Origin: an uncultured Eubacteriales bacterium
GTDB lineage: Bacteria; Bacillota_I; Bacilli_A; RFN20; UBA1709
Assembly: GCA_964367815.1 (NCBI GenBank)
Contig: CAYIYR010000004.1
Location: forward strand, 3,236 to 67,235
Length of the DNA stretch: 64,000 bases
Direction: 5' to 3'
Under the pieces are notes generated by a model. The model saw only the letters and a program-made list of their open reading frames with translations. It ran no database searches and was not told where the DNA came from. Below, one piece after another: positions 1 to 64,000 of the stretch (within the stretch, counting starts at the first letter, position 1; each line of letters begins with the position of its first letter). The translations under genes and the position numbers were made by a program.

Positions 1-69
1 TGTAGTACATGATGTTAAGGCAAAAACAAACCCTATCATCAATAAACTAATTACTTTTTTAATAATCAT
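1..69 (-). CDS. Partial CDS (5' end only): putative lipoprotein N-terminus (MIIKKVISLLMIGFVFALTSC...)
   Basis: On the minus strand, RBS GGAGAGTGG then ATG near 69; the peptide has a hydrophobic signal followed by L-T-S-C lipobox-like Cys. The gene runs off the window. Confidence 0.3.
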   Translation of the reverse strand, partial: MIIKKVISLLMIGFVFALTSCTT

Positions 70-109
70 CCACTCTCCTTCCATTCAAAATTACTCTATT
101 CGGTAAATA

Positions 110-664
110 TTATATTTTCTTTCCTAGTTGATATGCTTCAACTAGCTTTTTATCTTCCTTTGAAGCTTGCTTAGGATCATTGATTCCACCGCCACGAATA
201 ATGCCTTTTAATTGGACATTATTAAAGCATTCTACCCAGCCGCCAAGACCAGCATATGCTCGATTAAAAGCCTCATCACTCTCATCGGCTGCTGTCGCAA
301 CTAGGTACACTTCTCTAAACTTAAAGTCAGTACCGTACATTGGATTCATTCTATCTAATAAGGTCTTCATCTGCCCTGACATCTCATAATAATAAATTGG
401 TGTCGCAAAAACTACAACATCACAGTTCTTGACAGTATTCATAATAGAATCTACATCATCTTTAATAACACATCTATGATTGATTTGACATGCTAGGCAG
501 CCACGGCAAAACTCAATATGCTTATTCTTTAATGATATGAATCTTACTGTATTTCCGGCTTCAATAGCTCCCTTTTCTAAACTATGAGCTAATATTTCTG
601 AATTTGAATTCTCGCGCAAACTTGTCGATATGATTACAATGTTTTTCATTTTCCTTCCCTCCAC
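110..664 (-). CDS. Flavodoxin-like NAD(P)H-dependent FMN reductase / iron-sulfur flavoprotein (Isf-like)
   Basis: 184 aa. N-terminal MKNIVIISTSLR...NS flavodoxin-like fold signature; compact Cys cluster FCRGCLACQINHRC typical of Isf-type proteins. Confidence 0.65.
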   Translation of the reverse strand: MEGRKMKNIVIISTSLRENSNSEILAHSLEKGAIEAGNTVRFISLKNKHIEFCRGCLACQINHRCVIKDDVDSIMNTVKNCDVVVFATPIYYYEMSGQMKTLLDRMNPMYGTDFKFREVYLVATAADESDEAFNRAYAGLGGWVECFNNVQLKGIIRGGGINDPKQASKEDKKLVEAYQLGKKI

Positions 665-1320
665 TCCTTGGCTCTTTTTCCAAATAAAGCAACATTCAAT
701 AAATCGGCCTCATCGCCATAGATAAAACTTTTTTGTTCTCTTGATAACTCAACTGGGACGAGATTTTCTTTGACCGCATCGGTATGAATTAAATAATTAA
801 GCTTTGTTAGAAGCCTCTTTCCCTGCCATTCAATTTGCTCAGATTCTTGAATTTTGAGTCTTTGGAATTCCTTGATAATAAAGAGTTTTACTTCAGCGGA
901 AATCCAACTGGCAAATTCCAATGCAATATCCCTATGTGCAAATGTTCCCCCTCCGACTCTCCCGGATTTCACGCGAATGCCAATTGCGTTAGTTAGTTCA
1001 ATCCATTTTTTAGGGGAAATAGTAAATGCATTCTCGCCAGGCTTACTTTTAAACCCCTCGAAATCGGTGGGTTTGAATTCCTGATTATTAATAGTTTCCC
1101 ACAGTGTTAGAAATTCGAGCGTATCCACTCTTCTCATCCAATTTGCAATCACTGGGTTAGTTTCACCATCAGTCTTAAACCTAGCAATATCCGTCAAACT
1201 AACGAAATCATCATCACTAATTCCTGTGATATTTATCTCCTTACCTTTAATGACCAATTTATTCATAAAGGAATTCCTCTTTTCTATCTTTATACCATTT
1301 TTCTTTGTTTTAGTCGACAA
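646..1320 (-). CDS. KilA-N domain-containing protein
   Basis: 224 aa with motifs SLTDIARF...NPVIANWMRR..TLEFLTLWE characteristic of the KilA-N DNA-binding domain; overlaps the downstream gene by 19 nt. Confidence 0.6.
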   Translation of the reverse strand: MSTKTKKNGIKIEKRNSFMNKLVIKGKEINITGISDDDFVSLTDIARFKTDGETNPVIANWMRRVDTLEFLTLWETINNQEFKPTDFEGFKSKPGENAFTISPKKWIELTNAIGIRVKSGRVGGGTFAHRDIALEFASWISAEVKLFIIKEFQRLKIQESEQIEWQGKRLLTKLNYLIHTDAVKENLVPVELSREQKSFIYGDEADLLNVALFGKRAKEWREGK

Positions 1321-1375
1321 TTTCTCTTAAAAAAAGGCATTCTGTACTTCTACAAAATGCCAACTTTTTACATAT

Positions 1376-1451
1376 GGCGTCCTCAGAGGGATTCGAACCC
1401 CCGACCTACGGCTTAGAAGGCAGTTGCTCTATCCAGCTGAGCTATGAGGAC
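1376..1451 (-). tRNA. tRNA-Arg (anticodon UCU)
   Basis: 76-nt cloverleaf on the minus strand: acceptor GTCCTCA/TGAGGAC, D-arm GCTC-AGCTGGATA-GAGC, anticodon loop CTTCTAA (U33, UCU, A37), T-arm GGGGG-TTCGAAT-CCCTC, encoded CCA. One U.C mismatch in the anticodon stem. Confidence 0.75.
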
Positions 1452-1537
1452 GTGCCTATATAATATAAACCATTTTTATCACAATTTCAATATAGAATTT
1501 TTATGGTTTAATTTTTTTATTTAAGGTTTTCCGCCGA

Positions 1538-4048
1538 TTATTTCAACTGTGCACGCCAAGGACGTTCTTTCAACTTCTCAATGCCGATACAGAAGCCCAT
1601 ATAAAGTGGGATAGAGTACTGAGCGATACAGATCACTAGCAAGGTTGCGGTTACGCCTAAAGTTTTGAAGCTAACTAGCTCCATCAAATCTCCTAAGCCA
1701 AACAGACAGACAAAGAATAATAGCAGCATAATAATATACATAGTTCTTCTGTTATTATTGAATGGCCGACAGGTTCGGTAAAGGACCATAAAACCAACCG
1801 CCATAGTCGAAAGAATTGTCATTGTTGAAATCATCTGATTAGTTAAGGTTGAGCCTTCGGGGAAGATGCTACCAATACCAATAATTACTATGTAATTAAT
1901 GACAATTAAAACCGCGCCGGGTAGTGCACTGACCAGAACATCGCGTAAGAATTTGCCTTTGATTTGCGTGTTATTTGCTTCCAAAGCCAAATAGAAGGAA
2001 GGAATAGAAACCACGAACCAGTCAAAAAGCATTAATTGAACAGTTTGAATTGGATAAATATTCTTAGATATAATTACTACAAGCGTTAAGAGGAAAGAGA
2101 AGATTGTCTTAGTTAAGAACATGGTTGCGACACGCTTAATATTGTTAATTACTCTTCTTCCCTCTTTGACTACGAGAGGCATAGATGAGAAGTTAGAATC
2201 CAATAAGACCAAGTGAGCGACATTACGAGTTGCTTCACTGCCGTTTGCCATCGCTATACTACAATCAGACTCCTTCATTGCTAATATATCATTGACACCA
2301 TCACCAGTCATAGCAACAGTATGACCATTTTGTTTTAACTTTTTAATCAATATTTGTTTTTGCTTTGGAGATACTCTGCCAAACACAGTATAGTGCTCAG
2401 CACTACGTGCGACTTCTTCATCACCCATTCCATCTAAACTGATAAAGTGATTAGCATTATCGACTCCAGCCCGCATCGCAATCTTAGAAACTGTCAAAGG
2501 ATTATCACCGGAGATGACCTTGACATTGACATTGCTGTCTTTAAAATATTGAATAGTTTCAGCTGCATCCTTGCGGATAACATCTTCAATCGTAATTAAT
2601 GCTAATGGAGTAACTTCATTAAAGATTTGTTCAGGATTGGTGATTTTAGTATTACTAGCAGCAACCAATAAAACTCTCAATCCTTGCTTAGCGTAACGTT
2701 CTACATCAAAAGAAATACTTGATTCCTTATAATTCTTTGGCATTACAAATTCAGGAGCACCAATAATATAGGACATCTTGTCATTTTCAAAATAAGCGGC
2801 CATATATTTACGAACGCTAGAAAAAGGAACAATCGCTTTTGTAGAAGCTTTTTTTACTTGACCAAACTTCTTGTTAAGAGCAACTGCGGTAGCATTTGTT
2901 TCTTTCACATTGCCTAATACCATTGATATTATCTGTTTTACAGATAAATTAATGTCAGTTGGATATTCAATTACATCCCTAACTCGCATTGTTCCATCTG
3001 TAATAGTCCCAGTCTTATCAAGACAAAGCATATCGACTCTTGCCAACATCTCAATGCAATATAAATCCTTAACTAAGGTATTGTTTCGACCAAGCTTAAT
3101 TACTCCATAAGCCAGTGAAATAGAAGTCATTAAGAACAATCCTGATGGAATCATTCCAATCATACTTCCTGCGGTACTAATAATTGATTGACGCCAGTCA
3201 TTAGCAGTTGCTACATAGTAGTTATTTAAGAACAATACCGTTCCTAAGATTACAACAATCACAGTTATTACTCTAATCAAGATTTGCAAAGAATGCATTA
3301 TTTCTGATTTTGGCTTAGTGTATCTTTTGGCTTGTGATGCTAACTGCTGAATATAGTTTTGATCGCCAACTCTTTCAACTTTCGCATAGCAATCGCCCGA
3401 GACAATAAAACTTCCCGAATATAATAATCCACCGGGTTTCTTCACAATCGAGTCGGCTTCACCGGTAAGCATTGATTCATTAACTTCTACTACGCCCTTG
3501 CGGACAATGCTATCAGCACAAATCTGTTTGCCGGCATCTAAAAACATAATATCATCTGATACTAGTTCATCTGCTTTCACGTATTCTTTCTTTCCATTTC
3601 TAATTACTTGTACCGAAGGAGCAGAAATCAAAGATAGGGATTCAACAGTTTTCTTGGCTTTTAATTCTTGAATGATACCAATAACCGTATTGATGATAAT
3701 AATGAAAACAAATAAAAGGTTTTTGTAAGACTGGGCAACTATTAAAGCCGCAGCTATTAATAGATTAAGCAAATTGAAAACTGTCAAAACATTGCCGACA
3801 ATGATTTGACCAACCGTCTTAGCATTTTTATTAGTGACAATATTAACTTTGCCCTGAGCAACTCTGGCAGCGACTTCCTCGCTTGTCAGTCCCTTACTAA
3901 CGGTTATTCTTTTGGCTTTAACTTCCTTTTGTTCATTGACTTGTTCGCTCTCTTCAATTACGGGCTCACTTTTCAATTCTTCATTAGAAACAGTTTGAGG
4001 GGCTATGTCAATATTCTCAAATTCAGTTATCTTCTTTTTTCGCGCCAT
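1538..4048 (-). CDS. Cation-transporting P-type ATPase (Ca2+/PMCA-SERCA-like, YloB-like)
   Basis: 836 aa. DKTGTIT phosphorylation motif, TGDGVND hinge motif, and about 10 TM segments. Confidence 0.85.
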   Translation of the reverse strand: MARKKKITEFENIDIAPQTVSNEELKSEPVIEESEQVNEQKEVKAKRITVSKGLTSEEVAARVAQGKVNIVTNKNAKTVGQIIVGNVLTVFNLLNLLIAAALIVAQSYKNLLFVFIIIINTVIGIIQELKAKKTVESLSLISAPSVQVIRNGKKEYVKADELVSDDIMFLDAGKQICADSIVRKGVVEVNESMLTGEADSIVKKPGGLLYSGSFIVSGDCYAKVERVGDQNYIQQLASQAKRYTKPKSEIMHSLQILIRVITVIVVILGTVLFLNNYYVATANDWRQSIISTAGSMIGMIPSGLFLMTSISLAYGVIKLGRNNTLVKDLYCIEMLARVDMLCLDKTGTITDGTMRVRDVIEYPTDINLSVKQIISMVLGNVKETNATAVALNKKFGQVKKASTKAIVPFSSVRKYMAAYFENDKMSYIIGAPEFVMPKNYKESSISFDVERYAKQGLRVLLVAASNTKITNPEQIFNEVTPLALITIEDVIRKDAAETIQYFKDSNVNVKVISGDNPLTVSKIAMRAGVDNANHFISLDGMGDEEVARSAEHYTVFGRVSPKQKQILIKKLKQNGHTVAMTGDGVNDILAMKESDCSIAMANGSEATRNVAHLVLLDSNFSSMPLVVKEGRRVINNIKRVATMFLTKTIFSFLLTLVVIISKNIYPIQTVQLMLFDWFVVSIPSFYLALEANNTQIKGKFLRDVLVSALPGAVLIVINYIVIIGIGSIFPEGSTLTNQMISTMTILSTMAVGFMVLYRTCRPFNNNRRTMYIIMLLLFFVCLFGLGDLMELVSFKTLGVTATLLVICIAQYSIPLYMGFCIGIEKLKERPWRAQLK

Positions 4049-4162
4049 TTGACATACCTCCTCAGTTTATTTTAATTATATAGAATATGGGGCTTATTTT
4101 CAACACCTTATTTTTAATAAAAAGAGAAATTTATTTGATTTTTTAGATAGTTTTTTCAAATA

Positions 4163-4186
4163 CAAAAAAGCCGCCTTTCGGCAGCC
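4163..4186 (-). terminator. Rho-independent terminator downstream of the GerM-like gene
   Basis: GC-rich hairpin (GCCGCC-TTTC-GGCAGC) followed on the minus strand by a U6 run. Confidence 0.45.
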
Positions 4187-4208
4187 ATAAATCTGGTTTT
4201 GCTATTAT

Positions 4209-5216
4209 TTATAAGTAGATTTCGTTATAGTATATGCTTCCGACTGTCACATCTTCGATATTTTGATAACCACTAACTGCTACTTCTTCACCTGCTACAG
4301 TAATGGTGACACTTTGAATATTAGCAACGTCGCTCATGCATACAAGCAATGCTTCATATAGATCTTGGGACACAAGATTTTCTTCTGTTAAGGCTGTGAC
4401 ACCAAGCTCTAGTTTTAACTTGTTTCCTTCTAAATTAACGCCTACGATATCGAGACTTTTAACTTCTTCGATTAGCTCTAACCCAGTAATTAATGGCGCT
4501 TTTTCTTGTAATAAATTGGAAACGGTTGAAACAGTTATTTCTTTGCTATCAATTGTCTTGCTAACAGGAACATAAGCAGTTTTATCATTGATTGTCATTT
4601 GATAATAAGCAACCATCCTATTAGCTCCAGCTTTATAAGAAAAGACATGATTATTTATTCCAAAACTCTTATTTAGTTCATTTGGAAGCGGCGTATGACC
4701 AACAGGCATATGGGTCAATTCTTCACCTTCCACTTTTATTTTTAGTGAACTTACTTCTGGATATTGATTAGCAGTCCAGGCCATGGCTTCAATGATTCGC
4801 AATTCATTACCAACCTCATAGCCAGCAAACTCCTTAGAAAAATCAACTGTCAAAATTCCATTGCTTACTTCTAAAGTATTGATCTTAGTAGATGCTGGCA
4901 AAACTTCACTGTAACCTTTGGTTATCAGTTTGCTACCGCCCCTCATCAAGCTAAAAATATAGTAAATTTCTTCACCTAAATCAGTTTTCTTTTCAAAAGA
5001 AACCGTTACCGGCACAACATAGCCACTCTTGCTTATCAAATAAACTTTTCTTTTAACTGCTGATGCCATTTCGCCACCAACTTCGTCAACTTGACTGATA
5101 GGTTTCCGATTGGAAACAACATGATCGACTCCTGCATACGTTATTACCCCTAGGATGACTGCCAAGATGGAAGTGTAAATCCAAAACATTTTTTTATTAC
5201 GTAGTATTCTTTTCAT
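4209..5216 (-). CDS. GerMN-domain sporulation/germination lipoprotein (GerM-like)
   Basis: 335 aa. N-terminal signal anchor and two GerMN-like repeats (ILTVDFSKEF..., KLKLELGVTAL...). Confidence 0.5.
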   Translation of the reverse strand: MKRILRNKKMFWIYTSILAVILGVITYAGVDHVVSNRKPISQVDEVGGEMASAVKRKVYLISKSGYVVPVTVSFEKKTDLGEEIYYIFSLMRGGSKLITKGYSEVLPASTKINTLEVSNGILTVDFSKEFAGYEVGNELRIIEAMAWTANQYPEVSSLKIKVEGEELTHMPVGHTPLPNELNKSFGINNHVFSYKAGANRMVAYYQMTINDKTAYVPVSKTIDSKEITVSTVSNLLQEKAPLITGLELIEEVKSLDIVGVNLEGNKLKLELGVTALTEENLVSQDLYEALLVCMSDVANIQSVTITVAGEEVAVSGYQNIEDVTVGSIYYNEIYL

Positions 5217-5307
5217 ATAAATCCCCCACTTTTAGATAATAAAAATATCTACTGTTTGATAATATGTCCTACATAATAAAAATAGACCTTCAATTACATT
5301 AAAAGGC

Positions 5308-5511
5308 CTACAGCGATAATTCTTCCATTCTAACGAGTTCAACTACTGCTTGAGCTCTTCCCTTAACTCCAATTTTTTGCATCACGTTAGAGATGTGATT
5401 ACGAACTGTCTTCTCACTGATGAACAATATCTCGCCAATTTCCTTGGTTGATTTATTGCCGATCAATAATTCAAACACCTCGCGTTCTCGCTTGGTTAGT
5501 ACCGATGGCAT
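5308..5511 (-). CDS. gerE: LuxR-family HTH sporulation regulator GerE
   Basis: 67 aa, near-identical in motif content to B. subtilis GerE: LTKREREVFELL..TKEI...FISEKTVRNHISN.MQKLGVKGR.QAVVEL.RM.EL.L. Confidence 0.8.
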   Translation of the reverse strand: MPSVLTKREREVFELLIGNKSTKEIGEILFISEKTVRNHISNVMQKIGVKGRAQAVVELVRMEELSL

Positions 5512-5577
5512 CTGATACCTCCTTCGGTGTCTACATTATCGTATGCAAAAAAGCACAAAAGGTTAGTGATTTTGTGC

Positions 5578-7335
5578 CTAATTTAGTTTTTTCTTTACTT
5601 CCTCTGCCACATTCCTTGGCAAATGCTGAGATAATTCCTCAACAGTTGCTTTCTTTATTTGCTCAATACTGCCAAAAACTCTTAATAGTTCTTGTTTCCG
5701 ACTTTGACCAATGCCAGGAATCCCATCTAATAAAGAAGATACTAAAGATTTACTTCTGGTATTATGATGATAGCCAATAACAAATCGATGGACTTCATCT
5801 TGCATCTTGGTCAGCAGGAAGAAAAGGGGTTTATTATCTTTGATAATAACTTTCTCCCCGCTATCGAGAACTAAAGCATCAGTAGAGTGATGATTGTCCT
5901 TACTTAGTCCGATTACCGGCATGTTGATGCCCAATGCTTCTAAGGCCTTAATTGCCGCTTCAATCTGCGTTATGCCGCCATCAACAATCAATAAATCACT
6001 TAAAGAAGTTTGTTCAACAAGTTTACGATAATAACGCCGATAGATAATTTCATACATGCTTTGAACATCATCACGGGTTTCCTCACTTTGAATCTTATAC
6101 TTCCGATAAAGTTTCTTTTGCGGTTGACCATTAACAAATACCACAACTGCACTAACAGCCGCATCTCCTTGAAGATGAGAATTATCAATTAATTCAATGG
6201 TGTATGGTGTCGGACAATTAGCTCTTCTTCCCAGCTCCTCTAAGATGGTAAGTACATCAGTATCCGGCGTTTTATTAGTTAAATACTTTTCTTCCATTCC
6301 TTCAACAGCGTTTTGAGCCGCCATTTGCAGAAGTTTTAATTTATCACCCCGGCTCGGTGTGATTATCTCAGCTTCTAAGGCCTCTTGTAAAGTATTAGCA
6401 TCTGGCAAATCAGGAATGACAATCTCTTTAGGTTTTATATTCTTCTCATAATATTGCATAATATAAGAAATAAAGGAGCTTTCAGCATCTCCATAATAAG
6501 ATAATACTTCATTATGCTTCAAAAGGAGAATTCCATTACGGAATATAAGGGTTGATATAGCAATATACTCATCTTTGGTATGAAAAGCGAAAACATCGCG
6601 ATCAACTTTATTCAAAATCTGAACATTTTGTCTACTAGCAATATGATCTATTCCCGCGATTAAATCACGGTATTCCTTAGCTTGCTCAAATTCCATTTTC
6701 TCAGAGCACTGATACATTTTATCCTGTAATTCCTTACGAATTTCCTTCGTTGACCCCCGTAAGAAATTGGTAATACTATTTATAACCGGAGCATAATCAT
6801 CACTAGTTATTTGATTAATACAAGGTCCTAGACATTGTCCGATATGATAATAAAGACATTGTTTCTTCGGTATCTGGCGACACTTACGTAAAGGATATAA
6901 TCTATTCAATAAATAGAGGGTTGAATGTGCCGCAGAACTATCAGAATAGGGTCCAAAGTACTTAGACTTCTTATCTTTGATCGATCGCGTTATTTGCATA
7001 TAAGGATGGTCTCCCATCTTAATTTGGATATAAGGATAAGAGCCACCGTCTTTTAAAAGAATGTTATAAGGTGGATTGTGGAGATGAATTAAGTTAATCT
7101 CTAACAGAAGTGCTTCCTTCTCTGTTGAAGTAATAATTGTATCAAAAGTTTCAATTTCTGATACCATTTTCTGCGTTTTGCCACTATGCGGACGATTAAA
7201 ATAAGAATTTACTCTAACATTGAGTCGCTTCGCTTTCCCAACATAGATTATTTTCCCTTCTTTATTCTTCATTAAGTAGCAACCAGGCAATGGCTTTAGA
7301 AGTGCTAGTTTCTCTTTAACAAGATCGTTAGGCAT
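5578..7335 (-). CDS. uvrC: Excinuclease ABC subunit C
   Basis: 585 aa. N-terminal GIY-YIG module (GCYLMKNKEGKIIYVGKAKRL), UvrC central region, and C-terminal RNaseH-like/HhH domains. Confidence 0.9.
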   Translation of the reverse strand: MPNDLVKEKLALLKPLPGCYLMKNKEGKIIYVGKAKRLNVRVNSYFNRPHSGKTQKMVSEIETFDTIITSTEKEALLLEINLIHLHNPPYNILLKDGGSYPYIQIKMGDHPYMQITRSIKDKKSKYFGPYSDSSAAHSTLYLLNRLYPLRKCRQIPKKQCLYYHIGQCLGPCINQITSDDYAPVINSITNFLRGSTKEIRKELQDKMYQCSEKMEFEQAKEYRDLIAGIDHIASRQNVQILNKVDRDVFAFHTKDEYIAISTLIFRNGILLLKHNEVLSYYGDAESSFISYIMQYYEKNIKPKEIVIPDLPDANTLQEALEAEIITPSRGDKLKLLQMAAQNAVEGMEEKYLTNKTPDTDVLTILEELGRRANCPTPYTIELIDNSHLQGDAAVSAVVVFVNGQPQKKLYRKYKIQSEETRDDVQSMYEIIYRRYYRKLVEQTSLSDLLIVDGGITQIEAAIKALEALGINMPVIGLSKDNHHSTDALVLDSGEKVIIKDNKPLFFLLTKMQDEVHRFVIGYHHNTRSKSLVSSLLDGIPGIGQSRKQELLRVFGSIEQIKKATVEELSQHLPRNVAEEVKKKLN

Positions 7336-7337
7336 AA

Positions 7338-9656
7338 CTAGTCCTTAAAGACGACAACAGTCGCTCCCATACCACCATCATAAGCTCCACCATAATGGAA
7401 CTCTTTGACATTAGATTTGCCCTTTAAATACTTCTGAACAGCATTGCGCAAAGCCCCACTGCCAAAGCCATGAATAATGCGTACTGTTTTGAGTCTTACG
7501 CGCATGGCATTATCTAAATACTTATCAACAGCTTCCAGGGCCTCATCAACGTGCATACCAATAAGATTTAGTTCCATTGGGACATGTAATAATTGTTCAG
7601 CCTTCATCATTTTTTTCTCGACAATTTCCATACTTTTTTCTTCTGTATGCTGAAGATTGCTGCCCTTGACTTTTAAAGAAATGCCACCAATGTTAACTAA
7701 GTACGCATCACCATTTTTCCGCTCAATCTTACCCCGGCGCTTAGCGGAAATTACATATGCATAGTCGCCAACTTCAAATGGCTTTTCGGCTTGAGTTACT
7801 TCATCCTCAATAATTTCGGGTTTCAAGGCATTAATACGGGCCTTAGCGTTGATTACTTGGTGCAATTTTAGGTCATCGTTATTCTTTAAATCATTGAGAA
7901 CATCTTCAACACTTTGCATCGCATCAACAACAAGTTTATCTATTTCTTCATCGGCATTCTCTTTAATCTTCAACTCTTCTTTTTTTAACTTATCTTTATA
8001 CTCTTCAGCAGCAAGATATTCTTGCTTAGTTTCTTCTTTTTGTTTCTCGATCAATTCCTTTTGGTGATTTACTTCTTCTAATTCACCTTCTAGTTGCTCA
8101 ATCAATTCATCCGATTTGCTCATATAGTGCTTTCGATAGTTCTTTGCCTCATTAATCAGTTCTAACGGAAAGCCTAGATTGGTAGCAATCTCAAAGGCAT
8201 AGGATTTTCCTGATACACCCTTTAATAATTTATAAGTTGGTTTCATTTCTGTACTATCAAAAATCATTGAAGCATTAGTAACATAACCCTGTTCAATTGC
8301 GAAAGTTTTCAAATTCGCATAGTGAGTTGTAGCTAAAACGATAGATTGACAGCGATGAAATTGAGAAATAACCGCCATCGCAATGGCTTCACCTTCTTGG
8401 GGATTAGTCCCACCACCAACTTCATCAATAAGAACCAAAGATTTATCATTGGCTTTTTGAACCATTTCAGTCAACTTACTAATATGAGATGAAAAGGTTG
8501 ATAGAGATTGCTCAATTGATTGATCATCACCAATATCAACATAGAAATCATCAAAGATGCCTAGACGAGAGGCAAAATTACAAGGAATAGCCAGTCCACA
8601 CTGATTCATCAATGCAATAATTCCCACAGTTTTTAAGGCAACTGTCTTACCGCCAGTATTAGGACCAGTAATTAAATAAATGAGATTATCTTCTCCGCCC
8701 AAACTAAAATCATTCGCTACAGCTACTTTTTTATCAATCAACGGGTGTTTAGCGCCTCTAAGGTTAATTATCTGTTCTTGACTTAACTCAGCTACAAGCG
8801 CGTCAATACTGATGCCATATGCACCTTTAGCAAACATAAAATCTATTTCTTCAATCATTCTTTGATTACGCAGTAAGGTCTCTCCATCCACAGCAACTAA
8901 CTTTGTTAGTTCTCTTAGTATTCTTTCAATCTCTAGATTCTCCTGCTGTTTCAAAGCAGCAATCTGCGAATTCAAAAGAATCGCCGCTTCCGGTTCGACA
9001 TAGACTGTTTGTTGACTGGCGGATTCATCATGAATAATCCCATTCAAAGCATTCTTATAAGCAGCCTTAACGGGAATGACTAAGCGATCATTACGCATCG
9101 TAATTAAATTATCCGCTAAATAGGTGGCCTTTGAGCGAATAATCGACTCCATTTTTCTTCTAATCTCAGAACTTTTCACTGATATTTCCCGTCTAATTTT
9201 CGCCAATGCGGATGAAGCATTATCATAAATTTCAAAGCTTGGTGTAATACAGAGATCAATCCGCGCCTTTAAGTCCTTGAGAGGATGTAACGTATTAATA
9301 TAATATTCAAACTCAGGATACTGATTAGACTTTAAGGAATTAAAGAAGCTTTTCATTCTTACAATCCCCGTCGATTGACTTCCTATCCGATATAATTCTT
9401 CTGGGCTTAATACACCCTGTTTCATCGCTTTATCAACTGAGATAGATAAGTCATGAATGTATTCAATTGGACAACGGCCAAAAGAATCGACAATACTTAA
9501 GGCTTCGTTAGTCTTGTTCAATTCCTCAAGAATATGAAAATAGTCAGTACTATAATCCATTTCCATTATTCGCTGCTTGGTAAAACCTAGGTAAGCGAAT
9601 TCCGCAAGTTGCTTCTTGACCGCTGCAAACTCTAGAATAGTTTTCGCATCACGCAT
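7338..9656 (-). CDS. mutS2: Endonuclease MutS2 (MutS domain plus C-terminal Smr)
   Basis: 772 aa. Walker A GPNTGGKT; C-terminal Smr domain (LIGMHVDEALE...). Confidence 0.9.
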   Translation of the reverse strand: MRDAKTILEFAAVKKQLAEFAYLGFTKQRIMEMDYSTDYFHILEELNKTNEALSIVDSFGRCPIEYIHDLSISVDKAMKQGVLSPEELYRIGSQSTGIVRMKSFFNSLKSNQYPEFEYYINTLHPLKDLKARIDLCITPSFEIYDNASSALAKIRREISVKSSEIRRKMESIIRSKATYLADNLITMRNDRLVIPVKAAYKNALNGIIHDESASQQTVYVEPEAAILLNSQIAALKQQENLEIERILRELTKLVAVDGETLLRNQRMIEEIDFMFAKGAYGISIDALVAELSQEQIINLRGAKHPLIDKKVAVANDFSLGGEDNLIYLITGPNTGGKTVALKTVGIIALMNQCGLAIPCNFASRLGIFDDFYVDIGDDQSIEQSLSTFSSHISKLTEMVQKANDKSLVLIDEVGGGTNPQEGEAIAMAVISQFHRCQSIVLATTHYANLKTFAIEQGYVTNASMIFDSTEMKPTYKLLKGVSGKSYAFEIATNLGFPLELINEAKNYRKHYMSKSDELIEQLEGELEEVNHQKELIEKQKEETKQEYLAAEEYKDKLKKEELKIKENADEEIDKLVVDAMQSVEDVLNDLKNNDDLKLHQVINAKARINALKPEIIEDEVTQAEKPFEVGDYAYVISAKRRGKIERKNGDAYLVNIGGISLKVKGSNLQHTEEKSMEIVEKKMMKAEQLLHVPMELNLIGMHVDEALEAVDKYLDNAMRVRLKTVRIIHGFGSGALRNAVQKYLKGKSNVKEFHYGGAYDGGMGATVVVFKD

Positions 9657-9733
9657 AACTCATCACTTCCAGTATTATATTTTACCAAAATTTAGACTGC
9701 TTGTCATAGAAAAATATGCTAAAATGAAAACAG

Positions 9734-10633
9734 GTGATAAATATGGCTCAGAACATCGTCGTTTTGACTTTAAATGAAGAGACTTTTAACAAGTTAAAAT
9801 ATTTTTATGCTGACAAACAAGTTGCCAATCCCAATGAATACATTATCTTCATGGCGAAGACCGAGGCTTGTAGTGTCACCGTTTATTATACAATGAATAC
9901 CGTATTTCAAGGCAAAGGCGCCGAAGATGAAGCTGCTATTTTTGGCTATAATCCAAATAAGACTTGGTTATATAATGCCTCTCATGGCGGTAGCGATGAA
10001 GTTGGCACTGGAGATTATTTTGGGCCAATTATTGTCGCAGCAGCTTATGTATCAGCAAAAGACATCCCTTCATTAAATGCTTGCGGTATCGGTGATTCGA
10101 AAAAGCTAAGTGATGCCTTTATTCTTGATCTGGTACCAACATTAATTAAACAATATAAATATTCTGTCCTCATTTTAGATAACAGCAAATATAATCAATT
10201 GATTAAAAAAGGGTGGAATATGAATAGCCTTAAGGCTGCTCTTCATAACAAAGCTCTTGCAACCCTAAATAAGAAGGTTGGCAAGATACCATTCTTTGTC
10301 ATTGACCAATTCACGCCAAAGGATAAGTATTATCAATATATCAAAGATGAAAAAGATATCGTTAAAAATGTGGAGTTTATTACCAAAGGTGAATCGGCTT
10401 CTCCCGCAGTTGCTTTAGCGTCCATGATTGCACGCTATACTTTTCTGAAAATGATGCAAAAAATGGAAGAAGAATTAGGAATAAAAATTCCACTTGGTGC
10501 TTCCTCTCAAGTAGAGGCATTTGTTGCTGAATTTATCAAAAAGAATGGTGAAGAAAAACTCACTAACTATGCCAAAGTTAATTTCAAAACCACAGTAAAA
10601 GCCAAAGAATTGCTAAACGACAAACTTGTTTAA
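9734..10633 (+). CDS. rnhC: Ribonuclease HIII
   Basis: 299 aa. N-terminal TBP-like region followed by an RNase H type-2 core (DEVGTGDYFGPI). Confidence 0.8.
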   Translation: MINMAQNIVVLTLNEETFNKLKYFYADKQVANPNEYIIFMAKTEACSVTVYYTMNTVFQGKGAEDEAAIFGYNPNKTWLYNASHGGSDEVGTGDYFGPIIVAAAYVSAKDIPSLNACGIGDSKKLSDAFILDLVPTLIKQYKYSVLILDNSKYNQLIKKGWNMNSLKAALHNKALATLNKKVGKIPFFVIDQFTPKDKYYQYIKDEKDIVKNVEFITKGESASPAVALASMIARYTFLKMMQKMEEELGIKIPLGASSQVEAFVAEFIKKNGEEKLTNYAKVNFKTTVKAKELLNDKLV

Positions 10634-10660
10634 AAGGTTAGCTAATATATTATTATAAAC

Positions 10661-10690
10661 AAAAACACAGCAATGCTGTGTTTTATTTTT
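10661..10690. terminator. Bidirectional intrinsic terminator between convergent rnhC and the M42 peptidase gene
   Basis: ACACAGC-AAT-GCTGTGT hairpin flanked by an A-run and a T-run. Confidence 0.6.
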
Positions 10691-10692
10691 TC

Positions 10693-11730
10693 TTAAACCG
10701 TATATGGTTTTAAGTCCATGTCTTTGTTTAGTTTGCAGATGAATAAGGCAATAATATCAATCATTGATTCAATATCATCATAGCTAGCTACTTCAACTGG
10801 ACTGTGCATGTATCTTAAGGGGATGGAGAACAAAACCACTGGTTCACCATGATTGACTTTGACAATCGTATCGCCATCCGTTCCCGTTCTTCCAGTCCAA
10901 ACTTCATATTGCACAGGCTTGTTTAACTCTTTGGCACATTCAGCTAATAAATCATTTAGCCTCCGATTAGGAATGGAGCCTAAGCAAATAACGCCACCCT
11001 TACCGAGTTTTACTTCGCCGGGCATTTTTGCTCCCGCATAATCAGTTGAAAAAGTAACATCCACAATTAAGCTGACATCAGGTTTAATCAAAGCTGATGA
11101 AGAATAAGCGCCTCTTCCGGTATTCTCTTCACCCGTGGTAGCTGTACAATAAATGCCAATTTTTGCTCCAGCTTTTTTTGCTTTCCAGGCCGCACATTGA
11201 GTGATAAAGACACCCAAGCGATCATCAAACGCTCTAGCTGAAACTTGATTATTCTGCAGTTCAACTAAATCAGTATCGTGAATAACATAGGAGCCAAGAG
11301 GAACCACGGCTTTAGAATCATCTTCTTTGTCACAACCGATATCAATGAATAAATCTTCACATTCTACTTTAGCTTTTTCCTCAATGACATTATTGGTTCC
11401 AACAACACCATGAATAATTCCTTCTTTAGTTATAATTCTTACTTTTGTACCCACATACAATTTTGGACTGATGTCACCATTTCTTCCAACAGTTAAGCTA
11501 CCATTGCTGTTGTAGCCGTTAACAACTAAGGAAATCTCATCCGCATGAGCAGCAATCATTAGTTTAAAATCCGCATTTGGATTATAAACTGAAGTCAAGC
11601 TCCCTTGGTTGTCCAGCATAAATTTATCAGCTTTATCAGCAAAATAATTAGCTAGTAATTTTGGCAATCCATCTTCATAACCAGTTGGAGATGGAGTCAT
11701 AATAATATCTTGTAATAATTTCTTATCCAT
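10693..11730 (-). CDS. M42 family metallopeptidase (glutamyl aminopeptidase-like)
   Basis: 345 aa with the M42/FrvX fold signature, including the N-terminal LLQDIIMTPSPTGYE motif. Confidence 0.75.
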   Translation of the reverse strand: MDKKLLQDIIMTPSPTGYEDGLPKLLANYFADKADKFMLDNQGSLTSVYNPNADFKLMIAAHADEISLVVNGYNSNGSLTVGRNGDISPKLYVGTKVRIITKEGIIHGVVGTNNVIEEKAKVECEDLFIDIGCDKEDDSKAVVPLGSYVIHDTDLVELQNNQVSARAFDDRLGVFITQCAAWKAKKAGAKIGIYCTATTGEENTGRGAYSSSALIKPDVSLIVDVTFSTDYAGAKMPGEVKLGKGGVICLGSIPNRRLNDLLAECAKELNKPVQYEVWTGRTGTDGDTIVKVNHGEPVVLFSIPLRYMHSPVEVASYDDIESMIDIIALFICKLNKDMDLKPYTV

Positions 11731-11742
11731 GATAGAACTCCT

Positions 11743-12204
11743 TTATTTAATTGTTAATTCGATATCGGGTATTTTGCGATATTTTACGCCTGCTGCCTTG
11801 AGCATTTTCTTCCCTGCAAGATCGCTTTCGGTACCATTATACTTATCATCACTGAAAACAATCTCTTTAATACCACTTTGAATGATTGCTTTGCAACACT
11901 CATGGCAAGGAAACAGTGAGACATAAATAGAACAACCCTGTAGATTCATAGTGCTATTTAGAATAGCATTTAACTCTGCATGTACTACAAATGGGTACTT
12001 GCTTTGGAAATACTCGCCTTCATTACACCAAGGGAAATCATCATCTTCACAGCCATAAGGAAAGCCATTGTAACCAACACCAACAATTCGTTTGGCTTGA
12101 TTAACAATACAGGCGCCTACTTTAGTATTTGGATCTTTGCTTCTCATAGCGGATAGCTTTGCTATCCCCAAGAAATATTGATCCCAGGTTAATTGTGCTT
12201 TCAT
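11743..12204 (-). CDS. dCMP deaminase (ComEB-like cytidine/deoxycytidylate deaminase)
   Basis: 153 aa with zinc-binding motifs HAELNAI and PCHECCKAI. Confidence 0.8.
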   Translation of the reverse strand: MKAQLTWDQYFLGIAKLSAMRSKDPNTKVGACIVNQAKRIVGVGYNGFPYGCEDDDFPWCNEGEYFQSKYPFVVHAELNAILNSTMNLQGCSIYVSLFPCHECCKAIIQSGIKEIVFSDDKYNGTESDLAGKKMLKAAGVKYRKIPDIELTIK

Positions 12205-13130
12205 TAGTTTCCCCTCCTCAAAGTTCCATAGGTTCTAAGATTATCTAACACTTCTTCAAAATAGTTTGGTAATGGAGCTTCTACTTGCACTCTAATCTCC
12301 TTACGCGGATGAATAAAGGCCAGAGTCGCAGCATGCAATAACTGATGATCAAAAGCCGGATGTTTTGGTCCATAGATTATATCTCCTACTATCGGAAACT
12401 TGGCGGCCTGGAAGTGAACTCTAATTTGATGAGTTCGGCCGGTTTCCAATAAACACTCCACATAAGTGAAGCCTGGAAATCTCTCTAATACTTTAAAATG
12501 CGTAATTGCTGGTTTACCATCAGCAACTATCGCCATCTTTTTTCGATCATTCTTCATGCGCCCAATCGGAGCGATAATCGTCCCCTCATTATGAGGTAAC
12601 TCCCCATGAACTAATGCTAAATAGCGTCTATAAGCTGTTTTACTTTTTAATTGTTTAGATAAGGACTCATGGGCTAAATTGTTTTTAGCTACCATAATCA
12701 AACCCGATGTTTCTTTATCAAGTCGGTGAACAATTCCTGGACGCATTTCACCGCTTAAATTTGATAATTCTTGGAAATGGTACAATAAGGCATTCACTAA
12801 TGTGCCTTCATAATGACCATTAGCAGGATGAACTACCATTCCCGCCGGTTTATTTATAACTAGTAAATCATCATCTTCATAGCGAATATCTAAAGGAATA
12901 TTCTCACTATGTAAGCCAATATCTGGTTCTTGATACTCTTTCAAATGAATGCGATCACCAGTTTTAACTTTCGAACTCGCTTTGCAGGGACCATCATTTA
13001 CTAAAACATAATGACCATCAATCAATTCTTGAGCTTTAGTTCTCGTTAAATCTTCGATTAAAGTCGATAAAGCCTTGTCTAGTCGCTCATTATTTAAGCT
13101 ACTATCAATAATAAAATCACTACTCTTCAT
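12204..13130 (-). CDS. rluD: 23S rRNA pseudouridine synthase, RluD/RluA family
   Basis: 308 aa. S4-like N-terminus and catalytic HRLDKETSGL motif. Confidence 0.85.
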   Translation of the reverse strand: MKSSDFIIDSSLNNERLDKALSTLIEDLTRTKAQELIDGHYVLVNDGPCKASSKVKTGDRIHLKEYQEPDIGLHSENIPLDIRYEDDDLLVINKPAGMVVHPANGHYEGTLVNALLYHFQELSNLSGEMRPGIVHRLDKETSGLIMVAKNNLAHESLSKQLKSKTAYRRYLALVHGELPHNEGTIIAPIGRMKNDRKKMAIVADGKPAITHFKVLERFPGFTYVECLLETGRTHQIRVHFQAAKFPIVGDIIYGPKHPAFDHQLLHAATLAFIHPRKEIRVQVEAPLPNYFEEVLDNLRTYGTLRRGN

Positions 13131-13647
13131 GACTTTCTTCTTTCTTTACAATATGTTCTTTAGGCTTCTCATCCTTTTCCAGAAAAATAAAGCTGATCAT
13201 AAGGACAATCGCCCCACAAGTTACTAGCATATCTGCCACATTGAAAACTGGGAAATAACTATTGAAGATTTTGAAAAAATTAAAATCAATAAAATCAATG
13301 ACCTTACCAAATAGGGCCCGATCAATTAAGTTTCCAAAGGCACCAGTAAAGACCATGCTTAAACCAACCTTAGTCAAAAGATGATTCTTACCTTTGAAGT
13401 AATAGACTCCAATAAGAATGCAGGCCAATAAGGAAATACCCGTTAACAGCCAACGCTGTCCGGCCATTGTTCCCCAAGCTGCTCCCTCATTATAAGTCAG
13501 TTGAAAATAGAACCAGTCCTTGATAATTGTAATCACTTTACCACCGGATAATTGGTTTTTAGCAATTACTTTGGTAACTTGATCAGCAATCACTCCGACC
13601 GGAAATATAATCAACAAGAATAAATTTTTCTTTAGGAATTCGCGCAT
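13120..13647 (-). CDS. lspA: Lipoprotein signal peptidase II
   Basis: 175 aa, 4 TM, NEGAAWG and NVADM motifs. Confidence 0.85.
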   Translation of the reverse strand: MREFLKKNLFLLIIFPVGVIADQVTKVIAKNQLSGGKVITIIKDWFYFQLTYNEGAAWGTMAGQRWLLTGISLLACILIGVYYFKGKNHLLTKVGLSMVFTGAFGNLIDRALFGKVIDFIDFNFFKIFNSYFPVFNVADMLVTCGAIVLMISFIFLEKDEKPKEHIVKKEESHEE

Positions 13648-16403
13648 TTCTCTTTTTCCTCATAGCGATGATAGACCGCTGCGCATCTCTCGCAGAGACC
13701 TTCTTCATTTACTTTCTCGAAGTGGTTCCAGCAACGGACACATTTCTGTCCTTGGTGGGCTTCTACTTTAATTTTAACAAAATCGTAGATATTTGCATCT
13801 AAATTTGTAACTTCTTCAACAGAAGAGACAATAAAGAAACGTTCTTTCTCAACTTTTGATAATTGATGATAGATTTTCTTGACCTCTTCATCCATGATTT
13901 CTAAACTGACTTTCGCTTCTTGAGCGGAGCCAATCAAACCATCATTACGTTTTTCTTCTAAGGCTTTTAAAACTTGGGAACGGAGTTTGAGTAAACGCTG
14001 GTATTCGCCGCTTAACTTCGCATCCACAGGTTGATGTTTCGCCATTTCTAGTAATTGGACAGTTGCCTTATCATTATTCATCAAACCATACATTTCTTCC
14101 ATTGTAAATGGAAGCATTGGTGCCAACAAGCGAACCAAAGTATCTAAAATAGTATAGATAACACTTTGAACTTGTCTTCTTCTCAATGAATCATAGGCAT
14201 CACAATAAAGAATGTCCTTGGTAATATCGAGATAGAATGAACTTAAATCAATAGCCATATAATTCAAAATCTCGGTTGAAACGCTGTTGAAATCATAGTT
14301 ATCGTAAGCATCTAATACCTTATTTGTTACTTCTTGTAAACGATTCAAAACATAAGTATCGATGATATCAACCGTAGCAGGTTTGTCCTTAGCATTGTCA
14401 TAAGTACCATAATTGCCATCGCTTAGGTTACCATGTAAGAAGCGGAGCGTGTTTCTAATTTTCCGATAAGATTCGGCGACTTGTTTCAAAATATCATCAG
14501 AAATACGCATATCAGACTGATAATCAATACTGGCAGTCCATAGTCTTAAGATATCGGCGCCATAAACGGAGCAGACTTTATTAGGATCGATAACATTGCC
14601 TAAAGACTTAGACATCTTATTACCCTTGTTATCTAAGGTAAAGCCATGGGAGACAACAGTCTTAAATGGTGATTGACCATTAAAGGCTGTCCCAATCGTA
14701 ATGGAGGAGTTAAACCAGCCACGATATTGATCGCTGCCCTCTAAATAGAGGTCAACAGGATATGGTAAACCTTTTTCTTTAATTACGGCCGTATGCGAAG
14801 AACCAGAATCAAACCAGACATCCATTATGTCTGTCTCTTTCCGATATTTGTTATTTGGTGAATGAGAATTGGTATAACCTTGGGGTAATAGTTCTTGAGC
14901 GGTTCTTTCAAACCAAACGTTTGAGCCATACTCCTTGAACAATTCTACGTAATGGTCAAAAACTTTCTTATCAATAATTGGTGTTTCATCTTCACAATAG
15001 ATGATTGGTAGGGGGACACCCCAAGCTCTCTGACGAGAGATACACCAGTCATAACGATCTCTTATCATATTAGATAGTCGAACATCGCCCCAAGAAGGAT
15101 ACCATTTAACTTTCTTAATCTCACTGAGAATTTTCTCTTTGATTGGATCAATGGAAACAAACCATTGGGCCGTAACTCTAAAGATAATTGGCTTATTTGT
15201 CCGCCAATCATGGGGATAAGAGTGAGTAATTGGTGTTTCTTTTAAGAGCGCACCACATTCAGTTAGCATCTCTAATACTTTAGTATTAGCTTTCCCATAA
15301 AATAGTCCTTCTAACTCAGGACCAGCTTCTTTGGTCATATAGCCCTTATCATCAACTGGACAGAGAATATCAAGATTATATAAACGACCAACATTAAAGT
15401 CATCTTCACCATGGCCAGGAGCGGTATGAACACAACCAGTACCAGCATCTTCGGTAACGTGATCGCCTAAAATAATTGGTGAATAACGATTATATAGTGG
15501 ATGTTTAGTTGTGATGCCCTCTAGTTCTTTACCTTTAAAGGTCTTTCTGAGTTTCATAGATCCTAAGGATAATTCTTTGCCTAATTTCTCTGCTAAACAG
15601 GTTAGAAAGATAAAGACGCCCTTTTCTGTTTCATAGACACCATATTCCAACTTGGCATTTAAACAGATTGCTAAGTTCGCCGGAATTGTCCATGGAGTGG
15701 TTGTCCAAATGATAAAAGACTCATCACCTGTTAATACATTCTTGGTATCAACTACTTTAAAGGCCACATAGATAGAAGATGAAGTAACATCATAGTACTC
15801 AATCTCAGCTTCCGCTAAACAAGATTCACTCGATGGTGACCAATAGACAGGTTTCTTCCCTTTATAGGCTAAACCATCCAGCGCCATCTTGCCAAAAATC
15901 TCTATCTGTTTGGCTTCATACTCTTTATATAAAGTAAGATACGGTTTCTCATAATCACCCATGCTGCCTAGACGAATAAATTCCGCCTTCTGACGAGCCA
16001 CTTGTTGCAAGGCATAATCGCGACACATATCGCGGTATTGAGGCATCGGGATTTCTTTCCGATTGATACCTTTCTTTTGAAGAACCGACTCAATTGGTAA
16101 GCCATGAGTATCCCAACCAGGAGTATATGGTGCTAAAAAGCCTGACATATTCTTATATCTAATGATAAAATCCTTTAAAATCTTATTTAAAGCATGGCCA
16201 ATATGGATATCTCCATTGGCATATGGTGGACCATCATGAAGCATGAAATAAGGTTTACCAGCATTGTTCTTAATAATTAAATTATAAAGATCCATGTCCT
16301 GCCACTTCTTCAATTGAACTGGCTCTTTGACTGCTAGATTACCCCGCATTTCAAACTTGGTTTTCGGCATTGTTAATGAATTTTTGATTTCCATTTTAAT
16401 CAT
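13632..16403 (-). CDS. ileS: Isoleucine--tRNA ligase
   Basis: 923 aa with HIGH (PPYANGDIHIGH) and KMSKS motifs and C-terminal zinc-finger cysteines. Confidence 0.95.
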   Translation of the reverse strand: MIKMEIKNSLTMPKTKFEMRGNLAVKEPVQLKKWQDMDLYNLIIKNNAGKPYFMLHDGPPYANGDIHIGHALNKILKDFIIRYKNMSGFLAPYTPGWDTHGLPIESVLQKKGINRKEIPMPQYRDMCRDYALQQVARQKAEFIRLGSMGDYEKPYLTLYKEYEAKQIEIFGKMALDGLAYKGKKPVYWSPSSESCLAEAEIEYYDVTSSSIYVAFKVVDTKNVLTGDESFIIWTTTPWTIPANLAICLNAKLEYGVYETEKGVFIFLTCLAEKLGKELSLGSMKLRKTFKGKELEGITTKHPLYNRYSPIILGDHVTEDAGTGCVHTAPGHGEDDFNVGRLYNLDILCPVDDKGYMTKEAGPELEGLFYGKANTKVLEMLTECGALLKETPITHSYPHDWRTNKPIIFRVTAQWFVSIDPIKEKILSEIKKVKWYPSWGDVRLSNMIRDRYDWCISRQRAWGVPLPIIYCEDETPIIDKKVFDHYVELFKEYGSNVWFERTAQELLPQGYTNSHSPNNKYRKETDIMDVWFDSGSSHTAVIKEKGLPYPVDLYLEGSDQYRGWFNSSITIGTAFNGQSPFKTVVSHGFTLDNKGNKMSKSLGNVIDPNKVCSVYGADILRLWTASIDYQSDMRISDDILKQVAESYRKIRNTLRFLHGNLSDGNYGTYDNAKDKPATVDIIDTYVLNRLQEVTNKVLDAYDNYDFNSVSTEILNYMAIDLSSFYLDITKDILYCDAYDSLRRRQVQSVIYTILDTLVRLLAPMLPFTMEEMYGLMNNDKATVQLLEMAKHQPVDAKLSGEYQRLLKLRSQVLKALEEKRNDGLIGSAQEAKVSLEIMDEEVKKIYHQLSKVEKERFFIVSSVEEVTNLDANIYDFVKIKVEAHQGQKCVRCWNHFEKVNEEGLCERCAAVYHRYEEKEKCANS

Positions 16404-16411
16404 CCTTTCTA

Positions 16412-16665
16412 AAATAAAAAACGTTCCTATATAATAGGAACGAATTATCGCGGTACCATCCTAGTTCATAGATAAATCTATGCTCTTAATTGCCGTAACG
16501 TGGCTAACGAACTCTTCTACTCATTTCAAAGAATCTCTCCGAAGGGATAATTACTGATAATTCCTCTAGTGTTTCACCAACCCACTAGTCTCTAAAAAGT
16601 CTTTCTCAATAATCTTGTCTTCTTCAACGATTTACAAGACTGATTTTCCCATATTTCATAGTTAT
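16412..16665 (-). promoter_or_regulatory. T-box riboswitch leader of ileS (Ile, AUC specifier candidate), including a promoter and a terminator/antiterminator
   Basis: On the minus strand, the T-box sequence AACTAGGATGGTACCGCG is followed by terminator hairpin CGTTCCTAT-TATA-TAGGAACG plus a U6 run ending just before the ileS RBS. Stem-I region contains GGAATTATCAG with AUC-A as candidate specifier. Upstream is TTGACA-17nt-GAAAAT. Confidence 0.8.
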
Positions 16666-16713
16666 TGTCAACGATTATTGTATTTCATACAAAAGAAAAA
16701 GTCCCGTTAAGGA

Positions 16714-17145
16714 CTATTTAACATCTTTGCTAATTAAGAAAGTTGAAGCATTTATTTTTTTGACAGAAATTGAAAGAGCGAACGCCACACCACAAACAAA
16801 GTCAATAATTCTTCTAGCTGTCAGTTTGCTTTGCTCATCTTTCAACAAGTGTTCAAGATTAACAATAACAGCATTACCTAAGATTATCTGCTGAGCGATA
16901 GTTTCAGCATCCTCATGAGCAGTCGGATTAAAAACCATTGTATTCGCTGGAGCAACATTTTTTGGTGCTGGTTGAGCTTCTTTTTGTTCATTGCCACCAT
17001 AGAGTTGATTATTTAGCACACTATCATCATTAGAAGAATGATATAAATCCCGATTACTTTCGAACTTTGGTTCAACTTTATCTGTATCAGGGATTATTTC
17101 TTCTTCAACCGGAAATAAAAACTTGCGTACTTTATCATTGCTCAT
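16714..17145 (-). CDS. sepF: Cell division protein SepF
   Basis: 143 aa. C-terminal SepF domain (AETIAQQIILGNAVIVNLEHL...ARRIIDFVCGVAFAL). Confidence 0.75.
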   Translation of the reverse strand: MSNDKVRKFLFPVEEEIIPDTDKVEPKFESNRDLYHSSNDDSVLNNQLYGGNEQKEAQPAPKNVAPANTMVFNPTAHEDAETIAQQIILGNAVIVNLEHLLKDEQSKLTARRIIDFVCGVAFALSISVKKINASTFLISKDVK

Positions 17146-17180
17146 AAGCGGCTCACCTCATTAAGTTATTTTAGCACAAA

Positions 17181-17420
17181 TTATTTATTTGTACCATAAT
17201 TTACTAAAATAACATCATCACCAATAGTGACAATCGCTTTATAAGGAATAATCAACTCATGTTCTCCCTTTGAAAAGCGAGCAAGAAAACGTCTATTCTG
17301 TTGATCTAGTACCAACGCTTTGATCTCTTCTTTCTCAAACTCATAATCAATAACGGCCCCAATAGTCATCCCATCATTGATATTGATGACACGCTTGGCC
17401 ATCAAATCACTAGCGCGCAT
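17181..17420 (-). CDS. YlmC/YmxH-family sporulation protein (PRC barrel)
   Basis: 79 aa, with size and motifs (MRASDL..K.VIN..DG..IG.V.D) matching YlmC/YmxH. Confidence 0.7.
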   Translation of the reverse strand: MRASDLMAKRVININDGMTIGAVIDYEFEKEEIKALVLDQQNRRFLARFSKGEHELIIPYKAIVTIGDDVILVNYGTNK

Positions 17421-17445
17421 ATTTCCACCTCAGTCTACTATATTC

Positions 17446-18219
17446 TTAAAAATATCTTTTTAATACTTCGATAGCGTTTTTCTCCAAGCGGGAAACTTGG
17501 GCTTGTGATATCCCAAAATCCTCAGCTATCTCTGCTTGGGTACGGTCTAAATAGTAACGATCATTAATTATTTTCTTTTGAAGAATATCTAAATTATCAA
17601 TGCCTTTTTTTAAAGAAAGCATGTCACTTATCTTATCAACGAAATCCGCTTCATAACGAATCTGATCAATTAAATATAAAGGTTCACCATCTTCTTCATA
17701 TACAGGATCATACAAAGAGCCAACACTTTGAACTGATTCCATCGCTTCATCAATTAACTTTTTATCGACTCCCACCAGTGTCCCAATCTCTTCATTATTT
17801 GGTTCCCTTTGATTTCTAATCAGAAATTCTTCTTTGGCTTTCAGCGACAAATAGGCGAGATCTTTTAATTGTCGAGATACTTTAATCGGAGTATTATCAC
17901 GTAAAAAGCGCTTAATCTCGCCACTAATCATAGGAACAGCATAGGTTGAGAAACGAACATTATGACTCAAATCAAAATTTTGAATTGATTTAATCAGACC
18001 GACACAACCAATTTGAAACAAGTCATCTAAGTTATTATGACGATCAGCGAAACGCTGAATAACGCTTAAAACAAGCCTAAGGTTACCGAGGATTAATTCC
18101 TCATATGCTGATTCATCGCCAGTCTTATACGCTTGAATATAATCAATAATCTGCTGATTACTTAATACTTTTAGTTTATTCGTATCAATGCCGCTAATTG
18201 TTACCTTGTATTTTGCCAT
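17446..18219 (-). CDS. sigG: Sporulation sigma factor sigma-G
   Basis: 257 aa. Contains the GNLRLVLSVIQRF region-2 signature and the N-terminal KLKVL motif. Confidence 0.85.
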   Translation of the reverse strand: MAKYKVTISGIDTNKLKVLSNQQIIDYIQAYKTGDESAYEELILGNLRLVLSVIQRFADRHNNLDDLFQIGCVGLIKSIQNFDLSHNVRFSTYAVPMISGEIKRFLRDNTPIKVSRQLKDLAYLSLKAKEEFLIRNQREPNNEEIGTLVGVDKKLIDEAMESVQSVGSLYDPVYEEDGEPLYLIDQIRYEADFVDKISDMLSLKKGIDNLDILQKKIINDRYYLDRTQAEIAEDFGISQAQVSRLEKNAIEVLKRYF

Positions 18220-18256
18220 TAAAAAACTCCTATGTCTAATAGGAGTATGACCAAAT

Positions 18257-18964
18257 TTACATGAGCTTATTCAAACGATTACGCAGTTTCTTTATTATAC
18301 GTTTCTCTAACCTAGATATGTAAGATTGGGAGATACCCAAATACTCTGCTACCTCTTTTTGAGTCATTTCTTCATTGTTATCTAAGCCAAAGCGAAGAAC
18401 TAGTATTTGTCTTTCTCGCTCTCTTAATTCATTGATAGCTTCAAATACTTCATCTTTCTTTTCACTTTGCTCAAGATTATCGACTATTGAATTAGTTTCG
18501 TTGCTAATAATATCGGAAAGCAGTAACTCATTGCCATCATAGTCAATGTTTAATGGCTCATCAAATGATACTTCAGCTTTCATCCGTGATTTCTTTCGCA
18601 GAAACATTAGAATTTCATTCTCAATACAACGCGACGCATAGGTTGCAAGCTTGATGTTCTTATCGGGCTTAAAAGTCTGAATCGCTTTAATTAGTCCGAG
18701 AGTACCAATGCTGATTAAATCTTCGAGATTAGTTAGATTTATTTCATATTTCTTGGCCACATAGACAACTAAGCGTAGATTATGCTCAATCAATTTATCG
18801 CGGGCTTCCATCGATCCTTGACTAAACTTTTCTAAGTAATACTCCTCTTCTTCCTTGCTTAATGGAGGTGGTAATGTTTCAGAACCATTAATGTAATATA
18901 CTTCACCATCTCTAATAATCAAATGTAGAATTCTTTTTAAACGATTAAGTAATTTCATCATCAT
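18257..18964 (-). CDS. sigE: Sporulation sigma factor sigma-E (pro-sigma-E)
   Basis: 235 aa. Pro-sequence followed by [20 protein letters not shown] and [14 protein letters not shown], matching the SigE signature. Confidence 0.85.
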
Positions 18965-18970
18965 TTCCTC

Positions 18971-19699
18971 CTAAATAAGCAAGACATTCAATAGACAATC
19001 ACAGCCATAAAAATCATAATTTCCGCTAACTTTCGCAACTAAGACTCTCTGTCTTATATGCTTACACTTATGTTTTAATTCAATCTCACCGATAACTAGT
19101 TGATTAGGGTCATATTCAATCATTTTGGTTGGTGGTGTACAGATATTGGTTTGTTTGATAAAAATAACTGGCAATTCTTTGACTGTCAAACTATTGCCGG
19201 AGTCGTAGTACCCTTTCAGTTTCAAACTCTTCCCTTCACTTATCAAAATGAACTGATAAGTAAACTGCTGATGCCGGATGTATTTGCATAGTTTGATCAA
19301 TACAAAGCGCATAATCAGACCCGCAAGTAACATCGAAATATAAATGAAAAGCGCCATCGTGTTTTTAGCAAGCGGTAAAATTCCGGCTAAGTGAATCTGA
19401 TTAATAAATAAGCTCTCAATTAGAACAACACTAAAGTAAAAAAAGAAATAGATTAAAACTTCTTTAATATGTATTTGATAATATATGCATACTATTATTA
19501 GCAAATAGATGGCGCCTAGATACCAACTGCTGCGATAAAAAATTATTACTAGTGAAGATGCAAATATGAAAGCTATTTTTAACAAGAGTTTTCTTCTTTT
19601 TCCTACTATCGATGCCGTATAAAGTGTTGCTGCTAATGCATTAAGAAGCAGGCCCAAAAAAGAGAGATCAACATAGACATTCATATCATCACCGGTCAT
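18971..19699 (-). CDS. spoIIGA: Sigma-E processing peptidase SpoIIGA
   Basis: 242 aa. Multi-TM N-terminus and C-terminal aspartic-protease motif GYYDSGNSL. Lies upstream of sigE as in Bacillus. Confidence 0.75.
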   Translation of the reverse strand: MTGDDMNVYVDLSFLGLLLNALAATLYTASIVGKRRKLLLKIAFIFASSLVIIFYRSSWYLGAIYLLIIVCIYYQIHIKEVLIYFFFYFSVVLIESLFINQIHLAGILPLAKNTMALFIYISMLLAGLIMRFVLIKLCKYIRHQQFTYQFILISEGKSLKLKGYYDSGNSLTVKELPVIFIKQTNICTPPTKMIEYDPNQLVIGEIELKHKCKHIRQRVLVAKVSGNYDFYGCDCLLNVLLI

Positions 19700-19840
19700 A
19701 CTATAGCAGTTATATTGTGCGCATTTTGTCGGATAATGAATTATTATATTCCGAGATAATGCGATTAATTATTACCTCTTCACAGTATTTCGGATTATTC
19801 TCTAAAAATTCACCATTTAAGTTATACTCTAGGAAAAGGA

Positions 19841-20182
19841 GTGATATTAGTGCTAGCCCAAAGACTAAAAGAGTTGCGTGAAGCAAAAGATTTGAGCCAA
19901 AAAGAATTAGGCGAAATACTTAAAATAAGCAATAAAACTATTTCTGACTATGAGCGTAACATCTCCACTCCTGATATTGACACTCTTAAAAATATGTGTG
20001 AATTCTTCGGCGTAACTATTGATTACGCTGTAAGTGATTCAAAAGAATTAGAAGAACAGACAATTGAACTATACTGTCAAAATCTTGCCCTAAGAATTCG
20101 CAATGCGAACCTAGATAAAACTGCCAAGAAACAATTAATTAATGTTATTGAAGGAAGTGTTCAAGGCTACTTAAAAAAATAA
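19841..20182 (+). CDS. XRE-family helix-turn-helix transcriptional regulator
   Basis: 113 aa with an N-terminal HTH_XRE (LKELREAKDLSQKELGEILKISNKTISDYERN). Confidence 0.75.
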   Translation: MILVLAQRLKELREAKDLSQKELGEILKISNKTISDYERNISTPDIDTLKNMCEFFGVTIDYAVSDSKELEEQTIELYCQNLALRIRNANLDKTAKKQLINVIEGSVQGYLKK

Positions 20183-20211
20183 GAACTCCGGTTAAGAAGT
20201 TCTTTTTTTTA
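20181..20211 (+). terminator. Intrinsic terminator after the XRE gene
   Basis: AAGAACT...AGTTCTT 7-bp stem followed by a T8 run. Confidence 0.6.
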
Positions 20212-20568
20212 CATCCTTTTATTCTTGTTCTGCCTCATCTTAATGGAAGATACTATCGCATAGATGATTGCTATCCCCACCAACCCCAAAGCTACATAAA
20301 ATAGCCATGCTAGATCAAAAAACATTTCTAATGAAGTGCAAGAAAAGACTGCTCCTAACAAGGTAAAAATAATTGCTGATTGCCGGTAGTGCGGTTTCTT
20401 ATCCATGCTTGCTCTTTCTGCTTTGGAAGCATATATGTAAGCATTGTTGAAAAGAAAACCCTTTTCCTTAAACTGAAAACATGCGATAACAAAACATGCC
20501 ATCGCAATTACACCAACAATGATTCCACCTGCAATCATACCAACACCTAAAGAATAAAAAGCAGTCAA
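20209..20568 (-). CDS. Small integral membrane protein (DUF3784-like), function unknown
   Basis: 119 aa with three predicted TM helices and no catalytic motifs. Confidence 0.45.
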   Translation of the reverse strand: MTAFYSLGVGMIAGGIIVGVIAMACFVIACFQFKEKGFLFNNAYIYASKAERASMDKKPHYRQSAIIFTLLGAVFSCTSLEMFFDLAWLFYVALGLVGIAIIYAIVSSIKMRQNKNKRM

Positions 20569-20574
20569 AGATTG

Positions 20575-21756
20575 CTAATTATTTCTTCTCCTTAAGAAAG
20601 CCGGTAGTAAGGACTCATCCTCAACTTTCGGTTCCTTGCTAATACTACTATTTTCAAAAATCTGATCAACATCAGGTTGTTTCTTAACATTCTTAAACTG
20701 GTCCGGATCAATTCGCTGAATTTGATCATTACCAAGATCCAAGCTTAATGAATCATTGATTGGACGATCACGTAATGGACGATTAACCTTATGCAAATCG
20801 CCACCTGCAAAATCAGTTGCGATTACCGTTACTAACATATCATCTTCAAGATCTAAATCAACTGCGACACCAAAGATGACATTGATATCACTATCACCGG
20901 AAGCTTCGCGAACAATTTCAACCGCTTCATTAGCATCTAACAAAGTCATAGTCTTACCACCAGTTATGTTAACGATCGCATTGCGAGCACCTTTAATTGA
21001 AGCCTCAAGCAATGGTGATGAAACCGCTTGTGAAGCTGCATCTTTCGCCCGATTTTCGCCTTGTCCACGACCCATACCAATCAAAGCTGTTCCCTTGTTT
21101 GCCATGATATTCTTGACATCAGCAAAATCTAGATTAATCAAAGCTGGTTTCAAGATTAAATCGGTAATTGTTTTAACGCTGTGGCAAAGGACATAATCTG
21201 CTTCCTTGAAGGAATCACCCAATGGAATATCACCGCTCATTTGTAGCAATTGATCATTGGAAATAACTATTAAGGAATCCACATTTGGTCTTAACGCCTG
21301 TAAACCTTCGACAGCATGAGCATTTCTAACCTTACCTTCAAAAGTAAAAGGTCTAGTGACGATGCCAACCGTTAAACAACCAAGTTCCTTACAGATACGA
21401 GCAATAACAGGAGCTGCTCCAGTACCCGTACCACCACCCATACCGGCAGCGATAAAGACCATGTTTGCACCTCTTAAGGCATTCTTAATATCATCAATAC
21501 TGGCTTCAGCAGCTTTGCGACCAAGTTCTGGATTCGCACCGGCTCCCAAACCATGAGTAATATCTTCGCCAAGAGTAATTCTATTTTGGACTAGTGTCGA
21601 AAATAAAACTTGAGCATCAGTATTGACCGCCCAAAATTCGACACCATCGATTTTCTCCTGGGCCATTCTATTTACAGCGTTATTTCCAGCACCACCAACA
21701 CCAATAACCTTGATGTTAGCAATGAATTCTTGATTTGGCTGGTTTTGGAAACTCAT
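20575..21756 (-). CDS. ftsZ: Cell division GTPase FtsZ
   Basis: 393 aa with the tubulin signature GGGTGTG and T7 loop. Confidence 0.95.
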   Translation of the reverse strand: MSFQNQPNQEFIANIKVIGVGGAGNNAVNRMAQEKIDGVEFWAVNTDAQVLFSTLVQNRITLGEDITHGLGAGANPELGRKAAEASIDDIKNALRGANMVFIAAGMGGGTGTGAAPVIARICKELGCLTVGIVTRPFTFEGKVRNAHAVEGLQALRPNVDSLIVISNDQLLQMSGDIPLGDSFKEADYVLCHSVKTITDLILKPALINLDFADVKNIMANKGTALIGMGRGQGENRAKDAASQAVSSPLLEASIKGARNAIVNITGGKTMTLLDANEAVEIVREASGDSDINVIFGVAVDLDLEDDMLVTVIATDFAGGDLHKVNRPLRDRPINDSLSLDLGNDQIQRIDPDQFKNVKKQPDVDQIFENSSISKEPKVEDESLLPAFLRRRNN

Positions 21757-21767
21757 ACTATCTCCTC

Positions 21768-22916
21768 CTAAATCTGTACAAGACTTAAATTAATTAACGA
21801 CATTTTTGCTAAATAATAAACTAATCCGCCCACAGCGACATTAAACTGGGCACTACGTCCGCCAACATGTCCAATAGTCCGGCGGTAACATTTTATGTTG
21901 AGATATTGAGAAACTTTAGTTTCAATGCCAACAATCTCTGCTCCGCCGCCGGTAACAATTAAAGGAACATCCGGCGTCTTCACTAGAAATTCGACTGACT
22001 TCTTAACTTCCGACAAAATCATATTTAAAGCATTTTCAACAATCTTGACAATGTCAATCTCTTTAATGATTTTCTCATCGACAGGATTCTTAAAAACGCC
22101 AACACTACTAGCTTCATTAGTCAAGGCACTGCCATATTTTAATAACATCATTTTAGCAGTTTTAATATCAACACCGAAGGTCTTCATTAATTCATCAGCG
22201 ATACAGTCGACACCGTATTTTCCTTGCTTATAACTACATAATAGGTAGTCATAGAAAGTTGATACAGAATTTGACTCACCACCAAGATCAAGAATCAAAG
22301 CGCCATTCTTATATTCCTGTGGTTTTAATAGCAAGGCAGCATTCGCTAAAGGTGAAGAAATGGCATCTAAAACTGTGATATCCATATCTTGAAGTAGATC
22401 AACATAACCACGAGCAATAGCAATTGGTAGAGTAATAACAAAAGCATCTAACGAAATCTTAGTTCCGCGATAGCCTACGGGTTCATCCCGCTTATACACT
22501 TCTCCATCTAAGAAATACTGAATCGGATAAATTCCGACCACCATCTCATGTTCAAGAATTTGGTGGCGGCTAACTGCCCTTTTCAATAGATCGATGTCCT
22601 TGCTGCTGACTAAGCGACCATTAGCGACAATGTTTTCGGCTTTTCTGCGATATACATTCATGTTATTGCTTGGCAGGATTAGGACCACTTCATTAATTTC
22701 ATAGCCATCCTTACCAGCAGTATCAAAAAGGCTTGTAATCGTAGTTTGTAACTCGGTTTTGGAAATGATTTCGCCATCGTGTACACCCTTTGTGGGAGAT
22801 AAATAGTTAGCACAAATATGGACTTTTTCATTATGAATGGTCCCGATAACTAACTTAGAAAAGCTTTCGCCAATGTCAATGGCGGCATAAACTGTACTTG
22901 AAATCATTACTTCCAC
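21768..22916 (-). CDS. ftsA: Cell division protein FtsA
   Basis: 382 aa actin-like ATPase (AIDIGESFSKLVIG...). Immediately upstream of ftsZ. Confidence 0.8.
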   Translation of the reverse strand: MEVMISSTVYAAIDIGESFSKLVIGTIHNEKVHICANYLSPTKGVHDGEIISKTELQTTITSLFDTAGKDGYEINEVVLILPSNNMNVYRRKAENIVANGRLVSSKDIDLLKRAVSRHQILEHEMVVGIYPIQYFLDGEVYKRDEPVGYRGTKISLDAFVITLPIAIARGYVDLLQDMDITVLDAISSPLANAALLLKPQEYKNGALILDLGGESNSVSTFYDYLLCSYKQGKYGVDCIADELMKTFGVDIKTAKMMLLKYGSALTNEASSVGVFKNPVDEKIIKEIDIVKIVENALNMILSEVKKSVEFLVKTPDVPLIVTGGGAEIVGIETKVSQYLNIKCYRRTIGHVGGRSAQFNVAVGGLVYYLAKMSLINLSLVQI

Positions 22917-23054
22917 CTCTTAATGATTTTAGCATAGAAGCTAGAAAATGTATAGATTATTTCAACAAAAAATCCTTTCAGAAAGTGACATATTCTGACA
23001 GAGATAGAAAAATGCCTACTGCTATGCAGTAAGCCATAATCAGATTTTTCTTCA

Positions 23055-23951
23055 TTAATTACGAATAATGGTTATTTCTTCTTCCAGCATAATTCCTTCT
23101 TGCTGATAAACACGTTTCTTGATTGTTTCTATTAGAGCATAAATTTGTTTTCCACCGATGTTATTCGGATTAACTATAAAATTTGCGTGTTTTGAAGATA
23201 TGTTGTTTTTAAACTCACAATCACTCAAGTCTATCTTTCTAATTAATTCATAAGCCTTATGACCAAATGGATTTTTGAATATGGAGCCAAGAGATGGTTG
23301 ATTCAAAACTTGGGTCTCTTGCTTTTTTTTGATAATACTTGTTAACCTTTCTCTTATCACTACTGATGGGACTTTTTCGGCGACAATTATCACTTTTAAA
23401 ACAATCATCTTTTGGGTCATAAATACCGAAGTTCGATAACCGAACTGGCACTCATCATGATACACCCAGCGAATTATCCCTTTATCGAGTACCAATACTT
23501 TCTCCACTAGTTCGCCAATTGAGCGACCATAACAAGAAGCATTCATAACAACGCTGCCCCCAACACTTCCAGGGATACCGCTGAGAAACTCTAATCCACC
23601 TAAATCTAAATTTGATAAAGCTAGTATTAATTTTGCGTTGCTTGCCCCTGCTTCGATTAGTGCACGATTTCGATTAATATCAATCCTTGAAAACTCTTTT
23701 CTAAACAATAAAATTGGTGTCTCAATCAAGGAAACCGCAAATAAAGTGTTTGAGCCTAAACCTAATACTGCGTATTCAGTTGAGCCAAGACAATCTATGA
23801 CACTTTTCAGTTGAGATACACTTACTATCGGTATCACAAAATCAAGGATACCCGGAGTTTTCATCGTCGAATAGTTCAGGGCCGAAACATTGCGAAGATA
23901 ATTTATCTGACAAGCATCAAGCTTCTGTACTATTTTTTCCATATTTCTCAA
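23055..23951 (-). CDS. murB: UDP-N-acetylenolpyruvoylglucosamine reductase
   Basis: 298 aa. FAD-binding motif GLGSNTLF, and GIPGSVGGSVVMNA. Confidence 0.85.
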   Translation of the reverse strand: MRNMEKIVQKLDACQINYLRNVSALNYSTMKTPGILDFVIPIVSVSQLKSVIDCLGSTEYAVLGLGSNTLFAVSLIETPILLFRKEFSRIDINRNRALIEAGASNAKLILALSNLDLGGLEFLSGIPGSVGGSVVMNASCYGRSIGELVEKVLVLDKGIIRWVYHDECQFGYRTSVFMTQKMIVLKVIIVAEKVPSVVIRERLTSIIKKKQETQVLNQPSLGSIFKNPFGHKAYELIRKIDLSDCEFKNNISSKHANFIVNPNNIGGKQIYALIETIKKRVYQQEGIMLEEEITIIRN

Positions 23952-24963
23952 TTAACTCAATGAATCTTGGTAATACATCATCTACTATTTCTTTCTCCGC
24001 TTGTTGTGACATAATTGTTAATAGCTTCTTATTTGATAGTAAATTTTCAATAGCACTCTTAAGCCTTTTTCCTGATAAGTCTTTCTCTTCAATAATTCTT
24101 GCGGCTCCCCAGCGTGAATAATGCTTGGCATTTTGGAGCTGATGATTATTTTTAACATAAGGACTGGGGATAAGTATAGCTGGTAAGCGACAGCTTGCAA
24201 TCTCTGCTAACGTTGAAGCCCCACTGCGGCAAACAATTAGTTCACAATTTTTCATTGATGCAACTAAATCATCGCTGTATTCTTTGATGCAAACATCATC
24301 GCGAGTATTAAGTAAATCCATAAACTGATATTTATGATTATGTCCAATGATTACTAAGATTTTATAATCGGTCTTTTTAATCTCTAAATAGTCTTTGACT
24401 ATTACGTTCACGCTTGTTGACCCTAGACTACCCATAACAATGATAGTATCATAATGAGTCATACTAGGTTCAATACTCTTACATTTTGTCATCAAAGGGT
24501 TACCAATAAAAGTCACTTTTCGATTACCCATATTTGTTTTCTCATAACTGGTGATTACCCTTGTTGAAAAAACACTTGCCAACCTGTTTGCTTGTCCCAT
24601 TTTAAAATTCTGTTCATGGATTAATACAGGTATTTTCATACTCCATCCACTATAAGAAAGAGCAAAAGATAAGGCACCACCAAAGCCAATGACTAGGTCG
24701 ATATCTTTCTCTTTAATTTCTTTTTTTAAAGCCCGAATTGTTCGCTGCATTTTAATCGTAAAAGTTAAGCACTTCTTAGGCTTAAAGCCACTGCATTCAA
24801 CTGCTATAAAATCTTTTTTTAATCGATTAAGTTCCTTGCTTTCAATCTTGCTTTCTTGGCCAATGTAATAGACCTTATGACCTCGTTCTTCTAAAGCGTT
24901 TCCCACCGTTAGTGCGGGATAAAAGTGACCGCCACTGCCACTTCCGCAGATCATGATATTCAT
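23917..24963 (-). CDS. murG: Undecaprenyldiphospho-muramoylpentapeptide beta-N-acetylglucosaminyltransferase
   Basis: 348 aa with N-terminal GSGSGGHFYPAL motif. Confidence 0.85.
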   Translation of the reverse strand: MNIMICGSGSGGHFYPALTVGNALEERGHKVYYIGQESKIESKELNRLKKDFIAVECSGFKPKKCLTFTIKMQRTIRALKKEIKEKDIDLVIGFGGALSFALSYSGWSMKIPVLIHEQNFKMGQANRLASVFSTRVITSYEKTNMGNRKVTFIGNPLMTKCKSIEPSMTHYDTIIVMGSLGSTSVNVIVKDYLEIKKTDYKILVIIGHNHKYQFMDLLNTRDDVCIKEYSDDLVASMKNCELIVCRSGASTLAEIASCRLPAILIPSPYVKNNHQLQNAKHYSRWGAARIIEEKDLSGKRLKSAIENLLSNKKLLTIMSQQAEKEIVDDVLPRFIELIEKYGKNSTEA

Positions 24964-26074
24964 CTAATTCCTCCCTATTTACAGCCACTAATACTCCAAC
25001 AGAGGAAAGGGTGATGACAAGCGATGAGCCTCCATAAGAAATAAAGGGCAAAGTAATACCCGTAACTGGTAGCAAGCCAACAACAACAGCTAGGTTAATG
25101 ATGGTTTGAATTGCCAACAGAGATGTGATTCCTGTAGCTAAAAAAGCCCGATAGTTATTTTTTGCGGATCTAGCAATTCTAAATCCATACCAGAATAAAG
25201 CCGCAAATAAGCCAATAACGATTAATCCCCCAATGAATCCCCACTCCTCAGCTAGCATACTGAAAGCAAAATCATTGAAAGGCTCAGGCAAGTAATAATG
25301 CTTTTGAATACTCCCATTAATTCCTAGCCCTAGAATTCCCCCTGGTCCAATCGCATATAATGATTGGATTATTTGGAATCCACTACCTAAGGGGTTCTGC
25401 CAAGGATCAATAAAAGAAGTAATGCGTTCTAAACGATAAGGAGCACTGATTATCAGCGCCGCGAAAGCCATTACCCCGACAATACCTAGTTTTATATAGT
25501 TACTAATTCTAGTTTTTGATATCATTGTCATCACTACTACTGACCCCAGCATGACAACGCCGGTGCCAAAATCTGGTTGCAGCATAATCAAGCCAAAGCC
25601 AATGAAACATGGTAGTAATACTGGAAGAAGAATGCCCTTAACAAAAGTTTTGGTCTCTGCATACTTATCATTCAACACACTTGCAGCATAAATTATCATC
25701 GTAAGTTTGAATATTTCTGCAGGTTGGACTGCAAACGAACCAATACCAAACCAACTTTGTGAGCCATTTCGTTCTTGACCAAGCCCTGGTATCAAGACTA
25801 ATCCTAAAAGGATTAAAGAAATAATTAGCAGAACTTTAGAATACTTGCTTAGAATCGCCAAATTCAAGCGACTGCAAGCCCAAAAAGCGCCTAATCCGAT
25901 AATTATAAAGAGGATTTGCTTCTTCGTATAGTAAAAAGCATCACCATAAAGGTATTCCGCCCAAATAGTTGATGAACTATAAACTGTATATAAACCAATC
26001 AGTGTTAAGCTGATAGCAATAAGAATCACCATTAATGAATTAATACTGCGGTTTCTACTGGTAAGCATAATCAA
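24875..26074 (-). CDS. ftsW: SEDS-family peptidoglycan glycosyltransferase FtsW/SpoVE
   Basis: 399 aa polytopic membrane protein of the FtsW/RodA/SpoVE family, in the dcw position between murD and murG. Confidence 0.85.
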   Translation of the reverse strand: MIMLTSRNRSINSLMVILIAISLTLIGLYTVYSSSTIWAEYLYGDAFYYTKKQILFIIIGLGAFWACSRLNLAILSKYSKVLLIISLILLGLVLIPGLGQERNGSQSWFGIGSFAVQPAEIFKLTMIIYAASVLNDKYAETKTFVKGILLPVLLPCFIGFGLIMLQPDFGTGVVMLGSVVVMTMISKTRISNYIKLGIVGVMAFAALIISAPYRLERITSFIDPWQNPLGSGFQIIQSLYAIGPGGILGLGINGSIQKHYYLPEPFNDFAFSMLAEEWGFIGGLIVIGLFAALFWYGFRIARSAKNNYRAFLATGITSLLAIQTIINLAVVVGLLPVTGITLPFISYGGSSLVITLSSVGVLVAVNREELDEYHDLRKWQWRSLLSRTNGGKRFRRTRS

Positions 26075-26152
26075 ATCGCCTCATAAAAATTTATGAAATA
26101 AAGTATTAATTTATGTTTGGAATTATCTTTAAAACAAGTTTGAAGAAGGCAC

Positions 26153-26177
26153 AAAAAAACCGCCTTATTTAGGCGGT
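26153..26177 (-). terminator. Intrinsic terminator after phaC
   Basis: CCGCCT-TATTT-AGGCGG hairpin followed on the minus strand by a U7 run. Confidence 0.6.
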
Positions 26178-26189
26178 CTTATTATTTAA

Positions 26190-27275
26190 TTATTCAGCTT
26201 TGCTTTTTTCAGCTAACCAAGAACCAATTTTTGGGGAGACTTCTTTTTGGCTCTTTGAACTAACATACATACCGATGTGGCCGACTGGGAAAGAAACGAA
26301 TTCTTTATCAGTGCTGCTAATAACATCGAGAATTGGCTTACTGCTTGATAATGGTACCAAGTGATCATACTCAGCACAAACAGCAAAGACTGGGCAGGTA
26401 ATGTTCTTTAGATTGACTTTATGTCCGCCTAAGACTAATTCGCCCTTCACCAATTTGTTATCTTTGTAAAGATCATTGATGAATTGTCTAATGGTTTCGC
26501 CTTCTTGAGCTGGTGAATCAAAGACCCATTTCTCCATTCTTAAGAAGTTTGTTAAGAACTCTGGGTTATCAATTTGCTTGTTGTTTGCTAAGGAAACATA
26601 CTTGTCAATTGTTAGGGAGAATGGTTTTAAGAGCAAGTAGGAAATGTTCATTAAATCGCCAGGAATAACGCCATAGGCATTAACTAAGGCATCGGCATCC
26701 ATGTGTTTGCTCCAAGCAAATAAGAGAGCATCATTAGGACTAAAATCAATTGGAGTAACCATGGTTACTAAAGCATTGACTTTCTCTTGGTGTAAAGCAG
26801 TATAGATTGTTGAGAAGTTGCCACCTTGGCAGACGCCAAGAAGGTTAATCTTGTCAAAACCAGTCTTTTCAATGATGAAGTTAACGCATTCATCCATATA
26901 CCAGTTAATATGATCATCCATACTCATATATAAATCTTCTGCAGTTGGATAACCCCAGTCGATGATATAGCAATCTAATCCTTGATCCAAGAATGATTTA
27001 ATAACTGAACGATCTGGTTGAATATCCATCATGTATTGCTTATTTACTAAAGCATAAGTAATCATTAATGGTCTCTTAATTCTTTTAGCAACTTTCGCGA
27101 TTGGTTTGTAATGATAAAGTTTCATCTTACCAATACCGAAGACAACCTCTTTGGCTAATAAATCGGATTTTACTTCATTGCGACTAATACTCATGAGGTT
27201 TTTTGTTCCTTTGAGAATGTTTTCTTGGAAATCAATTCCCTCTTGAATCGTCTTTTTGATATCAAATAATTCCAT
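26190..27275 (-). CDS. phaC: Poly(3-hydroxyalkanoate) synthase catalytic subunit PhaC, class III/IV type
   Basis: 361 aa alpha/beta-hydrolase fold. Lipase box carries Cys (GVCQGG) with downstream Asp (EYDHLVP) and His (FPVGHIG) triad candidates. Size matches class III/IV PhaC. Confidence 0.7.
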   Translation of the reverse strand: MELFDIKKTIQEGIDFQENILKGTKNLMSISRNEVKSDLLAKEVVFGIGKMKLYHYKPIAKVAKRIKRPLMITYALVNKQYMMDIQPDRSVIKSFLDQGLDCYIIDWGYPTAEDLYMSMDDHINWYMDECVNFIIEKTGFDKINLLGVCQGGNFSTIYTALHQEKVNALVTMVTPIDFSPNDALLFAWSKHMDADALVNAYGVIPGDLMNISYLLLKPFSLTIDKYVSLANNKQIDNPEFLTNFLRMEKWVFDSPAQEGETIRQFINDLYKDNKLVKGELVLGGHKVNLKNITCPVFAVCAEYDHLVPLSSSKPILDVISSTDKEFVSFPVGHIGMYVSSKSQKEVSPKIGSWLAEKSKAE

Positions 27276-27277
27276 TA

Positions 27278-28510
27278 TTACTTACCTCCGTTTTCTTTTT
27301 TGTTGCAAGCAGCAACAATTTTCTTCAAAGCAGCAATTTCTTCTTTCAATGTTTTAATTTCTTTGGTGTTATAGTAACTTTCTTTGCGTAGATCATAGAC
27401 TGTTTTGTATAGATTACGCATTTCAGAGTTCTTTGGAACTGGAGCCCAGGCTAAGAGTTTCTCAAGAATTAAATCGGATTCAGTTTTAAATTCGGCAGCT
27501 CTTTTGCCATATTCGCCAAATAATTGGGAGAATTCATCGGTACCGAAAACTTTGATAAAAGATTCCTCATTGATCTTAATGAATAGATCATAGAATTCCT
27601 TCATGGTCTTTGGTGTAGCACCATTCTTTGTAATCTCTTGGAATTTTTGGACAACTTCAATTAAGTTTTGTTTGCTAACTTCTTCAATTAAAGCAACTAA
27701 TTGAACTTGAGCAAGATATAACTTGTTGAATTTATCAAAACCAGCTAAGAATTGTTCGGTATCTTCTTTGGTTGCACCAAAGCCGGAAACATTAAAGAAT
27801 TTACCATAGGTTTTCTCGTAGCAATCAAATGATCTCTTATAAATATCAATATAAGCATTCTTGTCGCCTTTAAAAGCTGCTTGAACATCTTTTGCAACAT
27901 CTTCAGCAGAATCAGACCAAGGAGCAACAAAGCTATTTGATAGTTCTTGATAATCCTTGATTAGTTGTTTGGAATTGTTGAATAGTTCTTTGCCACCTTC
28001 TGGTAAGAATGGGGTTAAGATATCTTCAGTTAATTTCTCATAGACACTGCTCTTCTCTTCGATAAACTTTTTGACTTCACTAGCACTAGCGAAAGCATCT
28101 TTACCAATTAAGCTTTGATATAATTTGAATAAATCATTATAGACTAATGTACTATTCATAATTTTATTAAAGACATCAACTTGGGTTTCATTTGTATTGA
28201 ACATGTTATAAGTCCAAGGTTGTCCTTTAAAGAATGGATTTGAGCCAAATTGCTTCTGCCAATCTCCGAACATATTTTGATAACTTTTAACCATATTCGT
28301 ATACATATCATTTAGTAATGACGAATCACCTAAGCCAACTGTGGTTCCGGTGAAAGGGGCGACTTTCGGCATCACGTCCATCCAGCTTTTAATTAGCTCT
28401 TGTTGGCGCTTTAGACTTTCTTGAAAAAAATCACTCATGTATAATTCCTCCTCGTGAAAATATGAATTACCATTCACATTTGAGCCTAGTATAAAGGAAA
28501 ATATTTCCAT
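27278..28510 (-). CDS. Putative PHA synthase subunit PhaE-like protein
   Basis: 410 aa. Translationally coupled immediately upstream of phaC; assigned by position and size only. Confidence 0.35.
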   Translation of the reverse strand: MEIFSFILGSNVNGNSYFHEEELYMSDFFQESLKRQQELIKSWMDVMPKVAPFTGTTVGLGDSSLLNDMYTNMVKSYQNMFGDWQKQFGSNPFFKGQPWTYNMFNTNETQVDVFNKIMNSTLVYNDLFKLYQSLIGKDAFASASEVKKFIEEKSSVYEKLTEDILTPFLPEGGKELFNNSKQLIKDYQELSNSFVAPWSDSAEDVAKDVQAAFKGDKNAYIDIYKRSFDCYEKTYGKFFNVSGFGATKEDTEQFLAGFDKFNKLYLAQVQLVALIEEVSKQNLIEVVQKFQEITKNGATPKTMKEFYDLFIKINEESFIKVFGTDEFSQLFGEYGKRAAEFKTESDLILEKLLAWAPVPKNSEMRNLYKTVYDLRKESYYNTKEIKTLKEEIAALKKIVAACNKKENGGK

Positions 28511-28847
28511 TGTAAAGCACTTTGCACAATTTTTTTCACTTTTTTTAACGATTTTTTTAACATTTGTACAAATTTTTTAATTAGTTTCTTTATGAGACCC
28601 TGTTCAGAAAAATATTTTGAAACTGAATTTTAACAAAAAACTCCGCTTTTATCAGCGATTACTGGTTCACATTTCTTTTTTTACTGTTTTGTTATCAAAT
28701 TTCTATTAACTTATTAACCTTTTATTATTAATTTACGCGTATATATGTGCGAGATAAGTTGAAACCGCTTTCAACCAAATAGGACTTTTTATTGACTTCT
28801 TGCTAGTATATAATGTGGGCATTCAAGTAGGAAGGAGAACTCAATTC

Positions 28848-28922
28848 ATGAAAAACAAATCATTAGTCTGCGCTTCTAATTTCTACTTTTATTACTTTTA
28901 TTATCGCAAGCAGCATTGTTAA
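28848..28922 (+). CDS. Candidate leader peptide MKNKSLVCASNFYFYYFYYRKQHC, rich in Tyr/Phe codons
   Basis: Strong RBS AGGAAGGAG 8 nt upstream of ATG. 24 codons with eight consecutive aromatic codons (TTC TAC TTT TAT TAC TTT TAT TAT). Followed by alternative hairpins and a terminator. Confidence 0.45.
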   Translation: MKNKSLVCASNFYFYYFYYRKQHC

Positions 28923-29016
28923 AACCTGCTAGTTTTGTTTTGTAAAAGTAAAACTAATGTGGTGTTATTACGATGCTGATTTAAGAGTAATAACATTGCA
29001 GTCTATCATGAATTCC

Positions 29017-29049
29017 AGTGTTATTACCGAAAGTGATAACACTTTTTTG
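29017..29049 (+). terminator. Attenuator terminator in the ABC-transporter leader
   Basis: AGTGTTATTAC-CGAAA-GTGATAACACT gives an 11-bp stem (one G.U) plus a T6 run. Its 5' arm is identical to an upstream 10-mer that can pair with an intervening complementary segment. Confidence 0.6.
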
Positions 29050-29079
29050 TTTCATTATTTAAAGAAATGTGAGGGATCT

Positions 29080-30054
29080 ATGATGAAATTATTTAGAAAA
29101 CTATTAATGGTAGCACTGATGGCTACCGCAATTACTACTCTTGCAGGCTGTGGAAACAATAAAATTAAGATTGGTATTCTGCAACCCGTTGAACACTCAG
29201 CTCTGTCAAAAGCTCGTGAGGGCTTCATTGCTGGTTTAGCAGAAAATGGATATGGTGAGGATAAAGTAGAAATCAACTATCAGAATGCTTTAGGTGAAAA
29301 TGCTTCCTTAGTTTCGATGTCTTCTTCCCTAGTTAGAAAGAGTGATTTAGTCCTAGGCATTGCGACTGGAGCAGCTCAGCAACTAGTTGCCTCAGGGGCT
29401 GAAATTAATTTTACGAAACCAATTCTTTTTACAGCGGTCACCGATCCTGTTGATGCCGAATTGGTTACTTCACTTAGTAATCCGGGCAGCAATGTCACAG
29501 GGACTAGTGATATGAATCCTGTTGAAGCTCAGATTGCTTTGATTAAGGAAGTCTTACCAAGCGCTAAGAAAGTTGGCATTCTCTATACCGCCAGTGAACA
29601 AAACTCGGAAGTCCAAGCTCAGATGGCAAAAACAGCTGCTGAAGCTGCTGGATTAACCGTCGTCATTAAAACAATTTCACAAGCTTCTGAAATCGCTGCG
29701 GCAACCACAAATCTGGCCAAGCAAGTTGATTCCATTTATATTCCAACTGATAATTTATTGGCTAGTAATATGACCCTTGTCGGCCCGGCTGCCAATAATG
29801 AAAAGACACTCTTGGTCTGTGGTGAAAGCTCCATGGTAACAAATGGTGGTCATATTACCCTATCAATCGATTACTTTGAACTCGGCAAAATTACAGGAAA
29901 AATGGCTGCCGAAATATTAAATGGTAAAGCGACCTCTACTATGAACGTCCCCGTTTATCCATTGGAGTCCTGTACAATAGATATTAACGAAGATGGTTTA
30001 AAAGCAATTAATGTCAGTTTGCCACAAAGTATTAAGGATAGAATGGATAAGTAG
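29080..30054 (+). CDS. ABC transporter substrate-binding lipoprotein, ABC_sub_bind (COG2984) family
   Basis: Signal peptide with lipobox LAGC. Start at MMKLFRK after RBS GAGGGA; the ORF-track start at 28957 would translate leader RNA. Confidence 0.8.
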   Translation: MMKLFRKLLMVALMATAITTLAGCGNNKIKIGILQPVEHSALSKAREGFIAGLAENGYGEDKVEINYQNALGENASLVSMSSSLVRKSDLVLGIATGAAQQLVASGAEINFTKPILFTAVTDPVDAELVTSLSNPGSNVTGTSDMNPVEAQIALIKEVLPSAKKVGILYTASEQNSEVQAQMAKTAAEAAGLTVVIKTISQASEIAAATTNLAKQVDSIYIPTDNLLASNMTLVGPAANNEKTLLVCGESSMVTNGGHITLSIDYFELGKITGKMAAEILNGKATSTMNVPVYPLESCTIDINEDGLKAINVSLPQSIKDRMDK

Positions 30055-30059
30055 CTAAT

Positions 30060-30998
30060 ATGAGTTTCTTAATAATTATTCTAAACATATTGGAAACAGG
30101 TCTTCCCTATGCTCTATTAGCCTTAGGAATCTTCCTGACTTACCGTCTTCTCGATATTGCTGATCTTTCCGCTGAAGGTTCATTCACTCTTGGTGGTTGT
30201 CTAGGATTAACTCTAACAGCGATTGGTGTAAACGCCTATTTATCGGTCTTCATCGCCATAATTGCTGGCTTTCTAGCCGGTTGTTGTACTGGTATTCTTC
30301 ATACCAAGCTGAAAATTCCTTCTCTTTTATCCGGTATTATCACCATGACCGGTTTAATTGCTATTAACTTAGTCATCATGGGACTTGCTAATGCTTCATC
30401 GCCTTCTAGCAATGCGGTTACCATTGGATCTAGTGGGCGGGGACCAAAATCAATCTTTGATTATGTATCTCTTTTCAAACTACCATTGATGAACCAAGTC
30501 TTAGTCATGGTTGTTATCACAATATTAGTTCTCTTAGTCGTTTATTGGTTCTTTGGAACTGAGATTGGTCAAGCCATTCGGGCAACTGGTATGAATCGGA
30601 ACATGGCCAAAGCTCAAGGAATTAACACTTCAAGAATGCTTATTTTTGGTCTAGGAATTAGCAATGCGATCATTGCCCTAGGTGGAGCCCTATGGGCTCA
30701 AGGTTCAAGAAGTTTTGAAATTGGCAATGGTACAGGAGCCTTAGTTATTGGACTGGCCGCCATAATTCTAGGCGAGACAATATTTGGAAAGAGATCATTT
30801 AAAAATTGGATTATTTCCGTTGTTCTTGGCTCTATTGTCTATTTCACTATCATCCAAGTTGCAATCATTCTCAACTTCCCTCACTATTTAATGAAGTTGC
30901 TATATGCCGTACTAATTACAATTGCACTTTCAATACCTCTTATTCAAAAAGCATTTGCCAAGAAGAAAAAAGAAAAAGTGGTGATCACCAATGCTTAA
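30060..30998 (+). CDS. ABC transporter permease (COG4120-type)
   Basis: 312 aa polytopic membrane protein encoded between the SBP and ATPase genes. Confidence 0.8.
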   Translation: MSFLIIILNILETGLPYALLALGIFLTYRLLDIADLSAEGSFTLGGCLGLTLTAIGVNAYLSVFIAIIAGFLAGCCTGILHTKLKIPSLLSGIITMTGLIAINLVIMGLANASSPSSNAVTIGSSGRGPKSIFDYVSLFKLPLMNQVLVMVVITILVLLVVYWFFGTEIGQAIRATGMNRNMAKAQGINTSRMLIFGLGISNAIIALGGALWAQGSRSFEIGNGTGALVIGLAAIILGETIFGKRSFKNWIISVVLGSIVYFTIIQVAIILNFPHYLMKLLYAVLITIALSIPLIQKAFAKKKKEKVVITNA

Positions 30999-31770
30999 AA
31001 TTACAAACATTTCTAAAGAGTTTAATCTTACTGGAAACATTGAAGACCGACGAGTTGCCCTTGCTGACGTTTCATTGACAATTAAAGATGGTGAATTTGT
31101 TACAATTATTGGCGGTAATGGAAGTGGTAAAACCACTCTGATGAATCTAATTGCTGGCGGTCTGCTTCAAGATAGTGGCACGATAGAAATAAACAATCGT
31201 GATGTAAGTCGCTTGAACGAGCATCAACGAGCAAAATTTTTAGGACGAGTCTTCCAAGATCCTAATTTAGGCACCGCCAAAGATATGTCGATTCTCGAAA
31301 ACATGGAGATAGCGATGCGTCGGACTCGAAAAAGTACTCTAAAATGGGGGTTTAATAAAGACAACAAAACTTATTTTGTTGAACGACTATCAACCCTAAA
31401 CTTAGGGTTAGAAAACCGTTTAACTCAGAAAGTTGGTTTGTTATCCGGTGGTCAAAGACAAGCCTTGACCTTGATAATGGCAACCCTAAGTCAACCAGAT
31501 TTATTGCTTCTTGATGAGCATACAGCGGCCTTAGATCCTAAAACCTCAAAGATAGTTTTAGAAATTACCAATAAAATTGTCACTAGCAATAAACTAACAA
31601 CCATCATGATTACCCACAATATGCAAGATGCCATCACCTATGGCAATCGGCTAATAATGCTGCATAATGGGAGAATCATCTATGATGTAAAAGGCGAAGA
31701 AAAGAAAAAATTGACAACGCAAGAATTAGTTGCCAAATTCGAAAGCACCGCAGATACCTCAATGCTATAA
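30991..31770 (+). CDS. ABC transporter ATP-binding protein (COG1101-type)
   Basis: 259 aa. Walker A GGNGSGKTT, signature LSGGQRQ, Walker B LLLDE. Confidence 0.85.
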   Translation: MLKITNISKEFNLTGNIEDRRVALADVSLTIKDGEFVTIIGGNGSGKTTLMNLIAGGLLQDSGTIEINNRDVSRLNEHQRAKFLGRVFQDPNLGTAKDMSILENMEIAMRRTRKSTLKWGFNKDNKTYFVERLSTLNLGLENRLTQKVGLLSGGQRQALTLIMATLSQPDLLLLDEHTAALDPKTSKIVLEITNKIVTSNKLTTIMITHNMQDAITYGNRLIMLHNGRIIYDVKGEEKKKLTTQELVAKFESTADTSML

Positions 31771-31808
31771 ATAATTCCTACTAAGATAAGTTTAGCTAGA
31801 TAAAAGCA

Positions 31809-31841
31809 AAAGATGACTTGCAACAATCACAAGTCATCTTT
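31809..31841. terminator. Bidirectional terminator between the ABC ATPase gene and the DtxR-family gene
   Basis: 10-bp stem AGATGACTTG...CAAGTCATCT flanked by T-rich runs on both strands. Confidence 0.6.
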
Positions 31842-31843
31842 TC

Positions 31844-32212
31844 TTATTTCTTTTTATTTATATGCTTTTTCAAGCACGCAAATGTTTCATCGCTTAAATC
31901 ATGTTCAATCTTGCAAGCATCTTCTTCTGCAACTTTGGCATCAACTCCCAAAGTTACGAAAATGTCTGTTAGCAAATGATGACGTTCAGCAACCTTGCTA
32001 GCAATTTCCCAACCAGTATTTGTCAGAACAAGATGTTCATTTTCATCAATTGTTAAGAATCCATCTGCAACCATTTGCTTAAGTTTTACCGAAACAGTGG
32101 GCTTAGAAAAACCCATTGATTTGCATAAATCGATGGCATGAACGCCCTCTTTCTGCTCCGTCAAAAAATATATAGCCTCAAGGTATTTCTCATTCGTTTC
32201 ATCAATTTTCAT
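31844..32212 (-). CDS. DtxR/MntR-family metal-dependent transcriptional regulator
   Basis: About 122 aa from MKIDETNEKYLEAIY, with a winged-helix plus metal-binding helix pattern. RBS AGAGGGA before this ATG; the ORF-track TTG start at 32269 is probably too long. Confidence 0.8.
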   Translation of the reverse strand: MKIDETNEKYLEAIYFLTEQKEGVHAIDLCKSMGFSKPTVSVKLKQMVADGFLTIDENEHLVLTNTGWEIASKVAERHHLLTDIFVTLGVDAKVAEEDACKIEHDLSDETFACLKKHINKKK

Positions 32213-32213
32213 T

Positions 32214-32372
32214 TCATTTCCCTCTTTTCTGACAGGCTTGACACTGCTGGCAACTATGACAGCAGCCAATACAGGCGATATGTCCTTTCTTGCGTGCTCT
32301 AATAATATATCTAATAGCTAATACCGCCCAAAATGCGACAATACTAATAATCATTATATCAATAAATTTCAT
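32214..32372 (-). CDS. FeoB-associated Cys-rich membrane protein (small, not in ORF track)
   Basis: 52 aa MKFIDIMIISIVAFWAVLAIRYIIRARKKGHIACIGCCHSCQQCQACQKRGK. One TM helix plus a C-terminal Cys cluster. ATG immediately follows the feoB stop. Confidence 0.65.
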   Translation of the reverse strand: MKFIDIMIISIVAFWAVLAIRYIIRARKKGHIACIGCCHSCQQCQACQKRGK

Positions 32373-34376
32373 CTAAATCACCTTCGCAATACTATAAACA
32401 ATAAAAGCCACAACCCAAGCTAATACGCATTGGTAGAGAACCACTAGCATTGTCTTTCCACGGCCATACTCTTTTTTCATTGTCGAAATCGTTGCAACAC
32501 AAGGAGTATAAAGCAACACTATCGTTAAAAATGATAGCATGGAAGGAATTGTTCCAAGCAGGATAAGCAGCCCGCCCTCACTAGAGAGCATCTCCATCGT
32601 ACTAATAACCGCTTCTTTGGCTGTAAATCCAGCAATTAAGGCCGAAACAATTTTGCCGTCCCCTAAGCCTACTGGCTTAAATATTGGCGCCAATAGATTA
32701 CCTAAATGTTCGAGTAAGCTAACATTATTGATCACATCGGTAGTAATAAAAATGAGTTGGGTATTGTAAGCTTGCAAGAACCAAACAATCAAAGTTGCTA
32801 AGAAGATAACGGTAAATGCTCTTGTCAAGAAATCTTTTGACTTCTCCCATATAAGCAGCCATGTACTCTTTAGTGATGGCAAGCGATAATTAGGTAGTTC
32901 CATAACAAATGGTATGGCTTTTCCTTTCATAATGATTTTGCCCATCACCAAAGCCGTTACAATGCCTAGCAAAATACCGACTAAATACAAACAAATAATG
33001 ATTAGTGACTGTTGCCACCAACTGAACACGCCACTATTTACAATGGCAAAATATACAATTGCTTTAGCTGAGCAACTAATAAAAGGAATTAAACCAATGG
33101 TTATCTTCCGGTCCCTTTCGGAAGCCAAAGTCCTCGTGCTCATTATCGCCGGAACTGAACAGCCAAAACCAATTATAATAGGAACAAAGCTCCGACCCGA
33201 TAGTCCAATTTTCCGCAGTGGCTTATCCATAATAAAAGCAATACGAGCCATATAGCCAGAATCTTCTAACAACGATAGAAATAAAAACATAAAAATAATA
33301 TAAGGTAATAAAGATATAACTGCCCCTAAACCGCCAAATAATCCCTTATCAAGAAAATCAACAACTGCGGGATTAGTTCCAAATTTTGTTAAACCATTAA
33401 TTACTATTTCATCAAGACTATCTATGCCCCAGCTAATCAAATTGCCAAGATATTTGCCAAAAACTTGAAAGGTAAGCAAATAGATAGCGACAATTATCAA
33501 TAAAAATAATGGTATGGCGGCTCCTCTATTAGTCAAAATCTTATCTATTGTTTCACTCCGCTTGCGCTCCTTACTTTCTTGGCACTTGATTACACAGGCA
33601 TTTGTAACTTTATCAATAAAGGTATAAGTCATTTCAGCAACCGCAGCATCGCGATCTAAATCACAATCAGTTTCCATTTCAATAACACTATGTTCAATTA
33701 ATTCTTCCTCGTTGGTATCTAACTCCAAACGTTTAGCAAAATCAGTCCCAGTCATGATCAGATTCATTGCGCAGAAACGGGCGGATACATCGATTTTCTC
33801 CGCATGATCTTCAATTAATAGAATCGTTGAGTGCAAGCATCTATGAACTGGATTATCTTTCTCACAAATATCAGTAACCTTTGGCTTTTGATGATTCTGG
33901 GCGGTTTTAATCAGGCAAGCCATTAATTCATCAACACCTTCATTTTTGGCGGCCGAGATAGGAATAACTGGTACTCCTAACATGTCTGACATCTTTTGGA
34001 CATCAATTGTACCACCATTGTTACGAACTTCATCCATCATATTCAAAGCCACTACCATTGGAATGTCTAATGACATTAATTGGGTGGTTAAGTACAAATT
34101 CCGCTCTATAGTGGTCGCATCAACGATATTGATAATACCATCGGGATGTTGATTCAAAATACAATCCCTTGTTACAATTTCTTCTTCGGTATAAGGACGC
34201 AACGAATAGATACCCGGTAAGTCAATGATTTGGCAGTCTTTTCGACCCATATAGGTTCCTACTTTGGCATCAACAGTCACTCCCGGAAAGTTTCCAACAT
34301 GCTGATTAGAGCCAGTAATCTGATTAAATAAAGTAGTCTTGCCACAGTTTTGATTACCAACTAGTGCAAATCTCAT
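32373..34376 (-). CDS. feoB: Ferrous iron transport protein B
   Basis: 667 aa. N-terminal G-domain (GNQNCGKTTLFN) plus polytopic membrane domain. Confidence 0.9.
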   Translation of the reverse strand: MRFALVGNQNCGKTTLFNQITGSNQHVGNFPGVTVDAKVGTYMGRKDCQIIDLPGIYSLRPYTEEEIVTRDCILNQHPDGIINIVDATTIERNLYLTTQLMSLDIPMVVALNMMDEVRNNGGTIDVQKMSDMLGVPVIPISAAKNEGVDELMACLIKTAQNHQKPKVTDICEKDNPVHRCLHSTILLIEDHAEKIDVSARFCAMNLIMTGTDFAKRLELDTNEEELIEHSVIEMETDCDLDRDAAVAEMTYTFIDKVTNACVIKCQESKERKRSETIDKILTNRGAAIPLFLLIIVAIYLLTFQVFGKYLGNLISWGIDSLDEIVINGLTKFGTNPAVVDFLDKGLFGGLGAVISLLPYIIFMFLFLSLLEDSGYMARIAFIMDKPLRKIGLSGRSFVPIIIGFGCSVPAIMSTRTLASERDRKITIGLIPFISCSAKAIVYFAIVNSGVFSWWQQSLIIICLYLVGILLGIVTALVMGKIIMKGKAIPFVMELPNYRLPSLKSTWLLIWEKSKDFLTRAFTVIFLATLIVWFLQAYNTQLIFITTDVINNVSLLEHLGNLLAPIFKPVGLGDGKIVSALIAGFTAKEAVISTMEMLSSEGGLLILLGTIPSMLSFLTIVLLYTPCVATISTMKKEYGRGKTMLVVLYQCVLAWVVAFIVYSIAKVI

Positions 34377-34618
34377 ATGATTTCCACCTCGATGTCTTTA
34401 GCTTGATCTTTACGAATTGTTAGATCATATCCTCTAAGTCTTATCTCAATCGGATCACCCATTGGCGCAAGCTTAATTACTGTGACCAAAGTCTTGGGAA
34501 TCAATCCCATGTCTAAAAGACGACCACGCAAGATTCCCTGCCCGCCAACTTTGCTTATCATAACGCTATGACCAGCTTTAATTTGGTCAAGAGTTAAGGC
34601 TTTCTTATTTTCTGTCAT
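34373..34618 (-). CDS. feoA: Ferrous iron transport protein A
   Basis: 81 aa SH3-like FeoA, overlapping the feoB start by 4 nt. Confidence 0.8.
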   Translation of the reverse strand: MTENKKALTLDQIKAGHSVMISKVGGQGILRGRLLDMGLIPKTLVTVIKLAPMGDPIEIRLRGYDLTIRKDQAKDIEVEII

Positions 34619-34701
34619 ACTATCACCTTTTCTATATAGTTAGTCTTGCCTAACCGAATTTATTTTAGCATGTCTTTAGATAATGTCAATCAAAATTCAT
34701 A

Positions 34702-34736
34702 AAAAAACTAGCAGATTTCTCTGCCAGCTTAATTTT
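34702..34736 (-). terminator. Intrinsic terminator after the 34748-35545 membrane-protein gene
   Basis: CTAGCAG-ATTTCT-CTGCCAG hairpin, U-run on the minus strand. Confidence 0.5.
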
Positions 34737-34747
34737 TTACTATATTA

Positions 34748-35545
34748 TTATTTGAAAGGGAAATTCAAAGGGATTTGCGGTCCTAACATTCCCATCGACC
34801 CTGTGACAATTATTAGCAGAGCAACAAAAGCAATGAAAGAGCCTAACCCAATCAATTGCCATTTTCTTGGAAGGTCATGAATTACCACTGCTGAGAAAAA
34901 GAATGGACAATAACCTATGATGAAAATCAAATATGGAACATTCGACTGCCACCAAGATTTATCCCAAGTTAATACTCCTGCTTTATTCAATATGATCTCA
35001 ACAATGACCGCTAGAACTGAGCCAACCAAGGCGGGAATAATTCGTCCCAATATAGCTTTTCTCTTAGTCTTACGCTCTTCAATAGTCAAGTCTTTGTTTC
35101 TTTTGTTTGCTTTATAGAACAAATTATTTGGATCAGCCAGCCAATTCTTATTGCCATCAAAAAAATTAATGCCTTCGCTATCTGGACTAGTTTTTAGCAG
35201 TAAGCAGGCAAACATGCCTAAAATAAAAAACATAAAACAGATTTCAATATTATATCCTATCAATATTTGATAAGCCGAGTTACCTTGAGCGATAGTACCC
35301 CAAACTGGTGAACCAGTAGTTGCATAAACCATCGAATTCCAGGTTTCATTAAAAACATCCATTGCCCAAAAAGCAACAGCACCAAACAAAATATTAAAGA
35401 GTTTCTTTTTCACTAAGCAAGCGCCGATAAACGCAACAATTACAAATATTGGTACTATGTACCAATTTAGCTTAGATAAATCCTGTAAATTTTCTTCCAA
35501 CTGCTGAGCAGTCACCAAATAATTAGCCATATTCCTAACCTCCAT
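34748..35545 (-). CDS. Hypothetical polytopic membrane protein
   Basis: 265 aa, about 6 TM helices, no recognisable motifs. Confidence 0.45.
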   Translation of the reverse strand: MEVRNMANYLVTAQQLEENLQDLSKLNWYIVPIFVIVAFIGACLVKKKLFNILFGAVAFWAMDVFNETWNSMVYATTGSPVWGTIAQGNSAYQILIGYNIEICFMFFILGMFACLLLKTSPDSEGINFFDGNKNWLADPNNLFYKANKRNKDLTIEERKTKRKAILGRIIPALVGSVLAVIVEIILNKAGVLTWDKSWWQSNVPYLIFIIGYCPFFFSAVVIHDLPRKWQLIGLGSFIAFVALLIIVTGSMGMLGPQIPLNFPFK

Positions 35546-35778
35546 ATTATCTATAATTCATTATAAACTACCTTGATAAACTATACTAGAGCAAAAGAAA
35601 TATACCCATGTCCAATAATTGCATTATAGAACTCGCTATGGTAAAATTATTGTACACCAAATGAACATATGGTGAATCCGAGCCATTATGTCCTAAAAAT
35701 ATTGATAAATATTCACGGCTATTGGCCGGGGTATAATTGGAAACGGTTATGCCTTCCATTGTGAAAAGGAGAGAAAGA

Positions 35779-36756
35779 ATGAAGAAAAAGTTGTTCAAGT
35801 TTTTTGCTGCCTTTGTAGCAGCATGCAGCATCTGCACTATCGCAGTAGGCTGTAAAAATGATGGAATCGAACTGAAGATTCTAAAAGAAGAAGATGACAG
35901 CATGATCAACACCTACGCGATGATAGCAGTTGATCCAAATGCACCATTTATCTCATCGACTGATGGTTCTGCCCTAGCAGCTGGATCTGTATCTATCAAT
36001 ACAGCAGGAGCTGATGCATTCATCGAATGGATGAGTAGTAGCGCAGGTCGTAATTTGATTAAGGACTATGGAAAAGCCGATTACGATGAGTATTTATTCT
36101 ATTTATTAGACACCGCTGAAACTTATAGTGGAACTATCGCTGCGGCAACCTCTGCAACCAAGACAATTCGTTTATCGACAACAACGTCTGTCAATGATAG
36201 TGGGCTGCTTAGCGCAATTGTACCAACATTTGAAAAAGATTATGGCTATGAAGTCAAGATATCTTCCGCCGGAACAGGCAAAGCAATTGCGGCAGCCACT
36301 TATGGAAATGCCGATCTAATCCTAGTCCACTCAAAGTCACAAGAAGAAACATTTATTAATGCGCACTATGCAAGAAAAGTGGCCTCTTTTAAACAAGAAA
36401 GACTAGCATTCATGTATAACTATTTTGTTTTAGTCGGGCCGAAAAAAGACCCTGCCAAAGTAGCTGATGCTGCCAACGTTAAGGAAGCCTTTAAAAAGAT
36501 TTCTGATGGCAGCTACACCTTTATTTCACGTGGTGATAAGAGCGGTACACATACAAAAGAAATTTCCTTATGGGATTCAACGCTAAAGATTACAACTGAA
36601 GCTACTAGTGTCAAAAATTATCCTTGGTATGTTTCAGCAAATGCTGGTATGGGTGTCTGCTTAACTCAAGCGAATGAAAAAGGTGCTTATATCTTATCCG
36701 ATAAGGCAACATTCTTAACCTTTAAAGCCAACCGTGGAATTATGCTTCAAGCATAG
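35779..36756 (+). CDS. tupA: Tungstate/molybdate ABC transporter substrate-binding protein (TupA/WtpA-like)
   Basis: Lipoprotein signal (AACSICTIAVGCKNDG) and anion-binding PBP fold with SRGDKSGTHTKE motif. Context is Moco and tungsten-enzyme genes. Confidence 0.65.
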   Translation: MKKKLFKFFAAFVAACSICTIAVGCKNDGIELKILKEEDDSMINTYAMIAVDPNAPFISSTDGSALAAGSVSINTAGADAFIEWMSSSAGRNLIKDYGKADYDEYLFYLLDTAETYSGTIAAATSATKTIRLSTTTSVNDSGLLSAIVPTFEKDYGYEVKISSAGTGKAIAAATYGNADLILVHSKSQEETFINAHYARKVASFKQERLAFMYNYFVLVGPKKDPAKVADAANVKEAFKKISDGSYTFISRGDKSGTHTKEISLWDSTLKITTEATSVKNYPWYVSANAGMGVCLTQANEKGAYILSDKATFLTFKANRGIMLQA

Positions 36757-36776
36757 TTTCAAGTTAAAGTATTATT

Positions 36777-37472
36777 ATGAAAGATGCATTTAGACAAGCC
36801 TTTGAACTAATCTTTAGTGGTGACATTGAATTAATTAACATCGTTCGTACCACTTTAATCATGAGCGTATCAAGTTCCCTTATTTCCCTAATAATTGGTG
36901 TGCCTTTAGGAGTTTTGCTTGCTTATAATGATTTCAAGGGAAAAAAAGTTGTAACAATTATTGTTCGCACATTAACTGGTGTCCCACCGGTTGTCTGTGG
37001 ATTGTTTTGTTATATGCTTTTTTCTGGGGTTGGACCCCTTGGCTTTATGCATCTTCTTTTTTCTATTCCTGGTATGATAGTGGCTCAAGTTTTGTTAATC
37101 ACTCCAATAATCATTGCTACTACCGAAACATTTGTAGCAACCATTACTGTTCGGATTAAGGAGACAGCCATGGGTCTGGGCCTTAGTAAGGGCAAAGCCT
37201 TTCTATTAACCGTTAACGAAAGTAAATATCAAATTTTTTCTACTTATTTGTTAGGATTTTCTCGAGCTATTGCAGAAGTTGGAGCTGTTTCCATGGTCGG
37301 TGGAGGTATTGCATGGCATACTAATGTTATGACAACCGCTATCGCTCAATATACAGGAATGGGGAATTTTGATAAAGCATTTGCTTTGGGAATTATTCTC
37401 CTATTATTAGCTTTAATCTTCAACATAGTGATGTTTATCATCCAAGGACGGCTAAAATATGATAATAAATAA
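36777..37472 (+). CDS. tupB: Tungstate/molybdate ABC transporter permease (TupB-like)
   Basis: 231 aa, 5-6 TM binding-protein-dependent permease. Confidence 0.7.
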   Translation: MKDAFRQAFELIFSGDIELINIVRTTLIMSVSSSLISLIIGVPLGVLLAYNDFKGKKVVTIIVRTLTGVPPVVCGLFCYMLFSGVGPLGFMHLLFSIPGMIVAQVLLITPIIIATTETFVATITVRIKETAMGLGLSKGKAFLLTVNESKYQIFSTYLLGFSRAIAEVGAVSMVGGGIAWHTNVMTTAIAQYTGMGNFDKAFALGIILLLLALIFNIVMFIIQGRLKYDNK

Positions 37473-38124
37473 TTTAACTAAAACATTTAAAGGCAAACAA
37501 GTCTTAAATATTTCAAGCTTTACTTTTGAGCCCAATAGAATTTATGCGATTATTGGAGCTAATGGCAGCGGTAAATCTACTCTCGGGAAATGTTTGGCGG
37601 GAATAATTCCTGCTGATAGCCCAAGTTCTATTGAGAAAAGCAATCAAAAAATTGGCTATCTTCCCCAAGTAAATTACGCTTTTGCCATGTCGGCCTGGAA
37701 GAATATTATGTTAGGTTGTACTAATGAAATTCAAAAAGAAAAAGCCAAAAAATATATGGAAGAACTTGATTTCACTTCCTTAGCTAAGCAGTTTGCACCA
37801 AAACTATCTGGTGGCGAAATTGCTAAAATGGCATTGATTCGCTTGCTTATTCATGATAATGATTTCTTAGTTCTTGATGAACCAACGGCTTCCTTAGATG
37901 TTAAATCAACACTTACTGCTGAAAGATTAATTAAAAACCATCAAGAGGAAAGACAAAGCACTATTATTATAATTACTCATTCAATCAAGCAAGCGCTTCG
38001 ACTTGCCGATGAAGTTCTCTTTCTAAATGATGGACAGCTACTAGAATATGGAGCAGTTCAAGAGGTTATTAATCAGCCAAAAAATGATCTGCTTAAGGAA
38101 TTCATTAAATTATTAGCAATTTAA
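37459..38124 (+). CDS. tupC: Tungstate/molybdate ABC transporter ATP-binding protein (TupC-like, no TOBE domain)
   Basis: 221 aa with Walker A GANGSGKST, LSGGE, and LVLDEP. Confidence 0.7.
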   Translation: MIINNLTKTFKGKQVLNISSFTFEPNRIYAIIGANGSGKSTLGKCLAGIIPADSPSSIEKSNQKIGYLPQVNYAFAMSAWKNIMLGCTNEIQKEKAKKYMEELDFTSLAKQFAPKLSGGEIAKMALIRLLIHDNDFLVLDEPTASLDVKSTLTAERLIKNHQEERQSTIIIITHSIKQALRLADEVLFLNDGQLLEYGAVQEVINQPKNDLLKEFIKLLAI

Positions 38125-38139
38125 AAGTGAGGTATTTCC

Positions 38140-38595
38140 TCACTTTTTCATTATTTCAATACTATCTCCGGCTTTTATTGTTCCTTCGACAATGACTATC
38201 GCAAAAATGCCTTCTTTAGGCATAATGCAAGACCCAAATCGTTGGGCAATCTCGCATCCAAGATCGGCATGACATTTTTTCCCGATCTGCGATACCTCTA
38301 AAATAGTTGATCCAATTTTCAGTCTTGTGCCAACTGGTATCTCATAAAGAATTAACCCTTCGGTGGTAATATTCTCAGCAAACTTACCCTCACAAATACC
38401 CGTAACATTCTTTTTCATTTGCTTAAACTTATCTATGCTCTCAACTCCAAGAAGACTAATTTGTCTCAATCCTGGTCCCGCATGAGCATCATTAACAATG
38501 CCATAATCTTTTCGGCATTCGATTTCTCCAACTGGATGCTTGCAAACACCTTTAACTTCACTAACATTAACCGCAATTACTTTTCCTTTAGACAT
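38140..38595 (-). CDS. MOSC domain-containing protein
   Basis: About 151 aa from MSKGKVIAVNVS. MOSC beta-barrel pattern with conserved Cys near the C-terminus. The ORF-track N-terminal extension overlaps moaC and is rejected. Confidence 0.55.
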   Translation of the reverse strand: MSKGKVIAVNVSEVKGVCKHPVGEIECRKDYGIVNDAHAGPGLRQISLLGVESIDKFKQMKKNVTGICEGKFAENITTEGLILYEIPVGTRLKIGSTILEVSQIGKKCHADLGCEIAQRFGSCIMPKEGIFAIVIVEGTIKAGDSIEIMKK

Positions 38596-39055
38596 TATGA
38601 AATTCGCCACTCTTTCCTCCACTCTTGTAAACAAGTTTACAATTTGTGAAATATACATATTTGTCAATAGCTTTAACCATATCATAGATAGTTAAGGCTG
38701 CAACGTTACAAGCTGTTAATGCTTCCATTTCAACACCAGTACCATAGTTAGTCTTAACTGTTGCATAAATGTCAACACCATACTCCTTAATCTTATATTC
38801 AATATCAGCATTGCTAAGAGGAATATTGTGACACATCGGAATGATTTCATAAGTCCTTTTTGCAGCCATAATTCCGGCAATCTGCGATACTGCTAAAACA
38901 TCGCCCTTTGCAATTTTGTTGTTCTGAATACAAGCTAATGTTTCCGGTTGCATATGAACCTCAATCATCGCAGTTGCGACTCTTGGAGTTACTTTTTTTT
39001 CTGAGATATCAACCATTTTCGCATAGCCATGTTCATTAAAATGTGTTAAGTCCAT
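38588..39055 (-). CDS. moaC: Cyclic pyranopterin monophosphate synthase MoaC
   Basis: 155 aa (MDLTHFNEHGYAKMVDISEK...) with the typical MoaC N-terminus. Confidence 0.85.
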   Translation of the reverse strand: MDLTHFNEHGYAKMVDISEKKVTPRVATAMIEVHMQPETLACIQNNKIAKGDVLAVSQIAGIMAAKRTYEIIPMCHNIPLSNADIEYKIKEYGVDIYATVKTNYGTGVEMEALTACNVAALTIYDMVKAIDKYVYFTNCKLVYKSGGKSGEFHNV

Positions 39056-39058
39056 TTT

Positions 39059-39985
39059 CTATCCTCCTATTTTAACCATATCTATTTTCTGACGTTCACC
39101 AGCATCTAATTTATGACTGGCAGGCTTAGCATATATCGCTAAGCGAATTGCTTTCTCCAACTCATTCTCATTATTGAGATAATCTTTTAGATTATAAACG
39201 AGATTAGTGTGCAAGCAAGGAATAATCTCACCAAATGCAGTAATCCTTATTCGATTGCAATTCTGACAAAACTTATGAGAGATTGGTCGGATAAATCCAA
39301 CCTCAGTCCCCATATATTCATAATACTCTGCGGTATTGTCAGTATACAAGTAAGTCATTTTATGATTTCTAATTATTTCATCAGCGCTAATGTAATACTG
39401 TTTATAATATTCCTCAGTATCTTCAAAAGGCATTAATTCAATAAAGCGTAGTTTTGCATTGACACTCTTTGCAAATGTCACCAATTCATCTATCGAATTA
39501 TCATTGATTCCTCTTTGTAAAACAGTATTAAGTTTTAGCAAATACCCTAACTCAAAAGCATATTTAATTCCTGAGATAACTTCATTAACATCACCAAAGC
39601 TAATATAGCGATATTGCTTCGCATCTAGAGTGTCTAAACTTATGTTAAGTTTTCTTAATCCTGCCCCATAAAGCTCCTTCGCATACTTGTTTAACAATAA
39701 CCCATTAGTAGTCATCGCAACATTACCGTTGACCAATGGAGAAATCTGTTGAACTAAATCAACAATTCCTTTTCTCAATAAGGGTTCACCACCAGTGAGA
39801 CGAATTTTTGTAACTCCCAAGTTAACGCAGCACTTAGCGATTTTAGCAAACTCCTCGATTCTCAAAACATCATCGTGCTTAACTTTTACTTCTTCTTTTG
39901 TAACACAATAGCGACATTTAAGGTTGCATAGATCAGTTACAGATAATCGCAAGTAGTTTATTTCTCGTTGAAATTTATCTTTCAT
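39059..39985 (-). CDS. moaA: GTP 3',8-cyclase MoaA (radical SAM)
   Basis: 308 aa with CNLKCRYC radical-SAM cluster motif and C-terminal MoaA Cys motif. Confidence 0.9.
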   Translation of the reverse strand: MKDKFQREINYLRLSVTDLCNLKCRYCVTKEEVKVKHDDVLRIEEFAKIAKCCVNLGVTKIRLTGGEPLLRKGIVDLVQQISPLVNGNVAMTTNGLLLNKYAKELYGAGLRKLNISLDTLDAKQYRYISFGDVNEVISGIKYAFELGYLLKLNTVLQRGINDNSIDELVTFAKSVNAKLRFIELMPFEDTEEYYKQYYISADEIIRNHKMTYLYTDNTAEYYEYMGTEVGFIRPISHKFCQNCNRIRITAFGEIIPCLHTNLVYNLKDYLNNENELEKAIRLAIYAKPASHKLDAGERQKIDMVKIGG

Positions 39986-41859
39986 TCAATTATCCTTACC
40001 TCTCCTAAGTGCTCAATTGTATAATCTTTAAATTGTAGCAATGTTTCCTTAACTTCTTCACTTTTTAGTAGTTCAATAAATCTAACAATTCTATCATCTT
40101 TCAAATTGTCATAGGTGGTCAAGAAATCATATTCCTCATTTGCAAGAGGCACAAAGCCTAGATGCAAAGCGTTCGCAACCGAGCCAATGCCCAAGCCACA
40201 TTCAGCAACCTGATTTTCAATAGCAACACCTACTGCAAGATGAGTATTATACTCTTTTTCATAACCATTAATGGCAGACACAGGGATCTGCTCTTTTTTT
40301 AATAAGTAATCAAAAAGAACTCTGGTTCCAGATCCTCTCTGACGATTTGCGTAAGGAAGATGTCCATCAGCAATCTGCCTAATGGTTTTGATCGAAGTTG
40401 ACTTATTTTGCATAATTCCTTGAGTTCTGCCAACACCCTTAATTAAAACCATTTTTTGATTAGGAAAATATTTTTTAATATAGCTCACATTGTAGAGACC
40501 GGTTTCTTCATCAAGCAGATGAATTGGTGCAATATGACATTCGCCTTTTTGCAAAGCAATAATCCCGCCCATACTACCAACATGAGCGGAAGAAATCGGC
40601 ATTTTATCTCCGATGACATCAATCATCAGATCATGGCTACCAATAATTACTAAATTTTCTTTTATAGTTGTCAAAGGCTTACGAAGATTAATTTCTACTT
40701 CACTGCCTTCCTCTATTCCTTCACTCAAGCGGTCAATATAAACTAAGCCATCAGCTTTTACTAAAGACATAATTTGAGCAGCTCCTCTTTCTAAAGGCGT
40801 GGCTACTAACTTATTATTTACAAATCCTAGGCACATACGAACATATTCTGCATGCTTAAAAGAAGACACAATTGATCTTGTCAAAGTAGCTTTTACAGTC
40901 TGTAACTCATCAGCTGCCAGTCCTTGCATCTTAAGAATAATGGGTCTTAAAAAAAGTTCAAAAACAAGATATGCTGAAACAGGATAGCCAGGAATACCAA
41001 TGACCGGTTTACCCTGAATTATTCCAAGAATAGTTGGTTTGCCTGGCCTGATTGCAATACCATGTGCAAAAACAGTTCCTAATTTTTCTATTATTTTTAC
41101 CGTAAAATCTTTGGTCCCTGCCGATGATCCCGCATTAATTATCACTAAATCGTTCTGATCTAAAGCATCTAGAAGTGTCTTTTCTAGCAGTTCCATATTA
41201 TCATTAATTACAGGATAGCGATGCGGAATTCCACCCAATTCATCAGTTAAAGCAGCAAACATTTTTGAATTACTCTCCATTAGTTTGCCAACCCCCAGCT
41301 GATTGACATCGTCAATCATTTCTCCACCAGTGGGAATGATTCCAACTCTTGGTTTTTTATAAACATTGATGGATGTGTTAGCTGATGCATAAATAGCACC
41401 TATATCTACTGGACGTATTTTTCGCCTTGATGGGAGAATCATTTCTCCAGCCACAATGCTTTCACCTTTGACCCTAACATGCTGCCAAGGATAAGCTGGA
41501 CTGATGATTTGCACTCTATCATCGTTCAAGATAATAACATCTTCAATCATTATTACGGCATTGTATTCTCCGCTAATCGGATTACCAGTATTTACATAAA
41601 TAAAATCAACATTTTCAACTAATGTTAAAGGTTTCTGCTCGGTCGCCATTGTGGTTCGCTCAGACTTTACTGCAATACCATCCATTGCGGCAGCATTATA
41701 CATAGGATCACATAGCAGAGCATAAATGGCTTTCTTTGTTACTCGGCCTAAAGCACTAATGGTATCAATAGATTCCCCATTTAGTTCAACGTTGCCCAAT
41801 TCTTTAAGATACTCATCATAGATGCTAATATCATTGTTTTGAATATATGCCTTTCTCAC
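39982..41859 (-). CDS. moeA: Molybdopterin molybdo/tungsto-transferase MoeA fused to a C-terminal periplasmic-binding-protein-like domain
   Basis: 625 aa. MoeA core (about 400 aa, GGVSMG-like motifs) plus a roughly 200-aa PBP-like domain. Confidence 0.75.
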   Translation of the reverse strand: MRKAYIQNNDISIYDEYLKELGNVELNGESIDTISALGRVTKKAIYALLCDPMYNAAAMDGIAVKSERTTMATEQKPLTLVENVDFIYVNTGNPISGEYNAVIMIEDVIILNDDRVQIISPAYPWQHVRVKGESIVAGEMILPSRRKIRPVDIGAIYASANTSINVYKKPRVGIIPTGGEMIDDVNQLGVGKLMESNSKMFAALTDELGGIPHRYPVINDNMELLEKTLLDALDQNDLVIINAGSSAGTKDFTVKIIEKLGTVFAHGIAIRPGKPTILGIIQGKPVIGIPGYPVSAYLVFELFLRPIILKMQGLAADELQTVKATLTRSIVSSFKHAEYVRMCLGFVNNKLVATPLERGAAQIMSLVKADGLVYIDRLSEGIEEGSEVEINLRKPLTTIKENLVIIGSHDLMIDVIGDKMPISSAHVGSMGGIIALQKGECHIAPIHLLDEETGLYNVSYIKKYFPNQKMVLIKGVGRTQGIMQNKSTSIKTIRQIADGHLPYANRQRGSGTRVLFDYLLKKEQIPVSAINGYEKEYNTHLAVGVAIENQVAECGLGIGSVANALHLGFVPLANEEYDFLTTYDNLKDDRIVRFIELLKSEEVKETLLQFKDYTIEHLGEVRIIE

Positions 41860-43052
41860 AGCAATTTCACCTCCAATAGAGTATTTTTTTCAATGCCTTC
41901 CACGAAAGATGGAATAATAATGTATCCATCCGCTTGTGCTAGAATATTTATTAAGCCAGATTTATAGAACTTGGGAGTTGCAGTATAACCATTGTCATCC
42001 TTCTCAAGTTTAACTGGCATGACTGTTGCTCTTCCACTAGCACTTGGAAAATTTGTTTTAGCTCGAGCATAAATAACATTATTACTTTCACACCCATACA
42101 GACTTTCTAAACAGTCAATATAGATGAGTTGTAGAGCAACTAATGCAGCCATGGGATGCCCTGGCAAACCGACTATTAGTTTTTCATTACTTAGACCTAC
42201 CATTGTTGGCTTTCCAGGTTTCAATGCTAAACCATGAACAAGAATCTTGCCAATAGCTTCAATTGATTTTTGAGTGTAATCCCGACTGCCAACTGAACTA
42301 CCACCAGAAATAAAAACTATATCTGCTATTTCTAGGCCATGTTTAATAGTTGCAACTAATTTATCATAGTCATCGTCTATGATGGCTTTTCCGCAGAATT
42401 GACAATAATCTATTAGTTTTGTTTGTAACAAATAAGAGTTGACATCACGAATTTTTGTATCAATAACTTTTTGACTAATATCGATTATTTCATCTCCGGT
42501 TGAAATAACAAAAAATCGCGGTTTTTTATATACATTTACATATTCTATACCCGCACCAGCAAGAACACCAATACGAGCGCTATTTAGCTTTATGCCTTTC
42601 TTAAAAATGATTGAGTCTTTCCTAACATCTTCACCAATTCTTATAACATTCTCATAAGGTCGGATTGGCTGATAAACAAATACTTCTTTATCAATTTTAG
42701 TTGTGCTTTCAATCATTACTACTGCATCACAGCCGGAAGGTACCATTCCGCCAGTAGGAACGTAATAACAGTGCGCAGATTCCACTACTGCATCAGTCTT
42801 TTTACCCATCTCGATATCGCCATCATAGGCAAAGATGGCAGGCACGCTTTGACTAGCACCAAAGGTTTCATTTGAATTAAGTGCATATCCATCCATCGTT
42901 GATCGACTAAACTGAGGAATATTTTCCAAGCTTAAAACATCAGTCGCTAAAATACGATTGACGGCCTCTTCAATCTTTATTCTTTCTATTTCAAATTTTA
43001 GATGCCTTAAGACCAATTCTTGAGCATCTTTGACTTCCAATACTTTCAGCAT
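41856..43052 (-). CDS. moeA: Molybdopterin molybdenumtransferase MoeA
   Basis: 398 aa canonical MoeA, second paralog. Confidence 0.85.
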   Translation of the reverse strand: MLKVLEVKDAQELVLRHLKFEIERIKIEEAVNRILATDVLSLENIPQFSRSTMDGYALNSNETFGASQSVPAIFAYDGDIEMGKKTDAVVESAHCYYVPTGGMVPSGCDAVVMIESTTKIDKEVFVYQPIRPYENVIRIGEDVRKDSIIFKKGIKLNSARIGVLAGAGIEYVNVYKKPRFFVISTGDEIIDISQKVIDTKIRDVNSYLLQTKLIDYCQFCGKAIIDDDYDKLVATIKHGLEIADIVFISGGSSVGSRDYTQKSIEAIGKILVHGLALKPGKPTMVGLSNEKLIVGLPGHPMAALVALQLIYIDCLESLYGCESNNVIYARAKTNFPSASGRATVMPVKLEKDDNGYTATPKFYKSGLINILAQADGYIIIPSFVEGIEKNTLLEVKLL

Positions 43053-43544
43053 CTAACGTGCACACTCTTGAATCTGTTGTAATAAGGTTTGAATACCATG
43101 AATAAGAGGTTCAATAACTGACTCAAGGTTTTCTTTGCAGGCTTTTGGTGATCCGGGCAAATTAACAATAACGCTTCGATTTTTAATACCACAAACCCCG
43201 CGTGACAAAATAGCTCGATTAGTATATTTCAAGCTGTTGAAGCGCATAGCTTCCATAACTCCTGGCGCCTCTTTCTCAATAACGAAACGAGTGGCTTCAG
43301 GCGTAACATCACGTGGTGAAAAACCCGTTCCACCTGTCGTTAAAATCAATGAAATCTGTTTATCACAGCATTCTTGCAACTGAGCAATTATTTCATCTTT
43401 TTCATCAGGAATAACTTTGCAATAAACAACTTCAAAATTATATGGCTTCAATACTTCTTCTATGGCCGGCCTTGACAAGTCTTCTCGTAAACCTTGAGAA
43501 CATTTATCACTTAATGTGATAATTCCTACCGTTATTTTATTCAT
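43053..43544 (-). CDS. Molybdenum cofactor biosynthesis protein MogA/MoaB
   Basis: 163 aa MoCF_biosynth domain (GGTGFSPRD). Confidence 0.8.
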   Translation of the reverse strand: MNKITVGIITLSDKCSQGLREDLSRPAIEEVLKPYNFEVVYCKVIPDEKDEIIAQLQECCDKQISLILTTGGTGFSPRDVTPEATRFVIEKEAPGVMEAMRFNSLKYTNRAILSRGVCGIKNRSVIVNLPGSPKACKENLESVIEPLIHGIQTLLQQIQECAR

Positions 43545-43708
43545 AATATCACCAACTCTTAATATATTCTATATTACCACTCTACAGGCACTATGGTCAA
43601 CAGAACAGCAATTCATAGAGTGCAATTTCTTTTTAAAAGTGTTGCTCTGTAATTGTTTGTAACAATTATTTATGATATTATAAAAGAAAGAGTGCGAGGA
43701 TAATATAT

Positions 43709-45709
43709 ATGAAAGCATTTATTGGCAAAATACTAGTAGTTGATTTAACAACAAAAGAGATGAAAACCGAAGCAATTCCTGAAGAGATTTATTATAATTT
43801 TTTGGCAGGAAAAGGGCTAGGTGCTTGGTATTTATATAACAATATACCAGCCGGTGCTGATCCATTAGGACCAGATAATATCTTGGGTTTTACCGCCGGT
43901 GCATTAACTGGTACCGGTGCATTGCTCTGCGGACGCTGGACAGTAGTCGCTAAATCTCCACTGACTGGTGGTTGGGGCGATGCTAACTGTGGTGGCAACC
44001 TAGCACCAGCAATTAAACAATGTGGTTATGATGCCATTTTCTTCAAAGGGATTAGTGAAGCCCCTATTTACTTCTATTGTGATAATAAAGGGCCACAATT
44101 AAAGGATGCCTCTGAAGTTTGGGGAATGGACGCTACTGAAACTGAGATTAAACTTGTTAAGGACAATTGGGTAACCAAGAAGCCCCGTGTTGCTTGCATT
44201 GGTCAAGCAGGAGAGAAAATGTCTCGTATCGCTGGTATTTGTAACGATGCCGGTCGTATTGCCGCTCGTTCCGGATGTGGAGCCGTAATGGGCAGTAAAA
44301 AATTAAAAGCTATTGTTCTTGCTGGCTCAAAACCAATCCAAGTTGATAATTTTGAGGAAGTTAAGAACATTAGTAAGAAGCTGGGTACGAAGTTAAAGAA
44401 AGCCAATGCTCCCGCAATTTTAAAGGGCAATATGATTTGGATGGCTGGCTTAGCATTAGATAAAGCCAGCATGCAACTACCACTAGATGGCATCTTATTG
44501 GCGATGCTCTTTAAAAAATGGGGTACACCACTAAATACACCTATGGGCATCTATTCCGGTGATGCTCCCATTAAAAACTGGGGCGGCTCTGTTAAAGATT
44601 TCCCCGGCAAAGAGAATAAAGTATTCAATCCGGATTACATCATCAGCCGCGAGTTCAAGAAATATCATTGTTACTCCTGTGGCATGGGCTGTGGTGGCAT
44701 CTGTACATTAAAAGGTATCAAAGATTGCGAGTTTCCTGAAACTCACAAACCAGAATATGAAACAATCCAAGCCTTTGGCGGATTACTTCTTTGCAACAAT
44801 GTAGATAGTATTTTCTATATTAATGAACTTTTAAACCGCGCAGGAATGGATAGCATTTCTGCAGGTAATACTGTTGCCTTTGCTATTGAATGTTATGAAA
44901 ATGGCTTAATCACCAAGGAAGATACAAATGGTCTTGAACTTAACTGGTCAAATAGCGAGGCTGTTGTAAAACTAGTTAAAATGATGATTAATCGTGAAGG
45001 CATCGGTGATATTCTCGCTGATGGTTCACGTGTTGCTGCTAGAAAAATCGGAAAAGACAGCGAAAAATTTGCGATGAATATCGGCGGTAGCGAGCCCGGT
45101 ATGCACGATAGTCGCTACGATCCACAACTAGCTATTCACTTTGTCACTGAACCAGCACCAGGAAAACATACCATTGGCATGGAACTAGGTTATGGTACTA
45201 TGAACCTTGCCGATATATGCACTTGGGCTCCAGTCGTTAAACTAAGTCGCAAAAAGTTTGAATATGTCCCTTCCCTAGAGATGTCTATGCGAGCTGTTGC
45301 TACTTCCTGTTATTCGATGCTGACTGATGGAGCGGGTGGCTGTATGTATGCTCAGATGTTTGGAACTCAGCATTGGAATCCTTGCAATTATCTAAATGCA
45401 GCTGTCGGTTGGAATCGAAGCGGTGATGATTACATGGAAATCGGTAAGCGAATTCAAACAACAAGACAATTATTTAATATAAAGCATGGCATCGATCCTA
45501 CCAAAGTTAAGCTGCCTAAAAGAATGCAAGGTGTTCCTCCTTTAGATAAGGGACCATTAAAAGGAAAATCTTTGGAAACCGATCAAATGGTTGAATATTA
45601 TTTTGAAGGTTTCAAATGGGATAAGAAGACTGGAATTCCCACCAAGGAAGTTATTGAAGAATTAGGCTTAAATGTCTTTTTAGCAGAAGGAGGCGTCAAC
45701 AATGGCTAA
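43709..45709 (+). CDS. Tungsten-containing aldehyde:ferredoxin oxidoreductase (AOR family)
   Basis: 666 aa. AFOR N-terminal domain (ILVVDLTTKE...LGGKGLGAWYL) and C-terminal AOR domains with Cys ligands for a 4Fe-4S cluster. Confidence 0.85.
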   Translation: MKAFIGKILVVDLTTKEMKTEAIPEEIYYNFLAGKGLGAWYLYNNIPAGADPLGPDNILGFTAGALTGTGALLCGRWTVVAKSPLTGGWGDANCGGNLAPAIKQCGYDAIFFKGISEAPIYFYCDNKGPQLKDASEVWGMDATETEIKLVKDNWVTKKPRVACIGQAGEKMSRIAGICNDAGRIAARSGCGAVMGSKKLKAIVLAGSKPIQVDNFEEVKNISKKLGTKLKKANAPAILKGNMIWMAGLALDKASMQLPLDGILLAMLFKKWGTPLNTPMGIYSGDAPIKNWGGSVKDFPGKENKVFNPDYIISREFKKYHCYSCGMGCGGICTLKGIKDCEFPETHKPEYETIQAFGGLLLCNNVDSIFYINELLNRAGMDSISAGNTVAFAIECYENGLITKEDTNGLELNWSNSEAVVKLVKMMINREGIGDILADGSRVAARKIGKDSEKFAMNIGGSEPGMHDSRYDPQLAIHFVTEPAPGKHTIGMELGYGTMNLADICTWAPVVKLSRKKFEYVPSLEMSMRAVATSCYSMLTDGAGGCMYAQMFGTQHWNPCNYLNAAVGWNRSGDDYMEIGKRIQTTRQLFNIKHGIDPTKVKLPKRMQGVPPLDKGPLKGKSLETDQMVEYYFEGFKWDKKTGIPTKEVIEELGLNVFLAEGGVNNG

Positions 45710-45929
45710 GAAAAAACCGGTTTTTGACTATAGTATTTGTGTCGCTTGTGGAATTTGTGTTCAAGCTTGTCCATTTAGCACCTTAGAGTTGCAGAAAGAA
45801 GACGTTGACAAATATCATAAACCTTACCCAGAAATAGCGAGACCTAATTGCACTGGCTGTGGAATGTGTTCGCGCCAATGTCCACTAGATGCAATTAAGA
45901 TGGTTGAAGAAACAATTAATGAAGGTTAA
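45702..45929 (+). CDS. 2x[4Fe-4S] ferredoxin
   Basis: 75 aa with two CxxCxxCxxxCP motifs. Confidence 0.8.
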   Translation: MAKKKPVFDYSICVACGICVQACPFSTLELQKEDVDKYHKPYPEIARPNCTGCGMCSRQCPLDAIKMVEETINEG

Positions 45930-46155
45930 AGTATTTCCACCACTTTGGTGTAATTTTAAGAATCTAGACGACCGCGGTTGGTTGACACTTAATGATGGTG
46001 CTGTTTTAAGCGATGCATTAAAAAAAATTAGAATGGGTAGGATGATGGCCCAAATAATGCAAGTTCACCTTAATGGATTACGTGAAAAGAATCTTAAAAC
46101 GCCATTGCATGAAGGTGACACCATTAGTTTCTTTGCTATTATTGGAGGTGGCTAG
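45919..46155 (+). CDS. MoaD/ThiS-family sulfur-carrier protein (ends Gly-Gly)
   Basis: About 78 aa from MKVKVF, with C-terminal ...IIGGG. Overlaps the ferredoxin stop (translational coupling). Confidence 0.6.
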   Translation: MKVKVFPPLWCNFKNLDDRGWLTLNDGAVLSDALKKIRMGRMMAQIMQVHLNGLREKNLKTPLHEGDTISFFAIIGGG

Positions 46156-46156
46156 A

Positions 46157-46828
46157 ATGAATCAGCGTTATATTCGTAATATCGGTTCCCTAACTGCTAG
46201 TCAGCAAAAGAAGTTGTCAAAAAAGACAATCATGATTGTTGGTCTTGGTGGTTTAGGTGGTTATCTAGCCCAAGGTGCTGCCCGCTTAGGTATTGGAAAC
46301 CTAATTATCTGCGATAATGGTGTTTTTGATGTTACAAATCTGAACAGACAAGTTTTCAGCAATACAGAAAATATTGGTATTTCTAAAGTTGAAGTAACAA
46401 AAGAAGAATTGAATAAGATCAATCCCGATTGCCATGTTGTTAGTTACGATGCATCAATCACTGATATTGATATGGGTAAGATAATAATGGATTGTGATGT
46501 TGTAGTTGATGCTCTTGATGGAGTTGAAACAAGACTGATACTTGAAAAGGCTTGTAACGAGCAAAACAAGATTCTTATTCATGCTGCTGTTAATGGTTGG
46601 GTAGGTCAGATTACTACTATCTTCCCATTTGAAAATATGATTAGTAAGTTATACTGCAATAATGATTTACCAGATCATCCAAGTGTTTTGCCAATGACAG
46701 CCGCCATTGTAGCAAATTATCAGTTATCTGAAACAGTTAAAGTTTTATTATCCAAGCCTAAACTACATGGTAAGTTATTAATTATTGATCTGCAAAATTA
46801 TCGATTAAGTAAAGTAAAAACTATATAA
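46157..46828 (+). CDS. ThiF/MoeB/HesA-family E1-like adenylyltransferase
   Basis: Nucleotide-binding motif IVGLGGLGG and NLNRQ. Start at MNQRY after RBS GGAGGTGG; the ORF-track start at 46073 is rejected. Confidence 0.8.
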   Translation: MNQRYIRNIGSLTASQQKKLSKKTIMIVGLGGLGGYLAQGAARLGIGNLIICDNGVFDVTNLNRQVFSNTENIGISKVEVTKEELNKINPDCHVVSYDASITDIDMGKIIMDCDVVVDALDGVETRLILEKACNEQNKILIHAAVNGWVGQITTIFPFENMISKLYCNNDLPDHPSVLPMTAAIVANYQLSETVKVLLSKPKLHGKLLIIDLQNYRLSKVKTI

Positions 46829-46869
46829 AATAAGAAAACCGCCATCATAGCGGTTTTGTTTTTTTATAA

Positions 46870-48186
46870 CTACTTATTTTTTTGAATTGCCTTATATATC
46901 TTACGCATATCCTCACGATTCATTATCTTTGGCACAGGATATAGTGGATTTGCTTCACTTAATGCTCTTGTTATCATGGTATCAATATCTTCATCTTTGA
47001 TTCCTTCAATTTGTGTTGGAATCTTCATGTAAGCATTGTATTCACGGATAGCAGCGATAAATTTCTTAGCAAGTTCTTCATCAGTACTTCCAGTTATATT
47101 CACTTCTCTTGCAAGTTCTGCAAGTGGTTTATAAGCTGTCGATCCATAATAATCCAATACATATGGAAGTATTACCGCATTAGCTAAGCCGTGGGGAACT
47201 TGATAGAAACCACCCAAAGTATGTGCGATTGCATGGACATTGCCAACATAAGCTCTTGTAAAAGCAACTCCAGCATCATAGGCTGCAATCTGCATATTAT
47301 TTCTGGCAACCATGTTATTTGGTTCATCGTAAGCAACCTTAATGTTAGCGAAGATTAACTTGGTAGCATTAATCGCTTTGGCTCTTGTCTTTGCTGTGTT
47401 ACTGTGACCAATATAGGCTTCGACCGCATGAGTCAAAGCATCCATTCCAGTAGTTGAAGTAATATGAGGCGGCAATTTAACCGTTACGACAGGATCTAAT
47501 ACCGCATAGCGTGGTGTTAGATGAGGATCATTAACAGCATACTTTTCATGTGTTTTGCTATTAGTAACAACGGCGGCAATGGTGGTTTCGCTACCAGTAC
47601 CAGCAGTTGTAGGAATCGCAAATAGCGGTGGCAACTTATGGCCAACTTTTAAGACGCCCTTCATCTGAGGAATTGTCTTATTAGGATTCACTGCTCTTGC
47701 GCCAACCCCTTTTGCGCAGTCCATGGCTGAACCACCACCAAAGGCAACAATTACATTATGCTTATTTTCTTTATATTGTGCTAAAGCTTCCTCAATATTG
47801 TCAATAGTTGGATTTGGAACTGTCTTTGAGTAAATGGAGTATTTCAAACCCGCTTCATCCATTTTCTTGCTTAGCGTATCAATCATGCCTAATTTGTACA
47901 AAACACTGTCGGTAACGATTAAAACGCTATCCCAACCTTTGTCTTGGATAAACTTTGGTAAACTTTCAATGCAGTTTTCGCCTTTAATAATCTCTGGTTC
48001 ACTGAAATCCAAAAAATTAGTCGCAATCCGAAAAACGCCTTGATAAACTCGACAATAAAACTTGTACATTCCGCTCATATTATATAGCCCTCCTAGATAT
48101 GACATTTTCATTATACAATTAATAAAGGCATTTTTCCATAGCTTTACAACACTTAATTTCATTCTAATAATGTTGGCAGCAATCAT
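46870..48186 (-). CDS. Iron-containing alcohol dehydrogenase
   Basis: GGGSAMDCAKG motif and Fe-ADH His motifs. The true start is probably an internal Met, giving about 400 aa. Confidence 0.85.
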   Translation of the reverse strand: MIAANIIRMKLSVVKLWKNAFINCIMKMSYLGGLYNMSGMYKFYCRVYQGVFRIATNFLDFSEPEIIKGENCIESLPKFIQDKGWDSVLIVTDSVLYKLGMIDTLSKKMDEAGLKYSIYSKTVPNPTIDNIEEALAQYKENKHNVIVAFGGGSAMDCAKGVGARAVNPNKTIPQMKGVLKVGHKLPPLFAIPTTAGTGSETTIAAVVTNSKTHEKYAVNDPHLTPRYAVLDPVVTVKLPPHITSTTGMDALTHAVEAYIGHSNTAKTRAKAINATKLIFANIKVAYDEPNNMVARNNMQIAAYDAGVAFTRAYVGNVHAIAHTLGGFYQVPHGLANAVILPYVLDYYGSTAYKPLAELAREVNITGSTDEELAKKFIAAIREYNAYMKIPTQIEGIKDEDIDTMITRALSEANPLYPVPKIMNREDMRKIYKAIQKNK

Positions 48187-48260
48187 TAATACTCATCTTT
48201 ATTAATTATTATTTGCCTATCATTAAAAGTCGCTTTCCTTATTGATTAAAAAATGCTAAG

Positions 48261-49880
48261 GTGTATAGTATGAAAACACTACTAATGGGCATCAACGCTA
48301 AATACATCCATCCCAATTTAGCAATTAGACTTCTCAAAGCAAATACCACCTACGATGTGGATATTATCGAATTCAATATCAAAGATTCTTGTCAAAAAAT
48401 CATTGATTATGTCTGTGATAATCACTACACCGTTTTAGGCTTGTCCTGCTATATCTGGAACATTGAGATTATCAAACAGATCCTTCTTCAACTAAAGGGC
48501 AAAGAAATAACGATAATTCTTGGTGGACCGGAAGTAAGTTATAATGCAAACTATTATCTAGAAAATGATCTGTGCGATTATGTCATAAAAAATGAAGGCG
48601 AAGAATCATTTCAACTATTATTAGATTATCTCAATGGTAAACATGACTTATATTCTATTCCTAATCTCTATTATAAAGGTTGTTTTACCTTTGATAAACT
48701 AGTGGATATTAAGTCAGCAAAGATGGCCTATAATCTGCTTGATGATGTTGAGAATCAAATTGTCTATATTGAGACATCGCGCGGTTGTCCCTTTCATTGT
48801 GGCTACTGTATGGCTAGTCTTGATAACAAATTGCGCTTTTTTGATATTGAGTTAATTATGCAAGAGATTATTAGGCTGCTAGACAAGGGCGCAAAAGTTT
48901 TTAAATTTCTTGATCGAACCTTTAATGCTAATAAACAAAACTTTCTCTCTCTAATTGATTTCATTATTAGCAATCACAAAGCAGAAAACTCTTTCCAATT
49001 TGAAATAACTGGTGATTTGTTGGATGAAGAGGTTATTGATTACATCAATAAGCGTGCTCCAAAAGACTTGTTCCGTTTTGAAATTGGCATTCAATCAACT
49101 AATCTACATGCAAATTTAGCAGTTGGCAGAATTCAAAACAATGAGCGCTTGTTTAGAAATATTCGCTTAATTCAAGAAGTTAATATTATTGATTTACACC
49201 TTGATTTAATCGCTGGTCTCCCCTATGAAGATTATCAATCATTCCAGAAAACTTTTAATGAAGTTTTAGCACTAAAGCCAAAAGAGCTTCAATTAGGATT
49301 CTTGAAGTTACTCTATGGAACCCAGTTACATGAACAAGCCTCATCTTACAACTATCATTGGCAAAAGAATGCACCTTATGAATTGATTGATAACCAATTT
49401 ATGAGTGCTAACGATATCAAAAACATTCATTATTGTGAGGCAAGTTTTGATAAGTATTACAATTATGGAATCTATTCGCGGACCATGGCTTATGTCTTAG
49501 ACAGTATTAATGATCCCTATCTTTTCTTCTATGATCTTGGCCGCTATATTGACGATAAGAAACTATTACTTCTTGAAGATTTCTTTGTCACTCTCGATGA
49601 CTTTCTGTCTCAGAGATTGCCAAACAATTATAATAATTTGCATAAATTGTTGATTATTGATTATCTGAATCACTTCACGATTAAGCCTCAAGCTTGGTGG
49701 AAAGAAAGAATCAGCCCAAAAGAAAAGAATAATCTTCTCCGCTTTTATTATGAAAAGGGATTGTTAGATTATCCTTTAGATACTTTATACAAATACAGTC
49801 TGCTTATTCCACTTCAAAATGAATATATTTTAGCAATCTACCAAGCCAATACTTTGCATCTGCAACTTTTAGCTTGCTAG
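48261..49880 (+). CDS. B12-binding domain-containing radical SAM protein (DUF4080 type)
   Basis: 539 aa. N-terminal B12-binding-like region and CPFHCGYC radical-SAM motif. Confidence 0.75.
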   Translation: MYSMKTLLMGINAKYIHPNLAIRLLKANTTYDVDIIEFNIKDSCQKIIDYVCDNHYTVLGLSCYIWNIEIIKQILLQLKGKEITIILGGPEVSYNANYYLENDLCDYVIKNEGEESFQLLLDYLNGKHDLYSIPNLYYKGCFTFDKLVDIKSAKMAYNLLDDVENQIVYIETSRGCPFHCGYCMASLDNKLRFFDIELIMQEIIRLLDKGAKVFKFLDRTFNANKQNFLSLIDFIISNHKAENSFQFEITGDLLDEEVIDYINKRAPKDLFRFEIGIQSTNLHANLAVGRIQNNERLFRNIRLIQEVNIIDLHLDLIAGLPYEDYQSFQKTFNEVLALKPKELQLGFLKLLYGTQLHEQASSYNYHWQKNAPYELIDNQFMSANDIKNIHYCEASFDKYYNYGIYSRTMAYVLDSINDPYLFFYDLGRYIDDKKLLLLEDFFVTLDDFLSQRLPNNYNNLHKLLIIDYLNHFTIKPQAWWKERISPKEKNNLLRFYYEKGLLDYPLDTLYKYSLLIPLQNEYILAIYQANTLHLQLLAC

Positions 49881-50233
49881 TCTACATTGGAAAATTCATC
49901 AATATAAATACCATCGCCTTTAACATCTAAGATGTCTTCAAAGATGATTTTTGTTTGAGCGATTGTGACATAATGACACTCGAAATCAATTCGGGAAACT
50001 AAGCCTTCAATCTCTAAATACTTTCCTTTTCGATAATAGATAACCTTAACTCGTGATTCCTTCTTAATCTGACGTATTTTCACGCCTAGTTTATCATTTT
50101 CTTCTTCCGATAATTCTACCCGTTCAACCACGGTTTTTTCCTTTTCTCTCAAAGCCTCACGAAAGCCTTTTAGTGCATCAAAAGGAAGGAATAATTTTGC
50201 GCGATCACATTTATCATTCCGCATTATGACCAC
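49877..50233 (-). CDS. YolD-like protein (accessory to Y-family polymerase)
   Basis: 118 aa, immediately downstream of and overlapping the Y-family polymerase gene, as in uvrX-yolD / yqjW-yqzH pairs. Confidence 0.65.
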   Translation of the reverse strand: MVIMRNDKCDRAKLFLPFDALKGFREALREKEKTVVERVELSEEENDKLGVKIRQIKKESRVKVIYYRKGKYLEIEGLVSRIDFECHYVTIAQTKIIFEDILDVKGDGIYIDEFSNVD

Positions 50234-51485
50234 CTACCAATTTATTACGTTTACAAGTTGTCGCCCCTTTCTCAAGATTCATACCTCGAAGAACCGCATT
50301 CTTACCAAATCTCTTCTTAATCGTAATAATAGTTTCTTGGGCGCGGCGTTCCTTGTTAATCTCTTCTGTATCAACAAAGAGATTATATTGTTCATATTCC
50401 TCATCAATAACATTATTGAAACTAACAGCTACACTCCTAATCGGTTGGTCCTTGTTAGTTGTTTCCTTATATAAATTGATAAAGTATTGGAGGATTATCG
50501 AATATGAATTAGTAACCTCTAGCATAGTAACTCCACCACCAGTATAGGAAATTATGTTATCGGCATAGCCAATACCTAGAGAAACATTATTTGTCACTAA
50601 ATGCTTATCAACTAAGTCTAAGCAACCCAGTTCAACCATTTCTTTTAAAACTAATAACGCCTTGTCATAATTATAATCATGAAAGAGAATCTGACTGTTT
50701 GATAAAGAGTTATTTTTTGACTTGTAAGCTTTAATTTGCCGCATTGTACAAGTTTCTCTTCCCCATGCATGATCGATGAGATATTCAGCATTGACTCCAA
50801 ACTCTTTATATAGAATAGATTCATCAAGATGAGCGATGCCATACATATCAGTTACCTTGTATTTTTCTAATCTCCGTGCTATTCCTCTACCTATTGACCA
50901 AAAATCTGTCAATGGCGTATGATGCCACAATGTATCTTGATAGCTTTTCTCATCTAGGACTCCCATATTTCCTTTGACATGTTTAGCGGTGATATCCATC
51001 GCAATCTTAGCCAGATAAAGATTGGTTCCTACTCCTACAGTTGCCGTAATACCCGTTTGCTTATAAACAGCATCAATCAGCATTCTTGCCAGCGAAATAC
51101 CATCGACTTTATAAATCGATAAGTACTTGGTTGCATCAATAAAAACCTCGTCTATCGAATAGACATGGATATCTTCTTTAGCAATATATTTCAAATAAAT
51201 AGCATAGATATCAGCAGAATATTTAATATATAAATTCATTCTAGGTTTAGCAATAATATAATGGAGATTTTGTGGTATTTCAAATAAGCGGCAACGATTA
51301 TGAACACCAGTCGTCTTCATCTTCGGACTAATAGCTAAGCATAAGGCCCCTTTACCACGGCTCTCATCCGCAACAACTAAATTAGTTTTAAAAGGATCTA
51401 GGTGGCGTTCGACACATTCAACCGAAGCATAAAACGTTTTAAGATCAATACACAAATATGTTTGATTGTCTGCCATAACTACCAC
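50214..51485 (-). CDS. Y-family translesion DNA polymerase (UmuC/UvrX-like)
   Basis: 423 aa with an IMS domain (CIDLKTFYASVECV...). Confidence 0.85.
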   Translation of the reverse strand: MVVMADNQTYLCIDLKTFYASVECVERHLDPFKTNLVVADESRGKGALCLAISPKMKTTGVHNRCRLFEIPQNLHYIIAKPRMNLYIKYSADIYAIYLKYIAKEDIHVYSIDEVFIDATKYLSIYKVDGISLARMLIDAVYKQTGITATVGVGTNLYLAKIAMDITAKHVKGNMGVLDEKSYQDTLWHHTPLTDFWSIGRGIARRLEKYKVTDMYGIAHLDESILYKEFGVNAEYLIDHAWGRETCTMRQIKAYKSKNNSLSNSQILFHDYNYDKALLVLKEMVELGCLDLVDKHLVTNNVSLGIGYADNIISYTGGGVTMLEVTNSYSIILQYFINLYKETTNKDQPIRSVAVSFNNVIDEEYEQYNLFVDTEEINKERRAQETIITIKKRFGKNAVLRGMNLEKGATTCKRNKLVGGHNAE

Positions 51486-51595
51486 CTACTTCAAGTAGGT
51501 CCATTTTAACATTATCATTTTAAAAATCAATCGCTTGTAAAAATATTCCTGACTATTTTTTTCACTTTCTTCTTTTCTATAAAAAGAAAAGATAC

Positions 51596-52876
51596 TCAGT
51601 TATCATCCACCGAAAAAACAAGTTGCTCAAAATACTTTCCTCTTTCACAATAGTTTTTGAATTGATCAAAACTGGCACAGGAAGGAGACAAAACTATAAT
51701 TTCCTTTTCTTGGGCATTCCTTAGTGCCGCCGAAAATGCCTCGCTCAATGTAGTACCATACCAAGCACAGCTTATCTGATTAATTATTTTTTCGCGTGCT
51801 TGCCCGTAGGCATAATAATGAACATGAGGATAAATCGCTAAGCAGGAGAAGTCAAGATTTTTATCCTCTCCCCCAATCAAAATATGCAATTCCCTATTAG
51901 GAAAACTTTCAATCGCTTTGATAGTTGCGGCTGGCGCAGTAGACTTTGCATCATTGTAAATTGCGACGCCTTTAATACTTCTAAGGTATTCTAAGCGGTA
52001 TTTGGGACCCTTAAGTTTCTTAACGCATTGGTTAATTCGCGAGACGCTTACACCAAGTCGGCGCGCGATAGCTAGACAAAGCAAAAGATTACTAATATTG
52101 TGTTTCCCCAACAATCCCGCAGTTGAGCAAAGAACTTTTTCACCCTCATAAATAAAACCATTCGCAAAGTAATAATCAGCTGGTTTGCTAAGTGAGAAGG
52201 AAAGATCTGGATAGGGATAATCTTGAAGGCGTTGTACAATCAATTCATCGTCAAGATTCAAGATAAATAAGCTTTGATCATCCATGTTGCTAAGCAGTCT
52301 AAATTTGGATTCATAATAAGTTTCTAGACTTTCAACTTTATCAAGATGGTTTGGTGAAAGACTGGTAATTGCTGCAATTGTTGGTTTAAAAGTATCAATA
52401 TTCTCTAATTGGAAATTTGATAGTTCTAATAAAACTACACTTCTAGAAGTAATCTCTCCAATCGCACTAATATATGGAACATCATTATTACCTAGCATAT
52501 AGACCTTAAAATCTTCTTGTAATAGTTGTTGTAAATAAGTAAGCGTAGTGGTTTTTCCATTGCTACCAGTTATCGCTATTATTATTCCCTTTGGATTGAA
52601 ACGATAGGCTAACTCTATCTCAGATAAGATTTCACCACCATTACTTTTATATTTTTGCAGTAATGAGTCTCTTAAGGGAATACCGGGACTACGAATCAGA
52701 TAATCATATTGAAACAATTGATTGTCACTAACACTTTCAGTCAGAATAACTGAATAATTATCTATTTCATCTGCTTCGTCCTTGTTAACGAGAATCGCAA
52801 AATCTAAGCCTCGTTTGCTTAATTCCTTGGCAACCGCCTTATTGGTTAATCCATAACCATACAAAAGATACTTCAT
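51596..52876 (-). CDS. murD: UDP-N-acetylmuramoylalanine--D-glutamate ligase
   Basis: GSNGKTTT P-loop. Start is probably MKYLLYGYG, overlapping mraY by 4 nt; the ORF-track start at 52960 would overlap by 88 nt. Confidence 0.85.
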   Translation of the reverse strand: MKYLLYGYGLTNKAVAKELSKRGLDFAILVNKDEADEIDNYSVILTESVSDNQLFQYDYLIRSPGIPLRDSLLQKYKSNGGEILSEIELAYRFNPKGIIIAITGSNGKTTTLTYLQQLLQEDFKVYMLGNNDVPYISAIGEITSRSVVLLELSNFQLENIDTFKPTIAAITSLSPNHLDKVESLETYYESKFRLLSNMDDQSLFILNLDDELIVQRLQDYPYPDLSFSLSKPADYYFANGFIYEGEKVLCSTAGLLGKHNISNLLLCLAIARRLGVSVSRINQCVKKLKGPKYRLEYLRSIKGVAIYNDAKSTAPAATIKAIESFPNRELHILIGGEDKNLDFSCLAIYPHVHYYAYGQAREKIINQISCAWYGTTLSEAFSAALRNAQEKEIIVLSPSCASFDQFKNYCERGKYFEQLVFSVDDN

Positions 52877-53853
52877 GAAAGAACACCTACCATTGTCGCA
52901 ACTAAACACAAGCAGAAGCCAGCCAACCAAAAGACCATTACAATACGCCACTCGGGCCAACCTTTCTTTTCTAAATGATGATGGAATGGTGCCATCAAAA
53001 AAATGCGTTTTTTGGTAAACTTATAATAGGCAACTTGTATAATTACAGACAAAGTTTCAGCAATAAATAAAGCGCCCGCAATTACGAGAACTAAATATTG
53101 TTTACTAAGCACAGCAATTAGCCCTAAAATTGCCCCTAATGCTAGACTTCCACAATCACCCATAAAGATTTTCGCTGGATGGAGATTATAGACTAGGAAG
53201 CCAATAAGAGAACCAATAAGACAAACAAGTAACTCTGCTATGGCATAATTGTAGTTCTTCAAAAAGATAACTACAAAAGGTAACAACGCGAAAAGAATAA
53301 GTCCACTGGCAAGTCCATCTAAACCATCACTAAAGTTCACTGAATTCGCACTTCCCACTACGATGAAAATCACTAGGGGAATCATGAATAAGCCGAGTTT
53401 TAGAAAAAGGTTGATAATAACTAGGTCAATACCCGATACTCCGCCATAATACTGACCAATAATAATTAGGCCTACTAAACCAACTATACCTTCTAGGCAG
53501 AGACGAAAAAGTGGGCTTAAGCCTCGATAATCATGGGTGTATCTTTTTAATAAATCATCCAACAAACCAATTATAAAGAAAGCGACAAAGACAATAATCA
53601 CCCCTCTTGGCATGGTTTGTGTAACCCAAGAAGGATGAATAAGTGTGTAAACAAGAATAGTTGTGGGGACAAAGATAAGGCCACCACTGGTTGGTGTTCC
53701 CTCTTTCTTGCGATGATTTGGCAAGGTAAAGGAACGCTCAATCTGACCATTATGACTTCTTCTGATATACCATTTAGTCGCCAGTAAAGATAATAATAAA
53801 CTTAGGATAAAACCTACGATACTATGAAGAAAAACTAGTGTTTGCTCAGACAT
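52873..53853 (-). CDS. mraY: Phospho-N-acetylmuramoyl-pentapeptide transferase
   Basis: 326 aa, 10 TM, with MraY motifs (DDxxK-like, GTPTSGG). Confidence 0.9.
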   Translation of the reverse strand: MSEQTLVFLHSIVGFILSLLLSLLATKWYIRRSHNGQIERSFTLPNHRKKEGTPTSGGLIFVPTTILVYTLIHPSWVTQTMPRGVIIVFVAFFIIGLLDDLLKRYTHDYRGLSPLFRLCLEGIVGLVGLIIIGQYYGGVSGIDLVIINLFLKLGLFMIPLVIFIVVGSANSVNFSDGLDGLASGLILFALLPFVVIFLKNYNYAIAELLVCLIGSLIGFLVYNLHPAKIFMGDCGSLALGAILGLIAVLSKQYLVLVIAGALFIAETLSVIIQVAYYKFTKKRIFLMAPFHHHLEKKGWPEWRIVMVFWLAGFCLCLVATMVGVLS

Positions 53854-55253
53854 TGATTAAACACCTCTTTATCATTATAGGGAATCTTAAAATCTTTGAT
53901 TATCTGATAATTTTCTTGGCCTTTACCAAAAAGTAAAATGATATCATTTGGTTCTGCTAAACTAATAGCTTTAACTATCGCATCTGATCTCGATAAATAA
54001 GAAAAGGTTTTGTTCTCATATTTTTTTAATCCTTGCAATGTTTCATCAATGATAACTTTGGGGTTCTCATAGCGAGGATTATCACTGGTGACAATCACTT
54101 TATCGGCTAGTCTACCTACTACTTCACCCATCTTTGGTCGCTTGGTCCGATCACGATTACCCCCACAACCAAATACCGCTATTATCTTTCCATTACAAAT
54201 AGGTCGCATAAAACTCAAAACTTTTTCTAATGCATCGGGTGTATGGGCGAAATCGATAAAAGCACTATATTTACTTTGATAGATACACTCCATCCGCCCA
54301 CTTATTGGCGAAAGATGAGCAAGAGAAGGCAATATCTGTTCATCTCGGAAACCTAGACATTTCAAAGCCGCATAGCAAGCAGTGACATTATATACGTTGA
54401 ATTTAGAGACTAAGTTTGTCTTGACTTGCTGACTGTTGATATTAAATACGCTTTGGTTTCGTGTTAGGTGGCACTGATTAATAAAGTAGTTGCAATCAGA
54501 TGTTGTACCAAATGTGCTTACCATTCCCTTGGACTGCTCTTTCATTAATTGAGCATACTTGTCATCATTGTTAACAATACAGAAACCATTGGTTTTTACC
54601 ATACAAAATAGCTCTGACTTTGTCTTGGCATATTCATCAATTGTATGGTGAAAATCAAGATGCTCATGCGAGATATTAGTGAAAATTGCACCACTGAATT
54701 TAATCTCACTTACTCGTTTCAAGGCCAAAGAGTGACTTGAAACTTCCATAATCACATGAGTACAATTTAAGACTTTCGCATTATAAAACAAACGCGCTAG
54801 AATAACGCCATCGGGAGTTGTGTTATCTAACTCTTCTTTATAGTCCCCGCTAAATACACCATTAGTCCCAATCAACATCACTTTGACATCAAGAGTAACT
54901 AACATTTGATAGATGCAACTAGCGGTTGATGTCTTTCCATTTGTTCCAGTCACGCCAATGATTGTTAAGTCATCATATGGCTCATTATAGAAGTAGGCTG
55001 CCAACCGATTTCGCTCATCCTTAATTGTCGGGCAGTGGTAGATTCGATCACCCGAATACTTATCACTTATAACCGCTACTGCTCCATTAATAAAAGCCTC
55101 ATCAATGAAGGAATTACCATCATGATTATGACCTTCATAAGCCAAGAAGATGTCTCCTTCTTTCACCTTCCTAGAATCAATTTGTAAGGTCATCGCTTCT
55201 GTCGAATCATCACTAAACACACCAATAAATTCTAAGACATTTTTCAATATCAT
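53835..55253 (-). CDS. murE: UDP-N-acetylmuramoyl-L-alanyl-D-glutamate--2,6-diaminopimelate ligase
   Basis: 472 aa with P-loop GVTGTNGKTST and DNPR motif (meso-DAP-type). Confidence 0.85.
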   Translation of the reverse strand: MILKNVLEFIGVFSDDSTEAMTLQIDSRKVKEGDIFLAYEGHNHDGNSFIDEAFINGAVAVISDKYSGDRIYHCPTIKDERNRLAAYFYNEPYDDLTIIGVTGTNGKTSTASCIYQMLVTLDVKVMLIGTNGVFSGDYKEELDNTTPDGVILARLFYNAKVLNCTHVIMEVSSHSLALKRVSEIKFSGAIFTNISHEHLDFHHTIDEYAKTKSELFCMVKTNGFCIVNNDDKYAQLMKEQSKGMVSTFGTTSDCNYFINQCHLTRNQSVFNINSQQVKTNLVSKFNVYNVTACYAALKCLGFRDEQILPSLAHLSPISGRMECIYQSKYSAFIDFAHTPDALEKVLSFMRPICNGKIIAVFGCGGNRDRTKRPKMGEVVGRLADKVIVTSDNPRYENPKVIIDETLQGLKKYENKTFSYLSRSDAIVKAISLAEPNDIILLFGKGQENYQIIKDFKIPYNDKEVFNQCLSKH

Positions 55254-57169
55254 AATATCCCACCGCTTTCTTTCAACATAACTACTATGGTCGCCCCACT
55301 TTCTAATCTAGTCCCTACTTTCGGTATTTGATCAATAACTACATCGCCTTCACCAACCAATTCAAACTTGAAATTAGCTGACTTTAAGTCCCTCTTATTT
55401 CGACCAATATAGTTTTCTACAATATATGTTTGAGGATCTAGCCAACTATACTCTTTTGGCAATTCATCCTTTTGAGGAGAAATATCTAAGGAAGCGAAGG
55501 CATCAAGCAATATTTCTTTCACAATCGGTGCACAAATAGTACCGCCATATTGAACAGGAGATTTTGGTCGTTCTAATGCCACATAAACTACAATTTGGGG
55601 GTTGTTCATGGGTGCTGCCCCCATAAACGATAGAATATACTGACCATCAAGATAGACACCATTCTCCGCTATCTGTGCGGTACCTGTCTTCCCGCCCACT
55701 CGATAATTATCAATGTAAGCATTTCTTCCCGTTCCATTGGCAACGACGCTTTCTAAAGCCACCCGCATTTTCGCTGAGGTTTCTTTTGAAATAACTTGTC
55801 TTCGCATAGTTGGCTGTTTCTTAACAAGAACATCACCAGTAGATCCTTGAATGATTGAATCAACAATATAGGGCTCATAAAGGTAGCCACCATTGATTAT
55901 GCAAGATAATCCAGTAACCATTTGGATGGCGGTTACCGAGATGCCCTGACCAAAAGCAGTAGTCGCATTCTCAAGCTCATGATAGTTGTCTTTGGCAAAG
56001 AAGATACCAGAAGATTCGCCATAGATATCAACTCCCGTTTTAGCAGAAAAGCCGAAGGCTTTAATATAATCATAGAGTTTGTCGGCACCTACTCGGCGCG
56101 ATATTTCCACAAACCCAGGGTTAGAAGAGTTTTCAATTACTTCTAGGAAGGTTTGTAGTCCATGGCCACCCTTTTTCCAAGATTTTATTGTTCGACCACC
56201 AATAACTTCATAGCCGCGATCATAATAAGTATCTTTATACATATCAAAAACTTTTTCTTCCAACCCGGCCGCGAAAGAAAAGACCTTAAAAGTAGAACCA
56301 GGTTCATATGATTTCCAAACTGGTAAGTTTCGATTATAGATTTCTTGAGAGTATTGTTGATAGTTATTCGGATTATAGTTTGGCCTACTAGCTATTCCAA
56401 GAATCGCTCCATTATTAGGATTCATTGCAATGGCATAGGCGGAGGTGGGATTATACTGCCGATATGCATTTTCTAGCTCTCTTTCCAAAGAGTTTTGAAT
56501 ATCTAGATTGATAGTAAGCTGCAGATTCATACCGCTAGCAGGAGCTTCCAAACGACTTTGATAATCGTTAAACAATCCACCCTTGGCATCCATGATATAG
56601 TTCAAGCTTCCATCCTTACCAGCAAGAAGCTCATCATAATAAGCCTCAAGACCGGCCAGCCCTTGATTATCAATGCCAACAAAACCAATTGTTGCTGCCA
56701 AAGAATCTTCATAAGGATAATAGCGAAGATTATCTTGGATAAGATAGACGCCATCAAGATTAAGTCTTTTGATTGCCCGTGCCTGCTTATCACTAATCTT
56801 CTTACCTACTCCATTCAACTTAACGATAGAAGTTCTCTTACTGATTTGTCGATAAATGCTATCTCTATCCCCACCGAGAATGGTTCTTAATGATTCAGCG
56901 GTCTTTTGCGCATCTTTTATCTGATAGGGAATAACAGCAATGGAAGTAACTGGCAGATTAATTGCTAATTGATTTCCCTTACTGTCTAAGATAATTCCTC
57001 TAGAAGCACTTATGGGAAAACTTCTTTCCCATAAATCGGTGGCATAGGAAAGTAAAACATTTTGCCTGATTATCTGCGAGTATGCTAATTTCAAGAGTAT
57101 ACAAACTAATAAGCATATGCAGACAGCATTGATAATTTTTATTTTTCTTTGCATACTACGAAAGAGCAT
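55250..57169 (-). CDS. Class B penicillin-binding protein (SpoVD/PBP2B, FtsI-type) with one PASTA domain
   Basis: 639 aa with STFK, SSN and KTGT transpeptidase motifs and a C-terminal PASTA domain. Confidence 0.85.
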   Translation of the reverse strand: MLFRSMQRKIKIINAVCICLLVCILLKLAYSQIIRQNVLLSYATDLWERSFPISASRGIILDSKGNQLAINLPVTSIAVIPYQIKDAQKTAESLRTILGGDRDSIYRQISKRTSIVKLNGVGKKISDKQARAIKRLNLDGVYLIQDNLRYYPYEDSLAATIGFVGIDNQGLAGLEAYYDELLAGKDGSLNYIMDAKGGLFNDYQSRLEAPASGMNLQLTINLDIQNSLERELENAYRQYNPTSAYAIAMNPNNGAILGIASRPNYNPNNYQQYSQEIYNRNLPVWKSYEPGSTFKVFSFAAGLEEKVFDMYKDTYYDRGYEVIGGRTIKSWKKGGHGLQTFLEVIENSSNPGFVEISRRVGADKLYDYIKAFGFSAKTGVDIYGESSGIFFAKDNYHELENATTAFGQGISVTAIQMVTGLSCIINGGYLYEPYIVDSIIQGSTGDVLVKKQPTMRRQVISKETSAKMRVALESVVANGTGRNAYIDNYRVGGKTGTAQIAENGVYLDGQYILSFMGAAPMNNPQIVVYVALERPKSPVQYGGTICAPIVKEILLDAFASLDISPQKDELPKEYSWLDPQTYIVENYIGRNKRDLKSANFKFELVGEGDVVIDQIPKVGTRLESGATIVVMLKESGGIL

Positions 57170-57295
57170 ATTTTAATCACCATTTTAATCTATGTTTTAA
57201 TCTTTCTAATCATTCTAGCAATAGCTAAGTTTGACAGTTTGCCCTAGCTATACTATTATTTAGAAAGAAAATATTTTCTTTTAAAGGAGACTTCT

Positions 57296-57664
57296 ATGAA
57301 ATTTTTTGTAAAACTAGCTTTCCTATTTGGCTTACTCATATTTGATGTTGTTCCTGTCCCTATGGCCTGCGATAATCCGCAAAGACAAATGACCGTCTAC
57401 TTTGTTGATAGTACCCAACATTGGCCATCGGACGAAGATAGCATCTATGGCACCGTGGTCATAAAGATTAATTCCACCTTAAAAGAGGAGCAATTAATCA
57501 CTCCCACTAAGGACGGATATACATTTGATTATTGGGCCTATGATGAAAAAGGTGAAGAACCATTTAATCTTTCAGATAAGATGACCACGACTTATAACAA
57601 GCCTATTTGTAAATACTGTCGCTTACTATATGCTATTTGGACTGAGAACACAGCAGATGCTTAA
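57296..57664 (+). CDS. Small secreted protein with one Listeria-Bacteroides (Flg_new) repeat
   Basis: 122 aa. Signal peptide and PTKDGYTFDYWAYDEKGEEPFN motif. Sigma-A-like promoter TTGACA-17-TATTAT upstream. Confidence 0.55.
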   Translation: MKFFVKLAFLFGLLIFDVVPVPMACDNPQRQMTVYFVDSTQHWPSDEDSIYGTVVIKINSTLKEEQLITPTKDGYTFDYWAYDEKGEEPFNLSDKMTTTYNKPICKYCRLLYAIWTENTADA

Positions 57665-58682
57665 AAATAAGACAATAAAAGTAATCGTTCTTTCATTGCT
57701 GCATTTAGTTGTAGATTTTTTGTGTGCTTATATTGTTGTTACCAAGCTCTACAACCGCGTTGATAATAATCAAGTTTATACCGTTTTTATCATCTATAAT
57801 CTTTTGGCTTTTGTCACACAACCTCTAGTTGGACTGCTAATTGACAAAGCGAAAAATGAGAAAGTCTTCCTAAATGGATCTCTGGTTCTTCTCATAATTG
57901 GTTGTTTGGTTTTTCGTTCTTTCTGGATATCGGTAATCCTGTTAGGATTAGGCAATTCTTTCTTTCATGTAGCTGGAGGCAAGATTACTTATAATACTGC
58001 CAACAATAAGCTGAAAAACCTTGGCATATTTGTTTCATTAGGTGCCATTGGATTGACAGCAGGCATGTATTTTTCTTATTCATCTGTTTTGATAACTATT
58101 GTTGTAATGCTTGCCATACTTACCATAATCTTTAACTTGCTAAAGGAAGAAGTAGTTGAGATTACACCTGTCCCAATGAAACAGTCATCACCACGCAACA
58201 TTTTCTTAATCATAGCGTTGATGTTTATTGTTCTGCTTAGAGGAATTATTGGCAAGGGAATAAATTTTGGCTGGCCTAGCACAAATGTTGACTGGTTATT
58301 CATTGCTATTGCCATTAGCCTAGGCAAGATTTTAGGTGGTATTCTAGCGGATTCCATCGGAATAAAACTAACCGCTATCATAACCATGGCTATTTCTGTA
58401 ATTTGTTTGGGTTTCTTACCTAATTATATGATAGCAACTCTTATTGGCTTAGTAGCATTCAATGCTACCATGCCGATAACATTATATCTTTTGAATTCAC
58501 GGCTAATAAATCACGAGGGTCTTTCCTTCGGCTTATTAGCAGCAACTCTTTTCCCTGGCTACCTAATTGGAACAGAAATAAGTGCTATCGCTTTAAATCC
58601 CATAATTCAAATGCTTGTTACGGCCTTTTTCACGCTAGCAATCATCATTTATGTAAACAAAAAGGAGGTAATCCTCCCATGA
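57657..58682 (+). CDS. Polytopic membrane protein, possibly MFS-like
   Basis: About 341 aa from MLKNKTIKV, 10 or more TM helices; GLLIDKAKNEKVF resembles MFS motif A. Overlaps both neighbours, suggesting an operon. Confidence 0.45.
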   Translation: MLKNKTIKVIVLSLLHLVVDFLCAYIVVTKLYNRVDNNQVYTVFIIYNLLAFVTQPLVGLLIDKAKNEKVFLNGSLVLLIIGCLVFRSFWISVILLGLGNSFFHVAGGKITYNTANNKLKNLGIFVSLGAIGLTAGMYFSYSSVLITIVVMLAILTIIFNLLKEEVVEITPVPMKQSSPRNIFLIIALMFIVLLRGIIGKGINFGWPSTNVDWLFIAIAISLGKILGGILADSIGIKLTAIITMAISVICLGFLPNYMIATLIGLVAFNATMPITLYLLNSRLINHEGLSFGLLAATLFPGYLIGTEISAIALNPIIQMLVTAFFTLAIIIYVNKKEVILP

Positions 58683-59020
58683 TTGATATTTGGCTGCTTA
58701 TCTTTAATCTTTGCTTCACAATTATTATTGAGTTGCTTGTATTCTTCTGCTTACGAATCAAAGACAATCGCTTGTTTAAAAGATTATTCTTAGTTAATTT
58801 ACTAACTAATGTCCCTGTGAACATCATGCTTCAATTATTAATCACTCTGCCACCACTATACTATTGGCTAATAACTATTGCAGCGGAAATTGCAGTAGTA
58901 ATCGTTGAAGCCGAAATATACAATCATATAATTAACAACAAAAAGAAATCCTACCAGCTTTCGCTTGTCTGTAATTTGATTAGTTTTCTAATTGGAATAA
59001 TTATTGGTTTAATCTTCTAA
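58679..59020 (+). CDS. Small hydrophobic membrane protein, unknown function
   Basis: 113 aa with three predicted TM helices; ATGA overlap with the upstream gene. Confidence 0.4.
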   Translation: MIDIWLLIFNLCFTIIIELLVFFCLRIKDNRLFKRLFLVNLLTNVPVNIMLQLLITLPPLYYWLITIAAEIAVVIVEAEIYNHIINNKKKSYQLSLVCNLISFLIGIIIGLIF

Positions 59021-59070
59021 TAAAAATCTTAGCTTATAAATGGCGACCGTCAATGAATTAATTTATTCAC

Positions 59071-60870
59071 TTAGTCTTCATTCCCTCCTTTGGGATTATA
59101 ATCAGCTGGTATTGTAACCTTTGCATCCGTACCAACACCAATTGTTGAAGTAACATAAAGTGATGAACCTTCAATTACTTTTAATATCCGATACTTAATG
59201 TTTTTAATCCCGCAGCAATCAATTTTGCCGGAAAGTTCACTATAATTAAAACCTACTCCATCATCAATAATTTCTACGATGTAGTTTTGACCTTCTTTGT
59301 AAGTCTTGATTGTTACCGTTCCCCCATTCGCTTTCTTAGAAATACCATGTTTAATGGCATTTTCAACTAACGGCTGGATTGTTAATGGTGGAACAAAGAA
59401 ATCTTTCTCCTTAATATCATAATTAACATGTAAACGATCACTAGAATTAACTAATTCTAGATTAACATAAGTTTCTATATGCTCAAGTTCTTTGGAAAAA
59501 GGAATCGGATCCGAATTGCTAATGGTATTGATATTTGACCTTAGATAATTCGAAAGATCACAGATCATTTTATCAGCTTTTTGGGGCGACTTCAGAATCA
59601 TTGCTCGAATGACATCAAGGGTATTATAGAGGAAATTCGGCCTAATTTGACTCATCATCAGTTGAATTCGGCTATCTTGTAGCTGGAGTGTCAAATGCTG
59701 ATTCTCTTCTAACTTCGCAGATAAACGATAGATAATAAGTAAGGCTTGGATTAGAATATAAGCCGATGTAAAAATCATAAAGCAATACTTATTATCAACA
59801 TAACCATTTACCAAGTAGCTAGATGTAATGTGAGCACAGCCAAAGAAAAGTAAAGTATAAGCAATAAATTCGGTCTTGGCAAAGCGAATTTTCTTTTTGA
59901 CTAAGCGATAAATTAGGATACCACAAGAAGCTGCTACCATTGTCATTAAAAGAATTGCTGATACAATTACTGTTTCGCCTAAATCATAAATTCCCAATAC
60001 TTGCAATAACCAGCAAACTAAGAAATACAAAGTGAAGAATACCATCAAAAGATTAATCCAACGATTAAAAACATGGGGACTCTTCTCTTTTATGAATGCT
60101 AAAAAAGGGAATGGTAAAAGTAGCAAGGCGAAATACAATACTAGTGAACTAATATAAGAGTTTATAAAGCCGAATTCCGGCAAAGGAGTTAAGGCAAAGA
60201 TCATAACAGCAACTATCATTGCTGTCTCGGCAATATACCTGACACTCTTCACCTTTAATCTGGGATTCTTGATAGTAAAATAGTAGATAAAGAAAACAAT
60301 TCCCATCGCAAATAAAACAATTCCAAAAATGCAATCAAATAAACTATTATTTAGCAGGAAATTCCGGACTTTTCCTTCATTTCCCATATAGATATCATTA
60401 ACTCTTCCATTATAAAAATTATAATTAGAATGAATACTTAATTCGATCTGTTTGCTGGAATCAGTACTATCAACATTAATCAAATTCCAATTGTTTGGTG
60501 AACTCTTACCGCCAATTACACTAGACCTTACATCATATTCATAAACCTTGATGCCATCTATTGAGGCAATGACTTCAGAATTAAGTGAATAAAAAGCAAT
60601 AACATAGCCATCGGGAATATCAGAAGGCAATGTATTATAAATGATTAATGTCTCTCCAGTCTTTAGTTTCACGCGGTTTGAGAAATCTAAGTCAATCTTT
60701 TCTCCGTCTTTATAATAAAACCATCCTGAATTATAATTGGATATCATTGTTTGAGTCTGAATATTTCCGCTTCGAAAACTATAAATGAACGCTACAAAAA
60801 CCGTAAACGTCGCCATAGCGCATAGGACAATAATTGAAAATCGTTGCACTCGCCTTTTCCACTTCTTCAT
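59071..60870 (-). CDS. 7TM-receptor (7TMR-DISM-like) sensor histidine kinase of the LytS/YesM (PF06580) family with the phospho-acceptor His replaced by Asn
   Basis: 599 aa. Signal/TM, a roughly 150-aa extracytoplasmic domain, 7 TM helices, then an H-box region SQIRPNFLYNTL (family consensus ..P-H-FL.N.L) and an intact HATPase_c (LVENAIKHG, DDGVGF). The Asn codon AAT was read directly from the DNA. No response regulator is adjacent. Confidence 0.75.
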   Translation of the reverse strand: MKKWKRRVQRFSIIVLCAMATFTVFVAFIYSFRSGNIQTQTMISNYNSGWFYYKDGEKIDLDFSNRVKLKTGETLIIYNTLPSDIPDGYVIAFYSLNSEVIASIDGIKVYEYDVRSSVIGGKSSPNNWNLINVDSTDSSKQIELSIHSNYNFYNGRVNDIYMGNEGKVRNFLLNNSLFDCIFGIVLFAMGIVFFIYYFTIKNPRLKVKSVRYIAETAMIVAVMIFALTPLPEFGFINSYISSLVLYFALLLLPFPFLAFIKEKSPHVFNRWINLLMVFFTLYFLVCWLLQVLGIYDLGETVIVSAILLMTMVAASCGILIYRLVKKKIRFAKTEFIAYTLLFFGCAHITSSYLVNGYVDNKYCFMIFTSAYILIQALLIIYRLSAKLEENQHLTLQLQDSRIQLMMSQIRPNFLYNTLDVIRAMILKSPQKADKMICDLSNYLRSNINTISNSDPIPFSKELEHIETYVNLELVNSSDRLHVNYDIKEKDFFVPPLTIQPLVENAIKHGISKKANGGTVTIKTYKEGQNYIVEIIDDGVGFNYSELSGKIDCCGIKNIKYRILKVIEGSSLYVTSTIGVGTDAKVTIPADYNPKGGNED

Positions 60871-60949
60871 ATGATACCCTCAAAGTTTGTTCTTTATTTT
60901 ATAATACTACTATATCACTCAATAGTAAAATATTTTTTTATTAAGTTAA

Positions 60950-60988
60950 TAAAAAACCTACCAGATGTTTCCAGTAGGGTTTTTTTCA
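60950..60988. terminator. Terminator downstream of rsmH (bidirectional hairpin with flanking A/T runs)
   Basis: CCTAC...GTAGG stem with inner wobble pairs, an A6 run upstream and a T7 run downstream. Confidence 0.5.
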
Positions 60989-60991
60989 TAT

Positions 60992-61933
60992 TTAGAGACG
61001 TTCGATAATTCTGAGCTTAGCACTATGGGCGCGATTGTTTATCTCAATTTCCTCTTCCGTTGGAAGAATCGGCTTAGGAGTGATTAAACGAAATGCGATT
61101 TTCTCACTCTTTGTGGAAATTGGTAAACCCCGATGCCAAGGGGATCCCGACGTTTTCTCTTTAAATAATTGCTTGACAATTCGGTCTTCAAGTGAATGGA
61201 AAGTGATAACGCAAAGTCTGCCACCACTACCCAATAAATTCAGTGCCTGTTCAAGGCTCTCTTTGAGAATTGTCAATTCGCCATTAACTTCTATTCTTAT
61301 CGCTTGGAAAGTACGCTTAGCTGGATGCCCCTTTTCCCGTTTGGCGATACCAGGAATAGCAGCACTAATAATATCAACTAATTCGTAAGTAGTTTCAATC
61401 TCTTTGACCGCCCTTGCTTTTACAATTGCATCAGCAATTCTTCTAGCATAGCGCTCTTCACCGTATTCATAAATAATCTTCGACAGTTTTTCAACGCTAT
61501 AGGAATTGACCACCGTCTTGGCACTTAAACTTTGACTTTGATCCATCCGCATATCAAGCGTAGCATTGCGGTTGTATGAGAACCCCCGCTCCGCTTGGTT
61601 TAATTGAAAGGAAGAGACACCAAGATCAAAAATAATACCGTCTGCACGAGTGACATCGTACCATGATAATTCCGCTTTCATGTTTTTGAAATTAGCATGG
61701 ATTAATGTGTAATTTTGAGAAGAGAGAGAGGACAGACGTTTTCTAGATGCCTCTATAGCAGTCAAATCTTGATCGAAACAATAAAGATGACCACTGGTAC
61801 TTAATTCCTTTAATATATGATAACTATGTCCCGCAGCACCGGTGGTGGCGTCGACATATATACCATCTGGTTTAATATTTAGACCTTCTATACATTCTTT
61901 GAGCAATACTGGGATATGGAAGAACTCAACCAT
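60992..61933 (-). CDS. rsmH: 16S rRNA (cytosine1402-N4)-methyltransferase RsmH (MraW)
   Basis: 313 aa with SAM-binding motifs (YVDATTGAAGHS, DLGVSS). Confidence 0.9.
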   Translation of the reverse strand: MVEFFHIPVLLKECIEGLNIKPDGIYVDATTGAAGHSYHILKELSTSGHLYCFDQDLTAIEASRKRLSSLSSQNYTLIHANFKNMKAELSWYDVTRADGIIFDLGVSSFQLNQAERGFSYNRNATLDMRMDQSQSLSAKTVVNSYSVEKLSKIIYEYGEERYARRIADAIVKARAVKEIETTYELVDIISAAIPGIAKREKGHPAKRTFQAIRIEVNGELTILKESLEQALNLLGSGGRLCVITFHSLEDRIVKQLFKEKTSGSPWHRGLPISTKSEKIAFRLITPKPILPTEEEIEINNRAHSAKLRIIERL

Positions 61934-62355
61934 TAGGTGTCAAGCTTCTCTGCGAGTTCATCAAATGAATCGCATGCATCAGCATAATATTGTTCCCATT
62001 TTTCTTTTGCCCAAATTTCGATATGATCTAAATTTCCGACAATGACAATTTCTTTCTTGATATCAATTTTATCAATCAATGTCTGTGGCAAGATTACACG
62101 ACCATGTGAATCGCAGATGCAATCACATGCACTACCAGCTATCATTCTGACATGTTTACGATGATCAGCATGATTATCTTTTAACTCCAAGAGTTTTTCT
62201 TGCAGTTTTTCCCATTCATTCTCAGTATAAATTGATAAACACTTGTCATAGCCCAAAGTGATAACCGCATTTTCACCAATTTTGGAGCGGAATTTTGCAG
62301 GGATTATGATACGATTTTTTTCATCGATATTGTGATAATACTGACCTATGAACAT
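61933..62355 (-). CDS. mraZ: Transcriptional regulator MraZ
   Basis: 140 aa. Duplicated SpoVT/AbrB-like halves with DxxxR motifs. Confidence 0.85.
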   Translation of the reverse strand: MFIGQYYHNIDEKNRIIIPAKFRSKIGENAVITLGYDKCLSIYTENEWEKLQEKLLELKDNHADHRKHVRMIAGSACDCICDSHGRVILPQTLIDKIDIKKEIVIVGNLDHIEIWAKEKWEQYYADACDSFDELAEKLDT

Positions 62356-62366
62356 ATCTTATCCCT

Positions 62367-62395
62367 CCCACTTTGTTCCACGTGAAACCACTTTG
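62367..62395 (-). promoter_or_regulatory. Putative MraZ operator: three GTGG(G/T/A) direct repeats at about 10-11-bp periodicity in the mraZ 5' UTR
   Basis: Minus strand reads AAAGTGGtttcacGTGGaacaaaGTGGGAGGGATAAGAT-ATG. Upstream is the promoter TTTACA-17-TATTAT. Confidence 0.5.
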
Positions 62396-62571
62396 TATCA
62401 CAATAATAGCAACTTTCCTTCCACTTGTAAAGTACTTTCTAAGAAAAAATAGTAATGACACTTATGAATGCTTGTTGAGTTTTTAAGCGATTTTGAAACT
62501 CCTACTCTTTATAAAGATTGTAAAATCTTTAGAAATATGCTATATTGTTAGGCATATTAGGAGGAATCCGC

Positions 62572-63927
62572 ATGAAGATAGTAATTATTGGTGATGGTAA
62601 GGTTGGTCGGGCAATTACCGAACACATTAGCCAAGAAGGCCATGAAATCGTAGTTATCGACAAAAATCCACACAATATTGAAAAACTAATTGATACCTAT
62701 GATGTTATGGGAATCTGTGGCAATGGAGCAAGTTATGATATCCAGGTTGAAGCTAGAGTTCAAGAAGCTGATTTGCTAATTGCAGCAACTAGCATGGATG
62801 AAGTAAATATCTTTAGTTGCGTACTTGCTAAAAAGCTTGGTGCGAAAGACACCATTGCCAGAGTTCGTAATCCTGAATACCATTCACAAGTCCAATTCAT
62901 GAAGGATGCTCTCGGTATCTCCATGATCATCAACCCCGAATATGAAACCGCAATGGAAATTGTTCGGATGATTGACTTTCCCGGCGCATTAAAAGTTGAA
63001 AAGTTTGCTGGTGGGAAAGTAGAATTAATCGAAGGAATTATTGAAGATAAGAGTCCCCTAGTAGGTCAGACTCTATTAAATATTCGCAACAAATACCAAA
63101 TCCAGATTTTAGTTTGCGCTGTTCAAAGAGAAAATGAGGTTTTCATTCCGACTGGAAACTTTGTTCTGCAGGCCAAGGATAAGATCCATTTGGCAGCTCG
63201 TAGAGAGAATCTCTTAGCATTTTTTGCTGCCGTTGGTGCTGATCAAGAAAAAATTGACAATATCATGATTATTGGTGGAGGCAAGATAGCTTACTACTTA
63301 ATCGATGAACTATTAAAGTCTAGATATCACGTAAAAGTGATTGAGTATGATGAAGCTCGTTGTCATGAATTAAGCGAATTATTTCCAAAGGCCGCCATTA
63401 TTCATGCCGATGGAACTGATCAAGATATCTTAAAAGAAGAAGGCAGCAATTCTGCTGGTGCTATCATTTCACTAACAAATATTGATGAAGAAAACATGGT
63501 TATCTCCATGTATGCTCAACAATGTGGAATCAACAAAATTATTCTTAAAATAAATCGTAATTCTCTTGCTCAAATGATTCAATCGGTCCGAGTCGCTAGC
63601 GTTATAGCGCCAAAGGATGTAACGGCCAATCAAGTATTAAGTTATGTCCGAGCCAAAGCCAATAATCGTGGTAGCAAAGTTGTTACTCTTTATAAACTTG
63701 TTAACAATTTAGTCGAAGCCTTGGAATTTGAAATAAACGAAAGTGCTCTGATTATTAACATTCCTTTGAAAGATCTTCATGTTCGTGAAAACATTCTAAT
63801 AGCTTGTATTATTCGCAATGGTGAAGTAATTGTTCCTAATGGTGAAGATGTTATCAAATTGAATGATAATGTAATTGTCGTTACTGCCAATGCTCACCTT
63901 GAAGACATTAATGAAATTCGTGGGTAA
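62572..63927 (+). CDS. trkA: Trk system potassium uptake protein TrkA (tandem RCK domains)
   Basis: RBS GGAGG before ATG at 62572. Two NAD-binding Rossmann motifs (IIGDGKVGRAI and IIGGGKIAYYL). Confidence 0.85.
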   Translation: MKIVIIGDGKVGRAITEHISQEGHEIVVIDKNPHNIEKLIDTYDVMGICGNGASYDIQVEARVQEADLLIAATSMDEVNIFSCVLAKKLGAKDTIARVRNPEYHSQVQFMKDALGISMIINPEYETAMEIVRMIDFPGALKVEKFAGGKVELIEGIIEDKSPLVGQTLLNIRNKYQIQILVCAVQRENEVFIPTGNFVLQAKDKIHLAARRENLLAFFAAVGADQEKIDNIMIIGGGKIAYYLIDELLKSRYHVKVIEYDEARCHELSELFPKAAIIHADGTDQDILKEEGSNSAGAIISLTNIDEENMVISMYAQQCGINKIILKINRNSLAQMIQSVRVASVIAPKDVTANQVLSYVRAKANNRGSKVVTLYKLVNNLVEALEFEINESALIINIPLKDLHVRENILIACIIRNGEVIVPNGEDVIKLNDNVIVVTANAHLEDINEIRG

Positions 63928-63944
63928 TTTAACATGAACTACAA

Positions 63945-64000
63945 AAGCGTCAGAAATATTCTCAGTAAAATATTAAAACTTGAAGCAATACTTATGGTGC
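63945..64000 (+). CDS. Partial CDS (N-terminus), possibly TrkH/KtrB-type K+ transporter membrane subunit
   Basis: ATG 17 nt after the trkA stop (MNYKSVRNILSKILKLEAILMV...). Assignment is by position only. Confidence 0.3.

What the first reader, a model, noticed from the sequence alone, without database searches (positions are those of the whole stretch)
28750..29085. Tyr/Phe-codon-rich leader ORF followed by terminator/antiterminator switch upstream of a COG2984-type ABC transporter
About 230 nt upstream of the transporter start sits a 24-codon ORF (28848-28922) with a near-perfect RBS (AGGAAGGAG). It encodes MKNKSLVCASNFYFYYFYYRKQHC, with eight consecutive aromatic codons (5 Tyr, 3 Phe). Downstream are two small hairpins (28908-28931 and 28931-28955), then an identical 10-mer GTGTTATTAC twice (28962-28971 and 29018-27). 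A complementary GTAATAACA at 28987-95 can pair with either copy. The second copy also forms the 5' arm of a strong intrinsic terminator (11-bp stem, CGAAA loop, T6; 29017-29049). That is an anti-antiterminator/antiterminator/terminator arrangement. The Tyr codons TAT TAC also contain the TTATTAC core that the complementary segment could pair with. This resembles classical ribosome-mediated attenuation (trpL/pheL-like), which is uncommon in Firmicutes, where T-boxes dominate. It would imply the downstream SBP/permease/ATPase imports tyrosine or aromatic amino acids. Relatives of this transporter family (trpXYZ) have been predicted to carry tryptophan. The ORF track's start for the SBP (28957) would translate the attenuator itself.
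Basis: partly seen in the sequence, partly recalled or inferred. Interest (0 to 1): 0.8.

Follow-up and report, generated by a model that had tools for sequence, protein, structure and literature searches.

The report
Tyrosine-sensing leader-peptide transcription attenuator
A tiny upstream gene packed with tyrosine and phenylalanine codons, followed by competing RNA hairpins and a terminator, most likely turns on an amino-acid importer only when those amino acids run short; the same design recurs in dozens of related bacteria, and I found no description of it.

Summary
These features are all present: the 24-codon ORF (28848-28922, MKNKSLVCASNFYFYYFYYRKQHC) with a strong RBS; two GTGTTATTAC copies; the complementary GTAATAACA; and an 11-bp terminator with a T run.

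- Relatives of the downstream binding protein carry Tyr/Phe-run short ORFs in the same place: 8 of 77 upstream regions against 0 of 2205 control windows.
- A metagenome scan with the RNA motif alone gave 24 hits that had both a terminator and a Tyr-run leader. All 22 with readable downstream sequence precede a homologue of the same binding protein.
- In Clostridia, nine T-boxes occupy the same position, with Tyr (5) or Phe (4) specifiers and none for Trp.
- Covariation supports the terminator, the anti-antiterminator, and a further helix joining the last leader codons and stop codon to the first repeat. That helix couples ribosome position to the switch.

No Rfam family matches the window. A different Lactobacillales version is filed in Rfam only as "Enterococcus sRNA 2410".

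Verdict: a classical ribosome-mediated attenuator with a new specificity (tyrosine), a new target (an ABC importer) and an extended helix relay. It is a new variant of a known kind. No experimental evidence exists.

The parts
28809..28814 (+). Probable -10 box TATAAT of the leader promoter. There is no canonical -35 at 16-18 nt; the TTGACT at 28792-28797 lies only 11 nt upstream.
   Evidence: Read from the sequence. The promoter scan found no canonical site here. Relatives L187 and L081 have TATAAT at the same distance from the leader RBS, and L187 has TTGACT-17-TATAAT.
28829..28837 (+). Shine-Dalgarno sequence AGGAAGGAG of the leader ORF, 10 nt before the ATG.
   Evidence: All related leaders have a comparable RBS.
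28848..28922 (+). Leader ORF, 24 codons: MKNKSLVCASNFYFYYFYYRKQHC*
   Evidence: Homologous leader in L081: MKKTINKANQHNFYFYYFYFSYSI.
28881..28904 (+). Regulatory codon run UUC UAC UUU UAU UAC UUU UAU UAU (5 Tyr, 3 Phe); the proposed ribosome stall site.
   Evidence: Across 24 related leaders the run holds 133 Tyr codons (UAU 85, UAC 48), 44 Phe and 0 Trp.
28891..28902 (+). 5' arm of helix P1a: aromatic codons that can pair with 28941-28952 when no ribosome covers them.
   Evidence: I9: 9 of 9 complementary; -8.1 kcal/mol. The same GUAAAAGUAAAAC segment occurs in L002.
28911..28930 (+). Small hairpin AGCAG/CUGCU enclosing the stop codon, followed by a U-rich tract (28933-28941). It stands in the place of the CCAAGA...UCUUGG+U-run hairpin seen in most relatives; possibly an RNA polymerase pause or an early terminator.
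28941..28952 (+). 3' arm of P1a. The same bases can instead form the local hairpin 28930-28941 / 28945-28956.
   Evidence: I6, I9.
28911..28926 (+). 5' arm of helix H1: the last leader codons, the stop codon and 4 nt beyond. It is covered by a ribosome sitting at the stop codon and is free when the ribosome stalls in the aromatic run.
   Evidence: duplex -16.1 kcal/mol with 28961-28978; cognate arms -9.94 against non-cognate -5.32 kcal/mol, 0 of 5000 permutations as low..
28961..28978 (+). 3' arm of H1: the first repeat copy plus its tail CGAUGCUG.
28958..28971 (+). First repeat (#1, GTGTTATTAC with 5' flank); 5' arm of the anti-antiterminator.
   Evidence: Covariation of the flanking pairs.
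28987..29000 (+). Shared segment GUAAUAACAUUGCA. It pairs either with #1 (anti-antiterminator) or with #2 (antiterminator).
   Evidence: I4, I10; hairpins -13.1 and -13.6 kcal/mol.
29016..29027 (+). Second repeat (#2): 3' arm of the antiterminator and 5' arm of the terminator.
29033..29048 (+). Terminator 3' arm GUGAUAACACU and the T6 run.
   Evidence: 96% of cells paired, 4 pairs changed on both sides, 0 of 500 shuffles as high.
29080..30054 (+). Substrate-binding lipoprotein (PF04392). It resembles TrpX but scores below the TrpX cut-off. True start is 29080, not 28957.
   Evidence: 252 bits; NF041285 278.6 bits against cut-off 390.
30060..30998 (+). ABC permease (PF02653).
30991..31770 (+). 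ABC ATPase (PF00005).

Best explanation
This is a ribosome-mediated transcription attenuator that senses charged tRNA-Tyr, and to a lesser degree tRNA-Phe. It controls a three-gene ABC importer that most likely takes up tyrosine and/or phenylalanine.

Transcription starts a few bases upstream of the leader RBS (inferred). A ribosome translates the 24-codon leader while RNA polymerase moves on. Downstream lies a chain of mutually exclusive helices:
- H1: leader end plus stop codon, 28911-28926, pairs with repeat #1 plus tail, 28961-28978.
- Anti-antiterminator: #1, 28958-28971, pairs with 28987-29000.
- Antiterminator: 28987-28998 pairs with #2, 29016-29027.
- Terminator: 29017-29027 pairs with 29033-29043, followed by U6.

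When Tyr and Phe are plentiful, the ribosome runs to the stop codon. Its footprint covers the 5' arm of H1, so #1 is free. #1 captures the shared segment as soon as it is made, #2 stays free, the terminator forms and transcription stops at about 29048.

When charged tRNA-Tyr or tRNA-Phe is scarce, the ribosome stalls within 28881-28904. The 5' arm of H1 stays exposed and H1 locks up #1. The shared segment then pairs with #2 instead, the terminator cannot form, and polymerase reads into the transporter genes.

Shown here: the sequence elements and their complementarity; conservation of the Tyr/Phe leader; its exclusive association with this transporter; covariation of H1, the anti-antiterminator and the terminator; and the footprint geometry.

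Inferred: translation of the leader, stalling, the kinetic order of folding, and the substrate of the transporter.
For: (1) Anatomy. All elements are present and non-random. The helices have similar stability: H1 -16.1 kcal/mol as a duplex; the other three as hairpins, anti-antiterminator -13.1, antiterminator -13.6 and terminator -11.8.

(2) The leader is conserved.
- Short ORFs with an RBS and at least 6 of 8 aromatic residues lie upstream of 8 of 77 homologous binding-protein genes. The count is 0 of 77 on the reverse complement and 0 of 2128 other windows of the same loci.
- With looser criteria, at least 14 loci have one.
- The closest relatives (54-58% identical binding protein) have near-identical architecture.

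(3) An independent route agrees. An exact scan of metagenome contigs with the RNA motif alone gave 102 stretches. Of these, 24 have a downstream T run and all 24 have a Tyr-run leader. All 22 with enough downstream sequence are followed by a homologue of the binding protein.

(4) Coding signature. Both Tyr codons are used (UAU 85, UAC 48) and both Phe codons (UUU 38, UUC 6). The rest of the peptide varies. The stop codon usually lies 15-18 nt after the run and inside H1.

(5) Covariation.
- H1: cognate -9.94 against non-cognate -5.32 kcal/mol, 0 of 5000 permutations.
- Anti-antiterminator: 38 cells with changes on both sides, score 0.269 against 0.094 shuffled, 0 of 500.
- Terminator: 96% paired, 0 of 500.
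- Changes in the repeat cores are almost all wobble-compatible with both partners.

(6) Geometry. I folded the transcript up to the shared segment with a 30-nt ribosome mask. The probability that #1 is paired to the leader end is 0.74 in the window with the ribosome on aromatic codons 1-7, and 0.00 with it at the stop codon. Family means are 0.74 (best stall position) and 0.07.

(7) Logic and substrate. Nine T-boxes stand directly upstream of homologous binding proteins in Clostridia. Their specifiers are UAC (Tyr, 5) or UUC (Phe, 4), never UGG.

(8) A prematurely terminated product exists for the Lactobacillales version. RF02863 matches the leader of L012 at 135.8 bits. The original 195-nt RNA was seen on northern blots as two transcripts (PMC5593968).
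Against: - There is no experimental evidence for this element.
- Equilibrium folding does not reproduce the switch in the window. Over the full leader the terminator is favoured, or mixed with the antiterminator, whether or not a stalled ribosome is imposed. In the transcript cut before the terminator's 3' arm the antiterminator is favoured in all states. My crude greedy co-transcriptional folding was uninformative. The model therefore rests on a first-come-first-served order of folding that I could not simulate properly.
- The antiterminator has no covariation support. Its 8-bp core is invariant and its flanks do not covary. Its reality is inferred from the identity of #1 and #2.
- The core conservation among the metagenome-derived sequences was imposed by the search pattern. 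Only the ten protein-derived members (window, L081, L083, L001, L002, L005, L017, L021, L187, L189) are unbiased for it.
- In the window, H1 is also predicted to form with no ribosome at all (0.73). An untranslated transcript would then read through, whereas in trp it terminates. About half the relatives behave the other way.
- The window lacks the CCAAGA/UCUUGG hairpin of most relatives.
- No canonical promoter was found.
- Tyr and Phe specificity cannot be separated.
Confidence: 0.8

Rival explanations
1. The leader peptide acts as a ligand-sensing arrest peptide, like TnaC. The nascent Tyr-rich chain, often ending in F-P-R, would stall the ribosome in response to free amino acid or another small molecule rather than to lack of charged tRNA.
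For: Many relatives share a ...YYYYYFPR(R)C... ending. Conservation beyond the codon run is what one expects of an arrest peptide.
Against: - The P-R codons (CCAAGA) are the 5' arm of a conserved hairpin with UCUUGG, which explains their conservation at the RNA level.
- The window and L081 lack them (RKQHC, SYSI) yet keep the rest of the switch.
- Induction by abundant amino acid makes little sense for an importer.
- It would also be the opposite of the Tyr/Phe T-boxes at orthologous positions.
Confidence: 0.05
2. The ORF is not translated. The UAUUAC repeats would be RNA elements only, and the switch would be set by an RNA-binding protein, a small ligand, or direct pairing of tRNA-Tyr (anticodon GUA) with UAC-containing segments.
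For: - The core UAUUAC occurs in the leader run, in #1 and in #2, and the partner segments contain GUA.
- The cores are unusually invariant.
- The aromatic-codon region can pair with the shared segment or with the terminator's 3' arm (-6.8 and -7.4 kcal/mol).
Against: - Every member has a strong RBS and an in-frame start codon.
- Synonymous UAU/UAC and UUU/UUC variation keeps the amino acid, not the RNA sequence.
- The stop codon is placed consistently inside H1.
- The Lactobacillales version has different RNA helices but again a Tyr/Phe-run ORF.
- No T-box or riboswitch model matches.
- Invariant cores are expected when one segment must pair with two or three partners.
Confidence: 0.07
3. A chance short ORF in AT-rich intergenic DNA lies next to an ordinary hairpin-rich 5' UTR, or next to the terminator of a neighbouring gene. 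There would be no amino-acid-specific regulation.
For: TTT/TAT/TAC-type codons are favoured in 36% G+C DNA.
Against: - Control windows of the same loci give 0 of 2205 comparable ORFs.
- The upstream gene is divergent (27278-28510 on the minus strand), so the terminator does not serve it.
- The architecture is conserved with covariation across more than 25 distinct sequences.
Confidence: 0.02

Closest known systems
Classical leader-peptide attenuators of Gammaproteobacteria (trpL, pheL/pheA, pheM/pheST, hisL)
   Same: A short translated ORF with a run of codons for the regulating amino acid. Alternative helices end in an intrinsic terminator. Ribosome stalling favours the antiterminator. (Established knowledge; summarised in PMC9413887 and PMC11802643.)
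   Different: - The regulatory codons are mainly Tyr. I found no Tyr-specific leader in the papers searched; a 2005 survey lists tyrosine as regulated by T-boxes, not attenuators (PMC1262725).
- The target is an importer, not a biosynthetic operon or an aminoacyl-tRNA synthetase.
- The chain is longer than the trp 1:2 / 2:3 / 3:4 scheme: H1, anti-antiterminator, antiterminator, terminator, plus an upstream hairpin in most relatives.
- The stop codon sits about 65 nt before the shared segment, so a relay helix (H1) is needed.
- No Rfam leader family matches.
Rfam RF02863 'Enterococcus sRNA 2410' (Sinel et al. 2017, PMC5593968)
   Same: It lies directly upstream of homologous binding-protein genes in Enterococcus, Vagococcus, Carnobacterium and Streptococcus. 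The model consensus begins with UUAGCUACUUUAGAUAG (FSYFR-stop in the leader's frame), the end of a Tyr/Phe leader ORF. Those codons pair with a downstream GGCUAAAG, and the element ends in a terminator.
   Different: The helices and sequence are different. The window gives no RF02863 hit even at E <= 10. It is described in the literature only as an sRNA of unknown function, not as an attenuator.
Tyr- and Phe-specific T-box leaders upstream of homologous ABC binding proteins in Clostridia/Oscillospiraceae
   Same: Same position, same regulated genes, same signal (uncharged against charged tRNA-Tyr or tRNA-Phe) and same output (terminator readthrough).
   Different: T-boxes read the tRNA directly by RNA-RNA contacts and need no translation. 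The window has no T-box here, although the genome does use one for ileS.
aroR leader of Corynebacterium glutamicum (Neshat et al. 2014, as summarised in PMC11802643)
   Same: A leader peptide containing Tyr and Phe codons (Phe-Tyr-Phe) that attenuates an aromatic-pathway operon.
   Different: It is actinobacterial, controls aroF (biosynthesis), has only three regulatory codons, and is reported to respond to Phe but not to Tyr.
uORFC-13-1 motif of Acholeplasma upstream of aroF (Brewer et al. 2021, PMC8632094), and His-leader attenuators of Firmicutes (PMC2965389, PMC9413887)
   Same: These are predicted leader-peptide attenuators in Mollicutes and Firmicutes. They show that the mechanism exists in these lineages.
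   Different: They have other amino-acid specificities (Phe, His), other target genes and other RNA structures.
TrpXYZ tryptophan ABC importer (S. suis, PMC9382623; NCBIfam NF041285)
   Same: Same transporter family and gene order (PF04392 binding protein, PF02653 permease, ATPase), with leader-RNA control by premature termination.
   Different: The window's binding protein scores 278.6 bits against the TrpX cut-off of 390. The regulatory signals of it and its relatives are Tyr/Phe, not Trp.

Membership tests
Ribosome-mediated (leader-peptide) transcription attenuator | Short ORF with its own Shine-Dalgarno sequence and start codon in the 5' leader. | tested here: met
   AGGAAGGAG at 28829-28837, ATG at 28848, 24 codons. 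Present in all related leaders.
Ribosome-mediated (leader-peptide) transcription attenuator | Cluster of codons for the regulating amino acid, conserved as amino acid rather than as nucleotide sequence. | tested here: met
   Eight consecutive Tyr/Phe codons. The family uses UAU 85, UAC 48, UUU 38, UUC 6. Enrichment is 8 of 77 against 0 of 2205 controls.
Ribosome-mediated (leader-peptide) transcription attenuator | Intrinsic terminator between the leader ORF and the first structural gene. | tested here: met
   (11 bp plus T6). Covariation.
Ribosome-mediated (leader-peptide) transcription attenuator | Antiterminator helix mutually exclusive with the terminator. | tested here: inconclusive
   A 12-bp complementarity exists, 28987-28998 with 29016-29027, -13.6 kcal/mol. 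But the 8-bp core is invariant and the flanks show no covariation.
Ribosome-mediated (leader-peptide) transcription attenuator | A helix whose formation depends on where the ribosome sits on the leader. | tested here: met
   H1 joins the last codons and stop codon to repeat #1 and covaries: cognate -9.94 against non-cognate -5.32 kcal/mol, 0 of 5000 permutations. With masks it forms at 0.74 under stall and 0.00 at the stop codon.
Ribosome-mediated (leader-peptide) transcription attenuator | Readthrough increases on starvation for the cognate amino acid and requires translation of the leader. | not testable with these tools
   Needs reporter fusions, northern blots or Term-seq.
T-box leader (RF00230) | Stem I with a specifier loop, and the conserved T-box sequence in the antiterminator bulge. 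| tested here: not met
   No RF00230 hit in 28400-29400 even at E <= 10. The same search method finds the ileS T-box at 16433-16636.
Rfam RF02863 sRNA_2410 (Lactobacillales version of the leader) | Match to the covariance model. | tested here: not met
   No hit in the window at E <= 10. Hits are in L012 (135.8 bits) and, below the gathering score, in L047, L054, L051, L006 and L007.
Rfam amino-acid leader families (Trp, Phe, His, Leu, Thr and leu/phe leaders) | Match to any of these covariance models. | tested here: not met
   One search lists only six chance-level matches (E 1.3-7.9) to unrelated families.
TrpXYZ tryptophan importer (NCBIfam NF041285 equivalog) | Whole-protein score above the curated cut-off of 390 bits. 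| tested here: not met
   278.6 bits. It is a paralogous subfamily of PF04392.
TrpXYZ tryptophan importer (NCBIfam NF041285 equivalog) | Trp-specific regulatory signal (UGG T-box or Trp codons). | tested here: not met
   No Trp codon in any of 24 leaders. The nine T-boxes of relatives are Tyr or Phe.

The most novel reading that the evidence does not exclude
This is one member of an undescribed and widespread class of tyrosine-specific leader-peptide attenuators in Bacilli, Acholeplasma-like organisms and related Bacillota. It would be the first leader peptide whose regulatory codons are chiefly Tyr.

The class works through a relay of four to five mutually exclusive helices. The Tyr codon pair UAU-UAC, the anti-antiterminator arm and the terminator arm all share the core UAUUAC, which suggests that the switch arose by duplication of the codon run.

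Together with the Tyr/Phe T-boxes and the Lactobacillales 'sRNA_2410' element, it would redefine a large branch of the TrpX-like ABC transporters as Tyr/Phe importers. The same operon would then be controlled by at least three unrelated RNA mechanisms in different lineages.
Probability: 0.5. Interest if true: 0.7.

Novelty: new variant of a known kind. Interest (0 to 1): 0.6.

Why it matters
- **Specificity.** Leader-peptide attenuation is textbook biology, but I found no tyrosine-specific example in the papers searched. Tyrosine control at the RNA level is attributed to T-boxes.
- **Mechanism swapping.** A conserved Tyr-run attenuator shows that Bacillota and Mollicutes-like bacteria swap T-boxes for translated leaders at the same operon. 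That makes a clean natural experiment on how regulatory mechanisms replace one another.
- **Annotation.** It gives a testable substrate assignment (Tyr/Phe) to a large, poorly annotated branch of the PF04392 / "TrpX-like" transporters, common in gut and rumen Bacilli. It explains a validated Enterococcus faecium "sRNA" as a terminated leader transcript. It also corrects the start of the binding-protein gene.
- **Design.** One 8-nt core is reused in three to four pairing partners. This is a compact example of a multi-state RNA relay that could serve as a design template.

Tried and rejected
- **Rfam.** The region at E <= 10 and the whole window gave no known leader, T-box or riboswitch at the site.
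- **Equilibrium folding of the full leader** with ribosome masks. Some relatives (L081, L083, L155, L153, L136) switch as predicted. In the window and many others the terminator is favoured, or mixed with the antiterminator, in every state. I rejected this as a test because the decision is kinetic.
- **Equilibrium folding of the transcript cut before the terminator's 3' arm**. The antiterminator is favoured in most states. There is only a weak stall-versus-stop difference across the family (0.84 against 0.66, Wilcoxon p = 0.016) and none in the window.
- **Greedy co-transcriptional folding** that locks helices every 6 nt. The result was noisy and dominated by spurious small hairpins. I discarded it.
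- **Antiterminator covariation**. There is none beyond an invariant core.
- **A canonical sigma-70 promoter**. None was found at the expected place.
- **Simple three-helix trp scheme** with the aromatic codons as segment 1 pairing directly with GUAAUAAC. The pairing is possible (-6.8 kcal/mol). It is weaker than H1, and the covarying H1 makes it unnecessary.
- **Literature searches** for a Tyr leader peptide or attenuator of this transporter found none. Panina et al. 2003 and Vitreschak et al. 2008 are not held, so prior prediction there cannot be excluded.
- **L024's 'aromatic ORF'** is a false positive lying inside a T-box.
Full report
**Observation.**
The RBS AGGAAGGAG is at 28829-28837. 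A 24-codon ORF runs from 28848 to 28922 and encodes MKNKSLVCASNFYFYYFYYRKQHC. Eight consecutive aromatic codons (5 Tyr, 3 Phe) lie at 28881-28904.
- GTGTTATTAC occurs at 28962-28971 and 29018-29027. The complementary GTAATAACA is at 28987-28995.
- An intrinsic terminator has an 11-bp stem, a CGAAA loop and T6 at 29017-29048.
- The arrangement is not a chance product. The composite repeat motif occurs once in the window against 0.00 expected. The leader folds with z = -4.24. It is the only RBS-preceded short ORF in 64 kb with at least 6 of 8 aromatic residues.

**Surroundings.**
- Downstream lie a PF04392 substrate-binding lipoprotein, a PF02653 permease and an ABC ATPase.
- The binding protein resembles TrpX but scores 278.6 bits against the curated cut-off of 390.
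- Its true start is 29080. It has its own RBS and a lipobox, and homologues align from residue 1-5. The mechanical ORF start at 28957 is not the real one.
- The upstream gene (phaE-like, 27278-28510) is divergent, so the terminator cannot belong to it.
- No Rfam family matches 28400-29400 even at E <= 10. The same genome uses a T-box for ileS.

**Related loci through the protein.**
- The organism is poorly sampled: the best homologue of the binding protein is 58% identical.
- A scan of one genome per species gave 80 loci with binding proteins 39-50% identical in the best segment.
- Short ORFs with an RBS and at least 6 of 8 aromatic residues occur upstream of 8 of 77 of these genes. The count is 0 of 77 on the reverse complement and 0 of 2128 other windows of the same loci. 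With looser criteria, at least 14 loci have one. Examples are MTKNFNSQFYIYYYYYFPR, MKKIFNSYFYYYFYYPRT and MFANRYYYYYYTC...
- The nearest relatives have the same architecture as the window. L081 (58% identical binding protein) has leader MKKTINKANQHNFYFYYFYFSYSI, then GGTGTTGTTAC, AAGTAATAAC and the terminator GAGTGTTATTAC-TGA-GTGATAACAC-T5. L083, L187 and L189 are similar.
- I call this type Group A. It comprises the window, L081, L083, L001, L002, L005, L017, L021, L187 and L189.

**Related loci through the RNA alone.**
- I scanned metagenome contigs with GTTATTAC-N(10-30)-GTAATAAC-N(8-38)-GTTATTAC, with no protein information. This returned 102 stretches.
- Most are repeats or chance matches without a terminator.
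- The 24 that have a T run just downstream all carry a Tyr-run leader, for example MITVINTVKFYYYYYYFPRRCHV and MTRLVVNRYYYYYYYFPRRCHEKH.
- All 22 with enough sequence are followed by a homologue of the binding protein. The other two are cut by contig ends.
- The motif therefore belongs to this transporter and to a Tyr-run leader.

**Specificity.**
- Across 24 Group A leaders the run contains 133 Tyr codons, 44 Phe codons and no Trp. UAU/UAC and UUU/UUC are both used, as expected for selection on the amino acid.
- In Clostridia and Oscillospiraceae the same position is occupied by T-boxes. Their specifier is UAC (Tyr) in L028, L024, L022, L049 and the second T-box of L014. It is UUC (Phe) in L035, L038, L030 and the first T-box of L014. 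None is UGG.
- This supports induction on tRNA-Tyr or tRNA-Phe deprivation, and a Tyr/Phe substrate rather than Trp.

**Structure and mechanism.**
- In window coordinates the helices are as follows.
  - H1: 28911-26 with 28961-78, -16.1 kcal/mol as a duplex.
  - Anti-antiterminator: 28958-71 with 28987-29000, hairpin -13.1.
  - Antiterminator: 28987-98 with 29016-27, hairpin -13.6.
  - Terminator: hairpin -11.8.
- Each helix excludes its neighbours in the chain.
Its 5' arm is the last leader codons plus the stop codon. Its sequence differs from relative to relative, and the tail after repeat #1 changes to match: AGCAUUG/CGAUGCU in the window, AACUUGUG/CACAAGUU in L083, GGAUAUCA/UGAUAUCC in L021, UUGUUCG/CGAACAA in L155.
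- Cognate arms pair at -9.94 kcal/mol on average, against -5.32 for non-cognate combinations. None of 5000 permutations was as low.
- The anti-antiterminator covaries in its four flanking pairs: 38 cells changed on both sides, score 0.269 against 0.094 shuffled, 0 of 500.
- The terminator covaries too: 96% paired, 0 of 500.
- The antiterminator core is invariant and its flanks do not covary. Support for it is indirect. #1 and #2 keep the same 8-mer in every lineage, and nearly all substitutions are wobble-compatible with both partners (GUUGUUAC in L081, GUAGUAAC in L187 and L189).
- Folding the nascent transcript up to the shared segment with a 30-nt ribosome mask gives the probability that #1 is paired to the leader end. 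In the window this is 0.74 with the ribosome on aromatic codons 1-7, 0.35 on the last, and 0.00 at the stop codon. Family means are 0.74 (best stall position) and 0.07 (stop codon).
- The stop codon usually lies 15-18 nt after the run. That spacing suits a footprint that exposes or covers the 5' arm of H1.
- The model follows. With plentiful Tyr/Phe the ribosome reaches the stop codon, H1 is blocked, #1 takes the shared segment and the terminator forms. With scarce Tyr/Phe the ribosome stalls, H1 forms, the shared segment takes #2 and polymerase reads through.
- Most relatives have an extra hairpin, CCAAGA...UCUUGG followed by a U run, at the end of the leader. This explains the conserved Pro-Arg codons. 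They also have a GGAAAGUAA segment complementary to the last Tyr/Phe codons.
- The window has weaker counterparts: the 28911-28930 hairpin plus a U-rich tract, and 28891-28902 pairing with 28941-28952.
- In about half the family these structures prevent H1 when there is no ribosome. That gives termination by default. In the window they do not.

**Limits.**
- Equilibrium folding of the full leader or of the transcript before the terminator's 3' arm does not reproduce the switch in the window.
- My greedy co-transcriptional scheme was uninformative.
- The kinetic order of folding, translation of the leader, stalling and the transported substrate are all inferred.
- Conservation of the repeat cores among the metagenome-derived sequences was imposed by the search pattern.
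- No canonical promoter was found: TATAAT is at 28809-28814, but TTGACT lies only 11 nt upstream.

**Comparison with what is known.**
- The mechanism class is classical leader-peptide attenuation (trpL, pheL).
- Predicted leader-peptide attenuators exist in Firmicutes for His (PMC2965389; PMC9413887) and in Acholeplasma for Phe upstream of aroF (PMC8632094).
- C. glutamicum aroR has a Phe-Tyr-Phe leader that responds to Phe but not Tyr (PMC11802643).
- A 2005 survey lists tyrosine as regulated by T-boxes, not attenuators (PMC1262725).
- I found no paper describing a Tyr-run leader or an attenuator for this transporter. Two relevant comparative-genomics papers are not held.
- A second architecture, Group B, occurs in Lactobacillales. 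Its leaders end in ...YFSYFR or ...YYFSFFR, and those codons pair with a downstream GGCUAAAG.
- Group B matches Rfam RF02863 'Enterococcus sRNA 2410': 135.8 bits in L012, and 38-54 bits in L047, L054, L051, L006 and L007. The source paper reports it only as a northern-validated 195-nt sRNA seen as two transcripts (PMC5593968). That is what a terminated leader plus readthrough would look like.
- The window does not match RF02863.

**Verdict.** It is a new variant of a known kind. The mechanism is familiar. The amino-acid specificity, the regulated gene class, the relay architecture and the breadth of the family appear undescribed. Interest is moderate to high for RNA-regulation and transporter-annotation specialists.

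Noticed in passing
L012:2783-2986; L047:1804-1994; L054:2758-2911; L051:2694-2878; L006:1778-1940; L007:2757-2963: Rfam RF02863 'Enterococcus sRNA 2410' coincides with the leader region upstream of homologous binding-protein genes in Lactobacillales. Its consensus starts with the last codons (FSYFR-stop) of a Tyr/Phe leader ORF. The published 'sRNA' is probably a terminated attenuator transcript.
   Followed up: partly
L014:2667-2931 and L014:4174-4438: An Oscillospiraceae locus has two T-boxes about 1.5 kb apart, the first with a Phe (UUC) and the second with a Tyr (UAC) specifier. The first precedes the matched binding-protein gene (start about 3003). The gene after the second was not examined. 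If it is a second binding protein, this would suggest separate Phe- and Tyr-specific paralogues.
   Followed up: partly
L047:1730-3963; L006:1680-3966: In two Streptococcus loci, one Tyr/Phe leader (MVPSKTTQTINNRYYFSFFR, MLLMCQNHSANHTYFYGYFR) precedes two tandem binding-protein genes, both about 39-45% identical to the window protein.
   Followed up: partly
Group A relatives, e.g. L111, L088, L102, L113 (sequences); window counterpart 28911-28941: Most Group A leaders end in a conserved hairpin CCAAGA...UCUUGG followed directly by CUUUUU. This looks like a pause site or a first, translation-dependent terminator. It also accounts for the conserved Pro-Arg in the peptides.
   Followed up: partly
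L003, L010, L011, L076: Further Tyr-run leaders occur upstream of homologous binding proteins: MNKLASFNFYFYYYYLM; MRTVSFIDNYYFYFFRKRSVS in Clostridium aminobutyricum; MNNKICIINSNASFYYYYYYYSNNQ; MFANRYYYYYYTC... in Ruminococcus sp. Their downstream helices fit neither Group A nor Group B, so there are more architectures.
   Followed up: no
window 16433-16636 (-) and 13632-16403 (-): A T-box leader (122.8 bits) lies upstream of ileS (TIGR00392, 948 bits). The genome therefore uses both T-boxes and a leader-peptide attenuator.
   Followed up: partly
window 35664-35787 (+): Molybdenum cofactor (Moco) riboswitch, 52.8 bits.
   Followed up: no
window 26190-28510 (-): Class III polyhydroxyalkanoate synthase genes phaC (TIGR01836, 431.7 bits) and a phaE-like gene, divergent from the leader, in a genome of 36% G+C.
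   Followed up: no
window 31844-34376 (-): An MntR/DtxR-family metal-dependent repressor and feoB lie convergent to the end of the transporter operon.
   Followed up: no
L083:2927-2936: The 552-aa 'binding protein' P0002 is called across a run of N in a scaffold, so its length is probably an assembly artefact and not a real fusion.
   Followed up: no
L021 (contig CAZYFI010000019.1): A contig labelled 'uncultured Bacteroidales' carries a typical Group A leader and a Bacilli-like binding protein. The bin assignment looks doubtful.
   Followed up: no
window 28792-28814: A perfect-looking TTGACT lies only 11 nt upstream of TATAAT, whereas relative L187 has TTGACT-17-TATAAT. The window promoter may have lost spacer bases, or it may use a different -35.
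   Followed up: no

What the first reader, a model, noticed from the sequence alone, without database searches (positions are those of the whole stretch)
43709..46828. Bacterial tungsten-type AOR cassette with dedicated MoaD-like and ThiF/MoeB-like genes but no MoaE
AOR (666 aa), then a 2x[4Fe-4S] ferredoxin, a Gly-Gly-terminated MoaD/ThiS-like protein and a ThiF/MoeB E1-like enzyme are translationally coupled. They are divergent from a Moco operon (mogA, moeA, moeA-PBP fusion, moaA, moaC, MOSC) and next to a TupABC-like transporter. No MoaE (MPT synthase large subunit) is present in the window. The MoaD/E1 pair may be a dedicated sulfur-transfer or maturation system for the tungsten cofactor of this AOR. 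The MoeA fused to a periplasmic-binding-like domain (39982-41859) is a candidate tungstate-selective insertase.
Basis: partly seen in the sequence, partly recalled or inferred. Interest (0 to 1): 0.55.

Follow-up and report, generated by a model that had tools for sequence, protein, structure and literature searches.

The report
Tungsten aldehyde oxidoreductase cassette without MoaE
A small gut-type bacterium encodes a tungsten aldehyde oxidoreductase with its own ferredoxin, sulfur-carrier protein and activating enzyme beside a full cofactor-synthesis operon; this layout is already described, and the missing MoaE gene is a long-noted, unsolved gap across whole bacterial classes for which a small MOSC protein is the best candidate substitute.

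Summary
AOR (43709-45709), a 2x[4Fe-4S] ferredoxin, a 78-aa Gly-Gly-ended MoaD-like protein and a 223-aa minimal ThiF/MoeB-type E1 form one tightly coupled operon. It lies divergent from mogA-moeA-moeA::PBP-moaA-moaC-MOSC and next to a riboswitch-controlled tupABC.

MoaE was not found in the window, in the 1.42-Mb genome (94.7% complete), or as a canonical form in 401 genomes of its phylum or 400 Clostridia.

The AOR-MoaD-MoeB-ferredoxin neighbourhood was described in 2006 as a tungsten-cofactor cluster. The MoaE gap has been noted for acetogens, Geobacter and Dehalobacter. So this is a new member of a known kind.

What I add:
- All 18 genomes with a canonical AOR have a MoeB-like E1, against 2-3 of 21 cofactor-making genomes without one.
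- 30 of 32 AOR genes have a Gly-Gly carrier gene beside them.
- The small MOSC protein is present in 37 of 39 MoaC-bearing genomes of the phylum and is found fused to MoaC, MogA, ThiF, XdhC, MobB and FdhD. That makes it the leading, untested, stand-in for MoaE.

No thiazole synthase is found in this genome, so a thiamine role is unlikely. Earlier reports of this scan (e1-5212214, e1-5264996) reached the same reading on other DNA.

The parts
35664..35787 (+). Moco/Wco riboswitch aptamer upstream of tupA
   Evidence: Rfam RF01055, 52.8 bits against a gathering score of 36, E 2.3e-10, full model 1-135
35737..36756 (+). TupA-like tungstate-binding protein. This is the ORF as listed; the true start probably lies downstream of the riboswitch.
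   Evidence: PBP_like_2 8.7e-30. NCBIfam TupA 5e-41, below the equivalog cut-off. 67% identical to the family relative in L010.
36777..37472 (+). TupB permease
   Evidence: BPD_transp_1 4.4e-12. 76% identical to L010 TupB.
37459..38124 (+). TupC ATPase
   Evidence: ABC_tran 2.5e-22
38140..38595 (-). Small stand-alone MOSC protein (151 aa from the corrected start). It is the candidate replacement for MoaE, or a sulfur or cofactor carrier.
   Evidence: MOSC 5.9e-9. PRK14499 MOSC half 6.5e-53. AF2 pLDDT 88; best fold match YuaD 1oru (TM 0.81), then YiiM and mARC1. D36, H38 and G105-K106 are invariant and C108, H109, C114 and C123 nearly invariant. Its start overlaps the moaC stop by 8 nt.
38588..39055 (-). 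MoaC
   Evidence: PF01967 1.5e-52
39059..39985 (-). MoaA (radical SAM)
   Evidence: Radical_SAM 6.5e-28 and Mob_synth_C 2.9e-27
39982..41859 (-). MoeA fused to a PBP_like domain; candidate tungstate-handling insertase
   Evidence: MoeA_N, MoCF_biosynth, MoeA_C and PBP_like 7.6e-62. NCBIfam PRK14498 680 bits against a cut-off of 534. Found only in clusters with TupABC and an AOR or AOR-like gene.
41856..43052 (-). MoeA (plain)
   Evidence: MoeA_N 7.3e-43, MoCF_biosynth, MoeA_C
43053..43544 (-). MogA/MoaB-type MPT adenylyltransferase
   Evidence: MoCF_biosynth 4.7e-32
43709..45709 (+). AOR-family tungstoenzyme, 666 aa, of a distinct roughly 660-aa clade
   Evidence: AFOR_N and AFOR_C. Best PDB match P. 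furiosus AOR 1aor, 291 bits. The CxxCxxxC motif, the EYE glutamate, the DSIS and DxxGxC motifs and the active-site His align. It forms a clade with G109 and G280 (53% and 52% identity).
45702..45929 (+). 2x[4Fe-4S] ferredoxin, 75 aa
   Evidence: Fer4_7 2.5e-16. 49% identical to the ferredoxin after the G109 AOR.
45919..46155 (+). MoaD/ThiS-fold sulfur-carrier protein, 78 aa, C-terminal Gly-Gly
   Evidence: Sequence. AF2 beta-grasp with Foldseek matches to ThiS, MoaD and SAMP1. Relatives lie next to the same AOR clade in L114 and L115. It is the only ThiS-family match in the genome.
46157..46828 (+). Minimal ThiF/MoeB-type E1 adenylyltransferase, 223 aa, with no zinc CxxC motifs and no rhodanese domain
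   Evidence: ThiF 1.7e-48. Equally similar to E. coli MoeB (79.8 bits) and ThiF (79.6 bits); the aligned region lacks the CxxC cysteines. The only other E1 in the genome is TcdA-like.
46835..46857 (.). Bidirectional terminator hairpin shared with the convergent Fe-ADH gene
   Evidence: Hairpin followed by a T-run on both strands
46870..48186 (-). Iron-containing alcohol dehydrogenase, the likely metabolic partner of AOR. The ORF is 438 aa and homologues are 398-407 aa, so the start is probably internal.
   Evidence: Fe-ADH 7.1e-49 and ADH_Fe_C. An Fe-ADH lies beside the AOR in L010, L012, L026 and L114.

Best explanation
This is a self-contained module for making and using one tungsten enzyme.

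1. TupABC, behind a Moco/Wco riboswitch, imports tungstate.
2. MoaA and MoaC make cyclic pyranopterin monophosphate (cPMP).
3. The ThiF/MoeB-like E1 adenylates the C-terminal glycine of the MoaD-like carrier. A cysteine desulfurase or rhodanese then converts it to a thiocarboxylate. That sulfur goes into the dithiolene of the pterin destined for AOR.
4. There is no MoaE, so the acceptor platform cannot be the classical MPT synthase. The most likely platform is the small MOSC protein encoded directly after MoaC.
5. MogA adenylates the pterin, and MoeA with MoeA::PBP inserts tungsten.
6. The W-bis-pterin cofactor is loaded into AOR. AOR exchanges electrons with the co-encoded ferredoxin. It probably works with the neighbouring Fe-ADH on an acid/aldehyde/alcohol couple.

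What is shown: gene identities, folds, operon structure, absence of MoaE and ThiG, and the co-occurrence patterns.
What is inferred: every chemical step, and above all the role of MOSC (about 0.4 on its own).
For: - Domain and fold assignments.
- This is the only MoaD-like protein and the only MoeB-like E1 in the genome.
- AOR is the only Mo/W enzyme found among the three families searched.
- Two clear cysteine desulfurases (plus a weak third match) and three rhodanese-domain proteins are present.
- E1 tracks AOR: 18 of 18 against 2-3 of 21. A Gly-Gly carrier lies beside 30 of 32 AOR genes.
- The AOR, ferredoxin and MoaD are of a different lineage from those of the family relatives, and ThiF appears to be too. 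The Moco operon is 65-72% identical to theirs. So the cassette moves as a unit.
- MOSC is in 37 of 39 MoaC-bearing genomes of the phylum. MoaA lies within 5 kb of it in 66 of 79 cross-phylum loci.
- MOSC fusions: MOSC-ThiF in a family relative, MOSC-MogA, MoaC-MOSC. Of 66 long forms, 27 are fused to MogA/MoaB, 8 to MoaC and 2 to ThiF.
- Canonical MoaE is in 0 of 401 genomes of the phylum, 0 of 400 Clostridia and 2 of 50 MOSC-bearing genomes, against 11 of 14 control genomes.
- Literature: PMC1779556, PMC11323500, PMC4751268, PMC2700814, PMC5039349.
Against: - No experiment on any of these proteins.
- In the same phylum, AOR-less genomes with formate-dehydrogenase or xanthine-dehydrogenase type enzymes make the cofactor with MOSC but apparently without any MoaD/E1. 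G041 and G070 have no ThiF-family gene at all. MoaD/E1 is therefore not needed for pterin sulfuration in general.
- MOSC is also fused to late-acting factors (XdhC in 4, MobB in 3, FdhD in 1). That fits a cofactor carrier or terminal sulfurase as well as it fits a MoaE substitute.
- The closest solved MOSC proteins (YiiM, mARC) are cofactor users, not makers.
- I could not assemble a control group of canonical-MoaE genomes to test that they lack this MOSC.
Confidence: 0.55

Rival explanations
1. The MoaD/E1 pair acts after pterin synthesis and only on AOR. MOSC alone makes the dithiolene, as in the AOR-less relatives. The AOR-linked MoaD would then do one of three things: give a terminal sulfur ligand to tungsten, escort or insert the cofactor, or sulfurate a precursor bound in apo-AOR itself, so that AOR acts as its own MoaE.
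For: - AOR-less Moco genomes lack the E1 altogether.
- The carrier is strictly adjacent to AOR, and each of four AOR clades has its own carrier type.
- Genomes with several AORs keep several carriers (G071: L024 and L122).
- AOR-MoaD fusions are reported (PMC1779556).
- Deleting the AOR-adjacent UblC affects AOR and FOR but not GOR (PMC11323500).
- Canonical AOR loci also carry a dedicated radical-SAM 'tungsten cofactor oxidoreductase maturase', TIGR04317.
Against: - The MOSC-ThiF fusion in a family relative, and ThiF genes sitting beside MogA in G071 and G109, tie the E1 to the core pathway.
- One AOR gene (L026, 4370-6265) has no adjacent carrier.
- Linked inheritance alone would also give matching clades.
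Confidence: 0.25
2. The small MOSC protein is only a cofactor-dependent enzyme or a cofactor storage or carrier protein. An unidentified protein, or free sulfide in a sulfide-rich habitat, does MoaE's job.
For: - The closest folds are YiiM and mARC, which use the cofactor.
- Peng et al. 2018 count this protein as a molybdoenzyme (PMC6147048).
- It is fused to XdhC, MobB and FdhD.
- Elemental sulfur bypasses the Ubl carriers in T. kodakarensis (PMC11323500).
Against: - MOSC is the only conserved uncharacterised gene in the cluster.
- It is fused to MoaC and MogA, which flank the missing step.
- It is kept in 0.8-1.4 Mb genomes whose only Mo/W enzyme found is AOR.
Confidence: 0.15
3. MoaE is present but was missed, because of an assembly gap or extreme divergence, or the pair serves thiamine or tRNA thiolation and not the pterin cofactor.
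For: - The genome is 94.7% complete in 60 contigs.
- The E1 scores equally against MoeB and ThiF.
- NCBIfam's best hit is the ThiF adenylyltransferase model, below its cut-off.
Against: - No MoaE in four family relatives, in closed genomes of the phylum, or as a canonical form in 400 Clostridia.
- The HMM of the divergent MoaE-like family finds nothing.
- No ThiG over the cut-off in this genome or four relatives.
- The pair sits inside the AOR operon.
Confidence: 0.05

Closest known systems
AOR-linked MoaD/MoeB/4Fe-4S-ferredoxin 'tungsten cofactor biosynthesis' neighbourhood (Iyer, Burroughs and Aravind 2006, PMC1779556)
   Same: MoaD lies strictly beside AOR, with MoeB and a 4Fe-4S ferredoxin. 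The distribution is sporadic and looks mobile. The proposed role is making pterin for the tungsten cofactor of AOR.
   Different: Here the cassette sits directly against the organism's only Moco operon, in a 1.4-Mb genome that has no MoaE and no second MoaD. The AOR belongs to a roughly 660-aa clade, and there is no radical-SAM maturase.
Thermococcus kodakarensis tk1066 (AOR), tk1065 (UblC, MoaD family), tk1064 (radical SAM) (PMC11323500)
   Same: A MoaD-family carrier is encoded next to AOR. Its deletion gives enzyme-specific effects (AOR about 54%, FOR undetectable, GOR unchanged).
   Different: It is an archaeon with three Ubl carriers and an E1 encoded elsewhere. This window has one carrier, an adjacent E1, a ferredoxin and no radical-SAM gene.
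E. coli MoeB-MoaD-MoaE MPT synthase system (PDB 1jw9, 1fm0)
   Same: A beta-grasp carrier with a Gly-Gly end, and an E1 with a GxGxxG nucleotide site. The presumed chemistry is adenylation followed by thiocarboxylate formation.
   Different: No MoaE partner. The E1 lacks the zinc CxxC motifs. The carrier falls below the Pfam ThiS cut-off.
MoaE-less, MOSC-containing Moco clusters of anaerobes: Dehalobacter (PMC4751268), Geobacter metallireducens (PMC2700814), acetogens (PMC5039349)
   Same: MoaA, MoaC, MoeA, MogA and MOSC without MoaE. G. metallireducens likewise keeps MoaD and MoeB but has no MoaE. Tang et al. suggested that MOSC could replace MPT synthase.
   Different: Those are passing remarks in genome papers. 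Here the whole system is compressed into about 12 kb and serves a single enzyme.
Pyrococcus furiosus AOR (PDB 1aor)
   Same: Full-length alignment at 291 bits. The [4Fe-4S] cysteines, the pterin-binding motifs and the Glu/His active-site residues are conserved.
   Different: This protein is about 60 aa longer, with insertions after domain 1 and near residue 500. It is only about 31-33% identical to the canonical bacterial AORs sampled here, and substrates are unknown.

Membership tests
AOR family of tungsten pterin enzymes | AFOR_N plus AFOR_C domain architecture | tested here: met
   2.9e-69 and 1.4e-86
AOR family of tungsten pterin enzymes | [4Fe-4S] ligands CxxCxxxC plus a distal Cys, pterin-binding Asp motifs, and the Glu313/His448 equivalents | tested here: met
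   Alignment to 1aor: CYSCGMGCGG, PEYE, DSISAGN, DGAGGC, GKH
AOR family of tungsten pterin enzymes | Contains tungsten and oxidises aldehydes with ferredoxin | not testable with these tools
   Only context: TupABC, the Moco/Wco riboswitch and a co-encoded ferredoxin
MoaD/ThiS sulfur-carrier proteins | Beta-grasp fold with a C-terminal Gly-Gly | tested here: met
   Ends IIGGG. AF2 pLDDT 87; Foldseek top hits ThiS 3cwi, MoaD 3rpf_C, SAMP1 3po0.
MoaD/ThiS sulfur-carrier proteins | Sequence match over the Pfam ThiS gathering score | tested here: not met
   19.1 bits against 22.5, C-terminal 27 residues only. No NCBIfam hit.
MoaD/ThiS sulfur-carrier proteins | Encoded with a cognate E1 | tested here: met
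   The ThiF-like gene starts 1 nt after its stop codon
Canonical MPT synthase (MoaD2-MoaE2) | A MoaE large subunit is present | tested here: not met
   No PF02391 match at E<=1 in the genome. None in 41 relatives. The divergent-MoaE HMM is negative.
MoeB/ThiF E1 adenylyltransferases | ThiF domain with a GxGxxG nucleotide loop | tested here: met
   PF00899 1.7e-48; VGLGGLGG aligns to the MoeB loop
MoeB/ThiF E1 adenylyltransferases | Two CxxC zinc motifs, as in E. coli MoeB and ThiF | tested here: not met
   The aligned segments carry no cysteine pairs
MoeB/ThiF E1 adenylyltransferases | Reaches an NCBIfam equivalog cut-off for MoeB or ThiF | tested here: not met
   ThiF model 126.8 bits against 275; MoeB models 112.9-123.3 bits against 266-377
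ThiS/ThiF thiazole (thiamine) pathway | Thiazole synthase ThiG in the genome or thi genes nearby | tested here: not met
   Only sub-threshold partial matches (20 bits) in this genome and the four relatives searched. No thi genes in the window.
AOR-linked tungsten-cofactor neighbourhood (Iyer 2006) | MoaD adjacent to AOR, with MoeB and a 4Fe-4S ferredoxin | tested here: met
   Gene order AOR-ferredoxin-MoaD-ThiF. The same rule holds in 30 of 32 AOR genes examined.
MOSC domain proteins | MOSC beta-barrel fold with the conserved cysteine | tested here: met
   PF03473 5.9e-9. Fold match YuaD TM 0.81, then YiiM and mARC1. C108 aligns to the YiiM cysteine.
MOSC as functional MPT synthase | Converts cPMP to MPT | not testable with these tools
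   Only gene context, fusions and the lack of MoaE

The most novel reading that the evidence does not exclude
In this lineage and in Clostridia, the dithiolene of molybdopterin is made by a non-homologous MPT synthase built on the small three-Cys/His MOSC protein. The AOR-adjacent MoaD/E1 pairs are then not general pathway parts. They are enzyme-specific partners, one carrier per AOR clade, that deliver sulfur or cofactor directly at the apo-enzyme.
Probability: 0.3. Interest if true: 0.8.

Novelty: new member of a known kind. Interest (0 to 1): 0.42.

Why it matters
Textbook molybdenum and tungsten cofactor synthesis requires MoaE. Yet I found no canonical MoaE in 400 sampled Clostridia or in 401 genomes of this wall-less/Erysipelotrichia-like phylum, many of which carry working-looking pterin enzymes. 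Genome papers have flagged this gap since 2008-2009 without solving it.

This locus is about the smallest natural test case. One enzyme, one carrier, one E1, one MOSC and the core pathway lie in about 12 kb of a 1.4-Mb genome. Showing what replaces MoaE would revise a universal cofactor pathway. It would also help heterologous production of tungsten AORs, which are wanted for acid-to-alcohol biocatalysis.

Tried and rejected
- A phylum-level MoaE search, meant as a MoaE-positive control, drew largely the same families as the class sample and gave 1 of 401.
- A Clostridia sample, also meant as a control, gave no canonical MoaE. All 22 matches are a weak 30-40-bit family of about 140 aa. So I could not build the complementary table of MoaE-positive genomes lacking MOSC.
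- That divergent MoaE-like family has no steady Moco context and no adjacent carrier. An HMM built from it finds nothing in this genome.
- The word-indexed homology search with the MoaD-like protein returned only itself.
- The thiamine reading was rejected: no ThiG over the cut-off.
- There is no riboswitch in the mogA-AOR intergenic region; the only one lies before tupA.
- The second ThiF-family gene of the genome is TcdA-like, not a second MoeB.
- The promoter-like site count is at chance level (46 found against 46.7 expected), so I name no promoter.


Full report
**Observation.** The four genes are real, with two corrected starts.
- AOR: 43709-45709, 666 aa, AFOR_N and AFOR_C.
- Ferredoxin: 45702-45929, 75 aa, two [4Fe-4S] motifs.
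- Gly-Gly-ended protein: the plausible start is 45919, giving 78 aa.
- ThiF-family E1: it starts at 46157 behind GGAGGTGG, giving 223 aa.

The junctions overlap by 8 nt and 11 nt, and the last pair is 1 nt apart. A two-way terminator hairpin at 46835-46857 closes the operon against a convergent Fe-ADH gene.

On the other strand lie mogA, moeA, moeA::PBP_like, moaA, moaC and a MOSC gene. The MOSC gene's likely start, 38595, overlaps the moaC stop. tupABC follows, preceded by a Moco/Wco riboswitch at 35664-35787 (52.8 bits).

**What the parts are.**
- The AOR aligns over its full length with P. furiosus AOR (291 bits). It keeps the cluster cysteines, the pterin motifs and the Glu/His pair.
- The small protein misses the Pfam ThiS cut-off. 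It folds with pLDDT 87 into a beta-grasp, and its best PDB matches are ThiS, MoaD and SAMP1.
- The E1 is equally close to E. coli MoeB and ThiF, and it lacks their zinc CxxC motifs.
- These are the only MoaD-like protein and the only MoeB-like E1 in the genome. The other ThiF-family gene is TcdA-like.
- No ThiG over the cut-off is found here or in four relatives.
- Cysteine desulfurases and rhodaneses are present.

**The missing MoaE.**
- The genome is 1.42 Mb and 94.7% complete, and it has no PF02391 match even at E<=1.
- None of 41 genomes of the order has one.
- Of 39 MoaC-bearing genomes of the class, only one has a match, and it is weak (33 bits).
- The phylum sample gave 1 of 401.
- A sample of 400 Clostridia gave 22 matches. 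All are weak (30-40 bits) and belong to a family of about 140 aa.
- That family has no steady Moco context, and this genome has no relative of it.
- In the named control genomes, MoaE was found in 11 of 14 under the same search settings, the same 11 that have MoaC.

The absence is therefore real and class-wide, not a local oddity.

The literature already notes the gap. [quoted passage not shown] G. metallireducens has MoaD and MoeB but no MoaE, and how its nitrate reductase can function with the incomplete synthase is stated there to be unknown (PMC2700814). Dehalobacter lacks MoaD and MoaE, and its MOSC proteins were suggested as substitutes (PMC4751268).

**The MOSC protein.**
- It occurs in 37 of 39 MoaC-bearing genomes of the class, usually within a few kb of moaC.
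- In the best 79 loci, MoaA lies within 5 kb of it in 66. MoaC is adjacent in 35 and fused to it in 8.
- Of 50 such genomes, only two have a canonical MoaE, at about 85 bits.
- Fusions seen:
  - MOSC-ThiF in a member of this very family (G005).
  - MOSC-MogA in both gene orders.
  - MoaC-MOSC.
  - Of 66 long forms among the top 150 representatives: 27 with MogA/MoaB, 8 with MoaC, 4 with XdhC, 3 with MobB, 2 with ThiF and 1 with FdhD.
- The model (pLDDT 88) matches YuaD, YiiM and mARC1.
- Three cysteines and a histidine are nearly invariant, and one of the cysteines aligns with the YiiM cysteine.

So MOSC is clearly a cofactor-pathway protein that handles pterin or sulfur. It is the only conserved candidate for the missing step. 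The fusions to late-acting factors, however, also fit a carrier or terminal-sulfurase role.

**The MoaD/E1 pair tracks AOR.**
- All 18 genomes of the class with a canonical AOR have a full-length MoeB-like E1, and in 16 of them it lies within about 3 kb of AOR.
- Of 21 MoaC-bearing genomes without a canonical AOR, only two or three have such an E1.
- Of the 17 of these with no AOR-family hit at all, 16 carry DMSO-reductase-family or xanthine-dehydrogenase-family enzymes. G041, G070 and G142 have no ThiF-family gene at all.
- A 65-95-aa Gly-Gly ORF lies beside 18 of 19 AOR genes in loci of the phylum and beside 12 of 13 in cross-phylum loci.
- Four AOR clades each have their own carrier type.
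- This window's AOR, ferredoxin and carrier are closest to those of G109 and G280 (53%, 49% and 35% identity). Its Moco operon is 65-72% identical to that of its family relatives, which carry a different AOR clade at the same place. The cassette was therefore swapped as a unit, as Iyer et al. proposed for a 'mobile gene cluster'.
- In T. kodakarensis, deleting the AOR-adjacent MoaD lowers AOR activity to about 54% and abolishes FOR activity. GOR is unaffected (PMC11323500).

**Reading.** The cassette is a member of the AOR-MoaD-MoeB-ferredoxin tungsten-cofactor neighbourhood described in 2006 (PMC1779556). I hold, at about 0.55, that the pair feeds thiocarboxylate sulfur into the pterin made for AOR, with MOSC as the acceptor platform in place of MoaE.

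The main rival, at 0.25, is that MOSC makes the pterin without the pair and that the pair acts on AOR itself.

The MoeA::PBP fusion is a known family (PRK14498). In these data it is confined to clusters with TupABC and an AOR or AOR-like gene, which fits a tungstate-handling role. A paralogue-level split between tungsten and molybdenum insertases has been shown experimentally elsewhere (PMC13197769).

An Fe-ADH lies beside the AOR in five loci, counting this window. This suggests an acid/aldehyde/alcohol couple.

**Novelty.** Nothing here is categorically new. Earlier reports of this scan on other DNA reached the same conclusions. The value of this locus is as a compact test case for an old open question.

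Noticed in passing
window 35664-35787 (+): A full-length Moco/Wco riboswitch (RF01055, 52.8 bits) precedes tupA. It overlaps the first listed start codon of the tupA ORF, so the true tupA start is probably further downstream. No riboswitch precedes the AOR operon or the Moco operon.
   Followed up: partly
L118:9837-10262 (-), L124:5048-5470 (-), L126:4907-5347 (+), L128:4752-5162 (+), L129:5269-5703 (+); 22 of 400 Clostridia: A conserved family of about 140 aa (motifs PSMDxWLKEAK, HNGVVR, GDDIMxVLIGGDIRPHV) matches Pfam MoaE only weakly (25-40 bits) and has no NCBIfam model. It is not linked to Moco genes or to a MoaD. It accounts for nearly all 'MoaE' matches in Clostridia, and its function is unknown.
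   Followed up: partly
L012:11330-12373 (-) (G005, same family as the window): One 347-aa protein joins an N-terminal MOSC domain to a C-terminal ThiF/MoeB E1. It is encoded between the AOR gene and mogA. This directly links the E1 and MOSC, by analogy with MoeB-rhodanese fusions.
   Followed up: partly
L024:5499-6491 (+), and the equivalent genes in L025-L028 and L117: Canonical roughly 600-aa AOR genes of the phylum are followed by a radical-SAM gene matching TIGR04317, 'tungsten cofactor oxidoreductase radical SAM maturase'. The window's AOR clade lacks it and has a ferredoxin in that position.
   Followed up: partly
window 46870-48186 (-); L010, L012, L026, L114: An iron-containing alcohol dehydrogenase lies next to the AOR in five loci of three AOR clades, counting this window. 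This points to a conserved AOR plus ADH acid/aldehyde/alcohol route.
   Followed up: partly
L021:15036-16262 (-), L022:14693-16093 (-): Shortened AOR-like proteins (408 and 466 aa) are encoded directly beside tupA in two genomes (G044, G087) that have no MoeB-like E1 and no adjacent Gly-Gly carrier.
   Followed up: no
window 34748-35545 (-): A 265-aa ORF between feoAB and the tup riboswitch has no Pfam or NCBIfam match.
   Followed up: no
window 48261-49880 (+): A B12-binding radical-SAM protein with DUF4080 lies just beyond the Fe-ADH gene. I found no evidence that it belongs to the cofactor system.
   Followed up: no

What the first reader, a model, noticed from the sequence alone, without database searches (positions are those of the whole stretch)
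59071..60870. Orphan 7TM sensor kinase whose phospho-acceptor His is replaced by Asn
The protein has the LytS/YesM-type His_kinase region plus an intact HATPase_c (N-box LVENAIKHG, G1 DDGVGF). The position equivalent to the phosphorylatable His in the H-box is Asn (QIRP-N-FLYNTL; DNA reads CCG AAT TTC), a single-nt difference from CAT. N-terminally it has a signal/TM, a roughly 150-aa extracellular domain and 7 TM helices, resembling the 7TMR-DISM architecture. There is no response regulator nearby; YesM-type kinases normally pair with an AraC-type RR. It sits inside the dcw cluster between rsmH and the PBP gene. The cause could be a sequencing error, a recent inactivation, or a pseudokinase that signals by protein-protein interaction.
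Basis: partly seen in the sequence, partly recalled or inferred. Interest (0 to 1): 0.7.

Follow-up and report, generated by a model that had tools for sequence, protein, structure and literature searches.

The report
Orphan kinase-dead membrane sensor protein
An intact bacterial membrane sensor of the histidine-kinase family has lost the histidine it would phosphorylate and its partner regulator but kept its ATP-binding domain, a combination that is under purifying selection in an unrelated lineage and so may be a signalling pseudokinase rather than a broken gene.

Summary
Window 59071-60870(-) encodes an intact 599-aa PF06580 (LytS/YesM-type) sensor: TM anchor, CBM-like jelly-roll ectodomain, seven TM helices, DHp and a complete ATP-binding domain. 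The phospho-acceptor of the P-H-F H-box is Asn412 (AAT); all 119 homologues have His. Two further residues at least 98% conserved in active kinases (R475, F476) are also replaced, while every N/G1/G2 residue is kept. This rules out a single-base sequencing error. All six homologue contexts examined have a receiver gene directly downstream; the window has none on either strand. The gene lies in a 3.8-kb insertion in the dcw cluster where relatives carry a small ftsL-like gene. It has no orthologue above 32% identity, so selection on it cannot be measured. An independent Clostridia clade (L115, P0242-P0244) shows the same triad: His lost (N/N/N/S), regulator gene lost, ATP-binding motifs intact. 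Its dN/dS is 0.18, and its His-bearing orthologue keeps its regulator. Best reading (about 0.5): a histidine pseudokinase signalling by protein contacts, like RetS, RocA or DivL but with an intact CA domain. Main rival (about 0.3): a decaying remnant. It is a new variant of a known kind, of moderate interest.

The parts
59071..60870 (-). CDS of the 599-aa PF06580-type sensor protein that lacks the phospho-acceptor His
59635..59637 (-). Codon AAT = Asn412, in place of the phospho-acceptor His of the P-H-F H-box
59443..59448 (-). Codons 475-476 (Asn-Ser) replacing the 'RF' motif at the DHp-CA junction; this motif is at least 98% conserved in His-bearing kinases and is often lost in His-less ones
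60343..60783 (-). Extracytoplasmic domain (residues 30-176) with a CBM-like beta-jelly-roll fold
59731..60342 (-). Seven-TM block (residues 177-380); TM7 is continuous with DHp helix 1
   Evidence: PF07695 is sub-threshold
59431..59670 (-). DHp / PF06580 His_kinase domain (residues 401-480)
59107..59379 (-). HATPase_c catalytic/ATP-binding domain (residues 498-588) with N, G1, G2 and G3 motifs intact
60957..60978 (-). Terminator-like hairpin plus T-run immediately after rsmH and upstream of the kinase-like gene
60877..60929 (-). Promoter-like site (TTTACT-17-TATTAT, 60929..60901) and RBS GAGGG (60881..60877) of the kinase-like gene
57170..60991 (.). 3.8-kb segment inserted between rsmH and the PBP gene, holding the kinase-like gene and three convergent plus-strand genes (57296-57664, 57630-58682, 58679-59020); relatives have a 79-aa ftsL-like gene here

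Best explanation
The gene encodes a real, intact, separately transcribed membrane receptor derived from a PF06580 two-component kinase. It can no longer autophosphorylate at the canonical site (His412 is Asn, and the His-linked R475/F476 motif is lost), and it no longer has its cognate response-regulator gene. It is therefore a histidine pseudokinase. Shown here: the architecture (TM anchor, CBM-like ectodomain, 7 TM helices, DHp, complete ATP-binding domain), the missing His, the missing regulator, and its position in an insertion within the dcw cluster. Inferred: it still senses an extracellular ligand, probably glycan-like, and still binds ATP. Its output would be by protein-protein contact with a genuine kinase or a regulator encoded elsewhere. 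That could be modulation of a partner kinase as RetS and RocA do, binding of a phosphorylated regulator as DivL does, or phosphatase action as in NtrB(H139N). It would not be by His-to-Asp phosphotransfer.
For: The His column is 119/119 and 238/238 His in homologues, and Asn here. The column is anchored by PDB 6swj and by BtsS H382 (PMC10653868). The ORF is intact with its own RBS and promoter. At conserved family columns it deviates at only 3 of 43, within the family range of 0-8, so there is no general decay. All ATP-binding residues are kept (E503, N504, H508, D536, G538, G540, G554, N557), as is Asn416 of the H-box, whereas H412, R475 and F476 are lost. Non-Phe at position 476 occurs in 5 of 7 His-less lineages against 2 of 238 His-bearing sequences (p=6e-8, or 0.003 against 22 non-redundant representatives). 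The regulator gene is adjacent in 6 of 6 homologue contexts and absent from the window. An independent precedent exists in L115, P0242, P0243 and P0244, which are 72-76% identical to each other. All four lack His (N, N, N, S; the codon path CAT>AAC>AGC fits a single ancestral loss), all keep the N/G1/G2/G3 motifs, and neither of the two with context data (L115, P0244) has an adjacent regulator. Their His-bearing orthologue P0245 has an overlapping REC gene. dN/dS between the two His-less genes is 0.18 at dS 0.97. Histidine pseudokinases that signal by protein contacts are documented: RocA (PMC7028121), and PsmA and DivL (PMC12963549). NRII(H139N) acts only as a phosphatase (10.1101/122606).
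Against: No orthologue above 32% identity exists in 5.8 billion proteins, so neither selection on this gene nor the age of the His loss can be measured. No partner kinase or regulator has been identified, and only 64 kb of the genome is visible. The concentration of deviations in DHp over CA is only suggestive (5/25 against 1/29, p=0.085). The sequence comes from a single assembly. The two independent Logan contigs of the same strain stop 24-79 nt before the gene, so the codon has no independent support. The L115 precedent is an analogy from a protein that is 32% identical, not evidence about this gene.
Confidence: 0.5

Rival explanations
1. It is a decaying remnant. A two-component kinase gene lost its regulator, possibly when the 3.8-kb segment was acquired or rearranged, and is now drifting. 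The His and RF changes would be the first hits, with the rest of the gene not yet degraded.
For: The gene is orphaned and sits in an insertion that related genomes lack. It is a singleton with no orthologues. The deviations fall in the part of the protein that has no use without phosphotransfer. The DHp-versus-CA contrast is not statistically significant.
Against: The 599-codon ORF is fully open with a good RBS and promoter. All of about 29 conserved CA columns are kept apart from one conservative I>V change, and the total deviation at conserved columns is ordinary for the family. Three hits at phosphorylation-linked positions and none at ATP-binding positions is the pattern seen in the L115 clade, which is demonstrably under purifying selection.
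Confidence: 0.3
2. It is a sequencing or assembly error, or a very recent strain-private mutation, in an otherwise active kinase whose regulator is encoded elsewhere.
For: AAT is one base from CAT. There is only a single assembly and no independent coverage of the codon. The CA domain is perfectly intact.
Against: R475N and F476S are additional changes at positions 98-99% conserved among His-bearing kinases, and they need several further base changes. The adjacent regulator found in 6 of 6 homologues is missing, and that cannot be a base-call error. Position 476 co-varies with His loss in other lineages.
Confidence: 0.05
3. It is still a phospho-signalling enzyme through a non-canonical route. 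Its intact CA domain could phosphorylate the His of a paralogous kinase in a heterodimer, or another residue could act as acceptor.
For: The ATP-binding motifs are fully conserved here and across the His-less L115 clade, which suggests nucleotide binding or hydrolysis is still selected for. Tandem kinase plus His-less paralogue pairs exist in metagenomes.
Against: No other His lies on DHp helix 1 near position 412. The only nearby His, H464, is conserved throughout the family and so is not compensatory. No paralogue occurs in the window. The tandem His-less paralogues have degraded N and G2 boxes, so they are not trans-kinases.
Confidence: 0.1

Closest known systems
RetS (Pseudomonas aeruginosa), a 7TMR-DISM hybrid sensor that acts on GacS
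   Same: It has a jelly-roll (DISMED2/CBM-like) periplasmic domain, 7 TM helices and a kinase core. The RetS periplasmic domain 3jyb is among the weak fold hits of the ectodomain. From established knowledge, its output is by direct kinase-kinase interaction and not by its own autophosphorylation.
   Different: RetS has a HisKA-type core with receiver domains and retains its His. The protein here has a PF06580 DHp, no receiver, and His replaced by Asn. The Pfam 7TMR-DISM models do not reach threshold.
RocA (group A Streptococcus), an orphan membrane histidine pseudokinase
   Same: It is a Firmicute, orphan, multi-TM kinase-like protein with no regulator of its own, and it works by contacting the genuine kinase CovS (PMC7028121).
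   Different: RocA keeps a dispensable His246 and lacks kinase activity (PMC7028121); from established knowledge its catalytic domain is degenerate. Here the His is gone and the CA domain is intact. RocA has 6 TM helices and no ectodomain.
DivL (Caulobacter) and PsmA (Streptomyces), histidine pseudokinases
   Same: The phospho-acceptor His is naturally replaced (Tyr in DivL; Glu/Asp/Gln/Val/Tyr in PsmA), and signalling is by protein-protein interaction (PMC12963549; PMC4211667).
   Different: Both have HisKA-type cores and PAS inputs. PsmA's ATP-binding motifs are degenerate. Neither is a 7-TM receptor.
GanS, BtsS and LytS: active PF06580 (LytS/YesM-type) histidine kinases
   Same: They share the DHp family and H-box context (P-x-F-L-[FY]-N). 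The GanS kinase domain 6swk is the best structural match. BtsS is also a 7-TM receptor (PMC10653868).
   Different: They have the His (BtsS H382 is the proven site) and a cognate regulator. The protein here has neither.
NtrB/NRII H139N, a laboratory mutant
   Same: It carries the same His-to-Asn substitution at the phospho-acceptor. It is kinase-dead but retains phosphatase activity (10.1101/122606).
   Different: It is an engineered mutant of a soluble HisKA kinase that still has its cognate regulator.
L115 / P0242 / P0243 / P0244 clade
   Same: These are PF06580 proteins with His lost (N/N/N/S) and the CA domain intact. The two with context data (L115, P0244) have no adjacent regulator. L115, P0242 and P0244 keep the H-box Asn four residues downstream; P0243 has His there.
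   Different: They are only 32% identical to the window protein, about 420 aa long, and have no ectodomain. Most members keep the RF motif. Selection is demonstrated there (dN/dS 0.18) but cannot be tested here.

Membership tests
PF06580 (LytS/YesM-type) sensor histidine kinase | DHp domain matching PF06580 above the gathering score | tested here: met
   68.5 bits against a cutoff of 25.2, residues 401-480
PF06580 (LytS/YesM-type) sensor histidine kinase | HATPase_c domain with N, G1 and G2 nucleotide-binding motifs | tested here: met
   27.2 against 26.4 bits; E503, N504, K507, H508, G509, D536, G538, G540, G554 and N557 all present
PF06580 (LytS/YesM-type) sensor histidine kinase | Phospho-acceptor His in the P-H-F H-box | tested here: not met
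   Asn412, against His in 119/119 and 238/238 homologues; site defined by BtsS H382
PF06580 (LytS/YesM-type) sensor histidine kinase | Cognate response regulator (adjacent gene in this subfamily) | tested here: not met
   REC gene downstream in 6 of 6 homologue contexts; none in the 64-kb window; the rest of the genome was not visible
PF06580 (LytS/YesM-type) sensor histidine kinase | Autophosphorylation activity | not testable with these tools
   Requires an in-vitro assay with labelled ATP, using Mn2+ as for BtsS
YesM/YesN-type pairing (AraC-type regulator) | Partner regulator with an HTH_AraC output domain | tested here: not met
   The partners of the closest homologues match only Response_reg; at E<=1 there is no AraC or LytTR hit, only a chance-level, sub-threshold Borrelia_orfA match in one of the three
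7TMR-DISM receptors | 7TMR-DISM_7TM (PF07695) match | tested here: not met
   13.6 bits against a cutoff of 29 (E=0.062); only 3 of 34 family members hit it, best E=2e-6
7TMR-DISM receptors | DISMED1/DISMED2 extracellular domain (PF07696/PF07697) | tested here: inconclusive
   No Pfam hit. The AF2 ectodomain is a CBM-like jelly roll with weak Foldseek hits (E about 1e-3) that include the RetS periplasmic domain 3jyb
7TMR-DISM receptors | Ectodomain followed by seven TM helices | tested here: met
   Hydropathy and the AF2 model with helices at 165-200, 208-227, 238-263, 266-291, 297-325, 331-355 and 361 onward
Bacterial histidine pseudokinases (DivL, RocA, PsmA type) | Histidine-kinase fold with the phospho-acceptor absent or dispensable | tested here: met
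Bacterial histidine pseudokinases (DivL, RocA, PsmA type) | His-less state maintained by selection among orthologues | not testable with these tools
   No orthologue above 32% identity. The criterion is met in the analogous L115 clade (dN/dS 0.18), but that is analogy only
Bacterial histidine pseudokinases (DivL, RocA, PsmA type) | Regulatory function through binding a kinase or regulator partner | not testable with these tools
   Needs the complete genome plus two-hybrid, co-IP or genetic tests

The most novel reading that the evidence does not exclude
PF06580 receptors that have lost both the phospho-acceptor His and the cognate regulator, but keep a fully conserved ATP-binding domain under purifying selection, would form a recurrent and undescribed class of ATP-dependent histidine pseudokinases. 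They would be distinct from DivL, RocA and PsmA, whose catalytic domains are degenerate or dispensable. The copy in this window has a glycan-binding-like ectodomain and replaces the ftsL-like gene between rsmH and the division PBP. It might couple a cell-envelope or glycan cue to another kinase or to the division machinery.
Probability: 0.2. Interest if true: 0.7.

Novelty: new variant of a known kind. Interest (0 to 1): 0.5.

Why it matters
Histidine pseudokinases are few, and each known case (DivL, RocA, RetS-like action, PsmA) revealed a signalling logic that does not rely on phosphotransfer. This analysis found natural His-less members of the LytS/YesM (PF06580) family. Some are tandem, fully degenerate paralogues of active kinases. 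A second type, which includes the window protein, lacks both the His and the regulator but keeps a perfect ATP-binding domain. In one clade of that second type the state is under purifying selection. This raises a testable question: what is the ATP-binding domain of a kinase used for when nothing is left to phosphorylate? It also flags residues 475-476 (the 'RF' motif) as functionally coupled to the phospho-acceptor His in this poorly studied kinase family. On the practical side, genome annotation pipelines will label such proteins 'sensor histidine kinase' and count them as orphan kinases, which inflates the inferred signalling capacity.

Tried and rejected
1. An exact look-up of the protein's contig found nothing on record.

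The best hit was 64% identical, and none of the 80 dcw loci had a kinase next to rsmH.

3. Two Logan contigs of the same strain (ERR5324274, ERR5325469) are 100% identical to the window but end at 60949 and 60894, before the kinase ATG. They give no independent check of the codon.

4. The contig from the 80%-RsmH relative (L133) ends 110 nt after rsmH. Its last codons (MLYRN) resemble the window PBP start (MLFRS), but the nucleotide alignment scores no better than shuffles. This is too weak to use.

5. The search for insertion scars around the 3.8-kb segment returned only short AT-rich matches, which are probably chance.

6. The afdb50 fold library was unavailable.

7. Literature searches for PF06580 or LytS-family pseudokinases found no description of one.

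8. An alternative phospho-acceptor His near position 412 does not exist. H464 is conserved across the family and so is not compensatory.

9. A role as a clostridial-type orphan Spo0A kinase was considered, because the window encodes spoIIGA, sigE and sigG. It was set aside because the protein cannot autophosphorylate and, from established knowledge, those kinases are HisKA-type.

10. A test for general decay was negative: 3 of 43 conserved columns deviate, against a family range of 0-8.

11. No homologue of the relatives' ftsL-like gene was detected in the window. This is inconclusive because such genes are poorly conserved.
Full report
**1. The observation**

The ORF at 59071..60870 on the minus strand is real and encodes 599 aa. 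Pfam places a PF06580 His_kinase (DHp) domain at residues 401-480 (E=6e-19) and HATPase_c at 498-588, just above its cutoff. 7TMR-DISM_7TM is sub-threshold (13.6 against 29 bits), and no DISMED ectodomain model matches.

The H-box reads SQIRPNFLYNTL. Asn412 is codon AAT at 59637..59635, one base away from CAT.

In LytS-type kinases the phospho-acceptor is the His that follows a Pro and precedes a Phe. BtsS His382 is the proven site, and its H382Q variant is not phosphorylated (PMC10653868). The only solved relative, the GanS kinase domain (6swj/6swk), aligns SQINPHFLFN onto the window motif. All 119 database homologues carry His at this column.

**2. Anatomy**

Hydropathy and an AlphaFold model (pLDDT 83) give the following layout:
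- a positive-inside N-terminal TM helix;
- a beta-rich ectodomain of about 147 aa (residues 30-176);
- seven TM helices (about residues 165-380), with TM7 running without a break into the DHp helix that carries Asn412;
- two further DHp helices;
- an alpha/beta ATP-binding domain.

Modelled alone, the ectodomain (pLDDT 86, pTM 0.80) is a jelly roll. Its best but weak Foldseek matches (E about 1e-3) are carbohydrate-binding modules CBM35, CBM51 and CBM6, the GH2 sugar-binding domain and, lower in the list, the RetS periplasmic domain 3jyb. Only 3 of 34 family members reach PF07695 and none reaches PF07696. The 7TMR-DISM resemblance is therefore architectural and fold-level, not family membership.

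The gene has its own signals:
- a terminator-like hairpin follows rsmH at 60978..60957;
- a promoter-like site lies at 60929..60901;
- a GAGGG ribosome-binding site sits 7 nt upstream of the ATG.

**3. Is the gene decaying?**

Against 21 non-redundant family representatives, the protein deviates at 3 of 43 columns that are at least 90% conserved. Other members deviate at 0-8, so there is no general decay.

The deviations are not randomly placed. Every nucleotide-binding residue is kept: E503, N504, K507, H508, G509, D536, G538, G540, G554, N557, R561, G580 and T581. So is Asn416, four residues after the acceptor position. The non-conservative changes are H412N, R475N and F476S, plus F439L, and all lie in the DHp domain.

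Across 238 His-bearing sequences from two subfamilies, position 475 is Arg in 234 and position 476 is Phe in 236. Among seven independent His-less lineages, position 476 is non-Phe in five. Fisher's test gives p=6e-8, or 0.003 against 22 non-redundant His-bearing representatives. The DHp-versus-CA contrast within the window protein is only suggestive (5/25 against 1/29, p=0.085).

Three changed codons at positions tied to the phospho-acceptor cannot be a single base-call error. They also argue that the His was not lost very recently.

**4. Orphan status and context**

In six of six homologue contexts a 259-271-aa receiver-domain gene lies immediately downstream. The three partners scanned against Pfam match only Response_reg, so they are neither AraC-type nor LytTR-type.

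The window has no receiver domain on either strand. This holds for tblastn with those regulators plus CheY and Spo0F and for an HMM search of all ORFs of 50 aa or more. Only 50 bp separate the kinase stop from a convergent gene, which leaves no room for a remnant.

The neighbourhood runs mraZ-rsmH-[kinase-like gene]-[three plus-strand genes]-PBP-murE-mraY. The three plus-strand genes encode a secreted Listeria-Bacteroides-repeat protein, an MFS-like membrane protein and a 113-aa membrane protein.

The nearest relative with a long contig has 67% RsmH identity and 66% PBP identity. Its order is mraZ-rsmH-(79-aa TM and coiled-coil, ftsL-like gene)-PBP-murE-mraY-murD. None of 80 related dcw loci has a kinase at this position. 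The 3.8-kb segment 57170-60991 is therefore an insertion. Its GC content is 0.336, against 0.39-0.40 in the flanks. It occupies the place of the ftsL-like gene, for which no homologue is detectable in the window.

**5. Orthologues and independent sequence support**

The protein has one exact database entry and nothing closer than 32% identity among 5.8 billion proteins. An orthologue comparison is therefore impossible.

The identical RsmH occurs on two Logan contigs (ERR5324274, ERR5325469). Both are 100% identical to the window, but they end 79 and 24 nt before the kinase start codon, so they do not cover the codon.

**6. Does the His-less state occur elsewhere?**

A degenerate DNA scan of metagenome contigs for S-Q-I-x-P-N-F-[LIMV]-[YF]-N-x-L gave 44 loci, of which about ten are genuine PF06580 genes. 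They fall into two types.

- **Tandem pairs.** Loci L106/L125/L126/L127 and L098/L121 pair a canonical P-H-F kinase with a P-N-F paralogue, next to a receiver gene. The paralogue's N-box and G2 are also degraded. These are fully degenerate pseudokinases that are conserved across contigs.
- **L115.** This is a 420-aa protein with the same SQIRPNFLYNTL H-box and intact N, G1 and G2 motifs. The gene that follows it encodes an LRR surface protein, not a regulator.

L115 has a dense orthologue series. L115, P0242 (98%), P0243 (75%) and P0244 (72%) form a subclade in which none has His (N, N, N, S), while all ATP-binding motifs are perfect. P0267 has Asp. The other 115 orthologues with a readable H-box have His.

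The codons CAT (His-bearing orthologue), AAC (L115) and AGC (P0244) fit a single ancestral loss followed by N>S. The His-bearing orthologue P0245 has an overlapping 267-aa receiver gene. His-less P0244 and L115 have no regulator beside them and sit next to LRR_5 genes. dN/dS between the two His-less genes is 0.18 at dS 0.97.

In an independent lineage, then, the triad of lost His, lost regulator and intact CA domain is a maintained, selected state.

**7. Interpretation**

The window protein shows the same triad. The best-supported reading is a histidine pseudokinase: a receptor that still senses through its ectodomain and 7-TM bundle, probably still binds ATP, and signals through protein contacts. 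Documented precedents for that mode are:
- RocA, which contacts CovS (PMC7028121);
- DivL and PsmA (PMC12963549);
- RetS, which acts on GacS (established knowledge);
- NRII(H139N), the same substitution, which acts purely as a phosphatase (10.1101/122606).

The retained Asn416 and the intact CA domain are compatible with regulator binding, with phosphatase action, or with an ATP-dependent switch. None of these was shown here.

I put this reading at about 0.5. The alternatives are:
- a non-functional remnant that has not yet accumulated disabling mutations, about 0.3, because selection on this particular gene cannot be measured;
- non-canonical phospho-signalling, about 0.1;
- a sequencing error or a brand-new mutation, about 0.05.

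**8. Comparison and novelty**

By homology the protein belongs to the PF06580 family. It fails two defining functional features of a sensor histidine kinase, the acceptor His and the cognate regulator, and should not be filed as one.

Histidine pseudokinases are a known kind. The difference here is the PF06580 scaffold and the fully conserved ATP-binding domain, which is degenerate or dispensable in RocA and PsmA. I found no description of such proteins in the searchable literature, although that library is incomplete.

Verdict: a new variant of a known kind. The interest is moderate (0.5), and comes mainly from the recurrent, selected His-less and CA-intact state and from the His-RF co-variation. 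It comes less from this singleton gene.

Noticed in passing
window 57170-60991: The kinase-like gene and three convergent plus-strand genes form a 3.8-kb, lower-GC insertion between rsmH and the division PBP gene. The three genes are 57296-57664 (secreted Listeria-Bacteroides-repeat protein), 57630-58682 (MFS-like) and 58679-59020 (113-aa membrane protein). Relatives (L134, L135) carry a 79-aa ftsL-like gene at this position, and no ftsL-like homologue is detectable in the window.
   Followed up: partly
window 60957-60978 (-): A terminator-like hairpin with a T-run lies directly after rsmH. The mraZ-rsmH unit therefore appears to be transcriptionally separated from the PBP-murE-mraY part of the dcw cluster.
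   Followed up: no
L106 1955-4342; L125; L126; L127; L121 2874-5086; L098: Metagenome loci carry tandem pairs of a canonical PF06580 kinase (P-H-F, intact N and G2 boxes) and a paralogue with P-N-F and degraded N and G2 boxes, next to a receiver gene. These look like conserved kinase/pseudokinase pairs.
   Followed up: partly
L115 465-1724; L136 2803-4086; proteins P0242-P0244, P0267: A Clostridia subclade of PF06580 proteins has lost the acceptor His (N/N/N/S; Asp in P0267) and the adjacent regulator but keeps perfect ATP-binding motifs. dN/dS is 0.18. Both members with context data sit next to LRR_5 surface-protein genes.
   Followed up: yes
window 59443-59448 (residues 475-476), and the same column in all aligned homologues: The 'RF' motif at the DHp-CA junction co-varies with the phospho-acceptor His. 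Position 476 is non-Phe in 5 of 7 His-less lineages against 2 of 238 His-bearing sequences. This suggests a role in the phosphoryl chemistry of PF06580 kinases.
   Followed up: partly
L081 7849-8640; L082 2019-2834; L083 7767-8564: The response regulators paired with this kinase subfamily (259-271 aa) have a receiver domain plus a C-terminal domain of about 140 aa with no Pfam match. This may be an undescribed output domain.
   Followed up: no
window 16433-16636 (-): A T-box leader (122.8 bits) lies upstream of the 923-aa ORF at 13632-16403, which is probably an aminoacyl-tRNA synthetase.
   Followed up: no
window 35664-35787 (+): A molybdenum-cofactor riboswitch lies upstream of 35737-36756. 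The next two genes encode an ABC permease (36777-37472) and an ABC ATPase (37459-38124), so this is probably a molybdate or tungstate transporter operon.
   Followed up: no
window 17446-19699 (-): A spoIIGA-sigE-sigG sporulation cluster shows that the source is an endospore-forming Firmicute. The nearest RsmH relatives are uncultured 'Bacilli bacterium' and Erysipelotrichaceae-like MAGs at 64-67% identity.
   Followed up: partly
L001 9579-13226: In 'Bacillales bacterium UBA1709', rsmH is followed directly by ftsA and ftsZ, with no PBP or mur genes within 10 kb. This is a strongly reduced dcw cluster.
   Followed up: no
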